From the sequence record OZ035789.1: a stretch of 64,000 bases of DNA, one strand, 5' to 3'. Shown here one piece after another: positions 1-64,000 of the stretch (positions are counted from its first letter, which is position 1; the number at the start of each line of letters is the position of its first letter). Source of the DNA: Tequatrovirus BCH953P4. The translations under genes and the position numbers were made by a program. Under the pieces are notes generated by a model that was not told the origin of the DNA, did no database searches, and saw only the letters and a list, made by a program, of their open reading frames with translations.

Positions 1-1053
1 AAAATTATCGGCGGGAATGGTTATAATGCTAATTCTCCTGAACAAGCATCTGTAAGTGAAATTGTTCTTAGAACTGGTAATAATAATCCTAAATCTATTA
101 ATGCGGTGCTGTGGTCTAGCACTAGTACCAGCCCGTCAAACATTGCTACAGTGAATACATCTGGCGATGATTATGATGTATATGTATACATGGGCTCTTT
201 TGCCCAATCTTTATTAGTTGAATATGATGCTACAGTGAATATTAGCAATATTTCGGTAATCGGTCTTAATGGTGCATCTCAATCACCGGTAGAAGAATTA
301 CCTGCAGACCATGTACTTGGACACGTGTATAAGATGTATTCCGATGCTCAGATACCTTATCCGGTCGGTGCTCCAATTCCATGGCCACGTGATTCAATTC
401 CTGATGGATTTGCTTTAATGGAAGGCCAGACCTTTGATAAGTCTGCATATCCAAAGCTAGCTATAGCGTATCCTGGTGGTGTTATTCCTGATATGCGAGG
501 CCAGACTATTAAGGGTAAACCGAGCGGTCGTGCTGTGTTGAGTGCTGAAGCTGATGGTATTAAGTCCCATACCCATATTGCCTCAGCATCCACTACTGCT
601 TTGTCTGGTACTACAAGCGCTACTGATTTAGGGACTAAAACTGTTAGTACAACAGATCTAGGCCGTAAACATACTAACACCGCTGGTGCACATACTCATA
701 CAGTATCCGGTACAACGAGTACTGACGGTAGGCACGCACACACTGCTTCACTTGGTAACAACGCTAACGTTCAGTCCGGTAGATTTGCAGCATCCAATTC
801 CGGTCAGACAGCAACGACATGGACAAACGAGGATGGTCTACACTCACACACGTGGTCAGGTACTACGTCAGTAGGTCCAGAGCACAGTCACTATACTGAT
901 ATCGGTACACATAACCATACGGTGGCTATAGGTTCACATACTCACACGTTTTCTATTGCTGCTCATGACCATACGATTACTGTAAATAGTACAGGTAATA
1001 CAGAAAACACGGTTAAAAACATTGCTTTTAACTACATCGTTCGTTTAGCATAA
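1..1053 (+). CDS. 37: Long tail fibre distal subunit gp37, C-terminal part (5' end lies outside the window)
   Basis: Open frame from nt 1 to TAA at 1051-1053; His-rich HxH repeat tip typical of T4-type gp37; followed by 38 and t. Confidence 0.85.
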
Positions 1054-1083
1054 GGAGAGGGGCTTCGGCCCCTTCTAAATATG
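1053..1083 (+). promoter_or_regulatory. Split ribosome-binding site of gene 38: SD AGGAG (1053-1057), GGGGC-TTCG-GCCCC hairpin (1059-1072), ATG at 1081
   Basis: Read directly; SD is 23 nt from ATG unless the hairpin forms; matches my recollection of the T4 gene 38 initiation region. Confidence 0.6.
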
Positions 1084-1632
1084 AAAATCTATCATTATTA
1101 TTTTGACACGAAAGAATTTTACAAAGAAGAAAATTACAAACCGATTAAAGGCATTGGTCTTCCTGCTCATTCAACAAATAAAAAACCTTTAGATCCTAAA
1201 GAAGGATACGCAGTTGTATTTGATGAACGTACTCAGGATTGGATTTATGAAGAAGACCATCGTGGTAAACGAGCATGGACTTTTAATAAAGAAGAAATTT
1301 TTATAAGTGACATTGGAAGCCCGGTTGGTATAACCTTTGATGAGCCCGGCGAATTTGATATATGGACTGATGATGGCTGGAAAGAAGACGAAACATATAA
1401 ACGTGTTTTAATTCGTAATAGAAAAATTGAAGAATTATATAGAGAGTTCCAAGTTTTAAATAATATGATTGAAGCTTCTGTCGCCAATAAAAAGGAAAAA
1501 TTCTATTATAAAAACCTTAAGCGGTTCTTTGCTCTTTTAGAAAAACATGAGCATTTAGGTGGTGAATTCCCTGCATGGCCTGAAAAAGAACAGAAGCCTT
1601 GGTATAAGCGTTTATTCAAGCATTACGTATAA
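1081..1632 (+). CDS. 38: gp38, tail fibre assembly chaperone (183 aa)
   Basis: ORF track; length and sequence T4 gp38-like; position between 37 and t. Confidence 0.9.
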   Translation: MKIYHYYFDTKEFYKEENYKPIKGIGLPAHSTNKKPLDPKEGYAVVFDERTQDWIYEEDHRGKRAWTFNKEEIFISDIGSPVGITFDEPGEFDIWTDDGWKEDETYKRVLIRNRKIEELYREFQVLNNMIEASVANKKEKFYYKNLKRFFALLEKHEHLGGEFPAWPEKEQKPWYKRLFKHYV

Positions 1633-1635
1633 ATA
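1628..1635 (+). promoter_or_regulatory. Late promoter TATAAATA upstream of holin gene t
   Basis: Exact TATAAATA 18 nt upstream of ATG 1653, with SD AAGGAGGG. Confidence 0.7.
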
Positions 1636-1652
1636 TCTTAAAAGGAGGGTCT

Positions 1653-2309
1653 ATGGCAGCACCTAGAATATCATTTTCGCCCTCTGATATTCTGTTTGGT
1701 GTTCTAGATCGCTTGTTCAAAGATAACGCTACCGGGAAAGTTCTTGCTTCTCGGGTAGCTGTCGTAATTCTTTTGTTTATAATGGCGATTGTTTGGTATA
1801 GGGGAGATAGTTTCTTTGAGTACTACAAGCAATCAAAGTATGAAACATACAGTGAAATTATTGAAAAGGAAAGAAATGCACGCTTTGAATCTGTCGCCCT
1901 GGAACAACTCCAGATAGTTCATATATCATCTGAGGCAGACTTTAGTGCGGTGTATTCTTTCCGCCCTAAAAACTTAAACTATTTTGTTGATATTATAGCA
2001 TATGAAGGAAAATTACCTTCAACAATAAGTGAAAAATCACTTGGAGGATATCCCGTTGATAAAACTATGGATGAATATGCAGTTCATTTAAACGGACGTC
2101 ATTATTATTCCAACTCAAAATTTGCTTTTTTACCAACTAAAAAGCCTACTCCCGAAATAAACTACATGTACAGTTGTCCATATTTTAATTTGGATAATAT
2201 CTATGCTGGAACGATAACCATGTACTGGTATAGAAATGATCATATAAGTAATGACCGCCTTGAATCAATATGTGCTCAGGCGGCCAGAATATTAGGAAGG
2301 GCTAAATAA
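1653..2309 (+). CDS. t: Holin / lysis timing protein T (218 aa)
   Basis: ORF track; N-terminal TM segment; T4 holin length and sequence. Confidence 0.92.
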   Translation: MAAPRISFSPSDILFGVLDRLFKDNATGKVLASRVAVVILLFIMAIVWYRGDSFFEYYKQSKYETYSEIIEKERNARFESVALEQLQIVHISSEADFSAVYSFRPKNLNYFVDIIAYEGKLPSTISEKSLGGYPVDKTMDEYAVHLNGRHYYSNSKFAFLPTKKPTPEINYMYSCPYFNLDNIYAGTITMYWYRNDHISNDRLESICAQAARILGRAK

Positions 2310-2582
2310 TTATTTGTTCGTATACATCTCTAGATATCGATATACACCCTCAAAACCCTCGTTGAATTCGTCGATGAGGGTTTTCTTATCTTCTTGAGTT
2401 AATTCAGAAACAATTTTACGGAATGAATTCTGATTTAATTTTCTACCTTCATGCGTTACTCCAATCTCATTCAGAAATGCAATAAAATTAGCACGATTCT
2501 CAACAATATCTTCTCTGGAAAATTTAATCAAAATAGACGCAACAGTAATAATTTCACGAACTGTATCGATGTTTTTATTCAT
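2310..2582 (-). CDS. asiA: Anti-sigma70 factor AsiA (90 aa)
   Basis: ORF track; sequence recognised as T4 AsiA; convergent with t. Confidence 0.93.
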   Translation of the reverse strand: MNKNIDTVREIITVASILIKFSREDIVENRANFIAFLNEIGVTHEGRKLNQNSFRKIVSELTQEDKKTLIDEFNEGFEGVYRYLEMYTNK

Positions 2583-2594
2583 TAACTATACCAC

Positions 2595-2747
2595 TCAATT
2601 AGTTGACTTTGTTATAATATCATCAGACGCTTGATTTGTAAACTGGTCTGTGTTATTTTCTTCAAAAATTTTTTCTACGAATTCCTTGAACGACTCACGT
2701 TCCTGAGCTACATTATGCTCGATTACCTTTTCAAGATTATGACTCAT
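2595..2747 (-). CDS. Small hypothetical protein (50 aa), start overlaps arn stop (ATGA)
   Basis: Hand translation MSHNLEKVIEHNVAQERESF...; not in ORF track (below length cutoff). Confidence 0.3.
   Translation of the reverse strand: MSHNLEKVIEHNVAQERESFKEFVEKIFEENNTDQFTNQASDDIITKSTN
2614..2643 (-). promoter_or_regulatory. Early sigma70-type promoter upstream of asiA (-35 TTTACA, 17 bp, -10 TATTAT)
   Basis: Plus strand shows ATAATA (2614-2619) and TGTAAA (2637-2642), i.e. minus-strand -10 and -35 at canonical spacing. Confidence 0.55.
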
Positions 2748-3022
2748 TCGAAATAATCTTCAATTTCGTAATCATGGACATAAAACATTATAGTTTTTAA
2801 TACATCATCGATACTTTTTCCTGGAGCTGGAATTACGTAGAAATATCCTGCTTTTGAGAGGTCTTTATAAGTTCCAATCAAGAAATCATTATTCTCAAGA
2901 TGCAGTTCTTCAACTAATTCATTAACAATTGAGTGGTATAAATTTGGTAGAAACTTATATAGCTTTTCTAGAATATCAATTTTGATTGTGTATTGAATCA
3001 CAGACTGAGAATCAATAATCAT
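2744..3022 (-). CDS. arn: Anti-restriction nuclease Arn-like protein (92 aa)
   Basis: ORF track; length and position (between asiA and motA) as in T4. Confidence 0.65.
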   Translation of the reverse strand: MIIDSQSVIQYTIKIDILEKLYKFLPNLYHSIVNELVEELHLENNDFLIGTYKDLSKAGYFYVIPAPGKSIDDVLKTIMFYVHDYEIEDYFE

Positions 3023-3105
3023 AGACCTTCCCCTTATGTTTCTGTTTGCGATTAGATTCTTTAAACGCTTTCTTCTTATCCTTATGAACAGAAGCTTTAT
3101 TAAAA

Positions 3106-3324
3106 TTATGTTTTGCGACTAAATTGTTCATAATGCTGAATTACCTCTCTTAAACATTTGCATGTGAATGAAAACTTTTTAGCTACACCACATTCAAATA
3201 TATGTTCTCTTAAATCACGTGTATCAGTATATCCCATCTCAACAATAAAATGCCGTATTAGATTTTTATCTTTATCATTGAGAGAATTAAAATAATCAGA
3301 TTTTGAATTAATTTCCCTGGCCAA
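3106..3324 (-). CDS. Hypothetical protein (72 aa; track start is TTG)
   Basis: ORF track; arn-motA variable region. Confidence 0.4.
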   Translation of the reverse strand: MAREINSKSDYFNSLNDKDKNLIRHFIVEMGYTDTRDLREHIFECGVAKKFSFTCKCLREVIQHYEQFSRKT

Positions 3325-3604
3325 ATTGAATCACCTTCAGTTGACGTTTTAACTCTTTTATCATTTCTTCGTTCATCGCAATATAAAGATCGCGTAAAGC
3401 AGGTTTTAGCATTCCATTTACTGGAGAACTAAATGGACATATATAATCTTTTCCTACAAGCTTTTTGGTGAATTCCATATCACAGAACTTAAATCCCGGC
3501 TCATTGGTATAAATTCCCCAATTAGTTGACATCATTTTGTTAGCATATTCCAGTGCCTGGATTTGATTCATAATTCCATCAATTTGAAACTGTTTAATAT
3601 TCAT
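3308..3604 (-). CDS. Hypothetical protein (98 aa)
   Basis: ORF track; ATG start; TAATG overlap with upstream gene. Confidence 0.55.
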   Translation of the reverse strand: MNIKQFQIDGIMNQIQALEYANKMMSTNWGIYTNEPGFKFCDMEFTKKLVGKDYICPFSSPVNGMLKPALRDLYIAMNEEMIKELKRQLKVIQFGQGN

Positions 3605-4062
3605 TAGTAAAGGTCCTCAGAGTAAAGTTCTTTTTCACTACCACGTTCAATACGTACTTGTCCAGCGTAAGTTGCAATAATCATTGCTTCTTCACGTGTC
3701 CAATAATTACTATATTGGTCAATAAACCCTTGGTCATCATCACAAACTTGCTGAGTAACTAATTGAGGTTTAACTACATCTAAAACTTCTGCCATATCTT
3801 TAGAATAATGACGAGCACCTGGAATAACAAGAGTTCGTCCATCTTTTAATTTAAAACGGTTGGCTGCGCAAACAATTCGTCGTTGATACTTTTGGTTTTC
3901 ATCCCAGTACGCAGTCTGCCAACAGATTTCAGGAACTTCTTTCAGAATATCTTCTTCTGTGCATTTATAACCATGCGCTTTAAATTTTTGAACAAGACTC
4001 TCCGGAGTCTCACGAGATAAAAGCACATTCAGCATTTTTAAACGATTAATAAATGGGTTCAT
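3604..4062 (-). CDS. Hypothetical protein (152 aa)
   Basis: ORF track; ATG start. Confidence 0.55.
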
Positions 4063-4388
4063 TTAAACCATCCTTTAATACGCTGCCACAAAGTTTTCTG
4101 CTGAGCTTTGTTAACACCAATTGAGCGAATAACCGGTTGAGATTCCTGGAATTCTTTATAATCATCAAGGTAAATTTCGTAAGCTGCATCTGTAAATGAA
4201 CTTATTGCTGCCATAAAATTATTGCGAATACCTACTGGAGCATCTTTACTTTCACGAATAATCATGTATTTACCAGTCTTAATCTTTACGATAGTTCCAA
4301 GATAAGCTCCATGATACCAGATGTCCCAACCCTCTTGAGTAGGTTCTGCGCAACGACGAAGTTCATTAACGATTTCTAACTTGTTCAT
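4059..4388 (-). CDS. Hypothetical protein (109 aa)
   Basis: ORF track; ATG start; 4-nt overlap with downstream gene. Confidence 0.55.
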
Positions 4389-4398
4389 TATTTATTCC

Positions 4399-5034
4399 TC
4401 ACAGTTCAGATGCTACAGTGATTACAGCTTCAATGTTTTCTGCCGAGCGTTTAATGTCAAGATACACATTACCGTTTTTAGCGATTTTACATGACATTCC
4501 GATGTCAGTAAATTTCTGAATATGATGTTCCATCATTTTATATCCAAAAATTCGCATATTTCCATTGTTGTTAATTTCAAAATTACGAATTCCGTGAGTG
4601 CGTTTTTCTAAAATGGCAAGATAATTACTGCGATAAGTTTCAACCTTTTTAAGAACAAATCCATTTTCATCTAAAAGTTTTAACATGAGGTCTTTATCTT
4701 CTTCCATATCAGAAGTAATCTCGCGAGCTTTACGAGTTGCTCGTTTTTTCAGCAGTTCCGGAGCATTTTCCTGTGCGTATAAAGTTGCTGCATTTGAAAT
4801 AATATCTTGCGCTTCGCCTGTAATGATTAATCCATCACCTGATTTCTCTACCAGGCCTTTTTTAATTAATACCCCAATATTACTATTAACTACTGCGTTA
4901 CCTAAATCTGGATGCACCTCACGAACTTCTGCAGCTGTAATGAAATCTTTCTTAGCAATGGTAATTAAAATCGCAGCAGTTTTTTCATTCAGAACATCGT
5001 TAGAAGCTTTGATGATGTAAGTTACTTTAGACAT
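4399..5034 (-). CDS. motA: Middle-transcription activator MotA (211 aa)
   Basis: ORF track; sequence recognised as T4 MotA; SD GGAG upstream. Confidence 0.93.
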   Translation of the reverse strand: MSKVTYIIKASNDVLNEKTAAILITIAKKDFITAAEVREVHPDLGNAVVNSNIGVLIKKGLVEKSGDGLIITGEAQDIISNAATLYAQENAPELLKKRATRKAREITSDMEEDKDLMLKLLDENGFVLKKVETYRSNYLAILEKRTHGIRNFEINNNGNMRIFGYKMMEHHIQKFTDIGMSCKIAKNGNVYLDIKRSAENIEAVITVASEL

Positions 5035-5075
5035 TTTCTAATCTCCGTAATTCTGTATCAGTAGTTGATAGTTGT

Positions 5076-5105
5076 ATAGTACCACAGTATGCTTTGGTTG
5101 TAAAC
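5076..5105 (-). promoter_or_regulatory. Early promoter upstream of motA (-35 GTTTACA, 17 bp, extended -10 TGGTACTAT)
   Basis: Plus strand ATAGTA-CCA (5076-5084) and TGTAAA (5099-5104). Confidence 0.6.
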
Positions 5106-5136
5106 CGTTTTGTGAAAAAAATTTTGAAATAAAAAA

Positions 5137-5156
5137 GGGAGAGCCAAGGCTCTCCC
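5137..5156 (-). terminator. Rho-independent terminator after gene 52 / 52.1-like ORF
   Basis: GGGAGAGCC/GGCTCTCCC stem followed on the minus strand by a T-run. Confidence 0.6.
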
Positions 5157-5161
5157 TAAAA

Positions 5162-5311
5162 TTACTGCATGACTGTGATAACTGTCATGATAACACGTTG
5201 AATTCCGAACGCAAGAAGACCTCCTGCTACGGCTGGAACAACACCTACCCCCGCTAGTAAAATGCCGCCAGATACTAATGCAGCGCTTGTAATACCAATG
5301 AATGGACTCAT
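5162..5311 (-). CDS. Small hydrophobic peptide (49 aa), ATG overlaps gene 52 stop (ATGA)
   Basis: Hand translation MSPFIGITSAALVSGGILLAGVGVV...; not in ORF track. Confidence 0.4.
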   Translation of the reverse strand: MSPFIGITSAALVSGGILLAGVGVVPAVAGGLLAFGIQRVIMTVITVMQ

Positions 5312-6636
5312 TTGATTTCCTCTAAATCTTTGGTGTATTCGGTAACTACATCAGTAGTTTTCCAATATTCGTTTTCTTCTTTCTTAGCTTTAGCTTCTTC
5401 AGCAAGTTTCTTTGCTTCATCGGAAGTCATATGAAAAATATTCATTCCAACTAGTTTATCAACATAAGAAGAATACATCTCAATTTTAGAAAGTTCTTCG
5501 GTCAGTTCTTTACGAGTTTTACCCTGTACAACAATTTCACCTGAAATTACTTTCTTAATGAAATGCGCCTTGGCAAAGGCTAAACGAAAAGCTGACTCAG
5601 TTTCTTTAATTTTGTTATCAATTCGTTTTTGGACATAAGTTTTACGAACTTCAACGAAGTCTTTAATTAAATCAACTACGTTATCGTAAACTTGTAGTTT
5701 TCCTTTCTCATTAATAACCGTAATATTCTGAGAACGACGCTCAATCAACCCGAAGTCTTTCATAATTTTTGCATGACGTTCTTCTTCATTATCGCTCAAA
5801 GAATATTCTTTGCGGAATTTAACTTTGAATCCAAAACCATGCTCACCACAAGCATCATCCCATGTAATGAAGCCTTTATCTTCAAGTGGGTCTAAGATTT
5901 TACTCACATAAGTTTCACGATCATACTTATACGGAATCTCAGTGATATGCATTTGAGTTCGTGAAGTAAACTTATATGTTCCACGAATTTCATATTGCCC
6001 ATCAATTTCAACGACTTCACCACGAAATTCTGGGAATTCTACCTTCGGTTTAGTTACTTTCTTTCCTTGAAGAGCTTGCAGTACAGCTTTCTTGACAGAA
6101 GAAACACTATGAGGAAGAATGTAAGTTGCATAACCAGTTGCAATACCGGAAACGCCATTAAGAAGAACAGTAGGAATAATAGGCAAATAGAAAGCAGGCG
6201 GAATGTGTTCTTTATCTTGATGTACCGGAGCATATTCAGTATCTTTATATACGTTATAGAAATTTTTACTTACACGAGCAAAAATATAACGACTTGCCGC
6301 TGCCTTTTGGACAGTACGAGAACCGAAGTTTCCTTGACCATCTAACAAAGGAAAGTTATTATTCCAAGTGTTAGCCATCAAAGCACCTGCGTCTTGTGCA
6401 GAGTTTTCACCATGATGATATCCAAGGTCCGCTACACCACCTGCGATAGAAGCGAGTTTGTGAAACTTATCTTTATTTCCTCGTGCCAAATCAAGAGCTC
6501 GAGCAATAACAAATCGTTGAACTGGCTTAAATCCGTCAATCATATTTGGGATAGCACGATTTTCAACCGTGTACATAGCATAAGCCAATGCTTCATTATC
6601 AATGATACTTTTTAAATCGCGATTATTCAGTTGCAT
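5308..6636 (-). CDS. 52: DNA topoisomerase II medium subunit gp52 (442 aa)
   Basis: ORF track; length identical to T4 gp52; position between motA and ac. Confidence 0.9.
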   Translation of the reverse strand: MQLNNRDLKSIIDNEALAYAMYTVENRAIPNMIDGFKPVQRFVIARALDLARGNKDKFHKLASIAGGVADLGYHHGENSAQDAGALMANTWNNNFPLLDGQGNFGSRTVQKAAASRYIFARVSKNFYNVYKDTEYAPVHQDKEHIPPAFYLPIIPTVLLNGVSGIATGYATYILPHSVSSVKKAVLQALQGKKVTKPKVEFPEFRGEVVEIDGQYEIRGTYKFTSRTQMHITEIPYKYDRETYVSKILDPLEDKGFITWDDACGEHGFGFKVKFRKEYSLSDNEEERHAKIMKDFGLIERRSQNITVINEKGKLQVYDNVVDLIKDFVEVRKTYVQKRIDNKIKETESAFRLAFAKAHFIKKVISGEIVVQGKTRKELTEELSKIEMYSSYVDKLVGMNIFHMTSDEAKKLAEEAKAKKEENEYWKTTDVVTEYTKDLEEIK

Positions 6637-6773
6637 AAATTTACCATACTAGTGAATGTAGTGCCATAATAACATCAGAAATGAAAAGCACGACTTGAAT
6701 TAATCCGAACATTACTCCATAATATAGTGCTATTAATAAAATAGCAAGGGCTAATGAATAGCCCAAGATTTTC

Positions 6774-6929
6774 TTAATCATTAGATAACAACACAAATGT
6801 TAAATATGCGCACATACCCTGGGCTAAAGCTTGTGAAAACACACTGCTAGCATCGATACAGATAGTTAAAACACATGCTACTATCCAACAAATAAATGAA
6901 ATAACTCCTAATAATTTTGCGATATTCAT
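6774..6929 (-). CDS. ac: Acriflavine-resistance-like small membrane protein (51 aa from ATG; track start is TTG)
   Basis: ATG at 6929 preceded by GAGGA; hydrophobic; T4 ac position. Confidence 0.5.
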   Translation of the reverse strand: MNIAKLLGVISFICWIVACVLTICIDASSVFSQALAQGMCAYLTFVLLSND

Positions 6930-6983
6930 AATATTCTCCTCAACTATTTTTAGAACCAATGTACGCGAATAATGATAAAATCG

Positions 6984-7094
6984 CTAATACGCCCTGAGCT
7001 GATGCTTGCAAAATACTGAAGTTTCTCCAGTTATTACTGTTCCGATGCATAAAAAGAACCAACAGAAAAAGGCTATACCGTGAACAAATTTCAT
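6984..7094 (-). CDS. ac-like small membrane peptide (36 aa)
   Basis: Hand translation MKFVHGIAFFCWFFLCIGTVITGETSVFCKHQLRAY; resembles the neighbouring ac product. Confidence 0.3.
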   Translation of the reverse strand: MKFVHGIAFFCWFFLCIGTVITGETSVFCKHQLRAY

Positions 7095-7101
7095 ATTTTC
7101 C

Positions 7102-7182
7102 TCACTGGCGTCCGAAGACGCCTTTGGTTTTAAGATTGTTACGATAGAACTGCATCACGTGTTCGTTGTGGAAATTACTCAT
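7102..7182 (-). CDS. stp: Stp peptide (26 aa), [26 protein letters not shown]
   Basis: Hand translation; matches the T4 Stp sequence as I recall it; ATG overlaps ndd stop (TAATG); not in ORF track. Confidence 0.8.
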
Positions 7183-7640
7183 TAATATGCCTGCAAAACA
7201 AATTTAAAGTTATCAGCCAACATACGGTTCATTTCTTCAAGTGTTTGATACTCAGAATGATGATTACGAGTAAACGCCAAAGCTAACTGACCTTTACCAA
7301 ATCCCGTCGTCAGAGGTTTCATCTTAGAAGCAGGCAGATAAAACACTGTGTATGGAACATTGTTATTTGCAATAGTACGCGCAAGTTGAGACCGGCGTTG
7401 ACGAATATGACTTAAAACCGCACTGAATCCTTGCTTAGAACGCTGATTACCTACATAAAATCGTGCAGACACACATGGATTACTAAATGGACGACCATCT
7501 AATTTACTTACTAAAAAGTAAAATCCAGGTTTAGATAAAATATCTTTATGTGGAGTTCCTAAAAACCATTCACCACCCTTGATTGTACCAATAACAGTAG
7601 CGCCTGCGTTGTTCAGATCAGTAACAGTCATATATTTCAT
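7182..7640 (-). CDS. ndd: Nucleoid disruption protein Ndd (152 aa from ATG at 7640)
   Basis: Sequence [13 protein letters not shown]... recognised as T4 Ndd; track N-terminal extension rejected. Confidence 0.88.
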
Positions 7641-7700
7641 ATTAATTTCCTCTAAATTATTTTCTACTCCAAGGCCGCATGAATACACACGGCCATTAAA

Positions 7701-7916
7701 TTAATCGTCGCAGTCGACGCTCAATTCCCAAAACTCTTCTACGGTATAAGTTTCAGTATCATTTTCAATACAGAAACGTTCATTACTGTTATTTACTAAA
7801 GTAGCGTTAACTGTCATTTTCTCGCTGGTGCTCTTAAGAGGCGAAATACGAATTAACTGATCACCGTTATCTAAACAAAAAATTTCACCAACTTTTACAT
7901 CTTTAAAAATTTTCAT
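7701..7916 (-). CDS. Hypothetical protein (71 aa)
   Basis: ORF track; ndd-denB variable region. Confidence 0.45.
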   Translation of the reverse strand: MKIFKDVKVGEIFCLDNGDQLIRISPLKSTSEKMTVNATLVNNSNERFCIENDTETYTVEEFWELSVDCDD

Positions 7917-7924
7917 AATTCACC

Positions 7925-8035
7925 TCAAGGAGTATAAAATCCAAATGCAGTTGTTGACCATCCCATCCAATATGGAAAATTTGCACCAATGTAAAACATA
8001 AGAATATAAAACCAAATGTTTAGTAAATTCATCAT
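7925..8035 (-). CDS. Tiny hydrophobic peptide (36 aa)
   Basis: Hand translation MMNLLNIWFYILMFYIGANFPYWMGW...; ATGA overlap with upstream ORF. Confidence 0.3.
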   Translation of the reverse strand: MMNLLNIWFYILMFYIGANFPYWMGWSTTAFGFYTP

Positions 8036-8250
8036 TTTACGCCATTCCAAATTGTTTCAACTACGGATTTTAAACCATTTTGATGAATATCAATTCCGAC
8101 TACTGTCATCAAATAGATTCCAACTACAACTGAACCTAAGGCAAAAATCAGCATGAAAATGAATAAAGCCGGAAAAATATTATCGAAAAACCATTCAATA
8201 AATGTAAAAGCACTGCGTTTACGCTTCATATTTTCCTCACATAAATCCAA
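8032..8250 (-). CDS. Small membrane protein (72 aa)
   Basis: ORF track; hydrophobic. Confidence 0.45.
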   Translation of the reverse strand: MDLCEENMKRKRSAFTFIEWFFDNIFPALFIFMLIFALGSVVVGIYLMTVVGIDIHQNGLKSVVETIWNGVK

Positions 8251-8350
8251 AGTAAACGTTTAATACATCAATCATTAAAACGATTGGGAATATACTCAAA
8301 ACTAATAGTATTATAACTACATTCCATATAGCTTTAATAATCTTTTTCAT
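8237..8350 (-). CDS. Small membrane peptide (37 aa from ATG at 8350)
   Basis: Track ORF trimmed: its N-terminus is translated promoter/leader; ATG 8350 has SD GGAGG. Confidence 0.4.
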   Translation of the reverse strand: MKKIIKAIWNVVIILLVLSIFPIVLMIDVLNVYFGFM

Positions 8351-8378
8351 TTTCTGTTCCTCCGTAGTTGATAGGGTA

Positions 8379-8408
8379 ATAATACCACAGAGGAACAGTC
8401 TTGTAAAC
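8379..8408 (-). promoter_or_regulatory. Early promoter (-35 GTTTACA, 17 bp, -10 TGGTATTAT)
   Basis: Plus strand ATAATA-CCA (8379-8387) and TGTAAAC (8402-8408). Confidence 0.6.
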
Positions 8409-8593
8409 AACTTTTTTAAAAATATTCGTAATAAATGTGAATACCAACTACTACCGCTGAAACCTGTGCAACCCACCACGCACAAGCAATAAGTATAGAA
8501 TTCATAATTTTCATAATAACCTCATTACAAAAGTAAATGTTAAACAAATTACTGGAATACTAATTAACCAAACAAAACACCACCACAGTGAAC

Positions 8594-8857
8594 TCATAGC
8601 TCAATCTCAATGATTTCAAGATTATTTTCTTTAATAGCTTTCTTTAAATCATCGTAAATAAGAACTTCCCAAGAATTGTTTAAATCACCATTCAACAAAC
8701 GCTCTTGTTGCAATTTATCAGTAAGATATGGTTGATCTGATTCATATTTAGACAATCCCAATGAAATAAATGATGTTGCATCATCAATTTCAGAATATTG
8801 TACATAAACAAATTCACCTGTGATTTTATGTTTAACATAAAAGAATTTAAATTTCAT
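8594..8857 (-). CDS. Hypothetical protein (87 aa)
   Basis: ORF track; ATG with SD GGAGG. Confidence 0.55.
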   Translation of the reverse strand: MKFKFFYVKHKITGEFVYVQYSEIDDATSFISLGLSKYESDQPYLTDKLQQERLLNGDLNNSWEVLIYDDLKKAIKENNLEIIEIEL

Positions 8858-8884
8858 TTTTGTTCCTCCGTAGTTGATAGGGTA

Positions 8885-8914
8885 ATAGTACCACGGTCCT
8901 TGTGGTATGTAAAC
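8885..8914 (-). promoter_or_regulatory. Early promoter (-35 GTTTACA, 17 bp, -10 TGGTACTAT)
   Basis: Plus strand ATAGTA-CCA and TGTAAAC; near-identical cassette to 8379-8408 and 63204-63233. Confidence 0.6.
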
Positions 8915-8930
8915 TAGTTTATGAAAATTT

Positions 8931-9488
8931 TTAGATGGAAAGATACCATCCGTTGTAGTTGCTTTTTCGCACTACCTTACGAAGGTCTTCTCTATCCCCA
9001 ATGAACTTCGGAGTGTACTGGATGACACCTGGATGAATTTCTTTAGTGTTGAATATAATTATACAGTCCGCGACTTGATGATTTAGAATGGGCCCTAGAT
9101 TTATTCCAGAACCATATGGATACTCTCCGCTGCATCCTGTTGTTACCGAAATCCAACGTGAGTCAGTTTGATGTGTCTTAACTTCTACACGAAGCCCACA
9201 GTATTTTGGATGTGCTAAAACATCCCATGCATATGTGTACGGATCATCGACATCTTCTTGGCCTTTATTGACATATCCGCTTAGCCAATCTGCCACAAAA
9301 AACTCTGCGTACACAGCGATACGGCATCTTTCGATAACTTCTGCCTTATCCTGATTTGGGTTCTGTTTTAAAGAGTATCTTACAGTATCAGCAATTTTGA
9401 CCTTCATTTCATTGGTTAAATCGCTGTTCGATAGAGTAAATGTCGGAATCTGAAATAGTCTCTGCAAACCCGGATTCGTTTTCTGCAT
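8931..9488 (-). CDS. denB: Endonuclease IV DenB-like (185 aa)
   Basis: ORF track; length and position (between ndd region and rIIB) as in T4. Confidence 0.7.
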   Translation of the reverse strand: MQKTNPGLQRLFQIPTFTLSNSDLTNEMKVKIADTVRYSLKQNPNQDKAEVIERCRIAVYAEFFVADWLSGYVNKGQEDVDDPYTYAWDVLAHPKYCGLRVEVKTHQTDSRWISVTTGCSGEYPYGSGINLGPILNHQVADCIIIFNTKEIHPGVIQYTPKFIGDREDLRKVVRKSNYNGWYLSI

Positions 9489-9552
9489 TTAAACTTTCCT
9501 TTTATGTCTGAATCACTGGTATTCATATAAATCATAATTTCTCTTAAAACAA

Positions 9553-9568
9553 AAGGGCCGAAGCCCTT
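9553..9568 (-). terminator. Stem-loop with CGAA tetraloop followed by T-rich tract
   Basis: AAGGGC-CGAA-GCCCTT palindrome; T-run follows on minus strand. Confidence 0.5.
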
Positions 9569-9571
9569 ATT

Positions 9572-9766
9572 TTATTTGAATTGTGCAATTCTTTTCTCTA
9601 GACATTCAGCATAAGATTTCATTGAGATGAACTGTGAAAGTAGTAGTTCTTGCTCAACTGCACTAACTGTTAGAAACTTTGCGCTTTCTAAAAATTTACT
9701 CAGTGCATTAATTTTGAGCATTAATTGATCGTATTCTTCTTTTACTCGTGCTTGATAACCTAACAT
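9572..9766 (-). CDS. Hypothetical protein (64 aa)
   Basis: ORF track; ATG start. Confidence 0.5.
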   Translation of the reverse strand: MLGYQARVKEEYDQLMLKINALSKFLESAKFLTVSAVEQELLLSQFISMKSYAECLEKRIAQFK

Positions 9767-9784
9767 AATTTTCCTTGATGTGAT

Positions 9785-9800
9785 AAGGGCCGAAGCCCTT
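9785..9800 (-). other. Intercistronic stem-loop overlapping the rIIB stop codon
   Basis: AAGGGC-CGAA-GCCCTT; no clear T-run, so probably an RNA structure rather than a terminator. Confidence 0.4.
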
Positions 9801-10737
9801 ATTTAAATTGTTCAGTAACGTCTTCAACTACTTCGTATTGGCAGGTACGCATTTTAGCGTCGTTGTAATCAATCGGAATTGATACTACATCACGCGGATG
9901 TACTTTAACTTTTACAACTCGGCTGGTTGAACTGCCAAAGTGACGAATATAAGATTTAGAACACACATGCAGACCACGAGAACAAGTTTGTGTATCATCG
10001 TCATTCACACGAGTACGTGGCATTTTAACTACTTTACCAGGACTGTTATCAAAGGTATTTGAGTGACAGTCAAAGTAGTTGTCACGAACTACTTTCCAAG
10101 CATAGAAGTAACCATCTTCGGTGATTTCAATATCGTTTGCTACCAAGAAATCAAAGAGTCGAGATACCGCTTTTTGGCTTGGGTTTTCCAGCAGATTTTC
10201 CAAGAACGGAAAATAAAATTCAAAGTTTTCGCCTTTTTCCATCGAGTCAAGAATACGATCAACCAAACCAGACCGCAATTCAATATTTTGATAGAACAAG
10301 CTTCCACCTTCAATTCGAACATCACCGGAAATATATTTTTCAACAGCGCGACGAACATTAATTTTTTGTGCCGCTTCTTCCAATTTATCTGCTACGAGCA
10401 GATTAAGAATTTCCTGGAAGTTTGAATGAGTATTAGGAGTTGCGTTATAAGTTACACCGTCAACAGTAATTGAAATGAATTTTTTAGATGCATTCCAAAT
10501 AATGTCAGATTTAGCAACTGGAGCAATAACTGCATCGCTATTAACTTTAACTGTAATATCACCGCTAATAGTAACTTTAGGGCGTTTAGCTTCTTCAGCA
10601 TTTTTCAAAACACGACGGATTGTGTCAACCGATACACCTTGCCAATCAGCCAATTCCTGTTGGGTGTAATTACCACTTGAATACAGTTTAACAATTTCAG
10701 CTTGTTCGTTTTTGGTCAGGCATTTAATATTGTACAT
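9799..10737 (-). CDS. rIIB: rIIB protein (312 aa)
   Basis: ORF track; T4 rIIB length and sequence. Confidence 0.9.
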   Translation of the reverse strand: MYNIKCLTKNEQAEIVKLYSSGNYTQQELADWQGVSVDTIRRVLKNAEEAKRPKVTISGDITVKVNSDAVIAPVAKSDIIWNASKKFISITVDGVTYNATPNTHSNFQEILNLLVADKLEEAAQKINVRRAVEKYISGDVRIEGGSLFYQNIELRSGLVDRILDSMEKGENFEFYFPFLENLLENPSQKAVSRLFDFLVANDIEITEDGYFYAWKVVRDNYFDCHSNTFDNSPGKVVKMPRTRVNDDDTQTCSRGLHVCSKSYIRHFGSSTSRVVKVKVHPRDVVSIPIDYNDAKMRTCQYEVVEDVTEQFK

Positions 10738-10748
10738 AATTTTCCTTA

Positions 10749-12926
10749 TTAGGCCGCAAGGGCCTTCATAGTTTTAGCGATTTGAGAAACTTCATCATCA
10801 CTTAAAGAGTTGCGATATCCGATGAAGTCGGAAACAATACGGAATTTCTTGGTAAACTCAGCAACCATTTTATCACTGTTTTTTGAAGCATTATTTGATA
10901 ATACATCAAAAAGATTAGTTACTGTCCAGATGTCATGACCAATGGTATCTTTTCCACCATTAAAATATACACCCTGTAATGAACTAACCATATTAGCGAG
11001 TCGTGTATATTCTTCAGAAACTTCATCTACACTGAAGTACTTCATCATAAAATCTAATTCAGGATACTTGATAATTTTATCAATATATCGTTTAGCTGAA
11101 CTTGAATAACCTACATACTTATCATAATCTACATCATCAAAAGCATCTACATATAAATCACGCAAAGCTTCAAAAATACATTGGCACTGACCGAGTTCTT
11201 TTACCTTTTTCTGTAAAAGCGGACGAATAACATAAAATTCATTAATGCCAATAAGATTAGCCATACGAATCAAAATATTCATAGATGGATGACAAAGCGA
11301 TGTAGTACCATCCATAGAGAAAATATCAGAACGATGCATATACGCTACATAACCAGTAATTTCATCTGCTTCTGACGTAAGTGTAAATAGTTCCTCTTTT
11401 TCCCAGCGCCCATCTTTAATTTCAAACTTAAATGCTGTAGCAGCTTTAGGACGAGGAGCTTTACTTTTAACTACCTTTGGAATATAGCTTTTAACTAAAG
11501 CTTCAATTTCTGACAAATAATGAATGTTAACTTCATCACTTTCAAACATCGCAATAATGTCAGGAAGCAAATCAATCTGTGATTCTACTTCTGGATTAAT
11601 AAACAGAAGGCGTTCGTTGTGATGAATATTCAAAGTGTTATTAAATTCACTATCATCTAACGCACGTGCTAATCCACGGACAATATTAACACGATTTTTA
11701 ATATTATCAATAACGATATTAATTTTTGTTGTATTAATACCAAACAGACGATAACTTGATGCAATGGCTGAAGTTTCATGACTTTGCTTAATGCGCTTCA
11801 GTCGAGGGTCAAGATTTACTTCATACACAACTCCTGCATTGCATAACTTACTGTCAGGTTCAAACATACTCTGCATCTTCTTATATGACAGATTTTTAGT
11901 CGTGAATTTGACTGAATTACTAATCATATAATCTCGAGCAGAATACCCCATCTTCATCAATTCACGATATGTGTGACGAGGAGATGTAGATTCTTTAAAT
12001 CGTTTTACATCTTCATTAAATGCTTTCTCACTGAGTTCTTTAACTCGTTCAATAATATTTTTACGAGTACGATCATCCAGCGAAAGAGCCTCGCGAGATG
12101 GAGCAATATCAAGTGAACCCATTGGAAACTTAATGTAATTCACTTCATTGCGAATGCTTAACCAGTTGCGGTCTCTAATAACACCATCAATAGGATAAAC
12201 AATACCGCCATAGATAGCATATAATCCACCACGATCAGGCCAGTATCTTTCTGGATTTACACCGTAATAGTCATCAAAATCCGGAAAATAGTCAATTTCG
12301 CGGTCAAGACCATTAATGATAGCCAAATCTTTGAATGGTCGCATGATATAAGAAACTTCATAAGCAAAGTTTCTAAAGTCTTTTTCTTCAACTGGAACTA
12401 CGATTTCAATACCAGTTTTATCATCTGGACCCATTTCTTTTACGAATGTAGGTTTAATCTGTGGACCATCACCATCCATATAAGCTACATAACCACGAAT
12501 TTCACCTTTATGATACGAAGTAATACTAAATGTATCAGTATAACTAAACGGAGATTTAGAACCTAAACCAAATCCGCCAATGAAATCGTTAGATTCAGCC
12601 TTAGATGAACTGAAGTATGAATTATACAACCCAGGAGAATTATCATCACCTTGAATATCAAAATCACTCATACCCGGACCAAAATCTCGACAAACAAATC
12701 GTGGATCTAAACGTCCTGGAACTTGTATGATAAATTTTTCAGGATTTCCATTGAGAGCATGGGCATCAATCATGTTGGTAATCAATTCACGGACTACTGC
12801 GCGAATCTTGTTTGTATACAAATCAGATGACAGAATTTTAAATACTTTAGGATTTGCTGCGATGCTAAATGCTTTTGATTTAGAACCATTGCCAAGAATT
12901 GTTTCTTTTTCAGTGGTGATAATCAT
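10749..12926 (-). CDS. rIIA: rIIA protein (725 aa)
   Basis: ORF track; T4 rIIA length and sequence. Confidence 0.92.
10751..10765 (-). other. Stem-loop at the rIIA stop / rIIB start junction
   Basis: AGGCC-GCAAG-GGCCT palindrome. Confidence 0.35.
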
Positions 12927-12936
12927 AATTTCCTCA

Positions 12937-13140
12937 TTAATTCATATTACGCTTAATAACTTCAGCAACTTCTAGTAATTCATCTTTAGTTGCGGTGTCG
13001 GATTGAATTTTATCTCTAATATCTTTAAAGCGGTTTTTAAATTCTTCGGCTTCTCCCATATCGAAAAAGCGTTGAATGATTCTATATTCTCGATGAACTG
13101 CTTTATCAAAAAGTTCTAAATTTACTTTATATGATTTCAT
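12937..13140 (-). CDS. rIIA.1-like small protein (67 aa)
   Basis: ORF track; ATG start; position between 39 and rIIA. Confidence 0.55.
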
Positions 13141-13165
13141 TCCAATATCCTCATTTGCCCAATTA

Positions 13166-13195
13166 ATTATACCACATCCTTGTGGTAAAGTAAAC
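13166..13195 (-). promoter_or_regulatory. Early promoter upstream of rIIA.1/rIIA (-35 TTTACT, 17 bp, -10 TGGTATAAT)
   Basis: Plus strand ATTATA-CCA (13166-13174) and AGTAAA (13189-13194); overlaps gene 39 stop. Confidence 0.6.
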
Positions 13196-15015
13196 TACTG
13201 ACTCATCCATTCTTTGCGAAGGTCAGCATTATCTCCCATGAGCATTTCAAAAAGCTCTTTCCAGTTCTCAGGAAGTTTAACAACATCATATACTGGATTT
13301 TGAATCATTTCACGATATTCAGATTTTTCCAAAGAGCCAAGTCCTTTAATATAACGGATGCTATGTTTAGGTAGAGCATCTTTGGCACTCTCATATTCAG
13401 CGACTGTATAAAACCATTCTTGTTTTTTACCGACCTGAGCGATGATTACAGGAGTTTTGACAAAGCGAATTCGTCCTTGCTCAAACAATTCTGGCCAATT
13501 ACTAAAAAACCCGAGCAGAGAAGGATAAATGCTTCCTAAACCATCATGGTCAGCATCGGTCATAATAGCAATATTATGATAATTCAAGTTTTCAGCTTTT
13601 TCACCAAGAACTAATCCAGTGATTGCGCAAATATCAAATAGTTCTTTGTTTTTAAGCATATCTGCATATGACATACCCCAACTGTTGAGAACTTTACCAC
13701 GCAATGGATAACCACCATGAAGTTCTTTATCACGAACATCAATAAGATACCCGATAGCAGAATCACCCTCAGTCAAGAAAAGAGTAGTGTCAGCATCTTT
13801 ACCGCAAAGATTCGCTTTGATATGTTTATGAACTTTAGCTTTAGAAGCCTTTTTAGCTGCTTTAGTTTCTGCTGCTTTTTCTGCTGCCAATTTACGAGCC
13901 AAGGCAGCTTCAATAATTGGCATCAAAATAGCTTCATTATTTAGAATAGCGCGTGAAATCTTTTTAGCATCAAGCTGAATATGACTACGAATTTCGCCAA
14001 ATGGAGAAGTCAAACGCTCTTTAGTTTGAGAATCAAATCGCATGTTTTTCATATCACGAACAAACATAACGATAGTCAAACATTCTTTAACACGTGCTTT
14101 AGTTACATCAATTTTAAACTTACGTTTGATTTGTGGAATAAGGTCTTCACAAATATCATCCATAACACAGTCAATGTGATGGCCACCATTCTTAGTGTGA
14201 ATGTTATTCACATAAGTTAATTGACGAAAACCATCCGGTGAACGACCAACCGCAATAGAACAATTTTCTTGTTCCTGAACAATAGCATGCTCATCATATT
14301 GGCGTGCATATTTCTTAAAATTGCCCTGAACCTTTTTACCATTAAAGGTAAATTGAATATCAGGATAAACTACTGCAAGTGTCTGGAGACGATCTAGTGT
14401 AATGTCAAGATAAACTTGTGACAGCTCATTAGTTTCAAATGACATAAAATCAGGAATGAAAGTAACACGAGTTCCTTTCCATTTTCCAGGAATAGTTTCC
14501 CATGATTTATTTTCCATGCCATTTGAACAACGAACTACAATATTATTTTGACCATCACCAGTTTCACCGACAAACATCACAGAAAAAATGTTTGTCAAAC
14601 TAGAACCAACACCATTCATACCGCCGGTGACGCGTTCTTTATCATCACCGAAGTTACCACCTGCTTTTGGAATAGTCCACGCAGCAACAGGACCAGGAAT
14701 TTCTTCACCTGTAGGTGTTTTAACCATCGCCTGTGGAATACCACGACCGTTATCTTCAACTGTTACTTGATTGTTTTTAATAGTAACATTAATTTTATTT
14801 GCGAATTTAAACTTAGTACGAATACCTTCATCTACTGAGTTATCGATAATTTCATCAATAAGCTTAACAAGACCAGGTACATACTGAACACTTTCCCATT
14901 TACCAAACAGAAAGCGCTCATGCATTTCATTAGCAGAAGAGCCAATGTACATGCCGCTACGCTTTTTGATATGTTCAATATCGCTCAGAATTTTAATTTC
15001 ATTCTTAATCATCAC
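13195..15015 (-). CDS. 39: DNA topoisomerase II large subunit gp39, continuous 606-aa ORF
   Basis: ORF track; ATG start; no interruption where T4 has the gene 39/60 split. Confidence 0.9.
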   Translation of the reverse strand: MMIKNEIKILSDIEHIKKRSGMYIGSSANEMHERFLFGKWESVQYVPGLVKLIDEIIDNSVDEGIRTKFKFANKINVTIKNNQVTVEDNGRGIPQAMVKTPTGEEIPGPVAAWTIPKAGGNFGDDKERVTGGMNGVGSSLTNIFSVMFVGETGDGQNNIVVRCSNGMENKSWETIPGKWKGTRVTFIPDFMSFETNELSQVYLDITLDRLQTLAVVYPDIQFTFNGKKVQGNFKKYARQYDEHAIVQEQENCSIAVGRSPDGFRQLTYVNNIHTKNGGHHIDCVMDDICEDLIPQIKRKFKIDVTKARVKECLTIVMFVRDMKNMRFDSQTKERLTSPFGEIRSHIQLDAKKISRAILNNEAILMPIIEAALARKLAAEKAAETKAAKKASKAKVHKHIKANLCGKDADTTLFLTEGDSAIGYLIDVRDKELHGGYPLRGKVLNSWGMSYADMLKNKELFDICAITGLVLGEKAENLNYHNIAIMTDADHDGLGSIYPSLLGFFSNWPELFEQGRIRFVKTPVIIAQVGKKQEWFYTVAEYESAKDALPKHSIRYIKGLGSLEKSEYREMIQNPVYDVVKLPENWKELFEMLMGDNADLRKEWMSQ

Positions 15016-15064
15016 TTATCCTCGTTTGGTTTCGGGAATATTATACTCCGGTAATCATAAAGCT

Positions 15065-15082
15065 AAAGGCCCGAAGGCCTTT
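15065..15082 (-). other. Intercistronic stem-loop (7-bp stem, CGAA loop) upstream of gene 39
   Basis: AAAGGCC-CGAA-GGCCTTT. Confidence 0.4.
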
Positions 15083-15342
15083 TATTTAAAACGAATAGTC
15101 GAATCCTTGAAGAATAGTCCAGAACATACTGTTCCTTCTACTTTCTGCCCAGTAGGTCCAATAGCACGAAATCCAGTATGCTGGAAATCATTTTCAGAGC
15201 AACCGAACCAATTATATCCAGTGATTTCAATATTAGTAAAACCACTTGAAGACAAAACTTTGGTTGCATTATCAGCATCAGTACATCCTATTAAAGACAC
15301 TGCTAATACTAATGCTGCGATAGAACGATTAATATATTTCAT
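15082..15342 (-). CDS. Putative lipoprotein (86 aa)
   Basis: ORF track; signal peptide with lipobox LIGC. Confidence 0.55.
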   Translation of the reverse strand: MKYINRSIAALVLAVSLIGCTDADNATKVLSSSGFTNIEITGYNWFGCSENDFQHTGFRAIGPTGQKVEGTVCSGLFFKDSTIRFK

Positions 15343-15344
15343 AA

Positions 15345-15521
15345 TTACCCTTTAAGCAAGTCGTAAAATCCGCCATTCACATGCTTAGGAGCGGAAACTA
15401 ACCGAATAGCAATCCGATGACAATCAGGACATACATCAGTATCCCTTTCAGAAATTTTCTTGATTTTTTCGTATTCTTTTGCACAGTCTTTGGATTGACA
15501 TTTATAATCATAAAGAGGCAT
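15345..15521 (-). CDS. Small zinc-ribbon protein (58 aa, CxxC...CxxC)
   Basis: Hand translation MPLYDYKCQSKDCAKEYEKIKKISERDTDVCPDCH...; not in ORF track. Confidence 0.45.
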   Translation of the reverse strand: MPLYDYKCQSKDCAKEYEKIKKISERDTDVCPDCHRIAIRLVSAPKHVNGGFYDLLKG

Positions 15522-15523
15522 AA

Positions 15524-15949
15524 TTATTCCTTAAAGTGAGCTTTCAACATCTGATACAAGGACCATGCCTGTTCATTATTTTCAATAGTAACTTTCATGA
15601 CCGGGAATTCTGTGAAATCTTCTATTTGTTCTTGCTCTTTCTCTTCCTGCTCTTTCTCTTCAACTGCCTGATATGGATTTTCCACTTCATCAAAGAACCC
15701 AGCTTCGTTAGTAGAAAGCCAGATAAAGTTTTCGTCAAGGATATCACCATGTGTTGCATATCCAACTGTGCCAGCAGATGTCACAATTTTAGTAGGACGA
15801 CCAAGATGGTCAACATCTAAAATTTTAAAAGGATGCATACCTAAACGTCGTGCATAGATTCCGTTATCAGTATGGTCTTTAATAAAATTTTCTTGAGCTT
15901 GTTTATTTTTAAATTGATACCATTTATTAACTTCAAATTTAATAGCCAT
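15524..15949 (-). CDS. goF: GoF-like protein (141 aa)
   Basis: ORF track; length and position match T4 goF; sequence identity not verified. Confidence 0.5.
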
Positions 15950-16164
15950 TAATAAATTTCCTTCCAGTAAGTTGTGCCATCTTCAGTAATTTCACGAAAT
16001 ACACCGTAAATTGGTTGTTTATCACCGACTTTCTCATACACATAAACCGAAGTCAAGTGAGTAAACTTGCTAGTATGTTCCTTTTGAACTACTACCAAAT
16101 CTGGATCGAATAATACATCTTCAAATTCATCATTAGTGCAATTCTGAACAATTTTACGTTTCAT
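15949..16164 (-). CDS. cef: Cef-like protein (71 aa)
   Basis: ORF track; length and position as T4 cef. Confidence 0.5.
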
Positions 16165-16282
16165 TACAATTTCCTCATTAATTGAACATTGGAGAGATGC
16201 GTTTCAGAAGAGTATCAGCACCTTTAACGAATTATCCATTTTATTCTTCAAGTTGTTTTCTGTATCAGTAGTTGATATTGAT

Positions 16283-16312
16283 ATAGTACCATAATCAACT
16301 ACTGATGTATAT
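16283..16312 (-). promoter_or_regulatory. Early promoter with weak -35 (TATACA), -10 TGGTACTAT lying between 13-bp inverted repeats
   Basis: Plus ATAGTA-CCA (16283-16291); inverted repeat 16264-16276 / 16294-16306. Confidence 0.4.
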
Positions 16313-16336
16313 AGTTTTATGAAAAAATTTTAAACC

Positions 16337-16828
16337 TTATGCATAGCGAGCTTTGCTGTAGTGTTTAATCCAACTTTCAGGAATGACTTTGTATGTTCCT
16401 AAAAATACCACATTGTACAGCTTAACACCATCTTCTACCCATTGATCAGTAATGTATGCACACATAGCGCGAGTACGCTGAGGAAGTGGTTGTCCACCTT
16501 CGGTAAATTCAAACTCATAAGGAGCAATGAACTTGATAGCTTGACCAAGTTTCCACTTAAAGTCTACACCTACATGTGAAGTATCAATCGTTTCAATTCC
16601 TTTAGCAGGAACAGCTTTCAAAAACGCAGATTCAAGAAATTTCGCGCGAACATAACCAAACTGAGGTTTAGACTTTCCATCTTTAGGAATGATACGCACT
16701 TTTACTTCAGAATCTTCATCTTTAACGCCATGTTTAAGCTGAATGCTTACAATTTCGACCAATTTTCCTGCTGCTTTAGAACGGGATTTATCAGATACAC
16801 GAGCAATTTCACCAATATTAATAATCAT
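16337..16828 (-). CDS. motB: MotB-like protein (163 aa)
   Basis: ORF track; length and position as T4 motB. Confidence 0.6.
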   Translation of the reverse strand: MIINIGEIARVSDKSRSKAAGKLVEIVSIQLKHGVKDEDSEVKVRIIPKDGKSKPQFGYVRAKFLESAFLKAVPAKGIETIDTSHVGVDFKWKLGQAIKFIAPYEFEFTEGGQPLPQRTRAMCAYITDQWVEDGVKLYNVVFLGTYKVIPESWIKHYSKARYA

Positions 16829-16872
16829 AGTTATCTCTCACTTGTTAAAAAGATTTTATACTCCACAGGACC

Positions 16873-16902
16873 ATTATACTCTGGTCCCAAGAGTTTGTAA
16901 AC
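16873..16902 (-). promoter_or_regulatory. Early promoter upstream of motB (-35 GTTTACA, 17 bp, -10 TATAAT)
   Basis: Plus ATTATA (16873-16878) and TGTAAA (16896-16901). Confidence 0.6.
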
Positions 16903-16904
16903 TA

Positions 16905-17447
16905 TTAATTCAAAATAGCTACCACTGCACTACGAGGTACTACGCTAAAATCACCTGCATGAACAACGTTCAGAAGTTCAACACCATCTTCAATCCATTG
17001 GTCTGTTACCCAACCACAGACCGAAATAAATGGAGTCTTGATAGCTACCGCATGAGTTAGAAGGTCGGTAGGGTCTTGTTCTTCAACTTCTTGGAACAGG
17101 ATGAACTCATCTTCATAAACCAGGTTTTTCTTTATTTTGTTATTATCTAACCGGCGACCGTGGATGACGTAAGATTTGTCAAACCACTCACTTTTGGCAA
17201 ATTCTTCAACAATAAATTCGCCTTCGCCAAAAACATCAGTCAGAGTTTTATGACCGGAAATCAAGGCATTAGTTTTAATTTTAGGTTCAACCAGTTTGTA
17301 GGTTTTGCCGATTTCAATAGCGGTAGTCATAGTAGGTTCCTCAATTTCCAGCGGTTTAACAGGGCATACATAAGTGCTTACAACATCAAAATCAATCAGT
17401 TTAGCTACCGGATTTGGTATGTATTCAGGATTATAATTAAATTTCAT
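16905..17447 (-). CDS. Hypothetical protein (180 aa), paralogous C-terminal motif with MotB
   Basis: ORF track; shares TDQW(V/I)EDGV(K/E)L.NVV with the adjacent motB product. Confidence 0.55.
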   Translation of the reverse strand: MKFNYNPEYIPNPVAKLIDFDVVSTYVCPVKPLEIEEPTMTTAIEIGKTYKLVEPKIKTNALISGHKTLTDVFGEGEFIVEEFAKSEWFDKSYVIHGRRLDNNKIKKNLVYEDEFILFQEVEEQDPTDLLTHAVAIKTPFISVCGWVTDQWIEDGVELLNVVHAGDFSVVPRSAVVAILN

Positions 17448-17449
17448 AA

Positions 17450-17950
17450 TTATCTCATTTCAATAAAATCTACGAGTTCAGCATGCGATTTGCGGAACAT
17501 TACTTGGTGCCCGCCAATGATAACTTGGTCATCTGGCACTTCGTATACAGCAAGATAAAATCCTTTAGAAGCTAATTCTTCACGCTCTTCTCGTGTGAAC
17601 CATCTCATCATATCATATTCACTAGCGAAAGCAAAATGATAAAGACCTATAAACCATCCTGGAATATGATATTCTACTCCAACATAATCTTTCTTGAACT
17701 TAGTATTAATTACTATATTAGCGTTTTTAACTAATAGTTTATCTTCGTGTGGTAAAGGAATTCTTTTATTATTATCGCTATGATGCATAAAATTAGGTCT
17801 GTCATAACCTACGTGTAATAGCCACTCTTCGCTCCATGAATCTATTATACTCCTATACGGCGTTATTTGAACACAAAGATTTCGACGTATTGTTATAGCA
17901 TCTTCATAATCAAGAATACTAAACGATGATTCAACACGATAAATTTTCAT
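17450..17950 (-). CDS. Hypothetical protein (166 aa from ATG at 17950)
   Basis: Track ORF trimmed because its first 13 codons overlap the promoter; ATG 17950 has SD GAGGA. Confidence 0.5.
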   Translation of the reverse strand: MKIYRVESSFSILDYEDAITIRRNLCVQITPYRSIIDSWSEEWLLHVGYDRPNFMHHSDNNKRIPLPHEDKLLVKNANIVINTKFKKDYVGVEYHIPGWFIGLYHFAFASEYDMMRWFTREEREELASKGFYLAVYEVPDDQVIIGGHQVMFRKSHAELVDFIEMR

Positions 17951-17977
17951 TTTATTATCCTCAGTAGCTATGGTGTT

Positions 17978-18007
17978 ATAATACCACAACTAACCGAGGA
18001 AGTAAAC
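17978..18007 (-). promoter_or_regulatory. Early promoter (-35 TTTACT, 17 bp, -10 TGGTATTAT)
   Basis: Plus ATAATA-CCA (17978-17986) and AGTAAA (18001-18006). Confidence 0.55.
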
Positions 18008-18013
18008 AACTTT

Positions 18014-18697
18014 TTATCGTTTTGTTGGAAGAGACAGAGGATCGCAATCTTCCTCTGACGGAGCATCTTCAAGACCCATAGCGTATCGCAAAGCATACTT
18101 CATCATCAGGATGTCTTTCGCACAGTCATGAATAGAATCATGCGCAACGAATCCATCTAAAGTTCCTTTTGGAAGAGGACACGTTGTCATATCACGAACA
18201 AGTAGAAGTGCTTCAATTCTGGTACGAATATCACGCTGATTCCAAAATTTACAAGGTTCTAACTTAAATGTATCAAGCTCATTCTCGGAAACGCCGTTAA
18301 GACGTTGAATATCGCGAATGAGATCGACTAAAATTGGAAAATCAAACGACATTCCACGGCACCAGCCTTGAGATTTCCAAGGATCGATATTATGCGCATT
18401 GATGTAATCATTAAATTTTGCAATACCATCGATAGTGCTTACATCTTCATCTGATGGCGCAATATTTTTTCGAGCTTCAGGAGATTGATTCTTCCACCAT
18501 TCGATAGTGCTTTTAGTAAAAAGACGATGTCCTTTTTGGCTTTTTAAATCAAATTTGATTTTAATGCCACGTGAAACTAATTCATCAAATGTTTCAACGA
18601 CTTCTGGATTAGGGTCAAAAGCAATTACAGCCAAATCAATAACAGCTGCTTTTTCACCGCTTCCCATTGTTTCAAAATCTATAATAAAATCAAACAT
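18014..18697 (-). CDS. dexA: Exonuclease A DexA (227 aa)
   Basis: ORF track; length as T4 DexA; 3'-5' exonuclease-like acidic motifs. Confidence 0.75.
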   Translation of the reverse strand: MFDFIIDFETMGSGEKAAVIDLAVIAFDPNPEVVETFDELVSRGIKIKFDLKSQKGHRLFTKSTIEWWKNQSPEARKNIAPSDEDVSTIDGIAKFNDYINAHNIDPWKSQGWCRGMSFDFPILVDLIRDIQRLNGVSENELDTFKLEPCKFWNQRDIRTRIEALLLVRDMTTCPLPKGTLDGFVAHDSIHDCAKDILMMKYALRYAMGLEDAPSEEDCDPLSLPTKR

Positions 18698-18972
18698 TAA
18701 ATTTTCCTTGCTAAATCGCGAATTTGACCTACAGTATAATCTTGGATATAAACTTTATTAATAGGCTCATCAATAAATTTTGCCATAGATTCAATATCTT
18801 TTTGTATCTCTTCAAGACTGTATACTATCTTTAAAGCTTTTTCGCGAATAGTAATATTTTCAGGACTAGAATTTTCCTCAATGACAGCTTTAACATTTGT
18901 CATAAGAGATTTAAACTGATGCAAACTTAATTCAATCATTAATAACCGCCTTATAAAGATGGCTAATTTCAC
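18697..18972 (-). CDS. Hypothetical small protein (91 aa; start uncertain)
   Basis: ORF track; overlaps next ORF by 41 nt so the true start may be internal. Confidence 0.4.
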   Translation of the reverse strand: MKLAIFIRRLLMIELSLHQFKSLMTNVKAVIEENSSPENITIREKALKIVYSLEEIQKDIESMAKFIDEPINKVYIQDYTVGQIRDLARKI

Positions 18973-19192
18973 CTAAAACATAATCACTGATTGTAACAGT
19001 TTTTACTTCACCACAAAAGAATTCTAACGCAATTAAATCTCGTTCAATTTCTTCTAATTGAAGCATTAACTTGCCTGATTCAGTTTTCACGTTTTTGCGA
19101 TTTTTGCTATAAGCAATTTCATAAATTTCGCTTACTTTATCTTGAAGAAGATAAAACTGATCTTTAGTTATTTCCACGAATAGCTTCCTCAA
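18932..19192 (-). CDS. Hypothetical small protein (86 aa), paralog of 18697-18972
   Basis: ORF track; shared LEEI...DY.(V/L)G(Q/E)I motif. Confidence 0.4.
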   Translation of the reverse strand: MRKLFVEITKDQFYLLQDKVSEIYEIAYSKNRKNVKTESGKLMLQLEEIERDLIALEFFCGEVKTVTISDYVLGEISHLYKAVIND

Positions 19193-19424
19193 ATTTAATT
19201 AGTAATTTACAGACACTTTCATCTAGTGTAATTACCGTATCTGTATTACTGTGATATGATTGTTTTTCAATTCGTTTAATTGCTAATATAGTATCACTTA
19301 TAAGATAAAGCTTATGAAGGAGCTCAGCTCCTGTTACCATAACATCGAGATTATCTTGCTTATTAGTATGCTTCCTTATACCATCTATTAGACGATTTAA
19401 ATATTTTGAATTGATGTTAATCAT
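19164..19424 (-). CDS. Hypothetical small protein (86 aa)
   Basis: ORF track. Confidence 0.4.
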   Translation of the reverse strand: MININSKYLNRLIDGIRKHTNKQDNLDVMVTGAELLHKLYLISDTILAIKRIEKQSYHSNTDTVITLDESVCKLLIKFEEAIRGNN

Positions 19425-19430
19425 ATAGCC

Positions 19431-20750
19431 TCACACATAAAATACATCATAACGACCACGAGTTACACCAACATAAAGAAGTTGTTGAGCTAATTCAGCA
19501 TCTGCATAATGAATACAAGGCGTATAAATGAAAGCACGGTCTACAGACATACCCTGAGCTTTATGGAATGTTGACGCAGGAAGTGCTTTCACTTTACTAA
19601 ACTGCGATTTAGCATCCCAAAAATCACTCCACGGGGCTTTTCCGCCTTTATTCCAATTTTTATAAGTTTCTGCCGTTTTACCTAAAAATAAGTTAAACTT
19701 ATACAGCTCTTCATCAGATGAAATTATTTTAATCTTTTCACGATAATATTCATCATCGCCGTAAGTTTCTACTGTTAAATCCCAATGACGAATTAGATAT
19801 TCTCCAGAAACACCACGAGCTTTAACAAAGGTTGATGTATACTCTGCTTCTATAATACGAACTAATTGTCCGTTATTAAAAATAATTTCTGACACAGGCT
19901 TTCCATCAATTTTATATGTTTTAATTAATGGTTCCTGCATTACAATAATTTCACCGACAATAAAATCTTTATCAGTTTCAAAAATCTTTTTACGAATGAT
20001 GCTATTTAACTTATCAACAGATTTATTCGTAAATGCCATTACACGATTTTCAAACAAATCATCTAGTGATTTGACGATTGAAAAATAATTTACCATAAAA
20101 TCGCGTAAAGCGGTATCACCGGTAAATCCACGTACTCCATGACCGTCAACAACTTTATCATAAATCCACTTACCGTTGCGAACATCAGTAGCTACATCAA
20201 TAATAGGAGCATTACTGCGTTTAACTTCAGTGAGTTCACACTGATAAAAATCTTTATGTGTAAAGAATGGACTGATATAAGCAATGTTTTCTCCTGGGTC
20301 AACAGGTCTAATTTGCTTATTATCACCTATTCCAATTATAGTACACCAAGGTGGAATAGTTGAAAGCAGAATTTTAAACAGCTTTCTATCATACATTGAC
20401 ACTTCGTCGCAGATTAATACCCTGCATTTAGCTAAATCTGGTACTTCCTTCTGTTCAAAAAGAACGTTTTCTTCATACGTAACTGGGTTAATTTTAAGAA
20501 TACTGTGAATAGTACTCGCTTCTTTCCCTGACAGTTTTGAAAGAATCTTTTTAGCTGCATGAGTAGGAGCTGCTAAAATAATACCAGTTTCACCCGTAGA
20601 TATTAAAGCTTCAATGATGAACTTAGTAAGAGTAGTCTTACCAGTACCAGCAGGTCCATTAATAGTTACATGATGTTTCTTTTCTTTAATAGCCCTCATA
20701 ACGATGTTAAAGGCATTTTTCTGGCCTTCTGTCAAATCATCAAATGTCAT
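19431..20750 (-). CDS. dda: Dda DNA helicase (439 aa)
   Basis: ORF track; Walker A GPAGTGKT; T4 Dda length and sequence. Confidence 0.92.
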   Translation of the reverse strand: MTFDDLTEGQKNAFNIVMRAIKEKKHHVTINGPAGTGKTTLTKFIIEALISTGETGIILAAPTHAAKKILSKLSGKEASTIHSILKINPVTYEENVLFEQKEVPDLAKCRVLICDEVSMYDRKLFKILLSTIPPWCTIIGIGDNKQIRPVDPGENIAYISPFFTHKDFYQCELTEVKRSNAPIIDVATDVRNGKWIYDKVVDGHGVRGFTGDTALRDFMVNYFSIVKSLDDLFENRVMAFTNKSVDKLNSIIRKKIFETDKDFIVGEIIVMQEPLIKTYKIDGKPVSEIIFNNGQLVRIIEAEYTSTFVKARGVSGEYLIRHWDLTVETYGDDEYYREKIKIISSDEELYKFNLFLGKTAETYKNWNKGGKAPWSDFWDAKSQFSKVKALPASTFHKAQGMSVDRAFIYTPCIHYADAELAQQLLYVGVTRGRYDVFYV

Positions 20751-21058
20751 CGTAAATTCCCTGCAATTGGTATACTAACAATACGCCCAGTATCTAAAAT
20801 TCGCTGATATAATCTTTGTGTGTCTACGTCAGGCTTAACATGTTTAACTTCTATTTTATTAAACCAAAATTTACGTGGAGTCTCAACTAATCTTGGAATT
20901 CCCTTACCTAAAGCTAGTTGATACTGCTCTTTAAGAGTGGTAAATACTTTATCAGCAATCTTCCATTCAAAAAATACAGCAGGACGATGTTCATCAAGCG
21001 GAACTGGCGCAGTAAATCCGTCTTTGTCTCGGTAAACTATCGCATATACATAAACCAT
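20747..21058 (-). CDS. Hypothetical protein (103 aa), dda.1-like
   Basis: ORF track; 4-nt overlap with dda. Confidence 0.5.
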   Translation of the reverse strand: MVYVYAIVYRDKDGFTAPVPLDEHRPAVFFEWKIADKVFTTLKEQYQLALGKGIPRLVETPRKFWFNKIEVKHVKPDVDTQRLYQRILDTGRIVSIPIAGNLR

Positions 21059-21059
21059 A

Positions 21060-21806
21060 TTATCCTCGGATAAGTTTAAAAATTGAACAATTTAGCGGGT
21101 ATCCTCTTTTCAGTTTAAGTTTATCAATAAAAGACAAGTTTTGATACCGCTCTACACCTTGAATAATTTTATCACACATATCATATTGCATTTCTGCTTC
21201 TGACAACTTTTTCACAGTTTTCCAATCCGAGCCTTTAAGAAGAACGTTCAATTTAACAACTTCAGCGCCTTCTGCTATACGAGAACCATCAATACGAGCT
21301 TTGAGTGCTACAATCGTTAGCTTAATATCAGAGGTTTGTTTTGATTTAGAAAGCTGAGAAATGTGTTCAATTCGGTTTTCACGTTTTTTCTGTATAGCTT
21401 TAATTTGATTATAAGTCTTTTTGATTTTAGCCCATTTCTTTTCATCTAAATTTAGTTTATGAACTTTTTTCGCAGATGAACGACCAATTCGCAAAGCAAA
21501 TAAATCACGCTTTTCAATCAACTCTTCTAAAGTATAATCAGAACGAAATGTATTATACTTTTTCTTTACTGCAATAACATTCCCTTTAATGTATCCAACG
21601 TTATTATCAAAACGTTCTAATGATAATTTCTCTCCTTCAATACGATTATCAAAAGGTTCTCCCGAGTAAGCGCAAACTTTCTGATCTAAAATGTTCTTAA
21701 TGTAATTGAAGTCTAAGTTAAAATCTTTAGAACGTCTTTTAGCAGATGCCTGAGTATGCTCTAGACGACGTTTAATTTTACGAATTTGATTATTAGACAG
21801 TTTCAT
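21060..21806 (-). CDS. srd: Srd-like protein (248 aa)
   Basis: ORF track; position upstream of dda.1 as in T4. Confidence 0.55.
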   Translation of the reverse strand: MKLSNNQIRKIKRRLEHTQASAKRRSKDFNLDFNYIKNILDQKVCAYSGEPFDNRIEGEKLSLERFDNNVGYIKGNVIAVKKKYNTFRSDYTLEELIEKRDLFALRIGRSSAKKVHKLNLDEKKWAKIKKTYNQIKAIQKKRENRIEHISQLSKSKQTSDIKLTIVALKARIDGSRIAEGAEVVKLNVLLKGSDWKTVKKLSEAEMQYDMCDKIIQGVERYQNLSFIDKLKLKRGYPLNCSIFKLIRG

Positions 21807-21842
21807 ATTTTTCTCACATCTTACGGACGGTTAACTACTTAT

Positions 21843-21872
21843 ACTATAACATTTTTACTTCAGCTTGTAAAC
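21843..21872 (-). promoter_or_regulatory. Early promoter upstream of srd (-35 GTTTACA, 17 bp, -10 TATAGT)
   Basis: Plus ACTATA (21843-21848) and TGTAAA (21866-21871). Confidence 0.6.
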
Positions 21873-21928
21873 AACTTTATGAAAAATGCTTTAAAACTTT
21901 CATGGTATAATGAATCTAAGTCCTTCCG

Positions 21929-22531
21929 TTATAGATTAAATCCTTCAAAATCAAGAGTATAGATAGTGTATGTTGAACACTTTTTATACTCATATCTATC
22001 TGCAATTCTAAATACACTTCCAGCCGGTATCATTACTTCTTGTTCATCTGAAACTAATTCCATATTACGATAACGATGACTATCCGGAAACTTAAAGTTT
22101 GGATTGTATTCTTTACAGCGTAGAGCTTTTATAGCATACTCCTGGAAATTGAATACCATAGGAGCTTTGAATTCAAAAATAACTTGTGTGTTATACTCTA
22201 AACCGGAAGCAAAATGTAGAGCTATATTTTTATCATATGAAGCTGATACGACTTTATCAAATGTAATAATATCAATTCCTTGATTTAACACCTGCTTAGT
22301 CTCAGCTGGAACACCTCTCCAAAGAGGTTTATCGTTTGGAACCAAACGAGATTTGATTATTTCATTTAACCAAGAATGATCGTCTGGCTTATTAGTAATA
22401 CAATGAATTAAAAGTTCAATTTCGGATAAATTAAATCCTTCGGAAAGTAATTCTTCACGAATAGAAGCACGCACCGATGCATCCATTGATTTGATTTTAA
22501 AATCTTTTAATTGCATTGCTGAATATTTCAT
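21929..22531 (-). CDS. modA: ADP-ribosyltransferase ModA (200 aa)
   Basis: ORF track; R-S-E ADP-ribosyltransferase motifs; T4 ModA length. Confidence 0.7.
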   Translation of the reverse strand: MKYSAMQLKDFKIKSMDASVRASIREELLSEGFNLSEIELLIHCITNKPDDHSWLNEIIKSRLVPNDKPLWRGVPAETKQVLNQGIDIITFDKVVSASYDKNIALHFASGLEYNTQVIFEFKAPMVFNFQEYAIKALRCKEYNPNFKFPDSHRYRNMELVSDEQEVMIPAGSVFRIADRYEYKKCSTYTIYTLDFEGFNL

Positions 22532-23151
22532 TCAACTACCTCAATATCATACACTTTAAATGTTCCAAATGAATCGTGTAATTTTTCTTTTGAAATAGAA
22601 GTTATTTTATACTTTCCAATTGGAATCATCCATTCTTGTTCACGTACAATCATCATTAAGTTATCAGTACGTTCTGAATCTAATCCATCAGTATCTTCAT
22701 ATGTATACTTAAACTCAGTATTAGGAGAAGAAAGTATAATATCGCTGATATGGTCAGAATAATTAAAAGCTTTATCAGTTTTTAAGCGAAATATTATTTC
22801 AGTGAAATACTCAACATAAGAAAAACCACATGCTGTGTGCAAACTAGTAGTAAATGAATCTACCCTGTTCGTTGAAAACACCTCTCCAACTTGTAAATCT
22901 TTAATGAGTTCTTTTGTCGATTTTGATATACCACGATATAACTGATAAGGTGATTTAGTTAAATGCTTTTTAATGATTTTATTCAACTGCTGATGAAGAG
23001 CTTCATTCTTTTTGGCTTCCATACATTGCCAAAGAACAGATTGCTCAAAGTCAGTAAATTTTTCACAGACCTTTTTATACATATCATATTGAAAATCAAC
23101 GCTTTCAGCTTTTATAGATAACTGTTCAACATCTGCAAGATTAATAATCAT
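22528..23151 (-). CDS. modB: ADP-ribosyltransferase ModB (207 aa)
   Basis: ORF track; paralog of ModA with the same motifs; T4 ModB length. Confidence 0.7.
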   Translation of the reverse strand: MIINLADVEQLSIKAESVDFQYDMYKKVCEKFTDFEQSVLWQCMEAKKNEALHQQLNKIIKKHLTKSPYQLYRGISKSTKELIKDLQVGEVFSTNRVDSFTTSLHTACGFSYVEYFTEIIFRLKTDKAFNYSDHISDIILSSPNTEFKYTYEDTDGLDSERTDNLMMIVREQEWMIPIGKYKITSISKEKLHDSFGTFKVYDIEVVE

Positions 23152-23177
23152 GATAGCCTCCGTATACTTCAGAAGCT

Positions 23178-23207
23178 ATCATATCATCGTTAGAAAGGAA
23201 AGTAAAC
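23178..23207 (-). promoter_or_regulatory. Early promoter upstream of modB (-35 GTTTACT, 17 bp, -10 TATGAT)
   Basis: Plus ATCATA (23178-23183) and AGTAAA (23201-23206). Confidence 0.55.
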
Positions 23208-23218
23208 AACTTTTTGAA

Positions 23219-23401
23219 TTATTTTGCCCAGGGAGCCCAGGGCGGAGGGTCAAGATGGTATGAAGCTAGTTCTTCTAGAAGAGCATCTGGGGCTTCAATT
23301 CCATAATTCTGTAATACTATACGGTACTCTTTCTTATAATCACTAGAATCATTCTGGATATTCGTAGAATGATTATCTTCTAACATCTCAAATAAATCCA
23401 T
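23219..23401 (-). CDS. Hypothetical small acidic protein (60 aa)
   Basis: ORF track. Confidence 0.4.
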   Translation of the reverse strand: MDLFEMLEDNHSTNIQNDSSDYKKEYRIVLQNYGIEAPDALLEELASYHLDPPPWAPWAK

Positions 23402-23409
23402 ATTAATTC

Positions 23410-23880
23410 CTAGCGATAAAAACCAAAATGACGATTAGCTTCAGCAATCTTTCTTTCTTCTTCGGACATTCTCCAGCGTAATCCAACGTCAAAATGAGCC
23501 CAGACCATCTTAACAAATGCATTTATATCTTTAATATCTTCAATAATGAATGTTTTACTTTTCGAAGGTTGACTCGCTAATTTAACCTTATCATCTTCAA
23601 ACAGGTCAAAAAGACCATATTCATGAGCTCTTTTATAGCCTTTAATAGTTAAAGCTTCGGAAGAAGAAAACGGTGAATCAGTATTTTGCAAAATATCTTC
23701 AGTATGCTTTATAATTAGAATAATATTTTCTGGATATTTTCTTTCTTTTATATCTTTAATTAAAAAATCCGGATTTTCTGCTAAAGGAATAATTAATGAG
23801 CATTTTTTATCAAGTGTATTTACTGATTTACCTTCTTTAGACATAAATTCTATTGAATAATGTTTTGCTACTTCAATCAT
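23410..23880 (-). CDS. Hypothetical protein (156 aa)
   Basis: ORF track; modB-soc variable region. Confidence 0.5.
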
Positions 23881-24037
23881 GTGATTTCCTTTTGCCTACT
23901 AATGGACCGTCAGGAATTTTGTTTTCCTGGATATATTTCTCATTTTCTTCCATCATTTTACTACCAATTTTAAGAAGCAAATCCATTGCTTCATTTGCTT
24001 TTGCTTTAGCCTCTTCCAATGTCATATCTTTGCTCAT
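23873..24037 (-). CDS. Small hypothetical protein (54 aa)
   Basis: Hand translation [25 protein letters not shown]...; ATGA overlap upstream; not in ORF track. Confidence 0.3.
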
Positions 24038-24237
24038 GATTTATCACCATAGATGTCTCTCATCAATTTAAGCGCTGAGCGTTCTAATTTCTTTTCTTTC
24101 TCAGCACTAATCATTGATTTCATCCATTCTTCCGATTCGTTCTGCATTTCTTTATTTGCTTGTTCAACCCAACCATCATCAATATACATTGAGTTTGGTC
24201 TATTGAACCATTCAAGCATTTTCTTCAGAGCTTTCAT
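24034..24237 (-). CDS. Hypothetical protein (67 aa)
   Basis: ORF track. Confidence 0.4.
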
Positions 24238-24709
24238 TTGTTTTACCTAAAACAACAGTAGGAGCATCATCAAATTCATGAATTTTTAGCAAATTTGGAT
24301 GTAAACTATTCCATACAGAAGAAATAAAGTATGATAAAGCATCTTCGTCCACAATTATAAATTTATTTCCTTTATCTATTTTCCAACTATATACTGAATC
24401 GTACGAATAAAAAGATAAAGGTTCATCATTATATTTTTCTGTGTTAACATTAATGTATTCTGATTTAGTAAATGCTTCAATTGCTCTAAACGGAATATTT
24501 GGTACAGTTTCAATAATTCCGATCTTTTTAAGTTTTATTTCAGCATCTTCTGGAACTGGCATTGAAACGAAATTTTCTACGAGATACATAGGATTACGAT
24601 AACCCTTATCAATCATTACTGCTACGGTAATTGGAACGTCTTTAGCAAACGACATGCTATTACTGCTGATATACATTTCAAACAAAATCGCTTCCATAAT
24701 TTTCCTCAA
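24212..24709 (-). CDS. Hypothetical protein (165 aa)
   Basis: ORF track. Confidence 0.5.
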
Positions 24710-25044
24710 TCACAAGATGTGGATGAACAACTAGAATCACAAGAACTTCCACATGAATCGCCCGTCCATACATGAACAGGAACATTAGTATCATATGAAT
24801 CAGAACTAGACTGTGTATTCTGCGTATTAGATGATGCAGGTGTTGACCAGCGCCAAGGATTTTTATAATATTCTTGGGCTTCTTCATAAGTCATAGTGAC
24901 TGCTTCTACTGTTCCATCTCCCATATAAACATACTCAACTACAGTTAAAGGAAGGTAGTCATTTGAAATAGGAACTACACCTTCTCCGGGAGTCGTAGAG
25001 AAAAAATCCGTAAAGAAATTTTTAAACCAATTAAAGATAAACAT
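24706..25044 (-). CDS. Hypothetical protein (112 aa) with Cys/Ser-rich C-terminal tail
   Basis: ORF track; tail [17 protein letters not shown]. Confidence 0.45.
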
Positions 25045-25250
25045 TACAAAAAGCCTCTTTTGAATTCAACTTGCTTTTCACCATAATCATATCGAATCTC
25101 TGCATTAAATTCGACAGAACCATCTGCGTACATCATAAATGAATGCACAACAACTTCTGTAGACCATGGTTGCAATTCATATTTCTTCATTACATGCCGT
25201 GAAATGATAATATCTAAATCTTCATTCGGTTTAATCCAACGATTTAACAT
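25044..25250 (-). CDS. Hypothetical protein (68 aa)
   Basis: ORF track; ATG start; served by the promoter at 25277-25306. Confidence 0.5.
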   Translation of the reverse strand: MLNRWIKPNEDLDIIISRHVMKKYELQPWSTEVVVHSFMMYADGSVEFNAEIRYDYGEKQVEFKRGFL

Positions 25251-25276
25251 AGTGCTCTCCTCTATAAGATAATTCT

Positions 25277-25306
25277 ATTATACCATACTCATTTTGGAAA
25301 GTAAAC
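25277..25306 (-). promoter_or_regulatory. Early promoter (-35 GTTTACT, 17 bp, -10 TGGTATAAT)
   Basis: Plus ATTATA-CCA (25277-25285) and AGTAAA (25300-25305). Confidence 0.6.
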
Positions 25307-25320
25307 CGGTAAAATGAAAA

Positions 25321-25342
25321 AAGGACTCCCGAAGGAGTCCTT
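25321..25342 (-). terminator. Rho-independent terminator after soc
   Basis: GGACTCC-CGAA-GGAGTCC stem-loop followed on the minus strand by TTTTTT. Confidence 0.7.
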
Positions 25343-25346
25343 GAAT

Positions 25347-25592
25347 TTATTCACCAGTTACTTTCCACAAATCTTCATTTGCAGTAATCCATTCAGTACG
25401 TTGATTTTCTTCATATACTGTAGAATATGCTGCTTTTTCTGAAGGGAATGTCTGATAATGAGCGCCAGAAATTTTGTGAACGTCAGAATAAAGAGGGAAA
25501 GCTACGGAAATTTCCTTTCCTTCAATTTTCTTATTTCCATCTAATTTCTGCTCAAATGTTTTGATATTAACATAACCGCGAGTACTAGCCAT
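25347..25592 (-). CDS. soc: Small outer capsid protein Soc (81 aa)
   Basis: ORF track; sequence MASTRGYVNIKTFEQ... recognised as T4 Soc. Confidence 0.9.
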   Translation of the reverse strand: MASTRGYVNIKTFEQKLDGNKKIEGKEISVAFPLYSDVHKISGAHYQTFPSEKAAYSTVYEENQRTEWITANEDLWKVTGE

Positions 25593-25622
25593 GTAATTCT
25601 CCTTTTATTTAAATTACATGAT

Positions 25623-25630
25623 TATTTATA
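25623..25630 (-). promoter_or_regulatory. Late promoter TATAAATA upstream of soc
   Basis: Plus TATTTATA, 31 nt upstream of soc ATG, with SD AGGAG. Confidence 0.65.
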
Positions 25631-25660
25631 ATAAATTCTCACGGCTTTTAAGACGAGTTG

Positions 25661-26179
25661 TTAATAACCTCGGTCTTGACGCGCGAAATTTTCGGCATTT
25701 TTCAGATAATAAAGTTTAAAGATTTCTTCTGCTGTAAGACCAAGACCTTGGAACATGTTCAGAACGAAATGAAGAATATCAATCATTTCGAATTTAATTT
25801 CCAACTGGTCTTGTGGAGACAAATCAGTAATTAGAGTTTCACGACGTTCACCATGTTGAGCTTTCCAAGGCTTCCATACAGCAGATGCATCTTTTTCGCC
25901 ATTGCTCATACCGCCAAGAGAAGTTAGAAGTTCACGGAATTCATCGTCAATATAATCTTTCTGATTACGCAGCCAATCAACAACTTCACCGGCAGTAGCC
26001 AAGTCATCAGGATGACGATTATATTCAGGTTTATCTTTAGCTAAACGAATCTGCAGAGATTTCTGCATGTCAAGCATTACCTGCAGCGGGTCTTTTTCAT
26101 CACCTAGAATATCCCAGTATTCATTTTGAGCTTTATCAGCGCCTTCGATCAGTTGACTACATTCGTTAAAGTAAGCCAT
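25661..26179 (-). CDS. 56: dCTPase/dUTPase gp56 (172 aa from ATG at 26179)
   Basis: Sequence MAYFNECSQLIEG... MazG-like; track start is a TTG extension. Confidence 0.85.
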   Translation of the reverse strand: MAYFNECSQLIEGADKAQNEYWDILGDEKDPLQVMLDMQKSLQIRLAKDKPEYNRHPDDLATAGEVVDWLRNQKDYIDDEFRELLTSLGGMSNGEKDASAVWKPWKAQHGERRETLITDLSPQDQLEIKFEMIDILHFVLNMFQGLGLTAEEIFKLYYLKNAENFARQDRGY

Positions 26180-26213
26180 TATTTTTCCTTTCAATTCATT
26201 AATAAGTTAAATA

Positions 26214-26239
26214 ATTATATCATTTGAGTATGTAAGCAA
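26214..26239 (-). promoter_or_regulatory. Candidate MotA-dependent middle promoter for gene 56 (MotA box TTGCTTA, 13 bp, -10 TATAAT)
   Basis: Plus TAAGCAA (26233-26239) and ATTATA (26214-26219). Confidence 0.45.
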
Positions 26240-27579
<1,340 letters not shown>

Positions 27580-27604
27580 TATATCATCCTCAGCAATTTA
27601 TTTT

Positions 27605-27634
27605 ATAATACCATAACAAGCTGAGAAAGTAAAC
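27605..27634 (-). promoter_or_regulatory. Early promoter driving the 186-aa ORF and dam (-35 GTTTACT, 17 bp, -10 TGGTATTAT)
   Basis: Plus ATAATA-CCA (27605-27613) and AGTAAA (27628-27633). Confidence 0.6.
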
Positions 27635-27678
27635 AAATTTATGAAATTTGTGATAAATATTAATTTAAAGGAGGACAT

Positions 27679-27879
27679 ATGGTACAAAAATTAATGGCAC
27701 TTGTTAATGCCATAAAAGGTAATAAAAAACGTATAGCTTTTACTATTTCTGCTATGGTAGGAATTTTACTCTGGAACTTTATTTTATCACCAATTGCAAT
27801 TGCGCATGGTGTTAATATTCCAGTAGTTACTCTTGATACATTCGTAGATCTAGCATTTGCTTTAGTTGGGTTAATTTAA
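27679..27879 (+). CDS. Small hydrophobic protein (66 aa), divergent from the dam operon
   Basis: ORF track; ATG preceded by AAAGGAGGA; two predicted TM segments; stop overlaps gene 61 stop. Confidence 0.5.
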   Translation: MVQKLMALVNAIKGNKKRIAFTISAMVGILLWNFILSPIAIAHGVNIPVVTLDTFVDLAFALVGLI

Positions 27880-28904
27880 ATCTTGGCATATTTAGATAGC
27901 CGCATTTTAGCCATCAACCCCTGGGCAATATTATTTTTCATATATTCCATAATTTGTTCAGGGGTTGCACCTTCCTTTCTAATCATATCATTGACATCTT
28001 TTGATTTCCAGGGAGATTTATCCCAAAACATAACCCTTTCTCCTGCATCAACTAATTTAGTCATTCGTTTGATAGTGTCAGGGTGACGAGGTTCATTATC
28101 TAAAACCCACACTCGTCTATCTTTAAATGGAACAACTTCTAGGTCTAATTGACCACCCGTAATAGCTATACCATTTTCAATAAAAAGTGAATCTATAGGT
28201 CCTTCTAGAACATATACATCACCATCTTTAACTCGTTCGACTCCATATATTTTTGTTGCCTCAGGATAAGCTTTGATGGTGATATATTTTTGAGGAGCAT
28301 CTTTCTTTAATGCACGTCCTTGAAAAGACTCAGCTTTTCCATTAGCATTATAAATTGGAATAACAAGACGAGGCTCAGAAATTTCCTTTTTGTATGTTCC
28401 CGGTGCTATGCTATTAACTAATTTAGGCCATTCGGTTGTAAACCAAAGATATTTCCATTTATCCTTTGGAATACAACGAGCTTTTACATATTTTATAATT
28501 GGATGGTCTTCCGCCAGTTTATCTAATCTAACACATGACGGAAGAGATTTAATTATTTTCTTCTCAGGTTGTTTAGGAAGTTCTTTAGGTTTTTCTACTG
28601 GACGACTTTTACCTTTTTCTTTTCTTATTTCAAAGATATACTCACGATATAAATCAGGTTCAAACTCCTTTAAATATATTCCGATTGGTGCATGATAGTT
28701 ACAGTTATAACAGTGAATATTTCCTTCATTATTATCGCCATAATACCATCCACGGGCTTTATTTTGGTCGGTTTTTGAATCTCCACAAACAGGGCATCTA
28801 AACCGCAATTTAAAAGTTGAACTATTATTTACTTGTGTGAATTTAGGTAAATGAGCTAATGCACGGTATGCAAACTCATTATCAATCCAAGGTATTGATG
28901 ACAT
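27876..28904 (-). CDS. 61: DNA primase gp61 (342 aa)
   Basis: ORF track; zinc-ribbon CPVCGDS...CYNC; T4 gp61 length. Confidence 0.9.
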   Translation of the reverse strand: MSSIPWIDNEFAYRALAHLPKFTQVNNSSTFKLRFRCPVCGDSKTDQNKARGWYYGDNNEGNIHCYNCNYHAPIGIYLKEFEPDLYREYIFEIRKEKGKSRPVEKPKELPKQPEKKIIKSLPSCVRLDKLAEDHPIIKYVKARCIPKDKWKYLWFTTEWPKLVNSIAPGTYKKEISEPRLVIPIYNANGKAESFQGRALKKDAPQKYITIKAYPEATKIYGVERVKDGDVYVLEGPIDSLFIENGIAITGGQLDLEVVPFKDRRVWVLDNEPRHPDTIKRMTKLVDAGERVMFWDKSPWKSKDVNDMIRKEGATPEQIMEYMKNNIAQGLMAKMRLSKYAKI

Positions 28905-28906
28905 TT

Positions 28907-29071
28907 TTACTCTTCTTTTTCTTTAGATTCCTCTTTTTTCTTTTTAGGAATCTGTTCAGGACCTTTATTTACTACAGCACCTGATGTTGTTCCAGTAGAG
29001 ATATTTTCAGGATTACCACCTGAATCTCCAGCGACCATATCTTCTTTAATAAATTCTTTATATGTTTTCAT
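28907..29071 (-). CDS. Small hypothetical protein (54 aa)
   Basis: Hand translation MKTYKEFIKEDMVAGDSGGNPENIS...; not in ORF track. Confidence 0.3.
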   Translation of the reverse strand: MKTYKEFIKEDMVAGDSGGNPENISTGTTSGAVVNKGPEQIPKKKKEESKEKEE

Positions 29072-29072
29072 A

Positions 29073-29429
29073 TTAACCTCTATTCATAAAAGCATTAAAA
29101 ATTTGGTCATCAATAGATGGCGCAGTAATATTTTCTGCATCATTTAGCAAATCATTAATTTCATCAGATAGCATAACACATGTACCTTTATTTCCTGTAA
29201 TTGTTACTGCACAATTACGAACGTTTTCTTTATCAAATTTTAGGTTAATATTTTCGTAGTGAAAATCCTTTAATGCCGAATATATCTTTAAAATGAAATT
29301 GTCTTTTACTACAATAAACCCAACCTCACTATTAAAACGCGGTTCATGGAAACTGTAATAAACCTTTTCATCTATAAAATCGTATGAAATTTTTTCCATT
29401 TTTAAATATGAAAATTCAGAACTATGCAT
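29073..29429 (-). CDS. Hypothetical protein (118 aa)
   Basis: ORF track; 61-41 intergenic gene cluster. Confidence 0.5.
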   Translation of the reverse strand: MHSSEFSYLKMEKISYDFIDEKVYYSFHEPRFNSEVGFIVVKDNFILKIYSALKDFHYENINLKFDKENVRNCAVTITGNKGTCVMLSDEINDLLNDAENITAPSIDDQIFNAFMNRG

Positions 29430-29441
29430 ACTAACCTCTAA

Positions 29442-29735
29442 TTACTCACCTACCACTTCAGCGATGATATTTTTGTTATTAAAGTTTTTATCGCAATACA
29501 GAACATAATTATACTGCATTACACCACCAGACTTAAGCTGTTTTTGCACTTCAGCTTTCATTTCAGGACGATCGCGCTCAACGATATTCATAATATCTGC
29601 TTCAATTTGGGTTTCAACCTCAGTCTGATCTGCAGTCATAGACCATTCACATAAATCTTTATCATAGCCTGCCATAGCAGGCTGAGCAGCACAAGAAGCT
29701 AAAGCAAAAATTGTAGCAAAGATAAATTTTTTCAT
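29442..29735 (-). CDS. sp: Spackle-like periplasmic protein (97 aa)
   Basis: ORF track; signal peptide; T4 Sp length and position. Confidence 0.65.
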   Translation of the reverse strand: MKKFIFATIFALASCAAQPAMAGYDKDLCEWSMTADQTEVETQIEADIMNIVERDRPEMKAEVQKQLKSGGVMQYNYVLYCDKNFNNKNIIAEVVGE

Positions 29736-29763
29736 GATAATCTCCTCAGTAGTTTATGTTTAT

Positions 29764-29793
29764 ATAGTATCTCAATTTCCAACAAAAGTAAAC
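29764..29793 (-). promoter_or_regulatory. Early promoter upstream of sp (-35 GTTTACT, 17 bp, -10 TACTAT)
   Basis: Plus ATAGTA (29764-29769) and AGTAAA (29787-29792). Confidence 0.55.
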
Positions 29794-29795
29794 AG

Positions 29796-30095
29796 TTATT
29801 TTAAAACTTTTGCGTAATCACATGTTACAAACTGTTTCTCTAGCTTAACGATCTTACGAAAATACCTTTTACACTGACGAATCTGTCGCTTCGTAGGACG
29901 TACAGCAAACTTAATAAATTCCACTCTACCAAATGGAGGGCTTTCTTCTGCTGGAATATCTAGCACCAATTCCCATGTATCTGCAATAAGTGCTTTGAAT
30001 TGCGTATTTTTCCTGACGTTATACGGAGTGGGTTTAAATAAAACAATATGCATATTATCCTCGGCAATCCACTTCACATACTTTCTTGTCATCAA
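29796..30095 (-). CDS. Hypothetical protein (99 aa)
   Basis: ORF track. Confidence 0.5.
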   Translation of the reverse strand: MMTRKYVKWIAEDNMHIVLFKPTPYNVRKNTQFKALIADTWELVLDIPAEESPPFGRVEFIKFAVRPTKRQIRQCKRYFRKIVKLEKQFVTCDYAKVLK

Positions 30096-30237
30096 TGAAA
30101 GCTTTAACTAATGCTTTATTAACTTCAGCATACTGAGTAGTAGCCCATTGAACGTCATCTTTCATCATTGTGGTTTCTTTAGTAAACATGCTTTCATTCT
30201 TAAACCACCCCATAAAAACTACCTTTACCAATTCCAT
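30055..30237 (-). CDS. dmd: Dmd, antitoxin against RnlA/LsoA (60 aa from ATG at 30237)
   Basis: Sequence MELVKVVFMGWFKNESMF... recognised as T4 Dmd; track N-terminal extension rejected. Confidence 0.8.
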   Translation of the reverse strand: MELVKVVFMGWFKNESMFTKETTMMKDDVQWATTQYAEVNKALVKAFIDDKKVCEVDCRG

Positions 30238-30266
30238 AACAATCTCCACATTTAACCAACAAGACT

Positions 30267-30296
30267 ACTATACCATAGTCTTGTCAGCTTGTAAAC
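30267..30296 (-). promoter_or_regulatory. Early promoter upstream of dmd (-35 GTTTACA, 17 bp, -10 TGGTATAGT)
   Basis: Plus ACTATA-CCA (30267-30275) and TGTAAA (30290-30295). Confidence 0.6.
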
Positions 30297-31723
30297 TAAA
30301 ATTTTAATTCATTTGCCAAAGCATCTAACTGAGCTCGAGCTGATTCGTTTCTTTGATAGCGATTCTGTTCAGCCTGAATCTGTTGTGAACCTGCTACTTC
30401 GTTCACTTCAGTTGGAGTAGAATCTTGTTCAATTTCTACCCATTTCTGATTTCCCTTTTGAACACCCATCAAAAACTTATTCCATTTGTTCTTATCGCCA
30501 TATCGTGATTTGATTTGCTTAATGAGTTGTTGTTCAGCAGCTGCTAGCTCCTCGGTTTCAATGACCGCAAGCATAAAATCAGCTGTTGCTGGAAGACCAG
30601 CAGATTCTGCAATATCGCTCATGTTAACATCGGAAGAGTCCCAAGCTTGTTTACCAACCTGTGCTGCAGTCCAAAGAACAGTTTCGGTTTCAACAGCCAG
30701 AGCACGCAATTCCTCGGCAATAGCTTTAACAGTTGTGTAACTATTTTCTGAATAAACTCTAATGCGGCAAGATTTACAAATACCTAGATAGTCGACAATA
30801 ATGATTGTTGGAACAAAATTCTTCTTGAGCTTCAATTCGTTTAAAAGTGATCGAAATGTATTAGCGTCTGCTCCACCAGTAGGATACTGTTTAACGATTA
30901 AACGACCAAGGGTAGATTTCTCACGCCATTTTTCCATTTTTCCTTTATATTCAGCGTAAGAAATATGTCCATCATCAATATCGTCAAGAGAAACATCGAG
31001 CATGTTAGCATCAATACGTTTAGCACAGACTTCTTCTGCCATTTCCATGGAGATATAAAGAACGTTATGACCAAGCTGCAAATAATCTGCTGCTAATGAA
31101 CAAAGTCCTAATGATTTACCAACGTTAACACCAGCCATTAAAACGTTCAGTGTTCCAGTCTCAGCTCCGCCTTTAGTAATTTTGTTTAGAATTCTGAGTT
31201 TAAATGGAACCTTACGAGCTTTATTCATATAAGATAGCCAACGCGCTTCGTAGTCATCCATCCAATCATGACCAACGTAACTATCAAATGAAATAGATAA
31301 TGCCTGGCGCATGATGTCAGGAATAGCACCTACATCTGGCATTTTCTTATTTCGTTTTTCCGGAGGAAGCTCAGCATTAGTTTGAATTTCGATTATTTTA
31401 GACGTAGCATTAAACATCGCCCTTTGCTGAACATATTTTTCTGTTTCTTTTATTAACCAACTGTGGTCTTCCGGAGAATCAGCCAGTTTTGAAATAAGTG
31501 TTTTTACACCAGAATATTCTGTTTCAGTAAATGAACTATTTTCTAATGCAACATTTAACGCATTAATAGATGGAACGCTATGGTACTCATTAACATGAGA
31601 TTTAATTAATTTGAATGTATTTTTAGCTGGACCACTTTCAAAATATTCTGAATCCATATATGGCCAAACTTTTGAAAAATAAGCTTGATCAAATATGAGA
31701 TGAGAAAGAATAATTTCTACCAC
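30296..31723 (-). CDS. 41: Replicative DNA helicase gp41 (475 aa)
   Basis: ORF track; DnaB-like Walker motifs; T4 gp41 length; track start codon is GTG. Confidence 0.9.
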   Translation of the reverse strand: MVEIILSHLIFDQAYFSKVWPYMDSEYFESGPAKNTFKLIKSHVNEYHSVPSINALNVALENSSFTETEYSGVKTLISKLADSPEDHSWLIKETEKYVQQRAMFNATSKIIEIQTNAELPPEKRNKKMPDVGAIPDIMRQALSISFDSYVGHDWMDDYEARWLSYMNKARKVPFKLRILNKITKGGAETGTLNVLMAGVNVGKSLGLCSLAADYLQLGHNVLYISMEMAEEVCAKRIDANMLDVSLDDIDDGHISYAEYKGKMEKWREKSTLGRLIVKQYPTGGADANTFRSLLNELKLKKNFVPTIIIVDYLGICKSCRIRVYSENSYTTVKAIAEELRALAVETETVLWTAAQVGKQAWDSSDVNMSDIAESAGLPATADFMLAVIETEELAAAEQQLIKQIKSRYGDKNKWNKFLMGVQKGNQKWVEIEQDSTPTEVNEVAGSQQIQAEQNRYQRNESARAQLDALANELKF

Positions 31724-31732
31724 ACTTACTCC

Positions 31733-32077
31733 TTAAAAGAATTTAAATTTTTTCTTTGACCTTTTATTAAATGCATCTTGTAGTTGCATTGTAATACATT
31801 TTTCTACATGAGGAGCTAACTCAGCTTTTCTTTCTTGGTCAAGAACAGCAAAGTCCATTACGACTTTTCCATCAACCCAATCTAATTTTGTCACATACAC
31901 AATGTGTGTAGAACCATCTTCTAGTTTAATGACAATCTCCTGGATAACATTTTCCATAGCGGATTTAATTATCTTAAGAGACTCATTAAAAAGACGTTCT
32001 TTTCTTTCTTCTTCCCCCTCCGAAGAGGGGGATTCATCGATAATTTCTAGATCTAAATCTAAATCATCTTTACTCAT
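31733..32077 (-). CDS. 40: gp40-like acidic protein (114 aa from ATG at 32077)
   Basis: Position between 41 and uvsX; track start is GTG, trimmed to first ATG. Confidence 0.55.
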   Translation of the reverse strand: MSKDDLDLDLEIIDESPSSEGEEERKERLFNESLKIIKSAMENVIQEIVIKLEDGSTHIVYVTKLDWVDGKVVMDFAVLDQERKAELAPHVEKCITMQLQDAFNKRSKKKFKFF

Positions 32078-33251
32078 TAAATTCTTCCATATCACTTAAC
32101 TGCTCGAGGTCAGTTTCTAAATCAGCAGCTGATTTACTTTTACTTTCTGGAGATTTAAATTTTTCAACCTTTGAGTTAATCAATTCATCAACTTCCGCTT
32201 CAACAATTTCATTACTATCAATAGCACCTAACTGATAAGCACGTTTAATAGCATCTCGGAATGGTTGATGCTTAAATAAAGGACCCCAGAATGTAGTGCA
32301 GTTGGTATCTTTTGCACGCCAAGATTTTTCTTCGCGAATCATCTCACCGGTTTCTTCATCAAGAAATTCACGGGCATACCAGCCATTTTTAGGTTTTACT
32401 ACAAATCCTAATTCTAGAGCCATATCTAACAATCCAGAATAAGGATCGATACCACCGTCAAATTTAACATCAATAAAGAATTTACTTTTTTCTTTAACGG
32501 TACGAGATTTTTCTACATTTAGAACAAATTGATACCCCTGAAGATCAGAACCATCTTTAATTTGACGTTTACCGATAATGAATACAGTATCAGCCGAATA
32601 CATTACGCCTGTACCGCCTGTCATCACGGTTTTACTAAACATTTCAATTGTTTCAATTGTATGGTTAACCGCAACGCACGGAATATTTTTAATGCTAAAA
32701 TAAGGAGTAACAATACGGAATAATGACTTCAGTGATTTAGCACGAGTCATATCTGCCACAGATTTTTCATTCAAGGCATCTTCCGTTTCTTTCTTAGAAG
32801 CCATATTACCGATTGAGTCGATGAATACAATAACCTTTTCACCACGCTCAATAGTTTCAAGCTGATTCACCATATCAATTTTCAGCTGTTCAACTGATTG
32901 GATTGGCGTATGAATTACTCGTTCCGGGTCAACTCCCATGGATCGCAAATAAGCTGGAGTAATACCAAATTCGCTATCATAGAATAGACAAACCGCATCA
33001 GGATATTTGTTCAAATACGCCGCAACCATAGTCAAAGACATATTTGATTTAAAGTGTTTAGAAGGCCCTGCGAAAATAGTTAAACCAGACTGCATACCAC
33101 CATCAATCGCGCCAGAAATAGCAATATTAAGCATTGGGATTTTTGTACGGATTACATCCTTTTCATTAAAGAATTTAGATGTAGTCAGTTCAGCAGTCAT
33201 TTTAGAAGTGGAAGCTTTAATCAAACGGGATTTTAAATCTGCAATAGACAT
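32070..33251 (-). CDS. uvsX: RecA-like recombinase UvsX (393 aa)
   Basis: ORF track; Walker A GPSKHFKS; close to T4 UvsX. Confidence 0.92.
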   Translation of the reverse strand: MSIADLKSRLIKASTSKMTAELTTSKFFNEKDVIRTKIPMLNIAISGAIDGGMQSGLTIFAGPSKHFKSNMSLTMVAAYLNKYPDAVCLFYDSEFGITPAYLRSMGVDPERVIHTPIQSVEQLKIDMVNQLETIERGEKVIVFIDSIGNMASKKETEDALNEKSVADMTRAKSLKSLFRIVTPYFSIKNIPCVAVNHTIETIEMFSKTVMTGGTGVMYSADTVFIIGKRQIKDGSDLQGYQFVLNVEKSRTVKEKSKFFIDVKFDGGIDPYSGLLDMALELGFVVKPKNGWYAREFLDEETGEMIREEKSWRAKDTNCTTFWGPLFKHQPFRDAIKRAYQLGAIDSNEIVEAEVDELINSKVEKFKSPESKSKSAADLETDLEQLSDMEEFNE

Positions 33252-33328
33252 TCATTTTTTCCATAGGCATCATTATATTTTCCTCACTGGTTAAAGATAG
33301 AGTAATTATAACACAATAAATTTAGGCA

Positions 33329-34171
33329 TTAATCAACTGCTATTGGATGAATAGCATTAAACTTATGAAATGCTTCTGATTTTTCTTTACGCGAAACGCA
33401 CATGCGAAGAACCTTTAGTGGTTCATCTTCTTCACCCAACGATTTTCGTTTTTCAATATTAGAAGTTTTCCAACGAGCTTGCTCTGGAAACTCTCTATTG
33501 ATTTGCTCAAGCGCTCTATTATGTTTAGAATTACTACGAATTGAACTGCACCCGCCAGGAGCTTGTGCTTTTCCAGATACAACCAGATATTTGAACAAGG
33601 CCAAATGCGGATAACCTTGATTAATTAAATTGAGAAATGCATACATATCTTCGCATAAATCAATTTTTCCATATCCAATTTGTTCTGTCGTAAGTTTTCC
33701 AAGGTCATACCATGTATTCGTGAATCCATATGAATTTTCACGATAATTACCCCAAGATGAAGTAATTTTAAAAATTGGTAGACGAGCATGGCCATGATAA
33801 TACCCGCAATCCATGGCATCTTCAACATATTGAATCAATTCATAGAACTGTTCACGAGTTAATTGATTAATTTTATCTACACAACGACGATCATCTCTTT
33901 TTCGCATTGAACTCATACGAATAGTAGTATCATCGTCAATCATCCAGATTCGTTGACCTGCATACATATCAGTAATTGCTTTACGAGTACCGGCAATTCC
34001 GTTTACATCATCAGGAATAGTTATAATTTTAGCTCTAGACCCATAGGCATCATAATAAGCTTTTTCTTCATGTTCACGCACTACAATATGGGGTTCATAA
34101 TCAGTCGGAAACATATCAAGGGCAGAAACTGCCCCGACACGCTGATAGCTCGGAATTACGAATTGAATCAT
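33329..34171 (-). CDS. Putative DNA glycosyltransferase at the beta-gt locus (280 aa)
   Basis: ORF track; sits where T4 has beta-gt but is unlike T4 beta-gt; DDD motif; I suspect the T2/T6-type beta-glucosyl-HMC alpha-glucosyltransferase but cannot confirm. Confidence 0.5.
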   Translation of the reverse strand: MIQFVIPSYQRVGAVSALDMFPTDYEPHIVVREHEEKAYYDAYGSRAKIITIPDDVNGIAGTRKAITDMYAGQRIWMIDDDTTIRMSSMRKRDDRRCVDKINQLTREQFYELIQYVEDAMDCGYYHGHARLPIFKITSSWGNYRENSYGFTNTWYDLGKLTTEQIGYGKIDLCEDMYAFLNLINQGYPHLALFKYLVVSGKAQAPGGCSSIRSNSKHNRALEQINREFPEQARWKTSNIEKRKSLGEEDEPLKVLRMCVSRKEKSEAFHKFNAIHPIAVD

Positions 34172-34809
34172 TTAAGTGCCTTACATTTATCAAAATGGTA
34201 TCTTGTCATATTTGGCCCACGTCCTTTTAGTCCGCAATGCGGACATATTTTTTCTATCAAATTATGAGGTTTTCCTTTACGATTTTTAGACATCGTTTCT
34301 TTAATTATTTTAGCTTTTTCTACGCCAAAAATTTCTTCATAAGTTTTACCAGAATTTTCCTTGGCTCGATTTATAATTCCATATGCCTGCTCATTTTTAC
34401 CATACATTGGATTACCTTCGCCTTTCATTCTTTTAGAATGATCAGGACGCTTGATTCCACGAAAGGCATTTCCGCACTTATATCTTTCTTCTGGAGATAG
34501 TTTTTTACCGTACATTCCATTTAATTTGCCTGGAAAACTTCCTCCCCATGCTTCATTCTTTAAATTATATGAATCCGGACAATTAGCAGCATCTAAACAA
34601 GTTAAAATAATTTCTTCAACCTGTCTAAACATTGGTCCTTCATATAATATTTCTTTATTAAAGGATTTTATTCCATATTTCTTTTTAACATGTTGCCAAA
34701 CTACACCCGAACCATCATAATTCGGGTTGTGACCATCATGACTTCCTATATACCACTTTTTAGTTTTAGGATGTTTATACTTATAAACATGCGGCACATT
34801 TACTTCCAT
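34168..34809 (-). CDS. GIY-YIG homing endonuclease (213 aa) with C-terminal zinc finger
   Basis: ORF track; VYKYK...KWYIGSHDG motif; NUMOD-like repeats; CPHCGLKGRGPNMTRYHFDKC. Confidence 0.7.
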   Translation of the reverse strand: MEVNVPHVYKYKHPKTKKWYIGSHDGHNPNYDGSGVVWQHVKKKYGIKSFNKEILYEGPMFRQVEEIILTCLDAANCPDSYNLKNEAWGGSFPGKLNGMYGKKLSPEERYKCGNAFRGIKRPDHSKRMKGEGNPMYGKNEQAYGIINRAKENSGKTYEEIFGVEKAKIIKETMSKNRKGKPHNLIEKICPHCGLKGRGPNMTRYHFDKCKALK

Positions 34810-35540
34810 TTTCCAGTATAATCCTTTTTAGCAATATGAGTCTCACCGGTGTTCCACCAATGGTCAACTAAATAAAACTGATTTTCGTACACATGAAGAC
34901 TTCCAACGTTCCATATAATAGAACCTGCTTTATATTGCCGCGATGGGTCGCCTGCATTCAAATCAGATACTAATTTATCTAGTACGTATTTTTGCCAAGC
35001 ATAATCATTACGATAGCCTGCCCAGCAATCATTGCTTCTCATGCTAACAACCGCATTGACTTTCTTATCACGAATCAGGTACTGTACTGTATTAGTACAC
35101 ATGAAATCTGACATACCATCTTTATTGTAATCAAATTGCATGGATGGACGAGTATAAATCATGATACCACGTCGAGAATCAGGATTTTGACCAAGTTCAG
35201 CTAAACACATATCATACTGGGCATAGTTATCTTCTGACCAAATAGCCCAACCATAATTCGAGTTAATTTCGCCTTTAGAAGATGCTACTTGTTGCCAAAT
35301 CTTCGGTGTTTCACCCGGAATATCTTTAACAAACAAACTCTTAGATTTATACCATTCAAGTTCACGCTGAATGTATTCATCATTAAGAGCGCCAAAAATA
35401 AACGGTTCATCTGCTACAAATGATGCGCCAATAATTTCAATAGTTTTAACACCAGTTTTATCAACTACGAAATCTTTTTCCTTTAATGCAGTTCCCAAAT
35501 AAAAACGGATTTCTTCAACTGTCATAGAGTCATTAATCAT
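34800..35540 (-). CDS. 42: dCMP hydroxymethylase gp42 (246 aa)
   Basis: ORF track; T4 gp42 length and sequence. Confidence 0.92.
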   Translation of the reverse strand: MINDSMTVEEIRFYLGTALKEKDFVVDKTGVKTIEIIGASFVADEPFIFGALNDEYIQRELEWYKSKSLFVKDIPGETPKIWQQVASSKGEINSNYGWAIWSEDNYAQYDMCLAELGQNPDSRRGIMIYTRPSMQFDYNKDGMSDFMCTNTVQYLIRDKKVNAVVSMRSNDCWAGYRNDYAWQKYVLDKLVSDLNAGDPSRQYKAGSIIWNVGSLHVYENQFYLVDHWWNTGETHIAKKDYTGKWK

Positions 35541-35547
35541 TTAAACC

Positions 35548-35697
35548 TCAATTGATGCATTCATATTTAAATTGTAACAGTAATAAACCCCACCCTATGA
35601 TAAGAGTTGGAATCATAGCAGGAACTGTTACGCTATAGTATATACTTATTATAACCATCAAGATTAAAAGCAACACTGCTATAATTTTGCTTTTCAT
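35548..35697 (-). CDS. Small membrane peptide (49 aa)
   Basis: Hand translation MKSKIIAVLLLILMVIISIYYSVTV...; ATGA overlap with imm stop. Confidence 0.3.
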   Translation of the reverse strand: MKSKIIAVLLLILMVIISIYYSVTVPAMIPTLIIGWGLLLLQFKYECIN

Positions 35698-35945
35698 TCT
35701 TTCTCTCTGATGATAATTACCTGATTTGGCTGTGCAGACTTTTTAGTTTCACCAGCAATTGACCAAATAAATGTAATAAACCAACCAATAATTGACCAGT
35801 TAAACAGTAAAGATGTGAAAAAGATTCCTACTGTCGATTTTGACCCACGCATCAAGGCGATAAACCATGGAAGCATGTATATAATAATAGCCAACACGCC
35901 TGAAACTAAAACCATAAAAATTGAACCTGCTACTAAAGTTTCCAT
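35694..35945 (-). CDS. imm: Superinfection immunity protein Imm (83 aa)
   Basis: ORF track; two TM segments; T4 Imm length and sequence. Confidence 0.85.
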   Translation of the reverse strand: METLVAGSIFMVLVSGVLAIIIYMLPWFIALMRGSKSTVGIFFTSLLFNWSIIGWFITFIWSIAGETKKSAQPNQVIIIREKE

Positions 35946-35952
35946 GTTTTCC

Positions 35953-36333
35953 TCACTTAGTCAAATTTTTTACACATGAATTATAAGAATTCACTACATA
36001 CTCCATCGGAGCATTTTTACCAGTACGCCATTGGTAATTATTAGCCCAATTAGCCCAAATTTCGGCGCAGTAGTTTTCAATTTTTTCTTCGCGTGTAATT
36101 ACATCAGAATTACGATATGCTTGAGCAGATTCATCTGGACGAATAGCTTCGTCAAAATTCGCCTGCATTTGTTCTACTGTTTGCTTTGGAGCTTCTTTAT
36201 AACACTTGACATTAGGATTATAAAATTTGCTTGAACAGTTTACAATTTTTCCTGCATCAGACTGATTTACTACCGGTCCTTGAGCTACACAACCAGTAAG
36301 ACCTAATGCAATAACCAAAATAGCGATTTTCAT
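35953..36333 (-). CDS. Putative lipoprotein, imm.1-like (126 aa from ATG at 36333)
   Basis: Signal peptide MKIAILVIALGLTGC; track start is TTG, trimmed to ATG with SD GGAG. Confidence 0.55.
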   Translation of the reverse strand: MKIAILVIALGLTGCVAQGPVVNQSDAGKIVNCSSKFYNPNVKCYKEAPKQTVEQMQANFDEAIRPDESAQAYRNSDVITREEKIENYCAEIWANWANNYQWRTGKNAPMEYVVNSYNSCVKNLTK

Positions 36334-36367
36334 TTCATTCTCCAAATCCGTATTAGTTGATAGTTGT

Positions 36368-36397
36368 ATAGTACCATGGAAGAACAGTCTTGTAAAC
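36368..36397 (-). promoter_or_regulatory. Early promoter upstream of imm.1/imm (-35 GTTTACA, 17 bp, -10 TGGTACTAT)
   Basis: Plus ATAGTA-CCA (36368-36376) and TGTAAA (36391-36396). Confidence 0.6.
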
Positions 36398-36485
36398 AGT
36401 TTTGTGAAAAATTTTTTAGGGAATTCTAAAGGTCCAGAATCATCTGTTTTTCATAAGTATAGATTTATATTACTTGTATGAAAAA

Positions 36486-36501
36486 GGGACCCGGAGGTCC
36501 C
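36486..36501 (-). terminator. Rho-independent terminator after gene 43
   Basis: GGGACC-CGGA-GGTCCC followed on the minus strand by TTTTT. Confidence 0.65.
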
Positions 36502-36514
36502 TAGATTTATTCTA

Positions 36515-39211
36515 TCAGCCAAACAGGAAGTCTAACGAAGCTTTTTCTTCATAGTCCATACCAGCCGATTCACACATACCCGCAAGCGGTTTAACAAACG
36601 ATTTTTGGAACAAAGTTGAGTAGTCAATCCAAGATAGTACATCAGAACGAATTTCTTTTGGAAGTTCTGTACCCGACGGCCAAGCAATGCACTTGTCGCC
36701 AAATGGATTTCCTTCACGTAATGGAAGAACCATTACCTTATTTCCATCCAAAATTGGAGCTACACCTAGACCGCTAACAGCTCGACGATAAGTTAGCACA
36801 CCACGAATATGGAACGGGCATTTAAATCCTGGCCAACCTTTATCATCATATTTCGCTATATCGTTCGCAGTTTTTACTTCAGCAATAACTTTATAGTCAA
36901 GTTGACGATATTCTTTCTCGAAGTTTTTGTAATATTCTTGGACAGACTCTTCACCTTCCTGAAGAATACGACGAATACTTTCTTCGAGAGCTTCTTGCAC
37001 TGCTTTTGGTGTTGAACTCTGCTGAGTTTCCATACCCATGATTTTTAGATGTGGTTCAGCAAATCGCTTATCTTCCATATCATAAACGTTCAGAGCATAA
37101 CGCTTTTTCGCTTTCCAAAATCCACCAACGCCCTTTGAACCAAGTGGAGGGCAAGAAATAGCTTCACGGTCCATATGCATCAGATGCTCGCGGTTATTCA
37201 TATAATCACATAACTCGCGATATGCAACATCAATCATAGGTTCCATCTTTTTCTTACCGAACTGATTCATGAATTCAACTAAATCGTTCTGCTCTTTGAA
37301 TCGGTCAAGACCTACTTTTTCAATAACTTTATCTACGCAAACATATACCGAATCAGTATCACCTGCTGCAATGAAATCTTCGCCATTAGTTCCGCATACT
37401 TTATTCAGATATTCATTAATTTTACGAGCAATCCACTGAATACCAACTTGGCCGAAAATTGTGATAGCAGTAGCATTTCGCAAATCATAGTAACGGAAAT
37501 GAATATTACCAAGAGCACCATAAAGACTGTTAATAAGAATTTTACGGTTCAGCTGATTTGTGTTAGCAAGTGTAGCTGCTTTTTCACATTCTTCGATCAG
37601 ACTATTAAGAACAGATTCAGTGTAATTCGATAATTCATTTAAGAAATCATCACTGAACTTAACATATCGTTCAACTTCTGGTTTAGTTGAACAAGACCCT
37701 GCGCCTTTCATAATAATCTTTTTAATAGCTTCGGCATTCATTTCTTCAGCGAACATTTTCTTTTTCCAGTCTTTACGCTGGAAAAATACTTTAGCGATTT
37801 CCTTTGGAATGATACCTTCTTGATGCTTATCATACATCCATCCATTCGGAGAACAAGAATATTCATCACTCGGTTTAGGAGCTGTTCCTGCAATATATTC
37901 ATGAATTGGATGAACTTTAAACTGCCCACGAATAGTCTCAGGACTAATGTTAACCTGACGAATAATGCTAGGATACAGAGACGTCAAGTCAAAACTCATA
38001 ATATATCGACGAGCAATTGGTTTAGGTTCAAACACAAATGCACCCGGAAAACTTTGTTTAACGTGCGAACCCTGTTGAGGAATAACCTTATGTTCACCTT
38101 TCAATGAGTTAAAAATAATAGCATCCCAAGTTTTAATAGGACTCATTACGCCAGAAAAAGGCATTTTAGCATAATAAGACATACTTAAAACTAGATCGAT
38201 AAACCCGCGAATTTTATCAATTGCTTGAACTGATTCTACGTCAATGATGTTATAACTAATGTATCGTTGATGATTAGTTTCACGAAGTTTATTAATAGGA
38301 CCGTCGTATGGTAATTTACCTTTTTTGGTTTCATGTTGAGCAACTGATTCCAAAGAGAATGACGGCAAATTAGTAAAAGCGAATTTCTTGTACAAATCTA
38401 AATAATCAAGAATAGATACACCATCAATAGAATAAATTTCTTTGCTACCGTACATATTTTGAATTAGTTTAGATTTTACTCGACCGATTGGAGAGAAGCG
38501 TTTCATACTACGTTCACCGAGAACCATTTTAACACGATTCATGATATACGGAACGTCAAATCCCTCAATATTCCAACCAGTAAAAATAGCAGGTCGTTTC
38601 TGTTCCCAAAGATTGATATATTCCATGAGCATATCACGCTCGTTATCGAATGGCATATAAATTACTCGGTCAAGAATTTCTTGAGGAACTTCATCACCAC
38701 CTTCACAGTCAAGCTTAGCAGCTAACTTTGCATCCCATTTTGATACTGAACCGTACATTGAATTCAAAAGGTCGAAAACATAAAAACGATCGTCAATTGA
38801 ATCGTAATGAGTGATAGCATCAATTTCATATTCAGCTTTCATTGGGTCAGGAAATTTATCACCAGTAACCTCAATGTCACAGTTAGCTACGCGAACAAAT
38901 TTTCGGTCATAAACAATTTCTGAACCATATGTATCACTAATGTAAGCGAGTTTAAAATCGTTCATACCGAGAGCTTCGAGACCGATGTCTTCCATTCGCT
39001 TCATCCAGTCTCGTGCATCTTTCATTGATGGAAATTTTTGAGGAGCGCAATTTTTACCATAGATGTCTTTGTACTTTGACTCTTCCTTACAATGCCTAAA
39101 CATAGTCGGAAGATATTCTACTTCACGGGTACGTTCCTTTCCGTTTTCATCAATATAACGTTCAACAATGTTATTTCCGACTGTTTCGATAGAGATATAA
39201 AATTCTTTCAT
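36515..39211 (-). CDS. 43: DNA polymerase gp43 (898 aa)
   Basis: ORF track; family B exonuclease and polymerase motifs; T4 gp43 length. Confidence 0.95.
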   Translation of the reverse strand: MKEFYISIETVGNNIVERYIDENGKERTREVEYLPTMFRHCKEESKYKDIYGKNCAPQKFPSMKDARDWMKRMEDIGLEALGMNDFKLAYISDTYGSEIVYDRKFVRVANCDIEVTGDKFPDPMKAEYEIDAITHYDSIDDRFYVFDLLNSMYGSVSKWDAKLAAKLDCEGGDEVPQEILDRVIYMPFDNERDMLMEYINLWEQKRPAIFTGWNIEGFDVPYIMNRVKMVLGERSMKRFSPIGRVKSKLIQNMYGSKEIYSIDGVSILDYLDLYKKFAFTNLPSFSLESVAQHETKKGKLPYDGPINKLRETNHQRYISYNIIDVESVQAIDKIRGFIDLVLSMSYYAKMPFSGVMSPIKTWDAIIFNSLKGEHKVIPQQGSHVKQSFPGAFVFEPKPIARRYIMSFDLTSLYPSIIRQVNISPETIRGQFKVHPIHEYIAGTAPKPSDEYSCSPNGWMYDKHQEGIIPKEIAKVFFQRKDWKKKMFAEEMNAEAIKKIIMKGAGSCSTKPEVERYVKFSDDFLNELSNYTESVLNSLIEECEKAATLANTNQLNRKILINSLYGALGNIHFRYYDLRNATAITIFGQVGIQWIARKINEYLNKVCGTNGEDFIAAGDTDSVYVCVDKVIEKVGLDRFKEQNDLVEFMNQFGKKKMEPMIDVAYRELCDYMNNREHLMHMDREAISCPPLGSKGVGGFWKAKKRYALNVYDMEDKRFAEPHLKIMGMETQQSSTPKAVQEALEESIRRILQEGEESVQEYYKNFEKEYRQLDYKVIAEVKTANDIAKYDDKGWPGFKCPFHIRGVLTYRRAVSGLGVAPILDGNKVMVLPLREGNPFGDKCIAWPSGTELPKEIRSDVLSWIDYSTLFQKSFVKPLAGMCESAGMDYEEKASLDFLFG

Positions 39212-39269
39212 AGATATTCCTTAGTTTATAGCCCGAGTTATTAGGCTCTTGATATATTATACTCCAAAT

Positions 39270-39287
39270 AAGGGGCCGAAGCCCCTT
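39270..39287 (-). other. Intercistronic stem-loop between regA and 43
   Basis: AGGGGC-CGAA-GCCCCT. Confidence 0.4.
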
Positions 39288-39289
39288 GC

Positions 39290-39658
39290 TTAATTACCAA
39301 TCGTATATTTAGGAACGAGTTTCCATTCATGTTTTTGTTTAAAAGAAATAACTCGGAAGTTATTAGTTAAATCTTTCATAAAAGTTCTTTGACCAGGGAC
39401 GATTTCAATCAGTCCCCAATCTTCTAATAGCCATGCAATCGAATCACGACGAACTTCATCTTCTTCTGTCATTTCAACTTGGCGACCATCCATACGAAGC
39501 ATTTCTTTAAAATGAACGATATAGTATAGTCCTTTTTTCTGAAGAATATGACAGGACTGATACAGAACTTTATCTTTATTATTAGCAATTCCCATACGAG
39601 TCAAAGTTTCTTTTACTTTCAGAAAATCTTCAGGTTTTTTAAGAGTAATTTCAATCAT
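39290..39658 (-). CDS. regA: Translational repressor RegA (122 aa)
   Basis: ORF track; T4 RegA length; position. Confidence 0.85.
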   Translation of the reverse strand: MIEITLKKPEDFLKVKETLTRMGIANNKDKVLYQSCHILQKKGLYYIVHFKEMLRMDGRQVEMTEEDEVRRDSIAWLLEDWGLIEIVPGQRTFMKDLTNNFRVISFKQKHEWKLVPKYTIGN

Positions 39659-39659
39659 T

Positions 39660-40223
39660 TTACCATTCCAATGCTAGTTTTTTGAGTTGTTTCTGTTCTT
39701 TTACGTTCTTAGTCACTTCTTTCAAAAAATCATCCGTGACTAATCCTTTTAGTTCTTTTAATACTAAAGGTAGTTTTCCATTTTTAGTAAGAATTGATTT
39801 ATAGTTAATTGCATCATTTGTATTAACTTGATACCGCTTAGCAAGTAACTTAATAATCAATACTTCGGTGGAATCTTCAACCAGTTTTGCCCATTTACCA
39901 TATCTTTTACCACGAGGAACTGCAGCCATTAGATAATTAAAATGAGCTTCATCACTTAAACCTGATCCAATTAAATTCATAGCATATACAGCTGGCATGC
40001 ACTCCGGAAATTGTGATAATGCATTTTCAACCATGAATTTTGAATAATCTTTTTGAGCAATAGAGCATTTAGTTTTATTATTAATAGCTCCAATTATTTC
40101 AAAAAATTCATTTTCAGCTTTTTCTTTAAAAGAATCAGCAGCAGATTGGACAGCTGTCCAATCTTTTGAATACCAAGCAACTTGATGCTCGTTTAATTGA
40201 ATATCATCTTCAAATAAGCTCAT
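39660..40223 (-). CDS. 62: Clamp loader small subunit gp62 (187 aa from ATG at 40223)
   Basis: Sequence [20 protein letters not shown]...; track N-terminal extension rejected. Confidence 0.85.
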
Positions 40224-40224
40224 A

Positions 40225-41184
40225 TCACTTCCACTGCATTTCACATGCTAATTGAATGAAAAGATAAGCTAAATGTAATTCAGTGTTAGCTGCAATTCCA
40301 TGATACTGATTATTTTCACCAACAATTTCGTACATACGAATAATACTTTGCGGAGTTACACGTGAATAGATTTCTTCGGCAAGTTTACCCACAAACCACG
40401 AATAATCAGCCGCATATTTTGGTGCTAAAGCTCTGAGTTGTTTAACATCTTTATTTTTGAGAGACTCAAGAACATCATCAATAGCACCACGATCGTTAGT
40501 AACCAGTGATAAAATACCAGCATCCAAAACACCTTTAGATGAATAACTATCGAGCTCGCCAATAGTTTTACGAAAATCAGGAAAATTCTTTTTAACCAAA
40601 GCTGCTACAACTTTCATATCAGCTATAGCAATTCCTTCATGCTTGCAGATTTCAGTCAATCGACGAATCATCTGCTTCATCATTTCAATTTTATCTTCAT
40701 CGGTCGGTTGACCGAATGTAATAACTCGGCAGCGTGACTGAAGCGGTTTAATAATACCATCAATATTGTTAGCAGTAATAATAATACTACAGTTTGAACT
40801 ATAAGCTTCCATAAAGGAACGAAGATGTCGCTGAGATTCTGCTAAACCTGAACGGTCAAATTCATCAATAACAATTACCTTTTGACGACCATCAAATGAA
40901 GCTGCACTCGCAAAATTAGTTAAAGGACCACGAACGAAATCAATTTTACAATCTGATCCATTCACAAACATCATATCAGCATTTACATCATGACACAATG
41001 CTTTTGCTACAGTTGTTTTACCTGTTCCTGGAGAAGGAGAATGAAGAATAATATGTGGAATCTTACCTTTACTTGTAATAGATTTAAAGGTTTCTTTATC
41101 AAAGGCGGGAAGAATACATTCATCGATAGTAGATGGACGATATTTCTGTTCAAGAATGTGTTCTTTTTCATTTACGGTAATCAT
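40225..41184 (-). CDS. 44: Clamp loader ATPase gp44 (319 aa from ATG at 41184)
   Basis: Walker A GTGKTT; sequence [17 protein letters not shown]... Confidence 0.9.
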
Positions 41185-41216
41185 AATTTCCTCATTCAAG
41201 TTTTAGTGTAAATTAT

Positions 41217-41234
41217 AAAGGGCCGAAGCCCTTT
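41217..41234 (-). other. Intercistronic stem-loop between 45 and 44
   Basis: AAAGGGC-CGAA-GCCCTTT. Confidence 0.4.
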
Positions 41235-41235
41235 A

Positions 41236-41922
41236 TTAAAAATCGTGGGTAGAATCAGCTTCAAGAGCTACCACATAATTCGCGTGTTCACCTTCAAATT
41301 TAGCAGCACCTTGTTTACCTTTTGCCCAGAGCAGAAGTTTATAATTTCCTGGTTGCATTTTCATATTTGCCATATTGATAATGAAATTAAATGTATTTTC
41401 ACCATCATAATCACCAAGAGTCAAAGAATATTTAACACGGGTCAGAGCAGAATCTTCTACTTTATTAAAACCGTTAATTACGATTTTACCTTCTTTTACT
41501 GTGATAGCAATTGTATCAATCTGCAGACCGCGAGATACACGCAACAGCTGTTGAAGGTCTTCAGCTTTAATTTCGGTAACAACAGATGCTACCGGGAATG
41601 GAATTGGTTTATTAGGAGCAACTACTGTACTCGGATCGGCTGCTGGCCAAAAAATTGTTGAGCGAGCATCAGCAATTTTAATATTTCCATCTTCTGATTG
41701 CGAAATTTCTGCATCATCATTAACTAGAGACAGAATACCGAGAAAACCGTTCAAATCGTAAATTGCTACATCAAAATCAATAACGTCAGAAATATTTGCT
41801 TCCGCATAAGTTGTACCATTAACTGCGCGAGTCATAATAAATTGACCGGATTTAAGCATAATACCGGAGTTAATAGTAGCGAAATTTTTCAAAATATTCA
41901 GTGTGTCTTTAGATAATTTCAT
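41236..41922 (-). CDS. 45: Sliding clamp gp45 (228 aa)
   Basis: ORF track; T4 gp45 length and sequence. Confidence 0.9.
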   Translation of the reverse strand: MKLSKDTLNILKNFATINSGIMLKSGQFIMTRAVNGTTYAEANISDVIDFDVAIYDLNGFLGILSLVNDDAEISQSEDGNIKIADARSTIFWPAADPSTVVAPNKPIPFPVASVVTEIKAEDLQQLLRVSRGLQIDTIAITVKEGKIVINGFNKVEDSALTRVKYSLTLGDYDGENTFNFIINMANMKMQPGNYKLLLWAKGKQGAAKFEGEHANYVVALEADSTHDF

Positions 41923-42806
41923 TTCAATTTCCTATTTACATAATAGTTAGACCAGGACCGTACAGCACCCTGATAAGATTCGTCGTTAAACCCATTAGCT
42001 ACTGCAATTTTACGAAATTTATTATAACTCGGTTTTCCGTAAGCATGCCATAAAGATTTTAATTCATCTTCATGTTCAATCCAAGTTCCTCTAGCTTTAG
42101 ATTTTCTAAATTTTGATTTGAATTCCGGTGAATTATTTCTAACAGTTGCTTGAATTGAAGCCCTCTGTCTTCTTTCAGCATTATTCCATAACTCTTTTTG
42201 AGATTTAGAAATTTTTGATTTTACACTTTCTGAATTCATTATATCACTAAACTTTTTAGCATAACTACAATCAAGATATTTCAATTTCATCTTATTTGAA
42301 AGTTTAAGCTTTTTCTCATCGGTCCAGTGATTCTTCATTGAATTAGATATTTTGTATTTTACGTCAGAACTATGTTTGTAACCTTTACGAATACCAACAT
42401 AATCGGGCGTAATTTCAGATTGCGAAAGCTTTACAATTTTTCCAGTTAAAACATTTTTATATGTTCCATATCCTTTAGCGCCAATTAAAGTATTTTCATC
42501 TGCGTATGCTTTATTAAAATATTTTATATTACTTTTTGCTTTAACTTTTAATTGAAAAAATCTTTCCAATTTTCTTGGATCTAATATAGTTTCAGCTAAA
42601 ATTTTGACGGTATATTTAGTGGTTTTAATAAGCTCAAAATATTCATCGCTATAACTCGATGACACGCTTCCAGTATAAATCTTTCCAGCTGAATCAATTA
42701 TATTTGTTCCATCGAAAATTGCGTCAATTTTCGAACCTATATAATAACATGGAAAAATATTTTTAGCTTCCCGCTCTGGAAAGCTAATAAGATATACTAA
42801 ATTCAT
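41919..42806 (-). CDS. GIY-YIG-like (Seg-type) homing endonuclease candidate (295 aa)
   Basis: ORF track; LVYLISF...CYYIGSK motif; basic repeat-rich C-terminus; 4-nt overlaps with rpbA and 45. Confidence 0.55.
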
Positions 42807-43192
42807 TTATTAAAATCAGCTGCGATTGTTTCGGCAACAATTTGAGCAGCAACAATCAGACGTTCATCTGCATTGCCGCAATATTCATCTTCAAGGCGTT
42901 CACCACATGAAGTCATAATAAATTTAGCACCGGCGTTTAGGGATTCTGTAGTATGTTTGCGCATTAGTTCAATCCATTTATTACTTACTTCACGATCGAT
43001 AGCTTCATAATACGCATGACGAGCAGGTGCAGATTTAATTTTGTTCTGAATAACTTCCATTGCGTTATCAGAAAGAGACAAAACCCATGCTCGACGAATT
43101 TTATTTTGGTTTTGTGGATTTGATTCAGAACGCACGTGTTTTGGCTGAATATCTTTTACATCAACAGTATAATTCACAGTAATTTTAGTCAT
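42803..43192 (-). CDS. rpbA: RNA polymerase-binding protein RpbA (129 aa)
   Basis: ORF track; length and sequence T4 RpbA-like. Confidence 0.7.
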
Positions 43193-43201
43193 AATACACC
43201 T

Positions 43202-43393
43202 TTAGTCATAATAATCAGTGACAGTCCAAGCTTCATTTCTATTGGACATTATTTTTGTATATTCTGCTTTAAATGCATTCCTAAGCATAGATTCAGTAAC
43301 TATATGCTCTTCATTAGAAAAATTATTTCTCAGAATATATCGTTTTATTTCAGGAATAGTTAATAGATGCTGTCCGGTTGAATATTCTGCCAC
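43202..43393 (-). CDS. Hypothetical small protein (63 aa; GTG start with SD GGAGG)
   Basis: ORF track. Confidence 0.4.
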   Translation of the reverse strand: MAEYSTGQHLLTIPEIKRYILRNNFSNEEHIVTESMLRNAFKAEYTKIMSNRNEAWTVTDYYD

Positions 43394-43403
43394 AATTCCT
43401 CCG

Positions 43404-43411
43404 TATAAATA
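43404..43411 (+). promoter_or_regulatory. Late promoter TATAAATA upstream of the plus-strand HNH endonuclease gene
   Basis: Exact TATAAATA 34 nt upstream of ATG 43445. Confidence 0.6.
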
Positions 43412-43444
43412 TGTTTATCACTCGCTGTATCAAAAGGATATGTT

Positions 43445-44161
43445 ATGAATTATAAACTAATTTATGAAAAGTTAATCTCTAATGCTAAATCTCGAAAACT
43501 TGATTGCTATACTGAATCTCATCACATTATACCACGCTGTTTAAATGGCAGCGATGATGCTTCAAACTTAGTAGATTTAACACCAGAAGAGCACTATGTA
43601 GCTCATCAACTTTTAGTAAAAATTTATCCTTCTGAACCAAAATTAGTATATGCTGCTAACATGATGACAGTTTCCACGAAATACGCTAAACGCAACAATA
43701 AAACTTTCGGTTGGATTCGTCGTAAACTCTGGGAAATAGAAAAGAACAAAGAATTCTCCCAGGAGACACGAAAGAAAATGTCTGATGCAGTAGCTAATAA
43801 AGCAAGACTAACTTGTCCTCATTGCGGTAAGTCTGGATTAAGCGGGAATATGAATCGTTGGCATTTTGATAACTGCCCAAATCACCCTAATCCTAAAGTT
43901 AGACCACCAATGTCTAAAGAACACAGAAATAATATCTCAAACGGGCTTAAAGCAATCGTTCTTGAAGAAACATCTTGCGAATTCTGCGGAATGATAGGCA
44001 AGAAATGCGTTATCGCAGCGCATAGAAATTTCTGCAAGAAAAATCCAAATGGACGCAAGAAAACTGAAAAGACTGGTACTTGCGTCCATTGTGGTAAAGT
44101 TACCACTTTCGGAAATTTATCAAGATGGCATAATGATAACTGTAAATATAAACCTAGCTAA
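43445..44161 (+). CDS. HNH homing endonuclease with three zinc-finger repeats (238 aa)
   Basis: ORF track; HHIIPRC...N...H HNH motif; repeats CPHCGKSG...RWHFDNC; opposite strand to all neighbours. Confidence 0.8.
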   Translation: MNYKLIYEKLISNAKSRKLDCYTESHHIIPRCLNGSDDASNLVDLTPEEHYVAHQLLVKIYPSEPKLVYAANMMTVSTKYAKRNNKTFGWIRRKLWEIEKNKEFSQETRKKMSDAVANKARLTCPHCGKSGLSGNMNRWHFDNCPNHPNPKVRPPMSKEHRNNISNGLKAIVLEETSCEFCGMIGKKCVIAAHRNFCKKNPNGRKKTEKTGTCVHCGKVTTFGNLSRWHNDNCKYKPS

Positions 44162-45842
44162 TCTTAGCTAAACTAAATCTACCAACTTTTTCCATCTGAA
44201 TATGCTGACCATATTCTTGTGGGTCATGGTCTTTATGCGAAATTATGAAGAAGTTGGTATCCTTCAAACCATCTAAAATTTTAGCTACATTTTTAATACC
44301 TTCAGCATCAAATGCACCGTCATACACTTCATCAAGAAATAAACAACTTATTTTAACACCTGAAACTTTTTCAGCAATATCACGCCAAGTAAATAAAAGA
44401 GCAATATCAATTCGTGCTTTTTCACCTTGACTGAATGAAGCATAACTAAAATCTTCACGACCACGGGATTTAATTGTCTCATTAAATTCTTCATCTAATG
44501 TAAACACATAATCCGCTTCCATTATTTTAAGATAATGGTTAATCTGCTTATTAAATAATGGAATGTACTTTTTAATAATAGCACCTTTAATACCAGAATC
44601 TTTGAGCATATCAGTCAAAATTCCTCGGTGGTATTTTTCCATTACTAAATTAGTTTTTGTCTTAACAATTTTATCAAGTTCTTCTTGAAGCAGTGCTATT
44701 TCATCAGCATGGTCAATAAACTCAGAAGATGCTTTTTCTATAGCCGCTTTAACCTTTTTAGCTTTATCTACTGCTGCGATCAAAGATTGCTTTTTATTGC
44801 GAATATCATTTGCCAACGACTGTTGGGTTTTAATATTATCTCGGTATTCATCAACAAGAACTTTTAAATTATCACGATGTGTTGAAAGCTGTTCAAACGA
44901 ATGCGTACATTCAGAAACTTTATCTTTAATTTTAGAAACAACTTTATCACCGGAACTCAATTGTGACAAACAGGTTGGACATAATCCACCTTCGTGATAC
45001 ATATTAATGACTTTATTATACGAGTCAATTTTTGATTTAATTAAAAATGCTTCTTGACCGATTTTATTAAATGCATCAGTTGGGTCTTCGTCTAAAACAA
45101 TATTAACTAATCTTTCATTAGCTTCTTCTATTTCCGATTTTAGCGTTCTAGCTTCTTTTGCCAAATCATCATACATATTTTGCAGACGAGTAAGGTTGTC
45201 ACCCGTTAATTTTTTCTGGCGTTCAACGTTATCATTATATATTTTAATTTGTTGGATAATACTATCTTTTTTAACATCAAGCACTTGGTTCTGCGAATTT
45301 AATTCGCGTATTAGTGCTTTATTAAGCTTATCCATTTCAGCTAATGTTCCTACCTCAAGCAGGTCTTCCACAAGCTTTCTTCGCGCAGGGGTCGACAAAC
45401 CCATGAAAGGGGTATACCCTGCTGTACCAAGGACAACAATCTGCTTGAAACTGGCATATGACATTCCGATAAGCTGTTCAAATTCTGCTTGGAAATCTTT
45501 ACTGCTGGCAGATTCATTAAGACGTGTACCGTTAACGGTGATTTCGAAAACGTTTGGTTTTTGTCCTCTTTTGATATAGTACTTTTTCTCATCATATTCC
45601 ATCCACAGTTCAACTAAAAGTTCTTTCTTATTTGTGCTGTTTATTAATTGACCTTTCTTTACATCACGAAATGGCTTGCCAAAAAGCCCAAACGTGATGG
45701 CTTCTAGCATAGTAGACTTACCACCGCCATTTCGTCCAGTAATAAGAGTTTTTTGAACCTTATCTAATTGAATGTCAATCCCATTTTGACCAACTGACAT
45801 TATATTTTTATATTTTACTCTATTAAGTTTAAAATTCTTCAC
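44154..45842 (-). CDS. 46: Recombination endonuclease subunit gp46 (562 aa), SbcC/Rad50-like
   Basis: ORF track; Walker A GRNGGGKST and long coiled coil. Confidence 0.88.
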   Translation of the reverse strand: MKNFKLNRVKYKNIMSVGQNGIDIQLDKVQKTLITGRNGGGKSTMLEAITFGLFGKPFRDVKKGQLINSTNKKELLVELWMEYDEKKYYIKRGQKPNVFEITVNGTRLNESASSKDFQAEFEQLIGMSYASFKQIVVLGTAGYTPFMGLSTPARRKLVEDLLEVGTLAEMDKLNKALIRELNSQNQVLDVKKDSIIQQIKIYNDNVERQKKLTGDNLTRLQNMYDDLAKEARTLKSEIEEANERLVNIVLDEDPTDAFNKIGQEAFLIKSKIDSYNKVINMYHEGGLCPTCLSQLSSGDKVVSKIKDKVSECTHSFEQLSTHRDNLKVLVDEYRDNIKTQQSLANDIRNKKQSLIAAVDKAKKVKAAIEKASSEFIDHADEIALLQEELDKIVKTKTNLVMEKYHRGILTDMLKDSGIKGAIIKKYIPLFNKQINHYLKIMEADYVFTLDEEFNETIKSRGREDFSYASFSQGEKARIDIALLFTWRDIAEKVSGVKISCLFLDEVYDGAFDAEGIKNVAKILDGLKDTNFFIISHKDHDPQEYGQHIQMEKVGRFSLAKIS

Positions 45843-46102
45843 AAAAGATTCCTTTTAATGTATCTTTTAGACCATTCTATCATATCATCATAATCTAAAA
45901 AGTATTCATCAAATTCAGCCATGCAAACAACACCTTGCGCTGTTTTTGATGTGATATAAATTATTCCAACATATCTAGAATCTTCTTCGGTATAATTAAT
46001 GTTTGCTATGAATTCATCATTAATGTCAAATGTCGAAAACTTCACAGTATGCATCCTTAATACAAGATACAGCCATATCTCGTAATGATTTAGGTGTGTC
46101 AT
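45839..46102 (-). CDS. Hypothetical protein (87 aa)
   Basis: ORF track; between 47 and 46. Confidence 0.45.
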   Translation of the reverse strand: MTHLNHYEIWLYLVLRMHTVKFSTFDINDEFIANINYTEEDSRYVGIIYITSKTAQGVVCMAEFDEYFLDYDDMIEWSKRYIKRNLL

Positions 46103-46289
46103 TATCTAAAATGTTGAAGTTAAAAGATACAGCCCAGTCAGTGCAGACCGTGACCTTTTTAATACAATTATCTTCAGCCTCTAACGGTTCAAACCAATAT
46201 TCAATAATTTCTTTATGTCCAATATCATCTTTTACTTCGCATTCAAAATGCTGACTCATCATAACATTTTTAAATTCATCAAAAGTCAT
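46026..46289 (-). CDS. Hypothetical protein (87 aa)
   Basis: ORF track; overlaps the previous ORF so its start is uncertain. Confidence 0.4.
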   Translation of the reverse strand: MTFDEFKNVMMSQHFECEVKDDIGHKEIIEYWFEPLEAEDNCIKKVTVCTDWAVSFNFNILDNDTPKSLRDMAVSCIKDAYCEVFDI

Positions 46290-47305
46290 TGTGTTGCCTC
46301 TACATATAACTGATTTGCATATTGAATAAGTGCTTCACGGTCAGAATCAGTGATGTCTGGAATTGCATTAATGTATTCTTCCATCAACGTCTGAAGAGAT
46401 TGAACTTCAACTTCTTCACTGTCATCTGACTCGACAGAGTTATCAATTTTTGACACAACTCGTAATGAATGCACAACTTTTTCTAGTTCAGATTCGAACT
46501 TCGTTAGATTTTTGTCTACTTCAGTTACTATAACACGTACTGATAGATTTGTAAAATCTTTATAGTCAATTTTTCCTTTAAATGGATAATGAATTCTACG
46601 ATGCCAGGTAGTGTTGTTTGGAATAAATTCCATTTGTTCTGTTTCTGTATCAAACATCCAGAACCCACGAGGGTCATTCTCGTCACCTGCAGTTAGTGTC
46701 CATGGTGTCCCAATATATCTGACGTTAGCAGCCTCAGAGATAGTATGGAAGTGACCAGACCACACTTCTTTATAAGTCTTAAGGAAATCAGGTTCAAGAC
46801 CATGAGATTTCATTCCTTTATAAAAATAAAATCCGTTCAGTTCCCAGTGACCAACGCAAAAAGAAGCAGATGAAGTTTTGATGTGTTCAAGAATTTCACC
46901 AGTATTTTCTTCACACATCCAAGGAATTAAATCAATTAAACATCCGTCAAAATCTACTGTAGTAGGCTTATCATATACTTTAACATTAGGATATTTAGCC
47001 AAAAGCTCAGTAGAGGCATTTGGATGCATTACATTTTTGTAGTGGAGATCGTGATTTCCTACAATAGTATGTAATGTGATTCCAGCATCATCAAGCATTT
47101 GAACTATTTCACGGGCAAACTCCATAGTTTTATGTGTGATCGCTTTTCGTACATCAAAAATATCACCATATTGAATCCATACAGTAATTCCATTTTTCTT
47201 AGAATATTCTATCGCTTGTTTAATTCCATCAATTTGAATACCGCGAATCCACTCATCATCGGCTTTAACGCCTAAATGCCAATCACCTAAATTTAAAATT
47301 TTCAT
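46286..47305 (-). CDS. 47: Recombination endonuclease subunit gp47 (339 aa), SbcD/Mre11-like
   Basis: ORF track; phosphoesterase motifs DWH and GNHD; T4 gp47 length. Confidence 0.88.
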   Translation of the reverse strand: MKILNLGDWHLGVKADDEWIRGIQIDGIKQAIEYSKKNGITVWIQYGDIFDVRKAITHKTMEFAREIVQMLDDAGITLHTIVGNHDLHYKNVMHPNASTELLAKYPNVKVYDKPTTVDFDGCLIDLIPWMCEENTGEILEHIKTSSASFCVGHWELNGFYFYKGMKSHGLEPDFLKTYKEVWSGHFHTISEAANVRYIGTPWTLTAGDENDPRGFWMFDTETEQMEFIPNNTTWHRRIHYPFKGKIDYKDFTNLSVRVIVTEVDKNLTKFESELEKVVHSLRVVSKIDNSVESDDSEEVEVQSLQTLMEEYINAIPDITDSDREALIQYANQLYVEATQ

Positions 47306-47465
47306 ATATCAAGAACCGTCATTGAAATGCAAAATAAAATTATTGAAATAAATCCATCTGGAGTGCTAAAGAACCCAATCCAACATGCTCTAGTGAATAG
47401 ATAAAATGCAAGAAAAAGTATCACATATCCAAGAAATATCATTATATCAAACTCCGTATAAAGCT

Positions 47466-47483
47466 AAAGGGCCGAAGCCCTTT
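47466..47483 (-). other. Stem-loop overlapping the alpha-gt stop codon
   Basis: AAAGGGC-CGAA-GCCCTTT. Confidence 0.4.
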
Positions 47484-48684
47484 ATTTTGTAATAATGTCA
47501 AACTGTTCTTTAAAGCAGAAGCTTGAATCTTGATGCTGATACAAAAATTCATATGCTTTTTCTCGCTCACGGTCATAAAGAGCTCGGTCAGATGACAGTT
47601 CTTTAATACGCTCGAATGTTGATTCCATGTCATTTTCATCAAACCAAACGATACCGCTATCATGCGAGGTCAAAGGAGTATTATCAACACGGAATTTTAA
47701 ATTTTCGCCAGTAGATTTCCAAAATACCGGAATTGTTCCACATGCACCAAGCTCGAGGTGAGTATATTCTAAAGAGCGCTGTAGATATTTTTTATCCAAC
47801 TTACTCAACTGATAACCAAATCCGGATTTACTCATACGTTCAAGCATTTCGCTATTTACATAACGATCGAGAATTTGCGTTGGTAAATTAGGAGCAATTT
47901 TAATTTGGTCTACTTGATGAAGACGATAATACTCGTATGGAATTCCTTTTTCTTTAATAGGAATGAACGCTGGAGAACGTTCCAGACCTTCCATAATAGT
48001 ACTTAGTCCTGCAGGTTTAAGATGTTTTTCGTGAAAATCAAACATCTGATAAAAACCTTTCCATGTAGTCGTACGACCAATCCAACGGTTGATATTCATG
48101 TTAATTTCAGAAACATCTTTCCAGTAGGTTGATCGAACCTTCGCAATATCCATAGGAGGCTGAAAGTTGTATACGGTCGGTGCTTCTTCAATATCATCAA
48201 ACAGAGAAACTGTTTCTGGATACCATTCTTTCATCAGAACTTTATTAAAATCACCATTATCAGAATGGCTAAAAATAACATCAGCTCGACGAACAGTTTC
48301 TTCTAATCCCAAATTTCGACGCAAAGAAAGAGAAGAATGGTCATGTTGATAAACTACAACACGAACCGAAGGTTTAATGTTATCAATAATTTTTTTATAG
48401 TTATTAATAGTGTCTTCTTCAACTGAAGTAGCAGGAACGGAATTGATAATTAGAATATCACAATCATTTACCAGCTTAAGTGTTTTATCGTATTCTTTTG
48501 CCAATAAAACCGGAATTGAAAATGATTTATAATCATGCGCGCAATTACGGGTAAATGATTTATCTTTAGCATAAACCAAAGTTACTTCATGACCATTTTT
48601 AATAAACCAATCACGCTGCTCAAGAGAAAATTTAGTTACACCGCAACCTTCAAGACCCCGAGCCATAAAAATGCAAATACGCAT
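47482..48684 (-). CDS. a-gt: DNA alpha-glucosyltransferase (400 aa from ATG at 48684)
   Basis: Sequence MRICIFMARGLEGCGVTKF... T4 alpha-gt-like; track N-terminal extension rejected. Confidence 0.88.
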   Translation of the reverse strand: MRICIFMARGLEGCGVTKFSLEQRDWFIKNGHEVTLVYAKDKSFTRNCAHDYKSFSIPVLLAKEYDKTLKLVNDCDILIINSVPATSVEEDTINNYKKIIDNIKPSVRVVVYQHDHSSLSLRRNLGLEETVRRADVIFSHSDNGDFNKVLMKEWYPETVSLFDDIEEAPTVYNFQPPMDIAKVRSTYWKDVSEINMNINRWIGRTTTWKGFYQMFDFHEKHLKPAGLSTIMEGLERSPAFIPIKEKGIPYEYYRLHQVDQIKIAPNLPTQILDRYVNSEMLERMSKSGFGYQLSKLDKKYLQRSLEYTHLELGACGTIPVFWKSTGENLKFRVDNTPLTSHDSGIVWFDENDMESTFERIKELSSDRALYDREREKAYEFLYQHQDSSFCFKEQFDIITK

Positions 48685-48742
48685 AGTTTTCCTCTTTTCA
48701 TTCAATAAATCATGTAAATAATATTTTATTTTCTATAAAACG

Positions 48743-49537
48743 CTACGAATAGGCCCAAACATATCCATAAGCAATTTTGCTTTTTCCAGATATACACTTT
48801 TTAATATTAGACATGCATCCTTTAACGGATACAGCTGCGTCTTTAATTTTAGGAAATACTCGTAATAATTTTCCAGTAGTATCATATTGAAATACTGGCA
48901 CATTTCTTTTCTGAGTTATCCCACGTTTAGATTTAGACATTTTTTGTTTAGTTGCATTAGACATCCTAGAGGGCTTTCCTATGTTATCAGAATAATAATA
49001 TTTCCATTGAAATCCTCCAGCGGTTTTCCTTTTCCCATCTACACATTGTTTAATTGAACTTGAACAGCTATATGACATATCTTCTGCAGCATCTGTAATA
49101 CATCTATATTTGCGAATAAAATTTCCATTTAAATCATATTGATAAATTGGTTTTCCAGCATTTCGTCTAGCGTTAGACATGTATTTTTTATTATCATCAT
49201 CTTTCCAGAACTCTTTCATGCCTTCCGATATTGAGGAAGATACAGCTGTTTTAATCCATCCATACATTTTATTATTTAGTCTTGTTCCGTCAGAACTATA
49301 ACACATCATACGAATAGCTAAAGCCAATTTAGGAAGTCTATAAATTTTAAATAATAATAAATGCGCGGTAAAATGTTCTTCTGGTGTCAAAAGAACTAAA
49401 TTAGTTTTATCATCTGTACCACCCATACATCTAGGAATTATATGATGAGTTTCAGTATAGTATGTCAAAAGACTTTTATCATTGCCTCTGTTTAGTCCTT
49501 TTTCGATCAGTAAATTATATATGTTTAAATAATTCAT
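48743..49537 (-). CDS. HNH homing endonuclease (264 aa), MobB-like position
   Basis: ORF track; HHIIPRC...N...H motif; NUMOD-like C-terminal repeats. Confidence 0.75.
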   Translation of the reverse strand: MNYLNIYNLLIEKGLNRGNDKSLLTYYTETHHIIPRCMGGTDDKTNLVLLTPEEHFTAHLLLFKIYRLPKLALAIRMMCYSSDGTRLNNKMYGWIKTAVSSSISEGMKEFWKDDDNKKYMSNARRNAGKPIYQYDLNGNFIRKYRCITDAAEDMSYSCSSSIKQCVDGKRKTAGGFQWKYYYSDNIGKPSRMSNATKQKMSKSKRGITQKRNVPVFQYDTTGKLLRVFPKIKDAAVSVKGCMSNIKKCISGKSKIAYGYVWAYS

Positions 49538-49570
49538 TTTAATTATTTTATCAAAAATTTATAAAGCAAT

Positions 49571-49590
49571 ATAGGAGCCGAAGCTCCTAT
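49571..49590 (-). other. Stem-loop (8-bp stem, CGAA loop)
   Basis: ATAGGAGC-CGAA-GCTCCTAT. Confidence 0.4.
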
Positions 49591-49763
49591 CCACATAATA
49601 CGCCATACAAAGGCTCATTAGAGCTTCTAAATTTTATGCGCTTATATGTTATAGTTCCTTCTGCTTTAGCTTTATCATGAGACTCTTTAAAGCGTCTCAT
49701 GATTTCTACTTTAGAGGAACGAATTTTATTATAATCTATTTCAGAAGTCTGGGTGTTCATCTT

Positions 49764-49970
49764 TCATAACTGCCACCATTTTTTGACTTGATAAGAATCA
49801 ACCCACACTTTCATATTAGGGTCTGCTCTTACAATAGGAGGATTAACTTCTTTAATTGAACTATCATGGTATTCTTTTTCAGAAATTTTCACACAAAGAT
49901 GACCATTCAAAGATTCAGTAAATCCTGCATTAATTTTAAGACGCTTGAATTTTACGTGTGTAAGCATCAA
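49764..49970 (-). CDS. Hypothetical protein (68 aa)
   Basis: ORF track. Confidence 0.4.
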   Translation of the reverse strand: MMLTHVKFKRLKINAGFTESLNGHLCVKISEKEYHDSSIKEVNPPIVRADPNMKVWVDSYQVKKWWQL

Positions 49971-50253
49971 TCATATCCTCAATCTGCGATCTAGTAGTCT
50001 TCCAAAGAATACTGATGAGTTCATCGTTATATGGCTGTTTTAGAATATCCCGACTTTTCTTGATAGCATATTCGTATTGAGCAAAATTATTATTTTCAGC
50101 TGCGATCTGAGCGTGCTTATAAAGACGATTCAGTTCGCGTTTGTTTTTAGACAATAACTTATTTGCTTTTCTTTCTGCTTCAAGACGGTTCTTTTCTTCA
50201 ATAGAAGAAATAAGCTTTTCCACTTCATCATTAATTTCGGGTTTATCAGTCAT
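49936..50253 (-). CDS. Hypothetical protein (105 aa)
   Basis: ORF track. Confidence 0.45.
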   Translation of the reverse strand: MTDKPEINDEVEKLISSIEEKNRLEAERKANKLLSKNKRELNRLYKHAQIAAENNNFAQYEYAIKKSRDILKQPYNDELISILWKTTRSQIEDMIDAYTRKIQAS

Positions 50254-50254
50254 A

Positions 50255-50473
50255 TTATTTCTCTAATATAAAATAAAAATCATCATCTGTTAAATGATAC
50301 CGATAGTTTAATTCTACACCATTAGATTTAAAAGCGGTATCATACGGATTTTCTGGATCAATATCAATGTCAAGAGCTAAAACTTCCCTGAGATACATTT
50401 TAAGTAAATAGGGAATAGCTTCAACTTCAGGTATTTCTTCCAAGAATCCGGAGAGGTTAATCGTTAGCCTCAT
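50255..50473 (-). CDS. Hypothetical protein (72 aa)
   Basis: ORF track. Confidence 0.45.
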
Positions 50474-51014
50474 ATAAAAAATCCAAACTAGGAGAATCGT
50501 CTACAACACTTTTCTTTTCAGCCCCCGGTGTTCTATAGGTTGATTCTTCGTAATGCGTCATTTTATCGTAGATGTCTTGAATAAAAGTTTCATCTACTAA
50601 CGCAACCATATCGTCGTCACGGCTGTCATAGACATTGTGAACGAAGTAACTATATTTCTTTGCAACTTCCTTACGTTCTTTTTTAATACGTTGGACGAAT
50701 GCATTAAAACAAGCTTGAGTTATATACGCATGTGGGTTTTTATATTTCGTTTCATCAAAATTATGAAGCCCCTTAATAGAAGCTTCTATACCATCTGCAA
50801 TCATTTCTTGTTTCCAAGACTGGGTGTATCCTGAAAAGTTGAAACGTTTAGATAAGCCTTCTGCAATAAGCATAATGGCTAATCCGATAGTATCATTCTG
50901 ACGAACTACTTTATTTGGGTCTTTATTATTTGCTAATTCTGTTTTCCAATCGATAATAGCTTGTAAAAGCTCTTTATTGTTTACGTAATTATATTTAGGC
51001 TTAGTTTCTGACAT
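50457..51014 (-). CDS. 55: Late-transcription sigma factor gp55 (185 aa from ATG at 51014)
   Basis: Sequence [17 protein letters not shown]...; track start is a GTG extension. Confidence 0.9.
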
Positions 51015-51096
51015 TTTCACCTCTTAGCTCAATTCATAGATCTATTATATCATAATATTTGAAGATCTATCTTAAAGCATAGAGGATGAATCAATT

Positions 51097-51312
51097 TCAA
51101 GAATTCATCAGCTTAGCCGCTCCAAGAGCTGCATCTAGTGAATCAAATTGGTCAACATATTCAATCAATTCGCCGTAATTAGCATATAACCACCATTGGC
51201 TAAATTCATACTCAAGGATGAATCCATTTCCTTCAATTTGAGTTAAACCATTGCCATTTGTATTTACTTCATATCCGGCAAGACGCAAATCGTTAATAAG
51301 AGCTTCGTTCAT
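51097..51312 (-). CDS. Hypothetical protein (71 aa)
   Basis: ORF track. Confidence 0.45.
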   Translation of the reverse strand: MNEALINDLRLAGYEVNTNGNGLTQIEGNGFILEYEFSQWWLYANYGELIEYVDQFDSLDAALGAAKLMNS

Positions 51313-51314
51313 AA

Positions 51315-51641
51315 TTATACCTTAGTAATTTTCAGGTCTGCAAATTTTTTCTTGCGTTGATTTTTCATGCGACGAATAGTTTTATCGGAAATTTCATGCT
51401 TTTGATAAGCTTTAGATTCTACACCAAAAGCTTTAACATCAAATTCTGACAAGATATATTGAACCAACAATTCACGGACAGTATTGCGTCCAATCTTCTG
51501 ATCATTCTGTTTCATCGTCTGATGAAGCTCTTTTTCCCATTTATCCAAAATTTGAGGAGTTACAATATCGCCTTTTTCTAGCAAAGAAACTACTTTATCA
51601 TATGCGTAAGAATTAATGACGTTTTTAATTTGAATAGTCAT
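51315..51641 (-). CDS. Hypothetical protein (108 aa)
   Basis: ORF track. Confidence 0.45.
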   Translation of the reverse strand: MTIQIKNVINSYAYDKVVSLLEKGDIVTPQILDKWEKELHQTMKQNDQKIGRNTVRELLVQYILSEFDVKAFGVESKAYQKHEISDKTIRRMKNQRKKKFADLKITKV

Positions 51642-51679
51642 ACATTATCCTCAATTACGTTAAAATTTTATTATCCAAA

Positions 51680-51695
51680 AAGGGCCGAAGCCCTT
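51680..51695 (-). terminator. Stem-loop followed by T-rich tract
   Basis: AAGGGC-CGAA-GCCCTT; T-rich sequence follows on the minus strand. Confidence 0.45.
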
Positions 51696-51894
51696 AGCTA
51701 AACTTTTTGGCACCCTTCCAGCCTTCATACATCATTGCGGCTGATATTAATATTGCTCCTGAGCAACTCGAATATTTGTGATTCCAAAACCAGTTTAGAA
51801 AAACTTCATCATCAATACCTTGGGCTATCATATTTTCAAAGAACTGACGACGAGATTCGGCAATTCGTTGTGATAATTTAGATTCAGGATTCAT
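51694..51894 (-). CDS. Hypothetical protein (66 aa)
   Basis: ORF track. Confidence 0.45.
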   Translation of the reverse strand: MNPESKLSQRIAESRRQFFENMIAQGIDDEVFLNWFWNHKYSSCSGAILISAAMMYEGWKGAKKFS

Positions 51895-52110
51895 TTAAAT
51901 TTTCCAGTTACCGTTTTCATCAATAAATTTAATCCAGTCATTTACTGACCACTTAGTTGTATCGCCTTTTGGAGTAGCATTTAAAGTATATAGCCCTTGC
52001 TTAAAAAGCATTCGTTTGATATTCATATTTTCCTCAGCTGTAACGATAACACTCGTTTGATTTACGTTTAGCAACTCGTTGAGAAGTATTATAATCAAAA
52101 TCATCGTCAA
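51895..52110 (-). CDS. Hypothetical protein (71 aa)
   Basis: ORF track. Confidence 0.4.
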   Translation of the reverse strand: MTMILIIILLNELLNVNQTSVIVTAEENMNIKRMLFKQGLYTLNATPKGDTTKWSVNDWIKFIDENGNWKI

Positions 52111-52327
52111 TGTAAACTGATTTTTTCAACTTTCTTACTTCACCGCGTAATTGGCGATTTAGCTCATCTTTAACTTCTGAATCAATACCTTTCATTCTAC
52201 GCCATTTATCTGAGCGAAAAATGTTTTCAACCATATCTTTATGACTTACACCGTCTGGAGCTTTACGCTTTCCGAAATAGTCATAATCACGCACTTTTAA
52301 GTCTTTACGACGATACGTTTTACCCAT
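52034..52327 (-). CDS. Hypothetical basic protein (97 aa from ATG at 52327)
   Basis: Track ORF trimmed to the first in-frame ATG. Confidence 0.4.
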   Translation of the reverse strand: MGKTYRRKDLKVRDYDYFGKRKAPDGVSHKDMVENIFRSDKWRRMKGIDSEVKDELNRQLRGEVRKLKKSVYIDDDFDYNTSQRVAKRKSNECYRYS

Positions 52328-52496
52328 GGAGTTTAATTTCCTTAGCAACTGAACTAAATACAGCACGATCGCAAATCATCTGTTTATTCCATTTAAGTAC
52401 AGTATAATGAACATCTAGATCATCTACTGCTGTAACAATAACAATATGTCCGTTAACACGATAATACTGATCTCTTTTAATCTCTTTATCAACCAT
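52320..52496 (-). CDS. Small hypothetical protein (58 aa)
   Basis: Hand translation MVDKEIKRDQYYRVNGHIVIV...; SD GAGGA; not in ORF track. Confidence 0.3.
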   Translation of the reverse strand: MVDKEIKRDQYYRVNGHIVIVTAVDDLDVHYTVLKWNKQMICDRAVFSSVAKEIKLHG

Positions 52497-52526
52497 ATCA
52501 AATCCTCAAAGGCAATTCATATGTTA

Positions 52527-52556
52527 ATAATACCACAGTTTGAACTTGTTGTAAAC
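52527..52556 (-). promoter_or_regulatory. Early promoter (-35 GTTTACA, 17 bp, -10 TGGTATTAT)
   Basis: Plus ATAATA-CCA (52527-52535) and TGTAAA (52550-52555). Confidence 0.55.
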
Positions 52557-52637
52557 AACTTTGTGAAAAATATTTTAGGGAATGATAAGAAAGGAACGAT
52601 AGATTAGAATGGTAATATACAGAATGTGAGAAAGAAA

Positions 52638-52650
52638 GGCCCAGAGGGCC
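52638..52650 (-). terminator. Terminator-like hairpin after nrdH
   Basis: GGCCC-AGA-GGGCC followed on the minus strand by a T-rich run. Confidence 0.5.
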
Positions 52651-52654
52651 CGTC

Positions 52655-52963
52655 TTAATCTTCTATGATATCTCTATCATATCCAAGTGAAATGAGAGTT
52701 TCTTTGAAGTGTTTAATGTTCTTTTGTCTAGAATCATTAATGAAAATGACTGGATAACGAATGTTAAGAGATGTGAATCCAGCGCGTTTAGCAAGAGATA
52801 CAATCAGTGGACGATCATACTCAATCTTACCATTATTTGTAAGAACTTTATAGAAAGTAAAAGGAGCATTGAGCTCCTTTAGAAGTTTTGTAACTGATTG
52901 ACACCCAGGACAACGACCTACTTCATCTGGAATTCCATAGACTTCAATCTTGTTTTGTTTCAC
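52655..52963 (-). CDS. nrdH: Glutaredoxin/thioredoxin-like protein (102 aa, CPGC motif)
   Basis: ORF track; CxxC redox motif; position next to nrdG. Confidence 0.6.
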   Translation of the reverse strand: MKQNKIEVYGIPDEVGRCPGCQSVTKLLKELNAPFTFYKVLTNNGKIEYDRPLIVSLAKRAGFTSLNIRYPVIFINDSRQKNIKHFKETLISLGYDRDIIED

Positions 52964-52965
52964 AA

Positions 52966-53178
52966 CTATTCCTTACTAAGAGCAGCATTCAGCTTATTAG
53001 TAATTTTATCCAGACGCTCATTGAACTCACTAGAAGACAGTCCTTTTTCTGGAGAAATCAAACTAATCACGAAAAATATAGCAATAAAAGGAATAAGGAA
53101 AATAGCTCCAACTGCCATAAACAGAAAGAATGTTACAGTTGTAAGAAAATCAGCTAAACCTTTACGAAATTTATACAT
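52966..53178 (-). CDS. Small membrane protein (70 aa)
   Basis: ORF track; hydrophobic core. Confidence 0.45.
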   Translation of the reverse strand: MYKFRKGLADFLTTVTFFLFMAVGAIFLIPFIAIFFVISLISPEKGLSSSEFNERLDKITNKLNAALSKE

Positions 53179-53296
53179 TTACCTTTACCTTTAATTGATT
53201 AACCAAGCATTGATAAGCACTAAACTATATTGCGAATAAAATTCTGGACCAAAATGAAAAATCATATCATTTATAGTGTCCATAATATAATTCAAT

Positions 53297-53767
53297 TTAA
53301 TCATGTTTCCACACCCCATCGGTATTTGACCAAAGTCGCTGATTATCTGATCCTCGCCACAGCTTTTTGGTCGGAAGATTTTTCTCATACTTCCCATCAA
53401 TAATAACATCAACATATTTAAGCATTTCTAGTTGTTTAATATCTTCAAACTTATATCCTGTCCACAACCAAATGCTTTTATTGGGATAAAGATTTTTAAT
53501 AGTTTGAACCACAGAGTGAATCACGTCTCTGTTATCAGGATAAAGAGGGTCACCTCCGGTTATAGTCAATCCTTCTATATAATCATTATTCAAACATTCA
53601 ATTAATTGTTCTAGTGTTTCACCAGTGAATGGAACACCATTTCTAGCATTCCATGTTGATTTATTATAACACCCTTCGCATTTATGCAAACAACCTGTAA
53701 CGAAAAGAACGACCCTGCATCCAGGGCCATTCACAAAATCACAGGGATAAAATCTATCGTAATTCAT
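53297..53767 (-). CDS. nrdG: Anaerobic ribonucleotide reductase activase NrdG (156 aa)
   Basis: ORF track; radical-SAM CxxxCxxC cluster motif. Confidence 0.88.
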   Translation of the reverse strand: MNYDRFYPCDFVNGPGCRVVLFVTGCLHKCEGCYNKSTWNARNGVPFTGETLEQLIECLNNDYIEGLTITGGDPLYPDNRDVIHSVVQTIKNLYPNKSIWLWTGYKFEDIKQLEMLKYVDVIIDGKYEKNLPTKKLWRGSDNQRLWSNTDGVWKHD

Positions 53768-55037
53768 TGGTGTTTAACCCTATGCATGATTTCTTTGTTT
53801 TTACCGAGATTAAATCCGCGTTCGTTCGGGTTTCCAAGATATCCGCATGTTCTTCTTATGGTATTCATCTTTTTAGGATCAGTTTCTCCACAAATAGAAC
53901 AAACAAATCCGTTTTCAGTAGGAGTCATTTCATGGGTACTTCCGCATGTAAAACATTTATCTACCGGCATGTTAACACCAAAATAATCTAAATGTTGTGC
54001 AGCATAATCCCATACGGCCTCAAGGCCTTTTAAGTTATTTTTCATATCAGGAAGTTCAACATAAGAAATGTGACCACCTGTCGCAATGAAATGATATGGC
54101 GCTTCACGAGAAATCTTTTCAAACGGAGTAATATTTTCTTCTACTGAAACATGGAAACTGTTAGTGTACCAGCCTTTATCGGTAACATCTTTTACACTTC
54201 CATATTTTTCTGTATCAAGTTTACAGAAGCGATAACAAAGGTTTTCAGCAGGAGTCGAATATAAACTAAAAGCAAATCCAGTTCTTTCAGTCCACTGTTT
54301 AAGATGAGCATTCATCTTAGTTAAAATTTCTTGTCCAATATCACGACCGACAAGAATATTCAATTCGTGAATACCAATGTATCCTAGGGACACTGAACTT
54401 CTACCGTTTTTAAATAACTCAATTATGTCGTCATCAGGTTTAAGACGAACCCCGAATGCACCTTCTTGGTAAAGAATAGGAGCAACAGTAGCTTTAACTC
54501 CTTTTAAGGAACTAATTCTACACATCAAAGCTTCAAAACATAAATCCATTCGTTCATTAAATAGCTCAACAAATTTCTGTTCATTGAACTGTGTTCCAAT
54601 ATAAGAATCTAACGCAATGCGAGGAAGATTCAGTGTTACAACACCAAGATTATTACGTCCATCAAGAATTTCATTACCAGTTGAATCTTTCCATACGCTC
54701 AAGAAACTACGGCAACCCATTGGAGAAACAGGAACAGATGAACCAGTGATAGCTTTATTGTTTTTAGCTGAAATAATATCAGGATACATCCTTTTGCTTG
54801 CACACTCTAGAGCAAGCTGCTTAATATCATAGTTCGGATCGTCTTTATAAAGATTAACACCTTCTTCGACGAACATAACAAGCTTAGGAAAAATAGGAGT
54901 TATCCCATCACGACCGAGACCTTTAATACGATTTTTCAGAATTGCTTTCTGAATCATTCGTTCAGTCCAGTCAGTTCCCGTACCAAATGTAATTGTTACA
55001 AAAGGTGTTTGTCCGTTAGAGCTGAAAAGTGTATTTA
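53764..55037 (-). CDS. nrdD: Anaerobic ribonucleotide reductase NrdD, exon 2 (3' splice junction approximate)
   Basis: Track ORF 53764-55095 trimmed at an inferred splice site after G 55038; C-terminal glycyl-radical and Cys-rich region. Confidence 0.6.
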
Positions 55038-55069
55038 CTTCATCATTATATTCAGCATGAGTCGCAAAT

Positions 55070-55840
55070 TCATGCCCGTTTATATGAAACAACAAAATTT
55101 GGATAGTCCATAGATATGCAACGTTCTTTTATAGTGCTAGGATGAAAATTTAGCGCTTTAGCTGCTTCTATATAAGACGTATACTTAATACCGTCAACAA
55201 CCACATATTCAGGAACTTTATGAATAGTAGTCTTAATACTCAAAACAAGAGGATGAGTTTCGACTTCACTTTCAGTGCAATTTAAATATTCCGCTGCTTT
55301 TTTAAAACTTCTAAAAGTTTTATTTTTAAGCTTTATCGATACTTGTTTTTTACTTTTTCGACTATTGATATTATTTTGCACATGTTCCTTAGATCTTCCG
55401 TTTTTAGCATAATATTCAGCTACAGAAGATTTTATATTGTTTTTATGAGATTCGGATAACACTTTACCCTTATGAGCATCTCTTAATTTTTGAATATGTT
55501 CTTCAGTATCCGGATGCTTATAAAACTTTTTACCGCCTATGGATTTATTTAAACATTTTTTGCTATAAAAATATTTACGTATGACCTCTTCTTCATGTTT
55601 TAATGCATCTTTATAACTATCAAATGTTTTTAAAATTATCCATTTAGTAGGTGTATCAGTTTTTAAGCGTTCATTTATATACTTAGATGACGTTGTGTAA
55701 GTTTTCCAGTTTGTGGGCTTGTTTTTAATTGTTCTAAATTTTTTATAACCGATATAAATGTCGCCATTAGAAAACTTAACTAAGTATGTAAATGCGTCTT
55801 TATCTTTTATTTTAGTACAACGTCTTTTTATCCATTTCAT
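55070..55840 (-). CDS. Intron-encoded GIY-YIG homing endonuclease, I-TevII-like (256 aa)
   Basis: ORF track; AFTYLVKF...DIYIGY motif; located in the 3' part of the intron. Confidence 0.8.
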   Translation of the reverse strand: MKWIKRRCTKIKDKDAFTYLVKFSNGDIYIGYKKFRTIKNKPTNWKTYTTSSKYINERLKTDTPTKWIILKTFDSYKDALKHEEEVIRKYFYSKKCLNKSIGGKKFYKHPDTEEHIQKLRDAHKGKVLSESHKNNIKSSVAEYYAKNGRSKEHVQNNINSRKSKKQVSIKLKNKTFRSFKKAAEYLNCTESEVETHPLVLSIKTTIHKVPEYVVVDGIKYTSYIEAAKALNFHPSTIKERCISMDYPNFVVSYKRA

Positions 55841-55869
55841 TGTTTCACCTCGTATTCATAAGATAATCT

Positions 55870-55877
55870 TATTTATA
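55870..55877 (-). promoter_or_regulatory. Late promoter TATAAATA inside the intron, upstream of the endonuclease ORF
   Basis: Plus TATTTATA, about 30 nt upstream of ATG 55840. Confidence 0.6.
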
Positions 55878-56088
55878 CAAGATGACTGCTGCATGTCGCC
55901 ATGCAGATTAGACTATATCTTCATCTTTCGATGCCGGCCGTTTCGAATAGCATTAGCTTCTATTCTACACCGCTACATTCATCACGGTTAGTCGTTAGGC
56001 ATTTAGTTCAAAAGAACATTTAGCACGGGATTGTCTACTAGAGAGGTTCCCCGTTTAGACCGGTTTTACATGAGCCTGAATTAAATTA

Positions 56089-56626
56089 ACTCATACGCCT
56101 GAAACGCGTCGTATACATCTTTTTCTGTTTTAGATTGAGCATAATTCAACGCATCAGCGATTTGCCATTTTTCTGCATCCTCAATATGTTTTGCATAGGT
56201 GCGTTTAACATAAGGAGAAAGTACTTTATCTACATTAGCAAAAGTCGTTCCGCCATATTGGTGAGAAGCAACCTGTGCAGTAATTTGTGCCATAATTGCA
56301 GTAGCAACACCGATTGATTTAGGAGTTTCAATCTGTGCATTACCAAGCTTAAATCCGTTCTCAAGCATTCCTTTTAAATCTACTAAACAGCAATTAGTAA
56401 ATGGAAGAGCAGGGGAATAATCAATATCGTGGAAATGAATAATTCCGCTTTCATGCGCTTTCATAATAAAAGACGGGACCATATTTTTGGCAATGTGTTT
56501 AGACACAATACCAGCCATAAGGTCCCGTTGAGTTGGAAAAACACGAGAATCTTTGTTAGCATTCTCGTTTAAAAGGTCTTTATTAGTTTTATGAATCAAT
56601 CCTTCAATTTCTTTTTCAATTGTCAT
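56089..56626 (-). CDS. nrdD: Anaerobic ribonucleotide reductase NrdD, exon 1 (5' splice junction approximate)
   Basis: Track ORF 56081-56626; 5' splice site placed after the U of GAGU by analogy with T4. Confidence 0.6.
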
Positions 56627-57096
56627 TTTAAACTCTTTCTAAGCTGCTTCTTAAATGAAGCTATTAATTGTGTTTTGGTGTCAGATTCATTATATTCAAA
56701 TCCTCTTTGAAGCATCTCGGCCATCATTTCCTCTTTTCCTAAACGAGAAAATTCCTTTGATTTATCTCCAACAAAGTTAGGGTGAATATTATTTTGGGTG
56801 TAATCGGATTTTAAATAAGTAAGTAAATTTTCTAACCATTCAAGATAATCAACACCTTGTCCCTTTAAGCCAGAACGATTAAATTTATGCTTCATTTGAC
56901 CTTCTGCGGCATTGCAGAGATTACAAAGCAATCCACGTACCTTTCCTGCTTTTGGTCCATTTAATTCATGGTCATGGTCGAGGTGATTAGCTTGAACATC
57001 AGGATTTAGTTCTCGTTGGCAAATTAAGCATTTACCGTTTTGTGCATCATAAAATTTCTGTTTTTCTTCTTTATATAATTTGCCAGTCAATAACAT
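56623..57096 (-). CDS. 49: Endonuclease VII gp49, Holliday junction resolvase (157 aa)
   Basis: ORF track; zinc-binding Cys cluster and HNH-like motif; T4 gp49 length. Confidence 0.88.
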   Translation of the reverse strand: MLLTGKLYKEEKQKFYDAQNGKCLICQRELNPDVQANHLDHDHELNGPKAGKVRGLLCNLCNAAEGQMKHKFNRSGLKGQGVDYLEWLENLLTYLKSDYTQNNIHPNFVGDKSKEFSRLGKEEMMAEMLQRGFEYNESDTKTQLIASFKKQLRKSLK

Positions 57097-57137
57097 AATA
57101 AACCCTTACCTTAAATAGATAAGGGTATTTATTATTT

Positions 57138-57623
57138 TCAAGTATTGTAAAACATTTGATGCAATCGCTTATATTGCTGAATCATTCGGTCAGAAAAAGA
57201 AATTTGATTTTCAAGCCATTCAATGTATTCTGCGGCAGCTTGCATCAGGTTACCTTCATAGCCATCGTTATTTTCTTGCGCAGCTAATTTAGCTAATGCG
57301 TATGAAATACGTTCACCTTGAAAAGAGGCTTCAGGCTTCTGAACAACTTGATTAGTTCGCTCTACAACTTCTTCAATTTCGCCAATTTCGACTGATTCAG
57401 TATTCCACAAGCACCAATACGTAATTGGCTTATCGTAGATATTAATAATCTTTCCATCAGAAAGTTCAATTTCAATAATTCCAGTATCAGGCTCTATATC
57501 ATCTTCACATTCTTTTGCAAGTTCACGAACTTTAAAGACAGTACCTGCACTAAGTTCAGGCCAGTAATTACACAGCCCTGTATCAGCACGATTAATTCTA
57601 AACCACTTATCTACTGTAATCAT
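57138..57623 (-). CDS. pin: Pin-like protein (161 aa from ATG at 57623)
   Basis: Position after 49; trimmed length equals T4 Pin; track start is TTG. Confidence 0.5.
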   Translation of the reverse strand: MITVDKWFRINRADTGLCNYWPELSAGTVFKVRELAKECEDDIEPDTGIIEIELSDGKIINIYDKPITYWCLWNTESVEIGEIEEVVERTNQVVQKPEASFQGERISYALAKLAAQENNDGYEGNLMQAAAEYIEWLENQISFSDRMIQQYKRLHQMFYNT

Positions 57624-57746
57624 GTCCCATCTCCATATCAATTAAGTCATTTATCGTTGGTTCATTATATACTGTTTCTTCATCAGTGTAAACCGGTTCT
57701 TCCGGCTCTGGCTCTACAGTTTCCCATCTAGCCGCCCACCAAGGTT

Positions 57747-58067
57747 TTATAGCGTAATCCATTCTCTTACTGTCTGAGTTACTACACGTTCTCGAAGCTC
57801 AACCAGTTCAACGGTAGGAACTGCATAATACCAGTCAGAATGGTAAGAACCTGAGCGAGATTCATTTACGGAAACATATACGTAGTGTTTTGGGCTAAAG
57901 TAAATTACTCGACGATATTGGCATTTGCCTTGTTGAGTCCATTCTTCGGATTCAATCGGAATAAGATAGTCGGAAAAATCGAAATCATAGTTTTCCGAAA
58001 ATGCATCATGGTCTTCAATGATTTCGCTCAGAACTGCATCAACATCTAATTTATTTTCAGTATTCAT
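57747..58067 (-). CDS. Hypothetical protein (106 aa)
   Basis: ORF track. Confidence 0.45.
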   Translation of the reverse strand: MNTENKLDVDAVLSEIIEDHDAFSENYDFDFSDYLIPIESEEWTQQGKCQYRRVIYFSPKHYVYVSVNESRSGSYHSDWYYAVPTVELVELRERVVTQTVREWITL

Positions 58068-58078
58068 TTTTTCACCAA

Positions 58079-58273
58079 TTAATTTCGCAATTTATTAAGT
58101 TCTTCATAATCAATCCAGGATTCTAATCCTGATGGCAAATCAGATTCAATTTCCCAAAGAAGTTCTTCAATTTTATGAAGACGATCTAATTCTTCAGCTG
58201 GAATAGTAACCATTGACGGAGTTCTTGATACACTAATATCGTAAATCATATTTACCCCAGTTTGACCATGCAA
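58079..58273 (-). CDS. Hypothetical protein (64 aa)
   Basis: ORF track. Confidence 0.4.
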   Translation of the reverse strand: MHGQTGVNMIYDISVSRTPSMVTIPAEELDRLHKIEELLWEIESDLPSGLESWIDYEELNKLRN

Positions 58274-58467
58274 TCACCGTATTTCCACTTAGAAATAGAC
58301 TTTTCACCATTAGAATAATAAACTTCGAGTTTAGCACGATTATTTTTAATTTGAATAACCTTGGCTGTCATCAAAGTTCCATACCCATAATAAACTGCAA
58401 CTTCATCACCTACATATACCGTGCTTCCGCGGTAATCATGAATATAGTCAGTTCCTTCGAGCATCAT
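58252..58467 (-). CDS. Hypothetical protein (71 aa)
   Basis: ORF track. Confidence 0.45.
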   Translation of the reverse strand: MMLEGTDYIHDYRGSTVYVGDEVAVYYGYGTLMTAKVIQIKNNRAKLEVYYSNGEKSISKWKYGDCMVKLG

Positions 58468-58727
58468 TTAAAGTATTCCCGCAATTGATCAAATCCACCA
58501 ATATGACTTCCATCAGGAGCAAATACCTGAGGCATTGTCAAGCCGATTTGAGTATCACGACCTAGTTTAGTCAGAAGCTCAGCGATTTTCTCATCATCAA
58601 AAACACCTTTTTCCGGCATAATGTTGATAAATTCAAACGGCTGTTTCTTCACGGTCAAAAGACGTTTTGCATTATCGCAATACACACATTTATGAATGTT
58701 GCTATCATAACCATATACTTTAAACAT
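58464..58727 (-). CDS. nrdC: Thioredoxin/glutaredoxin NrdC (87 aa)
   Basis: ORF track; CVYC redox motif; T4 NrdC length. Confidence 0.82.
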   Translation of the reverse strand: MFKVYGYDSNIHKCVYCDNAKRLLTVKKQPFEFINIMPEKGVFDDEKIAELLTKLGRDTQIGLTMPQVFAPDGSHIGGFDQLREYFK

Positions 58728-58728
58728 A

Positions 58729-58971
58729 TTATTCCTTAATTCCTAGTACTTGTTTAAAAGTCTCGTCGTAATCAAGACTTTGGCCCGTTTGTTCTTTATG
58801 TTTGTATATAATATCACTTACTTCTGATAGCATATTTTTATATGAACGAGTTAAAGCAGATTTAAGCACGCTGTATCTATCAGGAAATTTACCATGTTCA
58901 TTATAATAAGCTATTGCTAATTCACGGACTGCTTTTTCAGCAATCTCCATACATTCTTTACGCTTGGTCAT
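58729..58971 (-). CDS. Hypothetical protein (80 aa from ATG at 58971)
   Basis: Track ORF trimmed; its N-terminal 53 codons overlap the upstream gene in another frame. Confidence 0.4.
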
Positions 58972-59275
58972 TTTCTTCTCTCTCAAATCGATGTTTGCAA
59001 TGACGGCATTTATAACGAAGATTACTAGTCTGCCAATGGACCAATTGCACCTGTTCAGTTCCACATTCAGGGCAATTAGGAACGTTTTTAGAAGCGCGTT
59101 CGCGGCGTTCAACCATAACCATAATGGCATCCCAAGCAGGAGGTTTAAAGTCTAAATCATCACAACCATGAATCTTTCCACGCATTTCCAAATCGTCTTC
59201 TTCACCGGACATAATAATTTTAATTAAACTGGAATTACTTGAAGCTGCAATGTCTTCTAATAGACGCTTTTTCAT
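58958..59275 (-). CDS. Zinc-ribbon protein (105 aa)
   Basis: ORF track; CPECG...CRHCKHRF. Confidence 0.5.
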
Positions 59276-60198
59276 TTCAATACCTCAATAGCATTACGTA
59301 AACCATTTGCTTTTGCATTAAGAGCTTTTAACAATTTGGTGTGTTCTGCAATTTGGGCTTCAACTTCAATCAAACGAGCATTGAGATATTCGCGTTCTTC
59401 ACTCAGATTATCAACCTTTTCTACTTTAGGTTCTTTTACAACTGGCTTATACGTATTAGGGTTCTTCAGTTTAATTAGAATGCGTGAACTGTATAACATT
59501 GAACCATTATCTTCGGTTTCATCATACATTTCTACTACGTCCATGATTTTTAACATCATGCGAAGTTTATAAGACAACGAACGAATAGTTTTGTTGTGCT
59601 TATTAATTTCTCTAGCTGTCATGGTGCCGAGATTACGTGAGTAATAATAAGGAACCTGGATATTAATTAATACTGATGAACCACCTGGCTTGTGTGTTAC
59701 TTCATCAGCAATAACCCAGTCCTTAACATGAACTGTATTTGTACGGTCATCGCCAGCGGTAAACAGTTTGCGAGCATGCTTAAAAAGCATATTCACTTGA
59801 GTATTGAATTGACAAGCAAATTTATCAGCAAATTTAGTTTCAGGAATGGTAGATAACCAATCAGCCAAATGGGTCTTTTTAACATCGTTAATAATAGTAA
59901 ATTCAACCAAATCAGTTATAGATGTCGCAGTTTTAATGAAGCTCGGCTTCATAAAGTTTTTAATGTTATCACGAGCTACAGTAGAAGATAACATACGAGA
60001 ACGTTTAAACCATTCAAGCAAATTGCCCAATGAATGAGAATAGGCGTTCTGAGTATCTTTACAGATATGATTTTCCTGGCCAACATATTGAAGGAAATCA
60101 CGAAGAATATTATTGATTACTGCTCTGTGTCCTATCTGATAATTACGGTGTTTAGTAATAAGACTATCAAAATAATCAATATAATGTTTACGAGTCAT
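59272..60198 (-). CDS. Hypothetical protein (308 aa from ATG at 60198) with C-terminal coiled coil
   Basis: Track ORF trimmed because the promoter overlaps the extension; ATG 60198 has SD GAGGAG. Confidence 0.55.
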   Translation of the reverse strand: MTRKHYIDYFDSLITKHRNYQIGHRAVINNILRDFLQYVGQENHICKDTQNAYSHSLGNLLEWFKRSRMLSSTVARDNIKNFMKPSFIKTATSITDLVEFTIINDVKKTHLADWLSTIPETKFADKFACQFNTQVNMLFKHARKLFTAGDDRTNTVHVKDWVIADEVTHKPGGSSVLINIQVPYYYSRNLGTMTAREINKHNKTIRSLSYKLRMMLKIMDVVEMYDETEDNGSMLYSSRILIKLKNPNTYKPVVKEPKVEKVDNLSEEREYLNARLIEVEAQIAEHTKLLKALNAKANGLRNAIEVLK

Positions 60199-60226
60199 AT
60201 TAATCTCCTCAGTAGAAAGTAAGAAC

Positions 60227-60256
60227 ATTATACCACATCCTTGTGGCAAAGTAAAC
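60227..60256 (-). promoter_or_regulatory. Early promoter (-35 TTTACT, 17 bp, -10 TGGTATAAT)
   Basis: Plus ATTATA-CCA (60227-60235) and AGTAAA (60250-60255); near-identical to the cassette at 13166-13195. Confidence 0.6.
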
Positions 60257-61278
60257 TAGTTCAGTGCATTTAGTGCATTGTTCAGTTTAGAACGTTGCTT
60301 CGTGAGATTTTTGACTTTTTCTTGAGCTTTTTCTAACATCTTTTCAGCTTCTAACACTTCATTAGTTGCTTTAACGAGTTCATCATCTACTGCCTTGATA
60401 GACTTCTCAATCGCATCCGCGTGCCATTTTTCAACAGGTTTAAGACTCGGATTTTCAACAGGAAGAAAATTCACTTTATTGAATTTCCATGCATCCTTAT
60501 TACCTGAACTATACATCCAAAATTTAGGATCGTTTGATGAGTAATTAGATAAATTTAAGTTATCTTGCACTTCCTGCTTTTTCTCTTGCGGGACTTCGTC
60601 CTTTCTCAAAAAATCGTATTTAAATGAAACGATCATATCAAGTTCATACGTTGTTGTGTCTAATTTAAATCGCTCAAAACGAGGTAAAATCTTAGACTGA
60701 ACAGCGGCAACAACATCCATATACTTAAATGCTTCTGTCAACTGCGATTTAAGGCATTCGCAAATTGAAAGAGAATTTTTTGTATTAGGTTTAAAGCTAA
60801 TTCGTGCAGTTCTGTTATTTTCTTTTAATGGTCTTACTTCCATCTGAAGAGTATAACCATCAAATTTCAGGTTCTTTAAGTTAATGTCAGAACCTTTTAA
60901 TCGACTAGCCGTGGACAAAATTTGCTTTAATTGTTTACGGAATAGAGCAATAAATCTCCATTCAATACGATAATGATTTGGATTGAAAAATCCAGATGAT
61001 AAATTAACCTTACTTTGACCAACGCCTTGAACAAATAGAGGATTTTTATAATCAATAGTTTTACAGAAATCGGTGAGCTGCTCACGAGCAGTCATTTGCG
61101 TAATATACCCTGCTTTACTAAAATTACGCACCCATTCACTGCTATTCGTATACTTAAAGTGATGAATAACACGATTAACTTTATCAGGGTCTAAATTATT
61201 TTCACACAAAAATGTCATAACATCACGAGTATAGCTGGCATTACGAACCATATCTTCAATTTGAGAACGAGTTTTCAT
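60256..61278 (-). CDS. Hypothetical protein (340 aa) with C-terminal coiled coil
   Basis: ORF track. Confidence 0.55.
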   Translation of the reverse strand: MKTRSQIEDMVRNASYTRDVMTFLCENNLDPDKVNRVIHHFKYTNSSEWVRNFSKAGYITQMTAREQLTDFCKTIDYKNPLFVQGVGQSKVNLSSGFFNPNHYRIEWRFIALFRKQLKQILSTASRLKGSDINLKNLKFDGYTLQMEVRPLKENNRTARISFKPNTKNSLSICECLKSQLTEAFKYMDVVAAVQSKILPRFERFKLDTTTYELDMIVSFKYDFLRKDEVPQEKKQEVQDNLNLSNYSSNDPKFWMYSSGNKDAWKFNKVNFLPVENPSLKPVEKWHADAIEKSIKAVDDELVKATNEVLEAEKMLEKAQEKVKNLTKQRSKLNNALNALN

Positions 61279-61286
61279 GGTGTTCC

Positions 61287-62198
61287 TTAAGATTTAAGTA
61301 AATCAACAATTTTAATTAACTTTTCACGCTCAGATTTAGCTTTACTACTCAGTCCAGATAGTCTGAAAATTTCATCATCATACTGTTGAATAGAAATATT
61401 CAGCTCTTCAATTTGCTTATTAAAATAATCAATTTGTTCAGAATGTTTTTCATTACTACGAACTGGTACAGGTTTTGTAGGCAATTTAGTTGAACTGGAT
61501 TCATCCGGGCGATAAATTAAAATACAATTTGAACCAATCGGACATTTAGCACCAGACACATATTCTAATGTTCCAGCTTCTTTTAAAACTTCAAAAGCTA
61601 AACAGAGATGATGCCCCATATTAACATAATCTGTAGAGCGAGCTCTGATATAATAATCATCTCCACGAGTGCTAAATTTAAAGCATTTAAGGTCTTCTGT
61701 ATTATTAGTTTTAAAAATCATTTGTTTATCTAGACCTTTAGCTAATCGAGCGCCTAATGCTAATAATCGTCGTTGATTTTCCCACAAATCCGCAATCATT
61801 TGATCGAATGATAATTTTGGCATTAGTCGACCATAAAGGTCATATCCTTTATTATAATTACGAAGGATTTCACTCGCATTAATACGAGATAATGCTCCAA
61901 TTTTATTAAGGGCTTTCATGATGCGATTAGATAAACTCATTCCAGACCCGTTTGTTCGCTGTAAATGTTTTTCTAATCCAAATCCAATATCAACTTTAAA
62001 CTTATCTAAAATTTCAGCATGAACATCTCTGTCAATAACATTCAAATCCAAAGTTGAGTTAAATCTATGAAAAAATTTATCTGGCTCTCCACGACGAAAT
62101 ACAGTCCATTCATTCATCATTTTTTTATTAACTAAAGATTTAATTACTGCATTGACATTATTAATTACTACTGACATATTTTCCTCACTCAATTTCAA
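61287..62198 (-). CDS. Hypothetical protein (303 aa) with C-terminal coiled coil
   Basis: ORF track. Confidence 0.55.
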   Translation of the reverse strand: MKLSEENMSVVINNVNAVIKSLVNKKMMNEWTVFRRGEPDKFFHRFNSTLDLNVIDRDVHAEILDKFKVDIGFGLEKHLQRTNGSGMSLSNRIMKALNKIGALSRINASEILRNYNKGYDLYGRLMPKLSFDQMIADLWENQRRLLALGARLAKGLDKQMIFKTNNTEDLKCFKFSTRGDDYYIRARSTDYVNMGHHLCLAFEVLKEAGTLEYVSGAKCPIGSNCILIYRPDESSSTKLPTKPVPVRSNEKHSEQIDYFNKQIEELNISIQQYDDEIFRLSGLSSKAKSEREKLIKIVDLLKS

Positions 62199-62592
62199 TT
62201 TTACTAAATATACAGAATATGATGGAAAAGACTATATAAGCACCACACACAGATTGAACTAATACCATTCCAAAGAACCAAATAATATTATCAAACCATG
62301 TCTGTTTTACGTCGAAAGGACGTAAACTTACAGTAATATTATCACCTTTTTCTATTGAAGAATACATCTCTGGCGAAATATATTCGCTAAATCTATAACC
62401 GTCTTTGAGTTCATATACGGCAATAAACGATAAACTAGACCCCTTTCCTTGAGTTCCTGTAAGGGTATTAACTACAGTAACATCATAATCTTTATAATGC
62501 ATATAATCATTAATTGCGTAATAACCATATGCAATTACTATACATAAACAACATATCAATAAATTCAATCTTTTAATTATCAACTGTTTCAT
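62185..62592 (-). CDS. Membrane protein (135 aa)
   Basis: ORF track; N- and C-terminal TM segments. Confidence 0.5.
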   Translation of the reverse strand: MKQLIIKRLNLLICCLCIVIAYGYYAINDYMHYKDYDVTVVNTLTGTQGKGSSLSFIAVYELKDGYRFSEYISPEMYSSIEKGDNITVSLRPFDVKQTWFDNIIWFFGMVLVQSVCGAYIVFSIIFCIFSKIEIE

Positions 62593-62647
62593 AATAATCT
62601 CAGTTAAAAGGGCTTAGAACCATTATACCATCCTTGGTATAAAGCGG

Positions 62648-63175
62648 TTATGCGAGTACCGTCTTTAACCGTTCTTCAAATTTCCGAATAGTGTTCTGGC
62701 GTTCAGCTCTTTGCTTTTTGTAAGTTTCAATACGCTCTGAAATGAGAGTGTATCGTTCATTTACTGATTCTTTCATAAAATCAGGAATTTCACGAGAAGC
62801 TTTAATCTCGTCAAATTTATCAATAACAGCTTGCTCTTCAGCAATTAAGTTATCATACATCAAAATATCTTTCTTGATGAACTCAATATCTTCTTGAGTT
62901 ACACGAGATAATTTAGATGCTTTATCCTTTTTGTACTGTTCGTTAGTATCACGAGACCAGTGTAATGTACGATTTTTATTCGTATTCTTGTAAATTTCTA
63001 CAATACCAATCTCATCAATAATAACGATCCAATTCCAACGAGATTTGTAAATTTGCCCTCCGTCAACCGTGATTTCACCTCCGATTGAGATGTCATTAAA
63101 GAACTTGCTTTGTGCTTCAGATTTAAATTTACCATCGTTGTAATTTACCAGGTTGAAAATATCTTTAGCGTTCAT
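62648..63175 (-). CDS. Hypothetical protein (175 aa from ATG at 63175)
   Basis: Track ORF trimmed; its N-terminus is translated promoter/leader; ATG has SD GGAGG. Confidence 0.5.
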   Translation of the reverse strand: MNAKDIFNLVNYNDGKFKSEAQSKFFNDISIGGEITVDGGQIYKSRWNWIVIIDEIGIVEIYKNTNKNRTLHWSRDTNEQYKKDKASKLSRVTQEDIEFIKKDILMYDNLIAEEQAVIDKFDEIKASREIPDFMKESVNERYTLISERIETYKKQRAERQNTIRKFEERLKTVLA

Positions 63176-63203
63176 TTTGTGTTCCTCCGTAGTTGATAGT
63201 TGT

Positions 63204-63233
63204 ATAGTACCACAGAGGAACAGTCTTGTAAAC
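63204..63233 (-). promoter_or_regulatory. Early promoter (-35 GTTTACA, 17 bp, -10 TGGTACTAT)
   Basis: Plus ATAGTA-CCA (63204-63212) and TGTAAA (63227-63232). Confidence 0.6.
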
Positions 63234-63235
63234 AA

Positions 63236-63550
63236 CTAAAAGAAACTTCTTTCACAATTTTTTCCACTGAACCAAGCGCTCACTGCTTTCTTAGTCTCAG
63301 GAGCAGTGTTATCCATAAACCATTCAAAGGCAGCCTTTTTATGATTCTGGAGGGCTTCTCGGGCTTTAATCTGCTCACGGTCTATTAACACTAACATATG
63401 AGCCTTTCTTGTCACCAAGGGCTTCTTATGATTTTTTGAATATTCCCAATCATTTGTCCATCGCATCGTTGTTGCGAATTGAAGTACAGCTTCTTTAATT
63501 TTAGTTTCGTAAATTTCACGAGCCTTTGAGTATAACATCATTACCTCCAT
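63236..63550 (-). CDS. Hypothetical protein (104 aa)
   Basis: ORF track. Confidence 0.45.
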   Translation of the reverse strand: MEVMMLYSKAREIYETKIKEAVLQFATTMRWTNDWEYSKNHKKPLVTRKAHMLVLIDREQIKAREALQNHKKAAFEWFMDNTAPETKKAVSAWFSGKNCERSFF

Positions 63551-63640
63551 TCACCAGTTTAATTCTAGTCATCTTTTTGATTGCAGTCCATATAATCTAT
63601 TTCTGAACTGCCTTTTTGTCTTAGAAGGCCTCTTATGAAT

Positions 63641-63904
63641 TTATTTCAGAAGAGTAACCTCAGCGATTTCTTGCCAACCGTTTTTGTCGGTCATAATAAA
63701 GTCAGCAAGATAAAGAGCAGTACGCAGTGAAACATTACGTAAACGGTTAACATTGACTTTCATCCATGATAATGCTTTATAAGTTTCTTCATCAGAAAGA
63801 CCGCGCTTTTGCATCATGTCGGTTGAAAGAATAACATCTTCAACCCTGACCATAATTTCTTCATTAGTGTGAACACCCAAATCTAAATAAACTGAGCGGG
63901 ACAC
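63641..63904 (-). CDS. Hypothetical protein (87 aa)
   Basis: ORF track. Confidence 0.45.
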   Translation of the reverse strand: MSRSVYLDLGVHTNEEIMVRVEDVILSTDMMQKRGLSDEETYKALSWMKVNVNRLRNVSLRTALYLADFIMTDKNGWQEIAEVTLLK

Positions 63905-64000
63905 TAATGCTTGTAAATGTGGAGCAAGTTTAGTACCACGGTCTAATTCGCGGTCAATGTCAACGTTTGTGATAAAAACAATCGTTCCTTTAAATTCAAA

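Follow-up and report, generated by a model that had tools for sequence, protein, structure and literature searches.

A divergent T4 nrdD-type group I intron with a putative late-controlled homing endonuclease in Tequatrovirus BCH953P4

The closest described systems to the element analysed here are the group I introns of phage T4, namely the nrdD (sunY) intron with its endonuclease I-TevII and the td intron with I-TevI, together with the free-standing Seg-type GIY-YIG endonucleases of T4-like phages. A review of the T4 mobile elements (PMC2988022) describes I-TevII as an active GIY-YIG enzyme and reports mapped middle or late promoters for the three T4 intron endonucleases, located inside host-gene transcription units that are expressed earlier. 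According to the same review, a stable RNA structure hides the ribosome-binding site on long transcripts, and late transcripts start too far downstream for this structure; for T4, an operator similar to the homing site has also been proposed to mediate autorepression (PMC2988022).

With these systems as reference, we analysed the interrupted anaerobic ribonucleotide reductase gene (nrdD) of Tequatrovirus BCH953P4 within a stretch of 64,000 nucleotides of record OZ035789.1, referred to here as the window. Every gene in the nrdD part of the window lies on the minus strand, and coordinates are given in that direction. The reading that we favour, with a probability of roughly 0.88, is that nrdD carries a mobile group I intron of the T4 nrdD (sunY) type with a homing endonuclease under late control. 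Alignment with the T4 nrdD intron, which the earlier note on this DNA had proposed as a check, gave the same site and the same layout at about 66% DNA identity overall and about 75% in the core. Both introns sit in the same host gene at the same insertion point (after GAGU, before AUGAAG), and in both the ribozyme core comes first, P2 is missing, P7.1 and P7.2 are present and the ORF follows P9 on its 3′ side. Both also have a short hairpin before the 3′ splice site and a TATAAATA motif within a hairpin that sequesters the ribosome-binding site. The endonucleases are homologous and almost equal in size (256 versus 258 aa). The introns differ in length (1045 nt in BCH953P4 versus 1033 nt in T4) and in the sequences of P6, P7.2, P8 and the 3′ hairpin. 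The T4 td intron is similar in belonging to the phage introns of subgroup IA and in having a GIY-YIG endonuclease controlled by a late promoter and a hairpin (PMC2988022), but it occupies a different host gene and its ORF interrupts the core, whereas the BCH953P4 ORF follows P9. I-TevI itself has no detectable sequence similarity to the BCH953P4 endonuclease, a profile comparison of the two giving no meaningful match. The Seg-type enzymes are similar in that the N-terminal domain of the BCH953P4 protein fits the SegE_GIY-YIG model, and Seg-like genes of other phages gave weak tblastn matches at 28-34% identity; these genes are however intergenic and have no ribozyme, unlike the BCH953P4 gene, which is embedded in an intron of the self-splicing type.

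The host gene appears as two listed ORFs, 56626-56081 matching Pfam NRDD positions 1-141 and 55095-53764 matching NRDD positions 145-562 plus the glycyl-radical domain, with the endonuclease VII gene before them and nrdG after. The description of a nrdD split into two ORFs about 1.05 kb apart thus stands, the exact interval being 1045 nt. Junctions were placed by alignment with phage T4 (NC_000866), by translation and by comparison with intronless alleles. Exon 1 (56626-56089, minus strand) comprises codons 1-179 and the first base of codon 180, and ends in GCG UAU GAG U; exon 2 (55043-53764, minus strand) begins AU GAA GUA AAU and, in the spliced translation, supplies NRDD positions 145-562 and the Gly_radical domain. 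The TTG at 55095, although listed as the start of the second ORF, is not a real start. The intron (56088-55044, minus strand) runs over 1045 nt from U1 at 56088 to a terminal G at 55044, limits that are supported by the RF00028 match, the T4 alignment and the intronless alleles. Its excision in silico yields a 605-aa NrdD that is identical to T4 NrdD at 603 of 605 residues, and the same junction rule applied to T4 returns the published 1033-nt intron and a 605-aa NrdD. Intronless phages, RB3 among them, aligned in one piece to a 400-nt query across the spliced junction, and about 620 records cover at least 80% of this query in one place. The predicted ligated junction reads GCGUAUGAGU joined to AUGAAGUAAAU (in RNA, GAGU joined to AUGAAG), and the intronless RB3 junction, read directly, is GCTTATGAAT followed by ATGAAGTAAAT. 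The assignment is unambiguous, because agreement with the intronless sequence is lost when the two junctions are shifted together by a single base, whichever way. The earlier note had placed the 5′ junction exactly (56088), but its 3′ junction at 55038 was 6 nt off, the correct position being 55044. A junction at 55038 is in frame, yet it gives AYELNTL, two residues fewer than the AYEYEVNTL of T4 and of the intronless alleles. In GenBank records of related phages, nrdD is given as two separate CDSs; the database records of these phages therefore contain an annotation error to be fixed, and a joined nrdD CDS is called for.

The homing endonuclease gene (55840-55070, minus strand) encodes 256 aa plus a stop codon 3′ of the core. 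Its product is a homologue of T4 I-TevII (56% identity over the full length, E = 1e-101), and the two share FTYLV...DIYIG, E83/E84 and N98. A GIY-YIG domain spans about residues 9-100 and a NUMOD1 module residues 171-193; PF19835 (SegE_GIY-YIG) matches residues 9-86 at 26.6 bits, a narrow margin over the cut-off of 25, and the ORF also matches Pfam NUMOD1 and PHROG 314 (homing endonuclease). These results agree with the earlier description of the ORF as an I-TevII-like GIY-YIG endonuclease. GenBank labels for it are 'homing endonuclease' or 'intron-associated endonuclease 2'. Searches of PDB sequences and of NCBIfam with the endonuclease returned no matches. A structure model built from a three-sequence alignment was poor (pLDDT 57) and confident only at residues about 170-200, the NUMOD1 region, with an N-terminal order of secondary structures compatible with a GIY-YIG fold. 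Foldseek found nothing significant with this model (best E = 1.2, UPF0213 protein 1zg2), and its weak, non-significant top matches included the I-TevI DNA-binding domain, I-HmuI and the Slx1-Slx4 nuclease. Between the BCH953P4 endonuclease and I-TevII, dS is 1.47 and dN/dS is 0.25, the latter being similar in all three segments of the protein (the catalytic, linker and DNA-binding thirds). This substitution pattern indicates that the protein has been under purifying selection. For nrdD itself, compared with T4, dS is 0.16 and dN/dS 0.019. The contrast between a dS of 1.47 in the endonuclease and 0.16 in the host gene implies that the intron lineages separated long before the genomes that now carry them diverged.

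The possibility that BCH953P4 simply carries the T4 element was considered and set aside. At about 66% nucleotide and 56% amino acid identity, with the endonuclease in a separate protein cluster (P0001 versus P0002), the intron is better described as a sister lineage of the T4 intron. Phage records contain two endonuclease classes, one of 43 members at 95-100% identity to the BCH953P4 protein and one of about 24 at about 56%, with all others at 34% or below. The second class includes T4, its laboratory derivatives, PST, RB55, RB59 and others. A search of 5.8 billion proteins returned only the same two clusters, with 64 and 38 member sequences, and neither this collection nor the phage records contained intermediates between the two lineages. 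The full-length nrdD intron is present in about 67 records and missing from about 620, and the BCH953P4 type is the commoner nrdD intron lineage in the databases searched (about 43 versus about 24 records). We found no description of this divergent lineage in the literature searched, although the T-even survey of Sandegren and Sjoberg (2004) might mention it. Uncharacterised in the literature that we found, the BCH953P4-type endonuclease would give this target site a second natural enzyme and should be useful for comparisons of GIY-YIG target recognition.

Recent movement of the intron is suggested by its near-identity across phages with more divergent host genes. In Shigella phage SP21535 the intron is 100% identical, and in several others 99.6-99.9%. 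Relative to SP21535, BCH953P4 has no mismatches in the intron (0/1045), 19 of 538 in exon 1 and 35 of about 1212 in exon 2, the nearest mismatches being 14 nt from the intron on the upstream side and 28 nt on the downstream side. At the rate of the flanks, about 32 intron mismatches would be expected, and the probability of finding none under uniform divergence is about 1e-14. An identical intron within exons that have diverged by about 3% points to recent homing with short co-conversion tracts. A different explanation is that the intron still splices and its endonuclease is no longer active, the element having been inherited vertically or spread by general recombination, so that the near-identity would reflect recent common descent of the segment. 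Degenerate copies do occur, and T4 itself carries a defective I-TevIII (PMC2988022). Escherichia phage 215Ecol030PP (PP328843, 2201-2679) carries this intron in a 479-nt form, shortened by deletion, that keeps nt 1-293 and 852-1045, lacks nt 294-851 and with them most of the endonuclease gene, and has AAGAC at both ends of the deletion. In phages F1 and 236Ecol005PP the endonuclease ORF is in two pieces, apparently through a frameshift, and a frameshift is apparent in FN too. We nevertheless consider loss of activity in BCH953P4 improbable. At least 10 phages carry the full-length ORF intact and with 100% identity, and its dN/dS is 0.25. Common descent of a segment also fits poorly with exon divergence of about 3% that resumes close to an unchanged intron (14 nt before it and 28 nt after it), since such a sharply bounded identity block is what endonuclease-driven homing with short co-conversion tracts would leave. 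Taken together, these records document the homing cycle cleanly, with invasion, decay by deletion or frameshift, and old introns in young host genes all represented.

A T4-type late promoter motif, TATAAATA, is located at 55877-55870 on the minus strand, which is the coding strand, 29 nt upstream of the endonuclease ATG. The earlier note had reported the motif at this place, correctly. It aligns with the late-promoter motif of the T4 intron, except for a 9-nt insertion in the hairpin loop. In the whole window, counting both strands, TATAAATA occurs 4 times, against 10.8 +/- 3.5 expected from shuffles; this under-representation makes a chance occurrence at this exact spot less likely. The scarcity is also consistent with avoidance of stray late promoters among early and middle genes. 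The motif overlaps a hairpin (55885-55845, minus strand) predicted to sequester the ribosome-binding site, in which the Shine-Dalgarno sequence GAGGUG is paired with UCAUCUUGUAU and the 5′ arm overlaps the start of TATAAATA. The stem has 11 bp, formed by UCAUCUUGUAU with AUACGAGGUGA, the strand that contains the Shine-Dalgarno sequence, and its fold energy of -19.4 kcal/mol (z = -4.9) was matched by 0 of 200 shuffles. The T4 counterpart has a different 5′ arm and an 8-bp stem at -17.4 kcal/mol. By analogy with T4, the endonuclease is predicted to be expressed late and independently of its host gene. An 8-mer can arise by chance in AT-rich DNA, and TATAAATA might accordingly be fortuitous, with the endonuclease made from read-through nrdD transcripts and not from a late promoter of its own. 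This is a distinctly improbable account, given that the motif is depleted in the window (4 versus 10.8 expected), lies on the correct strand, 29 nt before the ATG, in alignment with a T4 late promoter that has mapped transcripts (PMC2988022), and overlaps the 5′ arm of a sequestering hairpin that both lineages have kept despite sequence change. Alongside the late-promoter reading, the operator proposed for T4 prompts mention of the best match to the RB3 homing site inside the intron, 16 of 20 positions in the region of the ribosome-binding site (intron nt 227-246), which is where the proposal places the T4 operator. It is a weak lead only, because 8 of 60 shuffles do equally well.

The claim of a group I core between the two nrdD ORFs is borne out by Rfam, and the outcome depended on how the scan was run. 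A scan of the whole 64-kb window returned no Rfam match to the intron, at either the gathering threshold or the E-value threshold. A local scan of 54900-56300 alone (1.4 kb) found RF00028, the group I catalytic intron family, over the full model (1-253) at 56120-55889 on the minus strand, with 70.1 bits against a cut-off of 50 (E = 2e-17). Because the bit score is independent of how much sequence is scanned, we read the whole-window negatives as filter losses. The check by Rfam models that the earlier note had suggested was therefore negative at one scale and positive at the other, and its proposed refutation, that covariance models find no group I fold, is open to a false negative. As a caution on methods, an ORF-bearing group I intron that is easily found by a local scan can escape a covariance scan of the whole window. 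First-pass scans could likewise overlook other ORF-bearing introns.

The ends of the RF00028 match were rejected as intron ends, as the 5′ end lies 32 nt inside exon 1. This arises because the P1 of the model was fitted to an exon hairpin, the real P1 being AUGAGU/GCUCAU. The exon stretch 56120-56089 can form a hairpin (UAUACG ... CGUAUG) just before the 5′ splice site, and within it BCH953P4 differs from other carriers at the third codon positions 56117, 56108, 56105 and 56102. The ribozyme core (56088-55889, minus strand), with its helices located in the sequence and in the Rfam alignment, consists of the P1 loop with the internal guide sequence (IGS, 56075-56070), P3, P4, P5, P6, P7, P7.1, P7.2, P8 and P9 (55906-55889), with P2 absent and P7.1 and P7.2 both present. 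Judged by sequence and predicted fold, this is a subgroup IA intron of the T4 nrdD (sunY) type at the nrdD codon used in T4. P1 is formed by AUGAGU of the 5′ exon and GCUCAU of the intron (nt 14-19); the final base of exon 1, U56089, makes the U.G pair with the G at nt 14. The G at 56091 completes the pairing AUGAGU/GCUCAU. This base, the third of the Glu codon at the 5′ splice site, gives GAG-T in all intron carriers examined and GAA-T in intronless RB3. An intronless target with GAA-T would consequently have a mismatched P1 unless the flank is co-converted.

At the 3′ end, exon 2 bases 2-5 (UGAA of AUGAAG) can pair as P10 with intron UUCA (nt 9-12; 56080-56077), beside the guide sequence. 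The last three bases of the intron are A-U-G (55046-55044, minus strand), with G55044 as the terminal G, and the putative P9.0 would consist of AU (55046-55045) with AU of J7/9 (55908-55907). P9.0 pairing was first described in the T4 nrdD (sunY) intron, as a passage of PMC11417360 records in citing Michel et al. (1990). Between BCH953P4 (AU/AU) and T4 (UU/AA) the putative P9.0 shows one compensatory change. A 3′-terminal hairpin, GCAUGA/UCAUGC (55075-55055, minus strand), contains the endonuclease stop codon in its 5′ arm, and four of its six pairs are changed on both sides relative to GUAGAG/CUCUAC in T4. Within the core, pairs with compensatory changes relative to T4 number two in P3, two in P4, three in P6 and two in P7.1, with P7 and P9 invariant; P7.2 and P8 have new sequences and lengths and are still hairpins. 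A long-range P9.1, joining the stretch after P9 to the 3′ tail, is a candidate further pairing in this comparison. The fold and this covariation, which is a comparison of two lineages only (BCH953P4 type versus T4), support a working ribozyme. That the element is instead a splicing-dead remnant and nrdD, a gene dispensable in aerobic laboratory growth, a split pseudogene is scarcely credible: the negative whole-window covariance scans and the two-CDS annotation of nrdD in relatives would suit such a remnant, but the full-length RF00028 match stands 20 bits over the cut-off, every core helix is kept with compensatory changes and with the U.G pair, terminal G, putative P9.0 and P10 in place, and both exons are open, with 603 of 605 residues identical to T4 NrdD and an nrdD dN/dS of 0.019.

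Two stretches of the core are identical to the T4 td intron, namely intron nt 30-71 in the P4-P5 region (56059-56018; 42 of 42 positions) and nt 84-100 in J6/7-P7 (56005-55989; 17 of 17). Over the nt 30-71 stretch the T4 nrdD intron matches td at 34 of 42 positions. These identities suggest either that co-resident td and nrdD introns have exchanged sequence by gene conversion or that conservation is unusually strong here. We offer as a tentative and rather unlikely proposal that the intron is a td/nrdD chimera, with P4-P5 and J6/7-P7 copied by gene conversion, and, separately, that its diverged endonuclease recognises or cuts the nrdD homing site in another manner than I-TevII. If its specificity does differ from that of I-TevII, the element would be a second, independent invader of the same nrdD site. 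I-TevII makes its cut within exon 2, slightly more than ten bases past the insertion site.

For the BCH953P4 lineage we infer splicing, cleavage activity and promoter use by analogy with T4, and for a spliced, mobile intron with late endonuclease expression the following sequence of events may be proposed. Early and middle nrdD transcripts would contain the intron, whose 5′ 200 nt would fold as the ribozyme core. The U.G pair of P1 would define the 5′ splice site, and the terminal G, P9.0 and P10 would define the 3′ splice site, which lies 1045 nt further on; ligation of the exons would give the 605-aa NrdD. On these long transcripts the hairpin would hide the ribosome-binding site of the endonuclease. 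Late transcription would begin just downstream of the internal TATAAATA, and as the resulting RNA would be without the 5′ arm of the hairpin, the GIY-YIG endonuclease could then be translated. In mixed infections the enzyme would cut intronless nrdD alleles, and repair would copy the intron into them (homing).

Beyond the T4 introns, the core (nt 14-203) has matches at 68-84% in unrelated phages, namely Campylobacter, Vequintavirus-like, JSE, Aeromonas, Serratia and Vibrio phages; the matches in Vibrio phages F93 and F95 are close to an HNH endonuclease gene adjoining nrdD. Related IA cores are widespread in phage genomes, and often unannotated. Free-standing endonuclease genes use the junction between nrdD and nrdG as a variable landing site, which is empty in BCH953P4. 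Here the nrdD stop and the nrdG start overlap directly (53764-53767) with no gene between them. At the same junction T4 has the HNH endonuclease gene mobC, RB3 a segD-like gene and SP21535 an 830-nt ORF.
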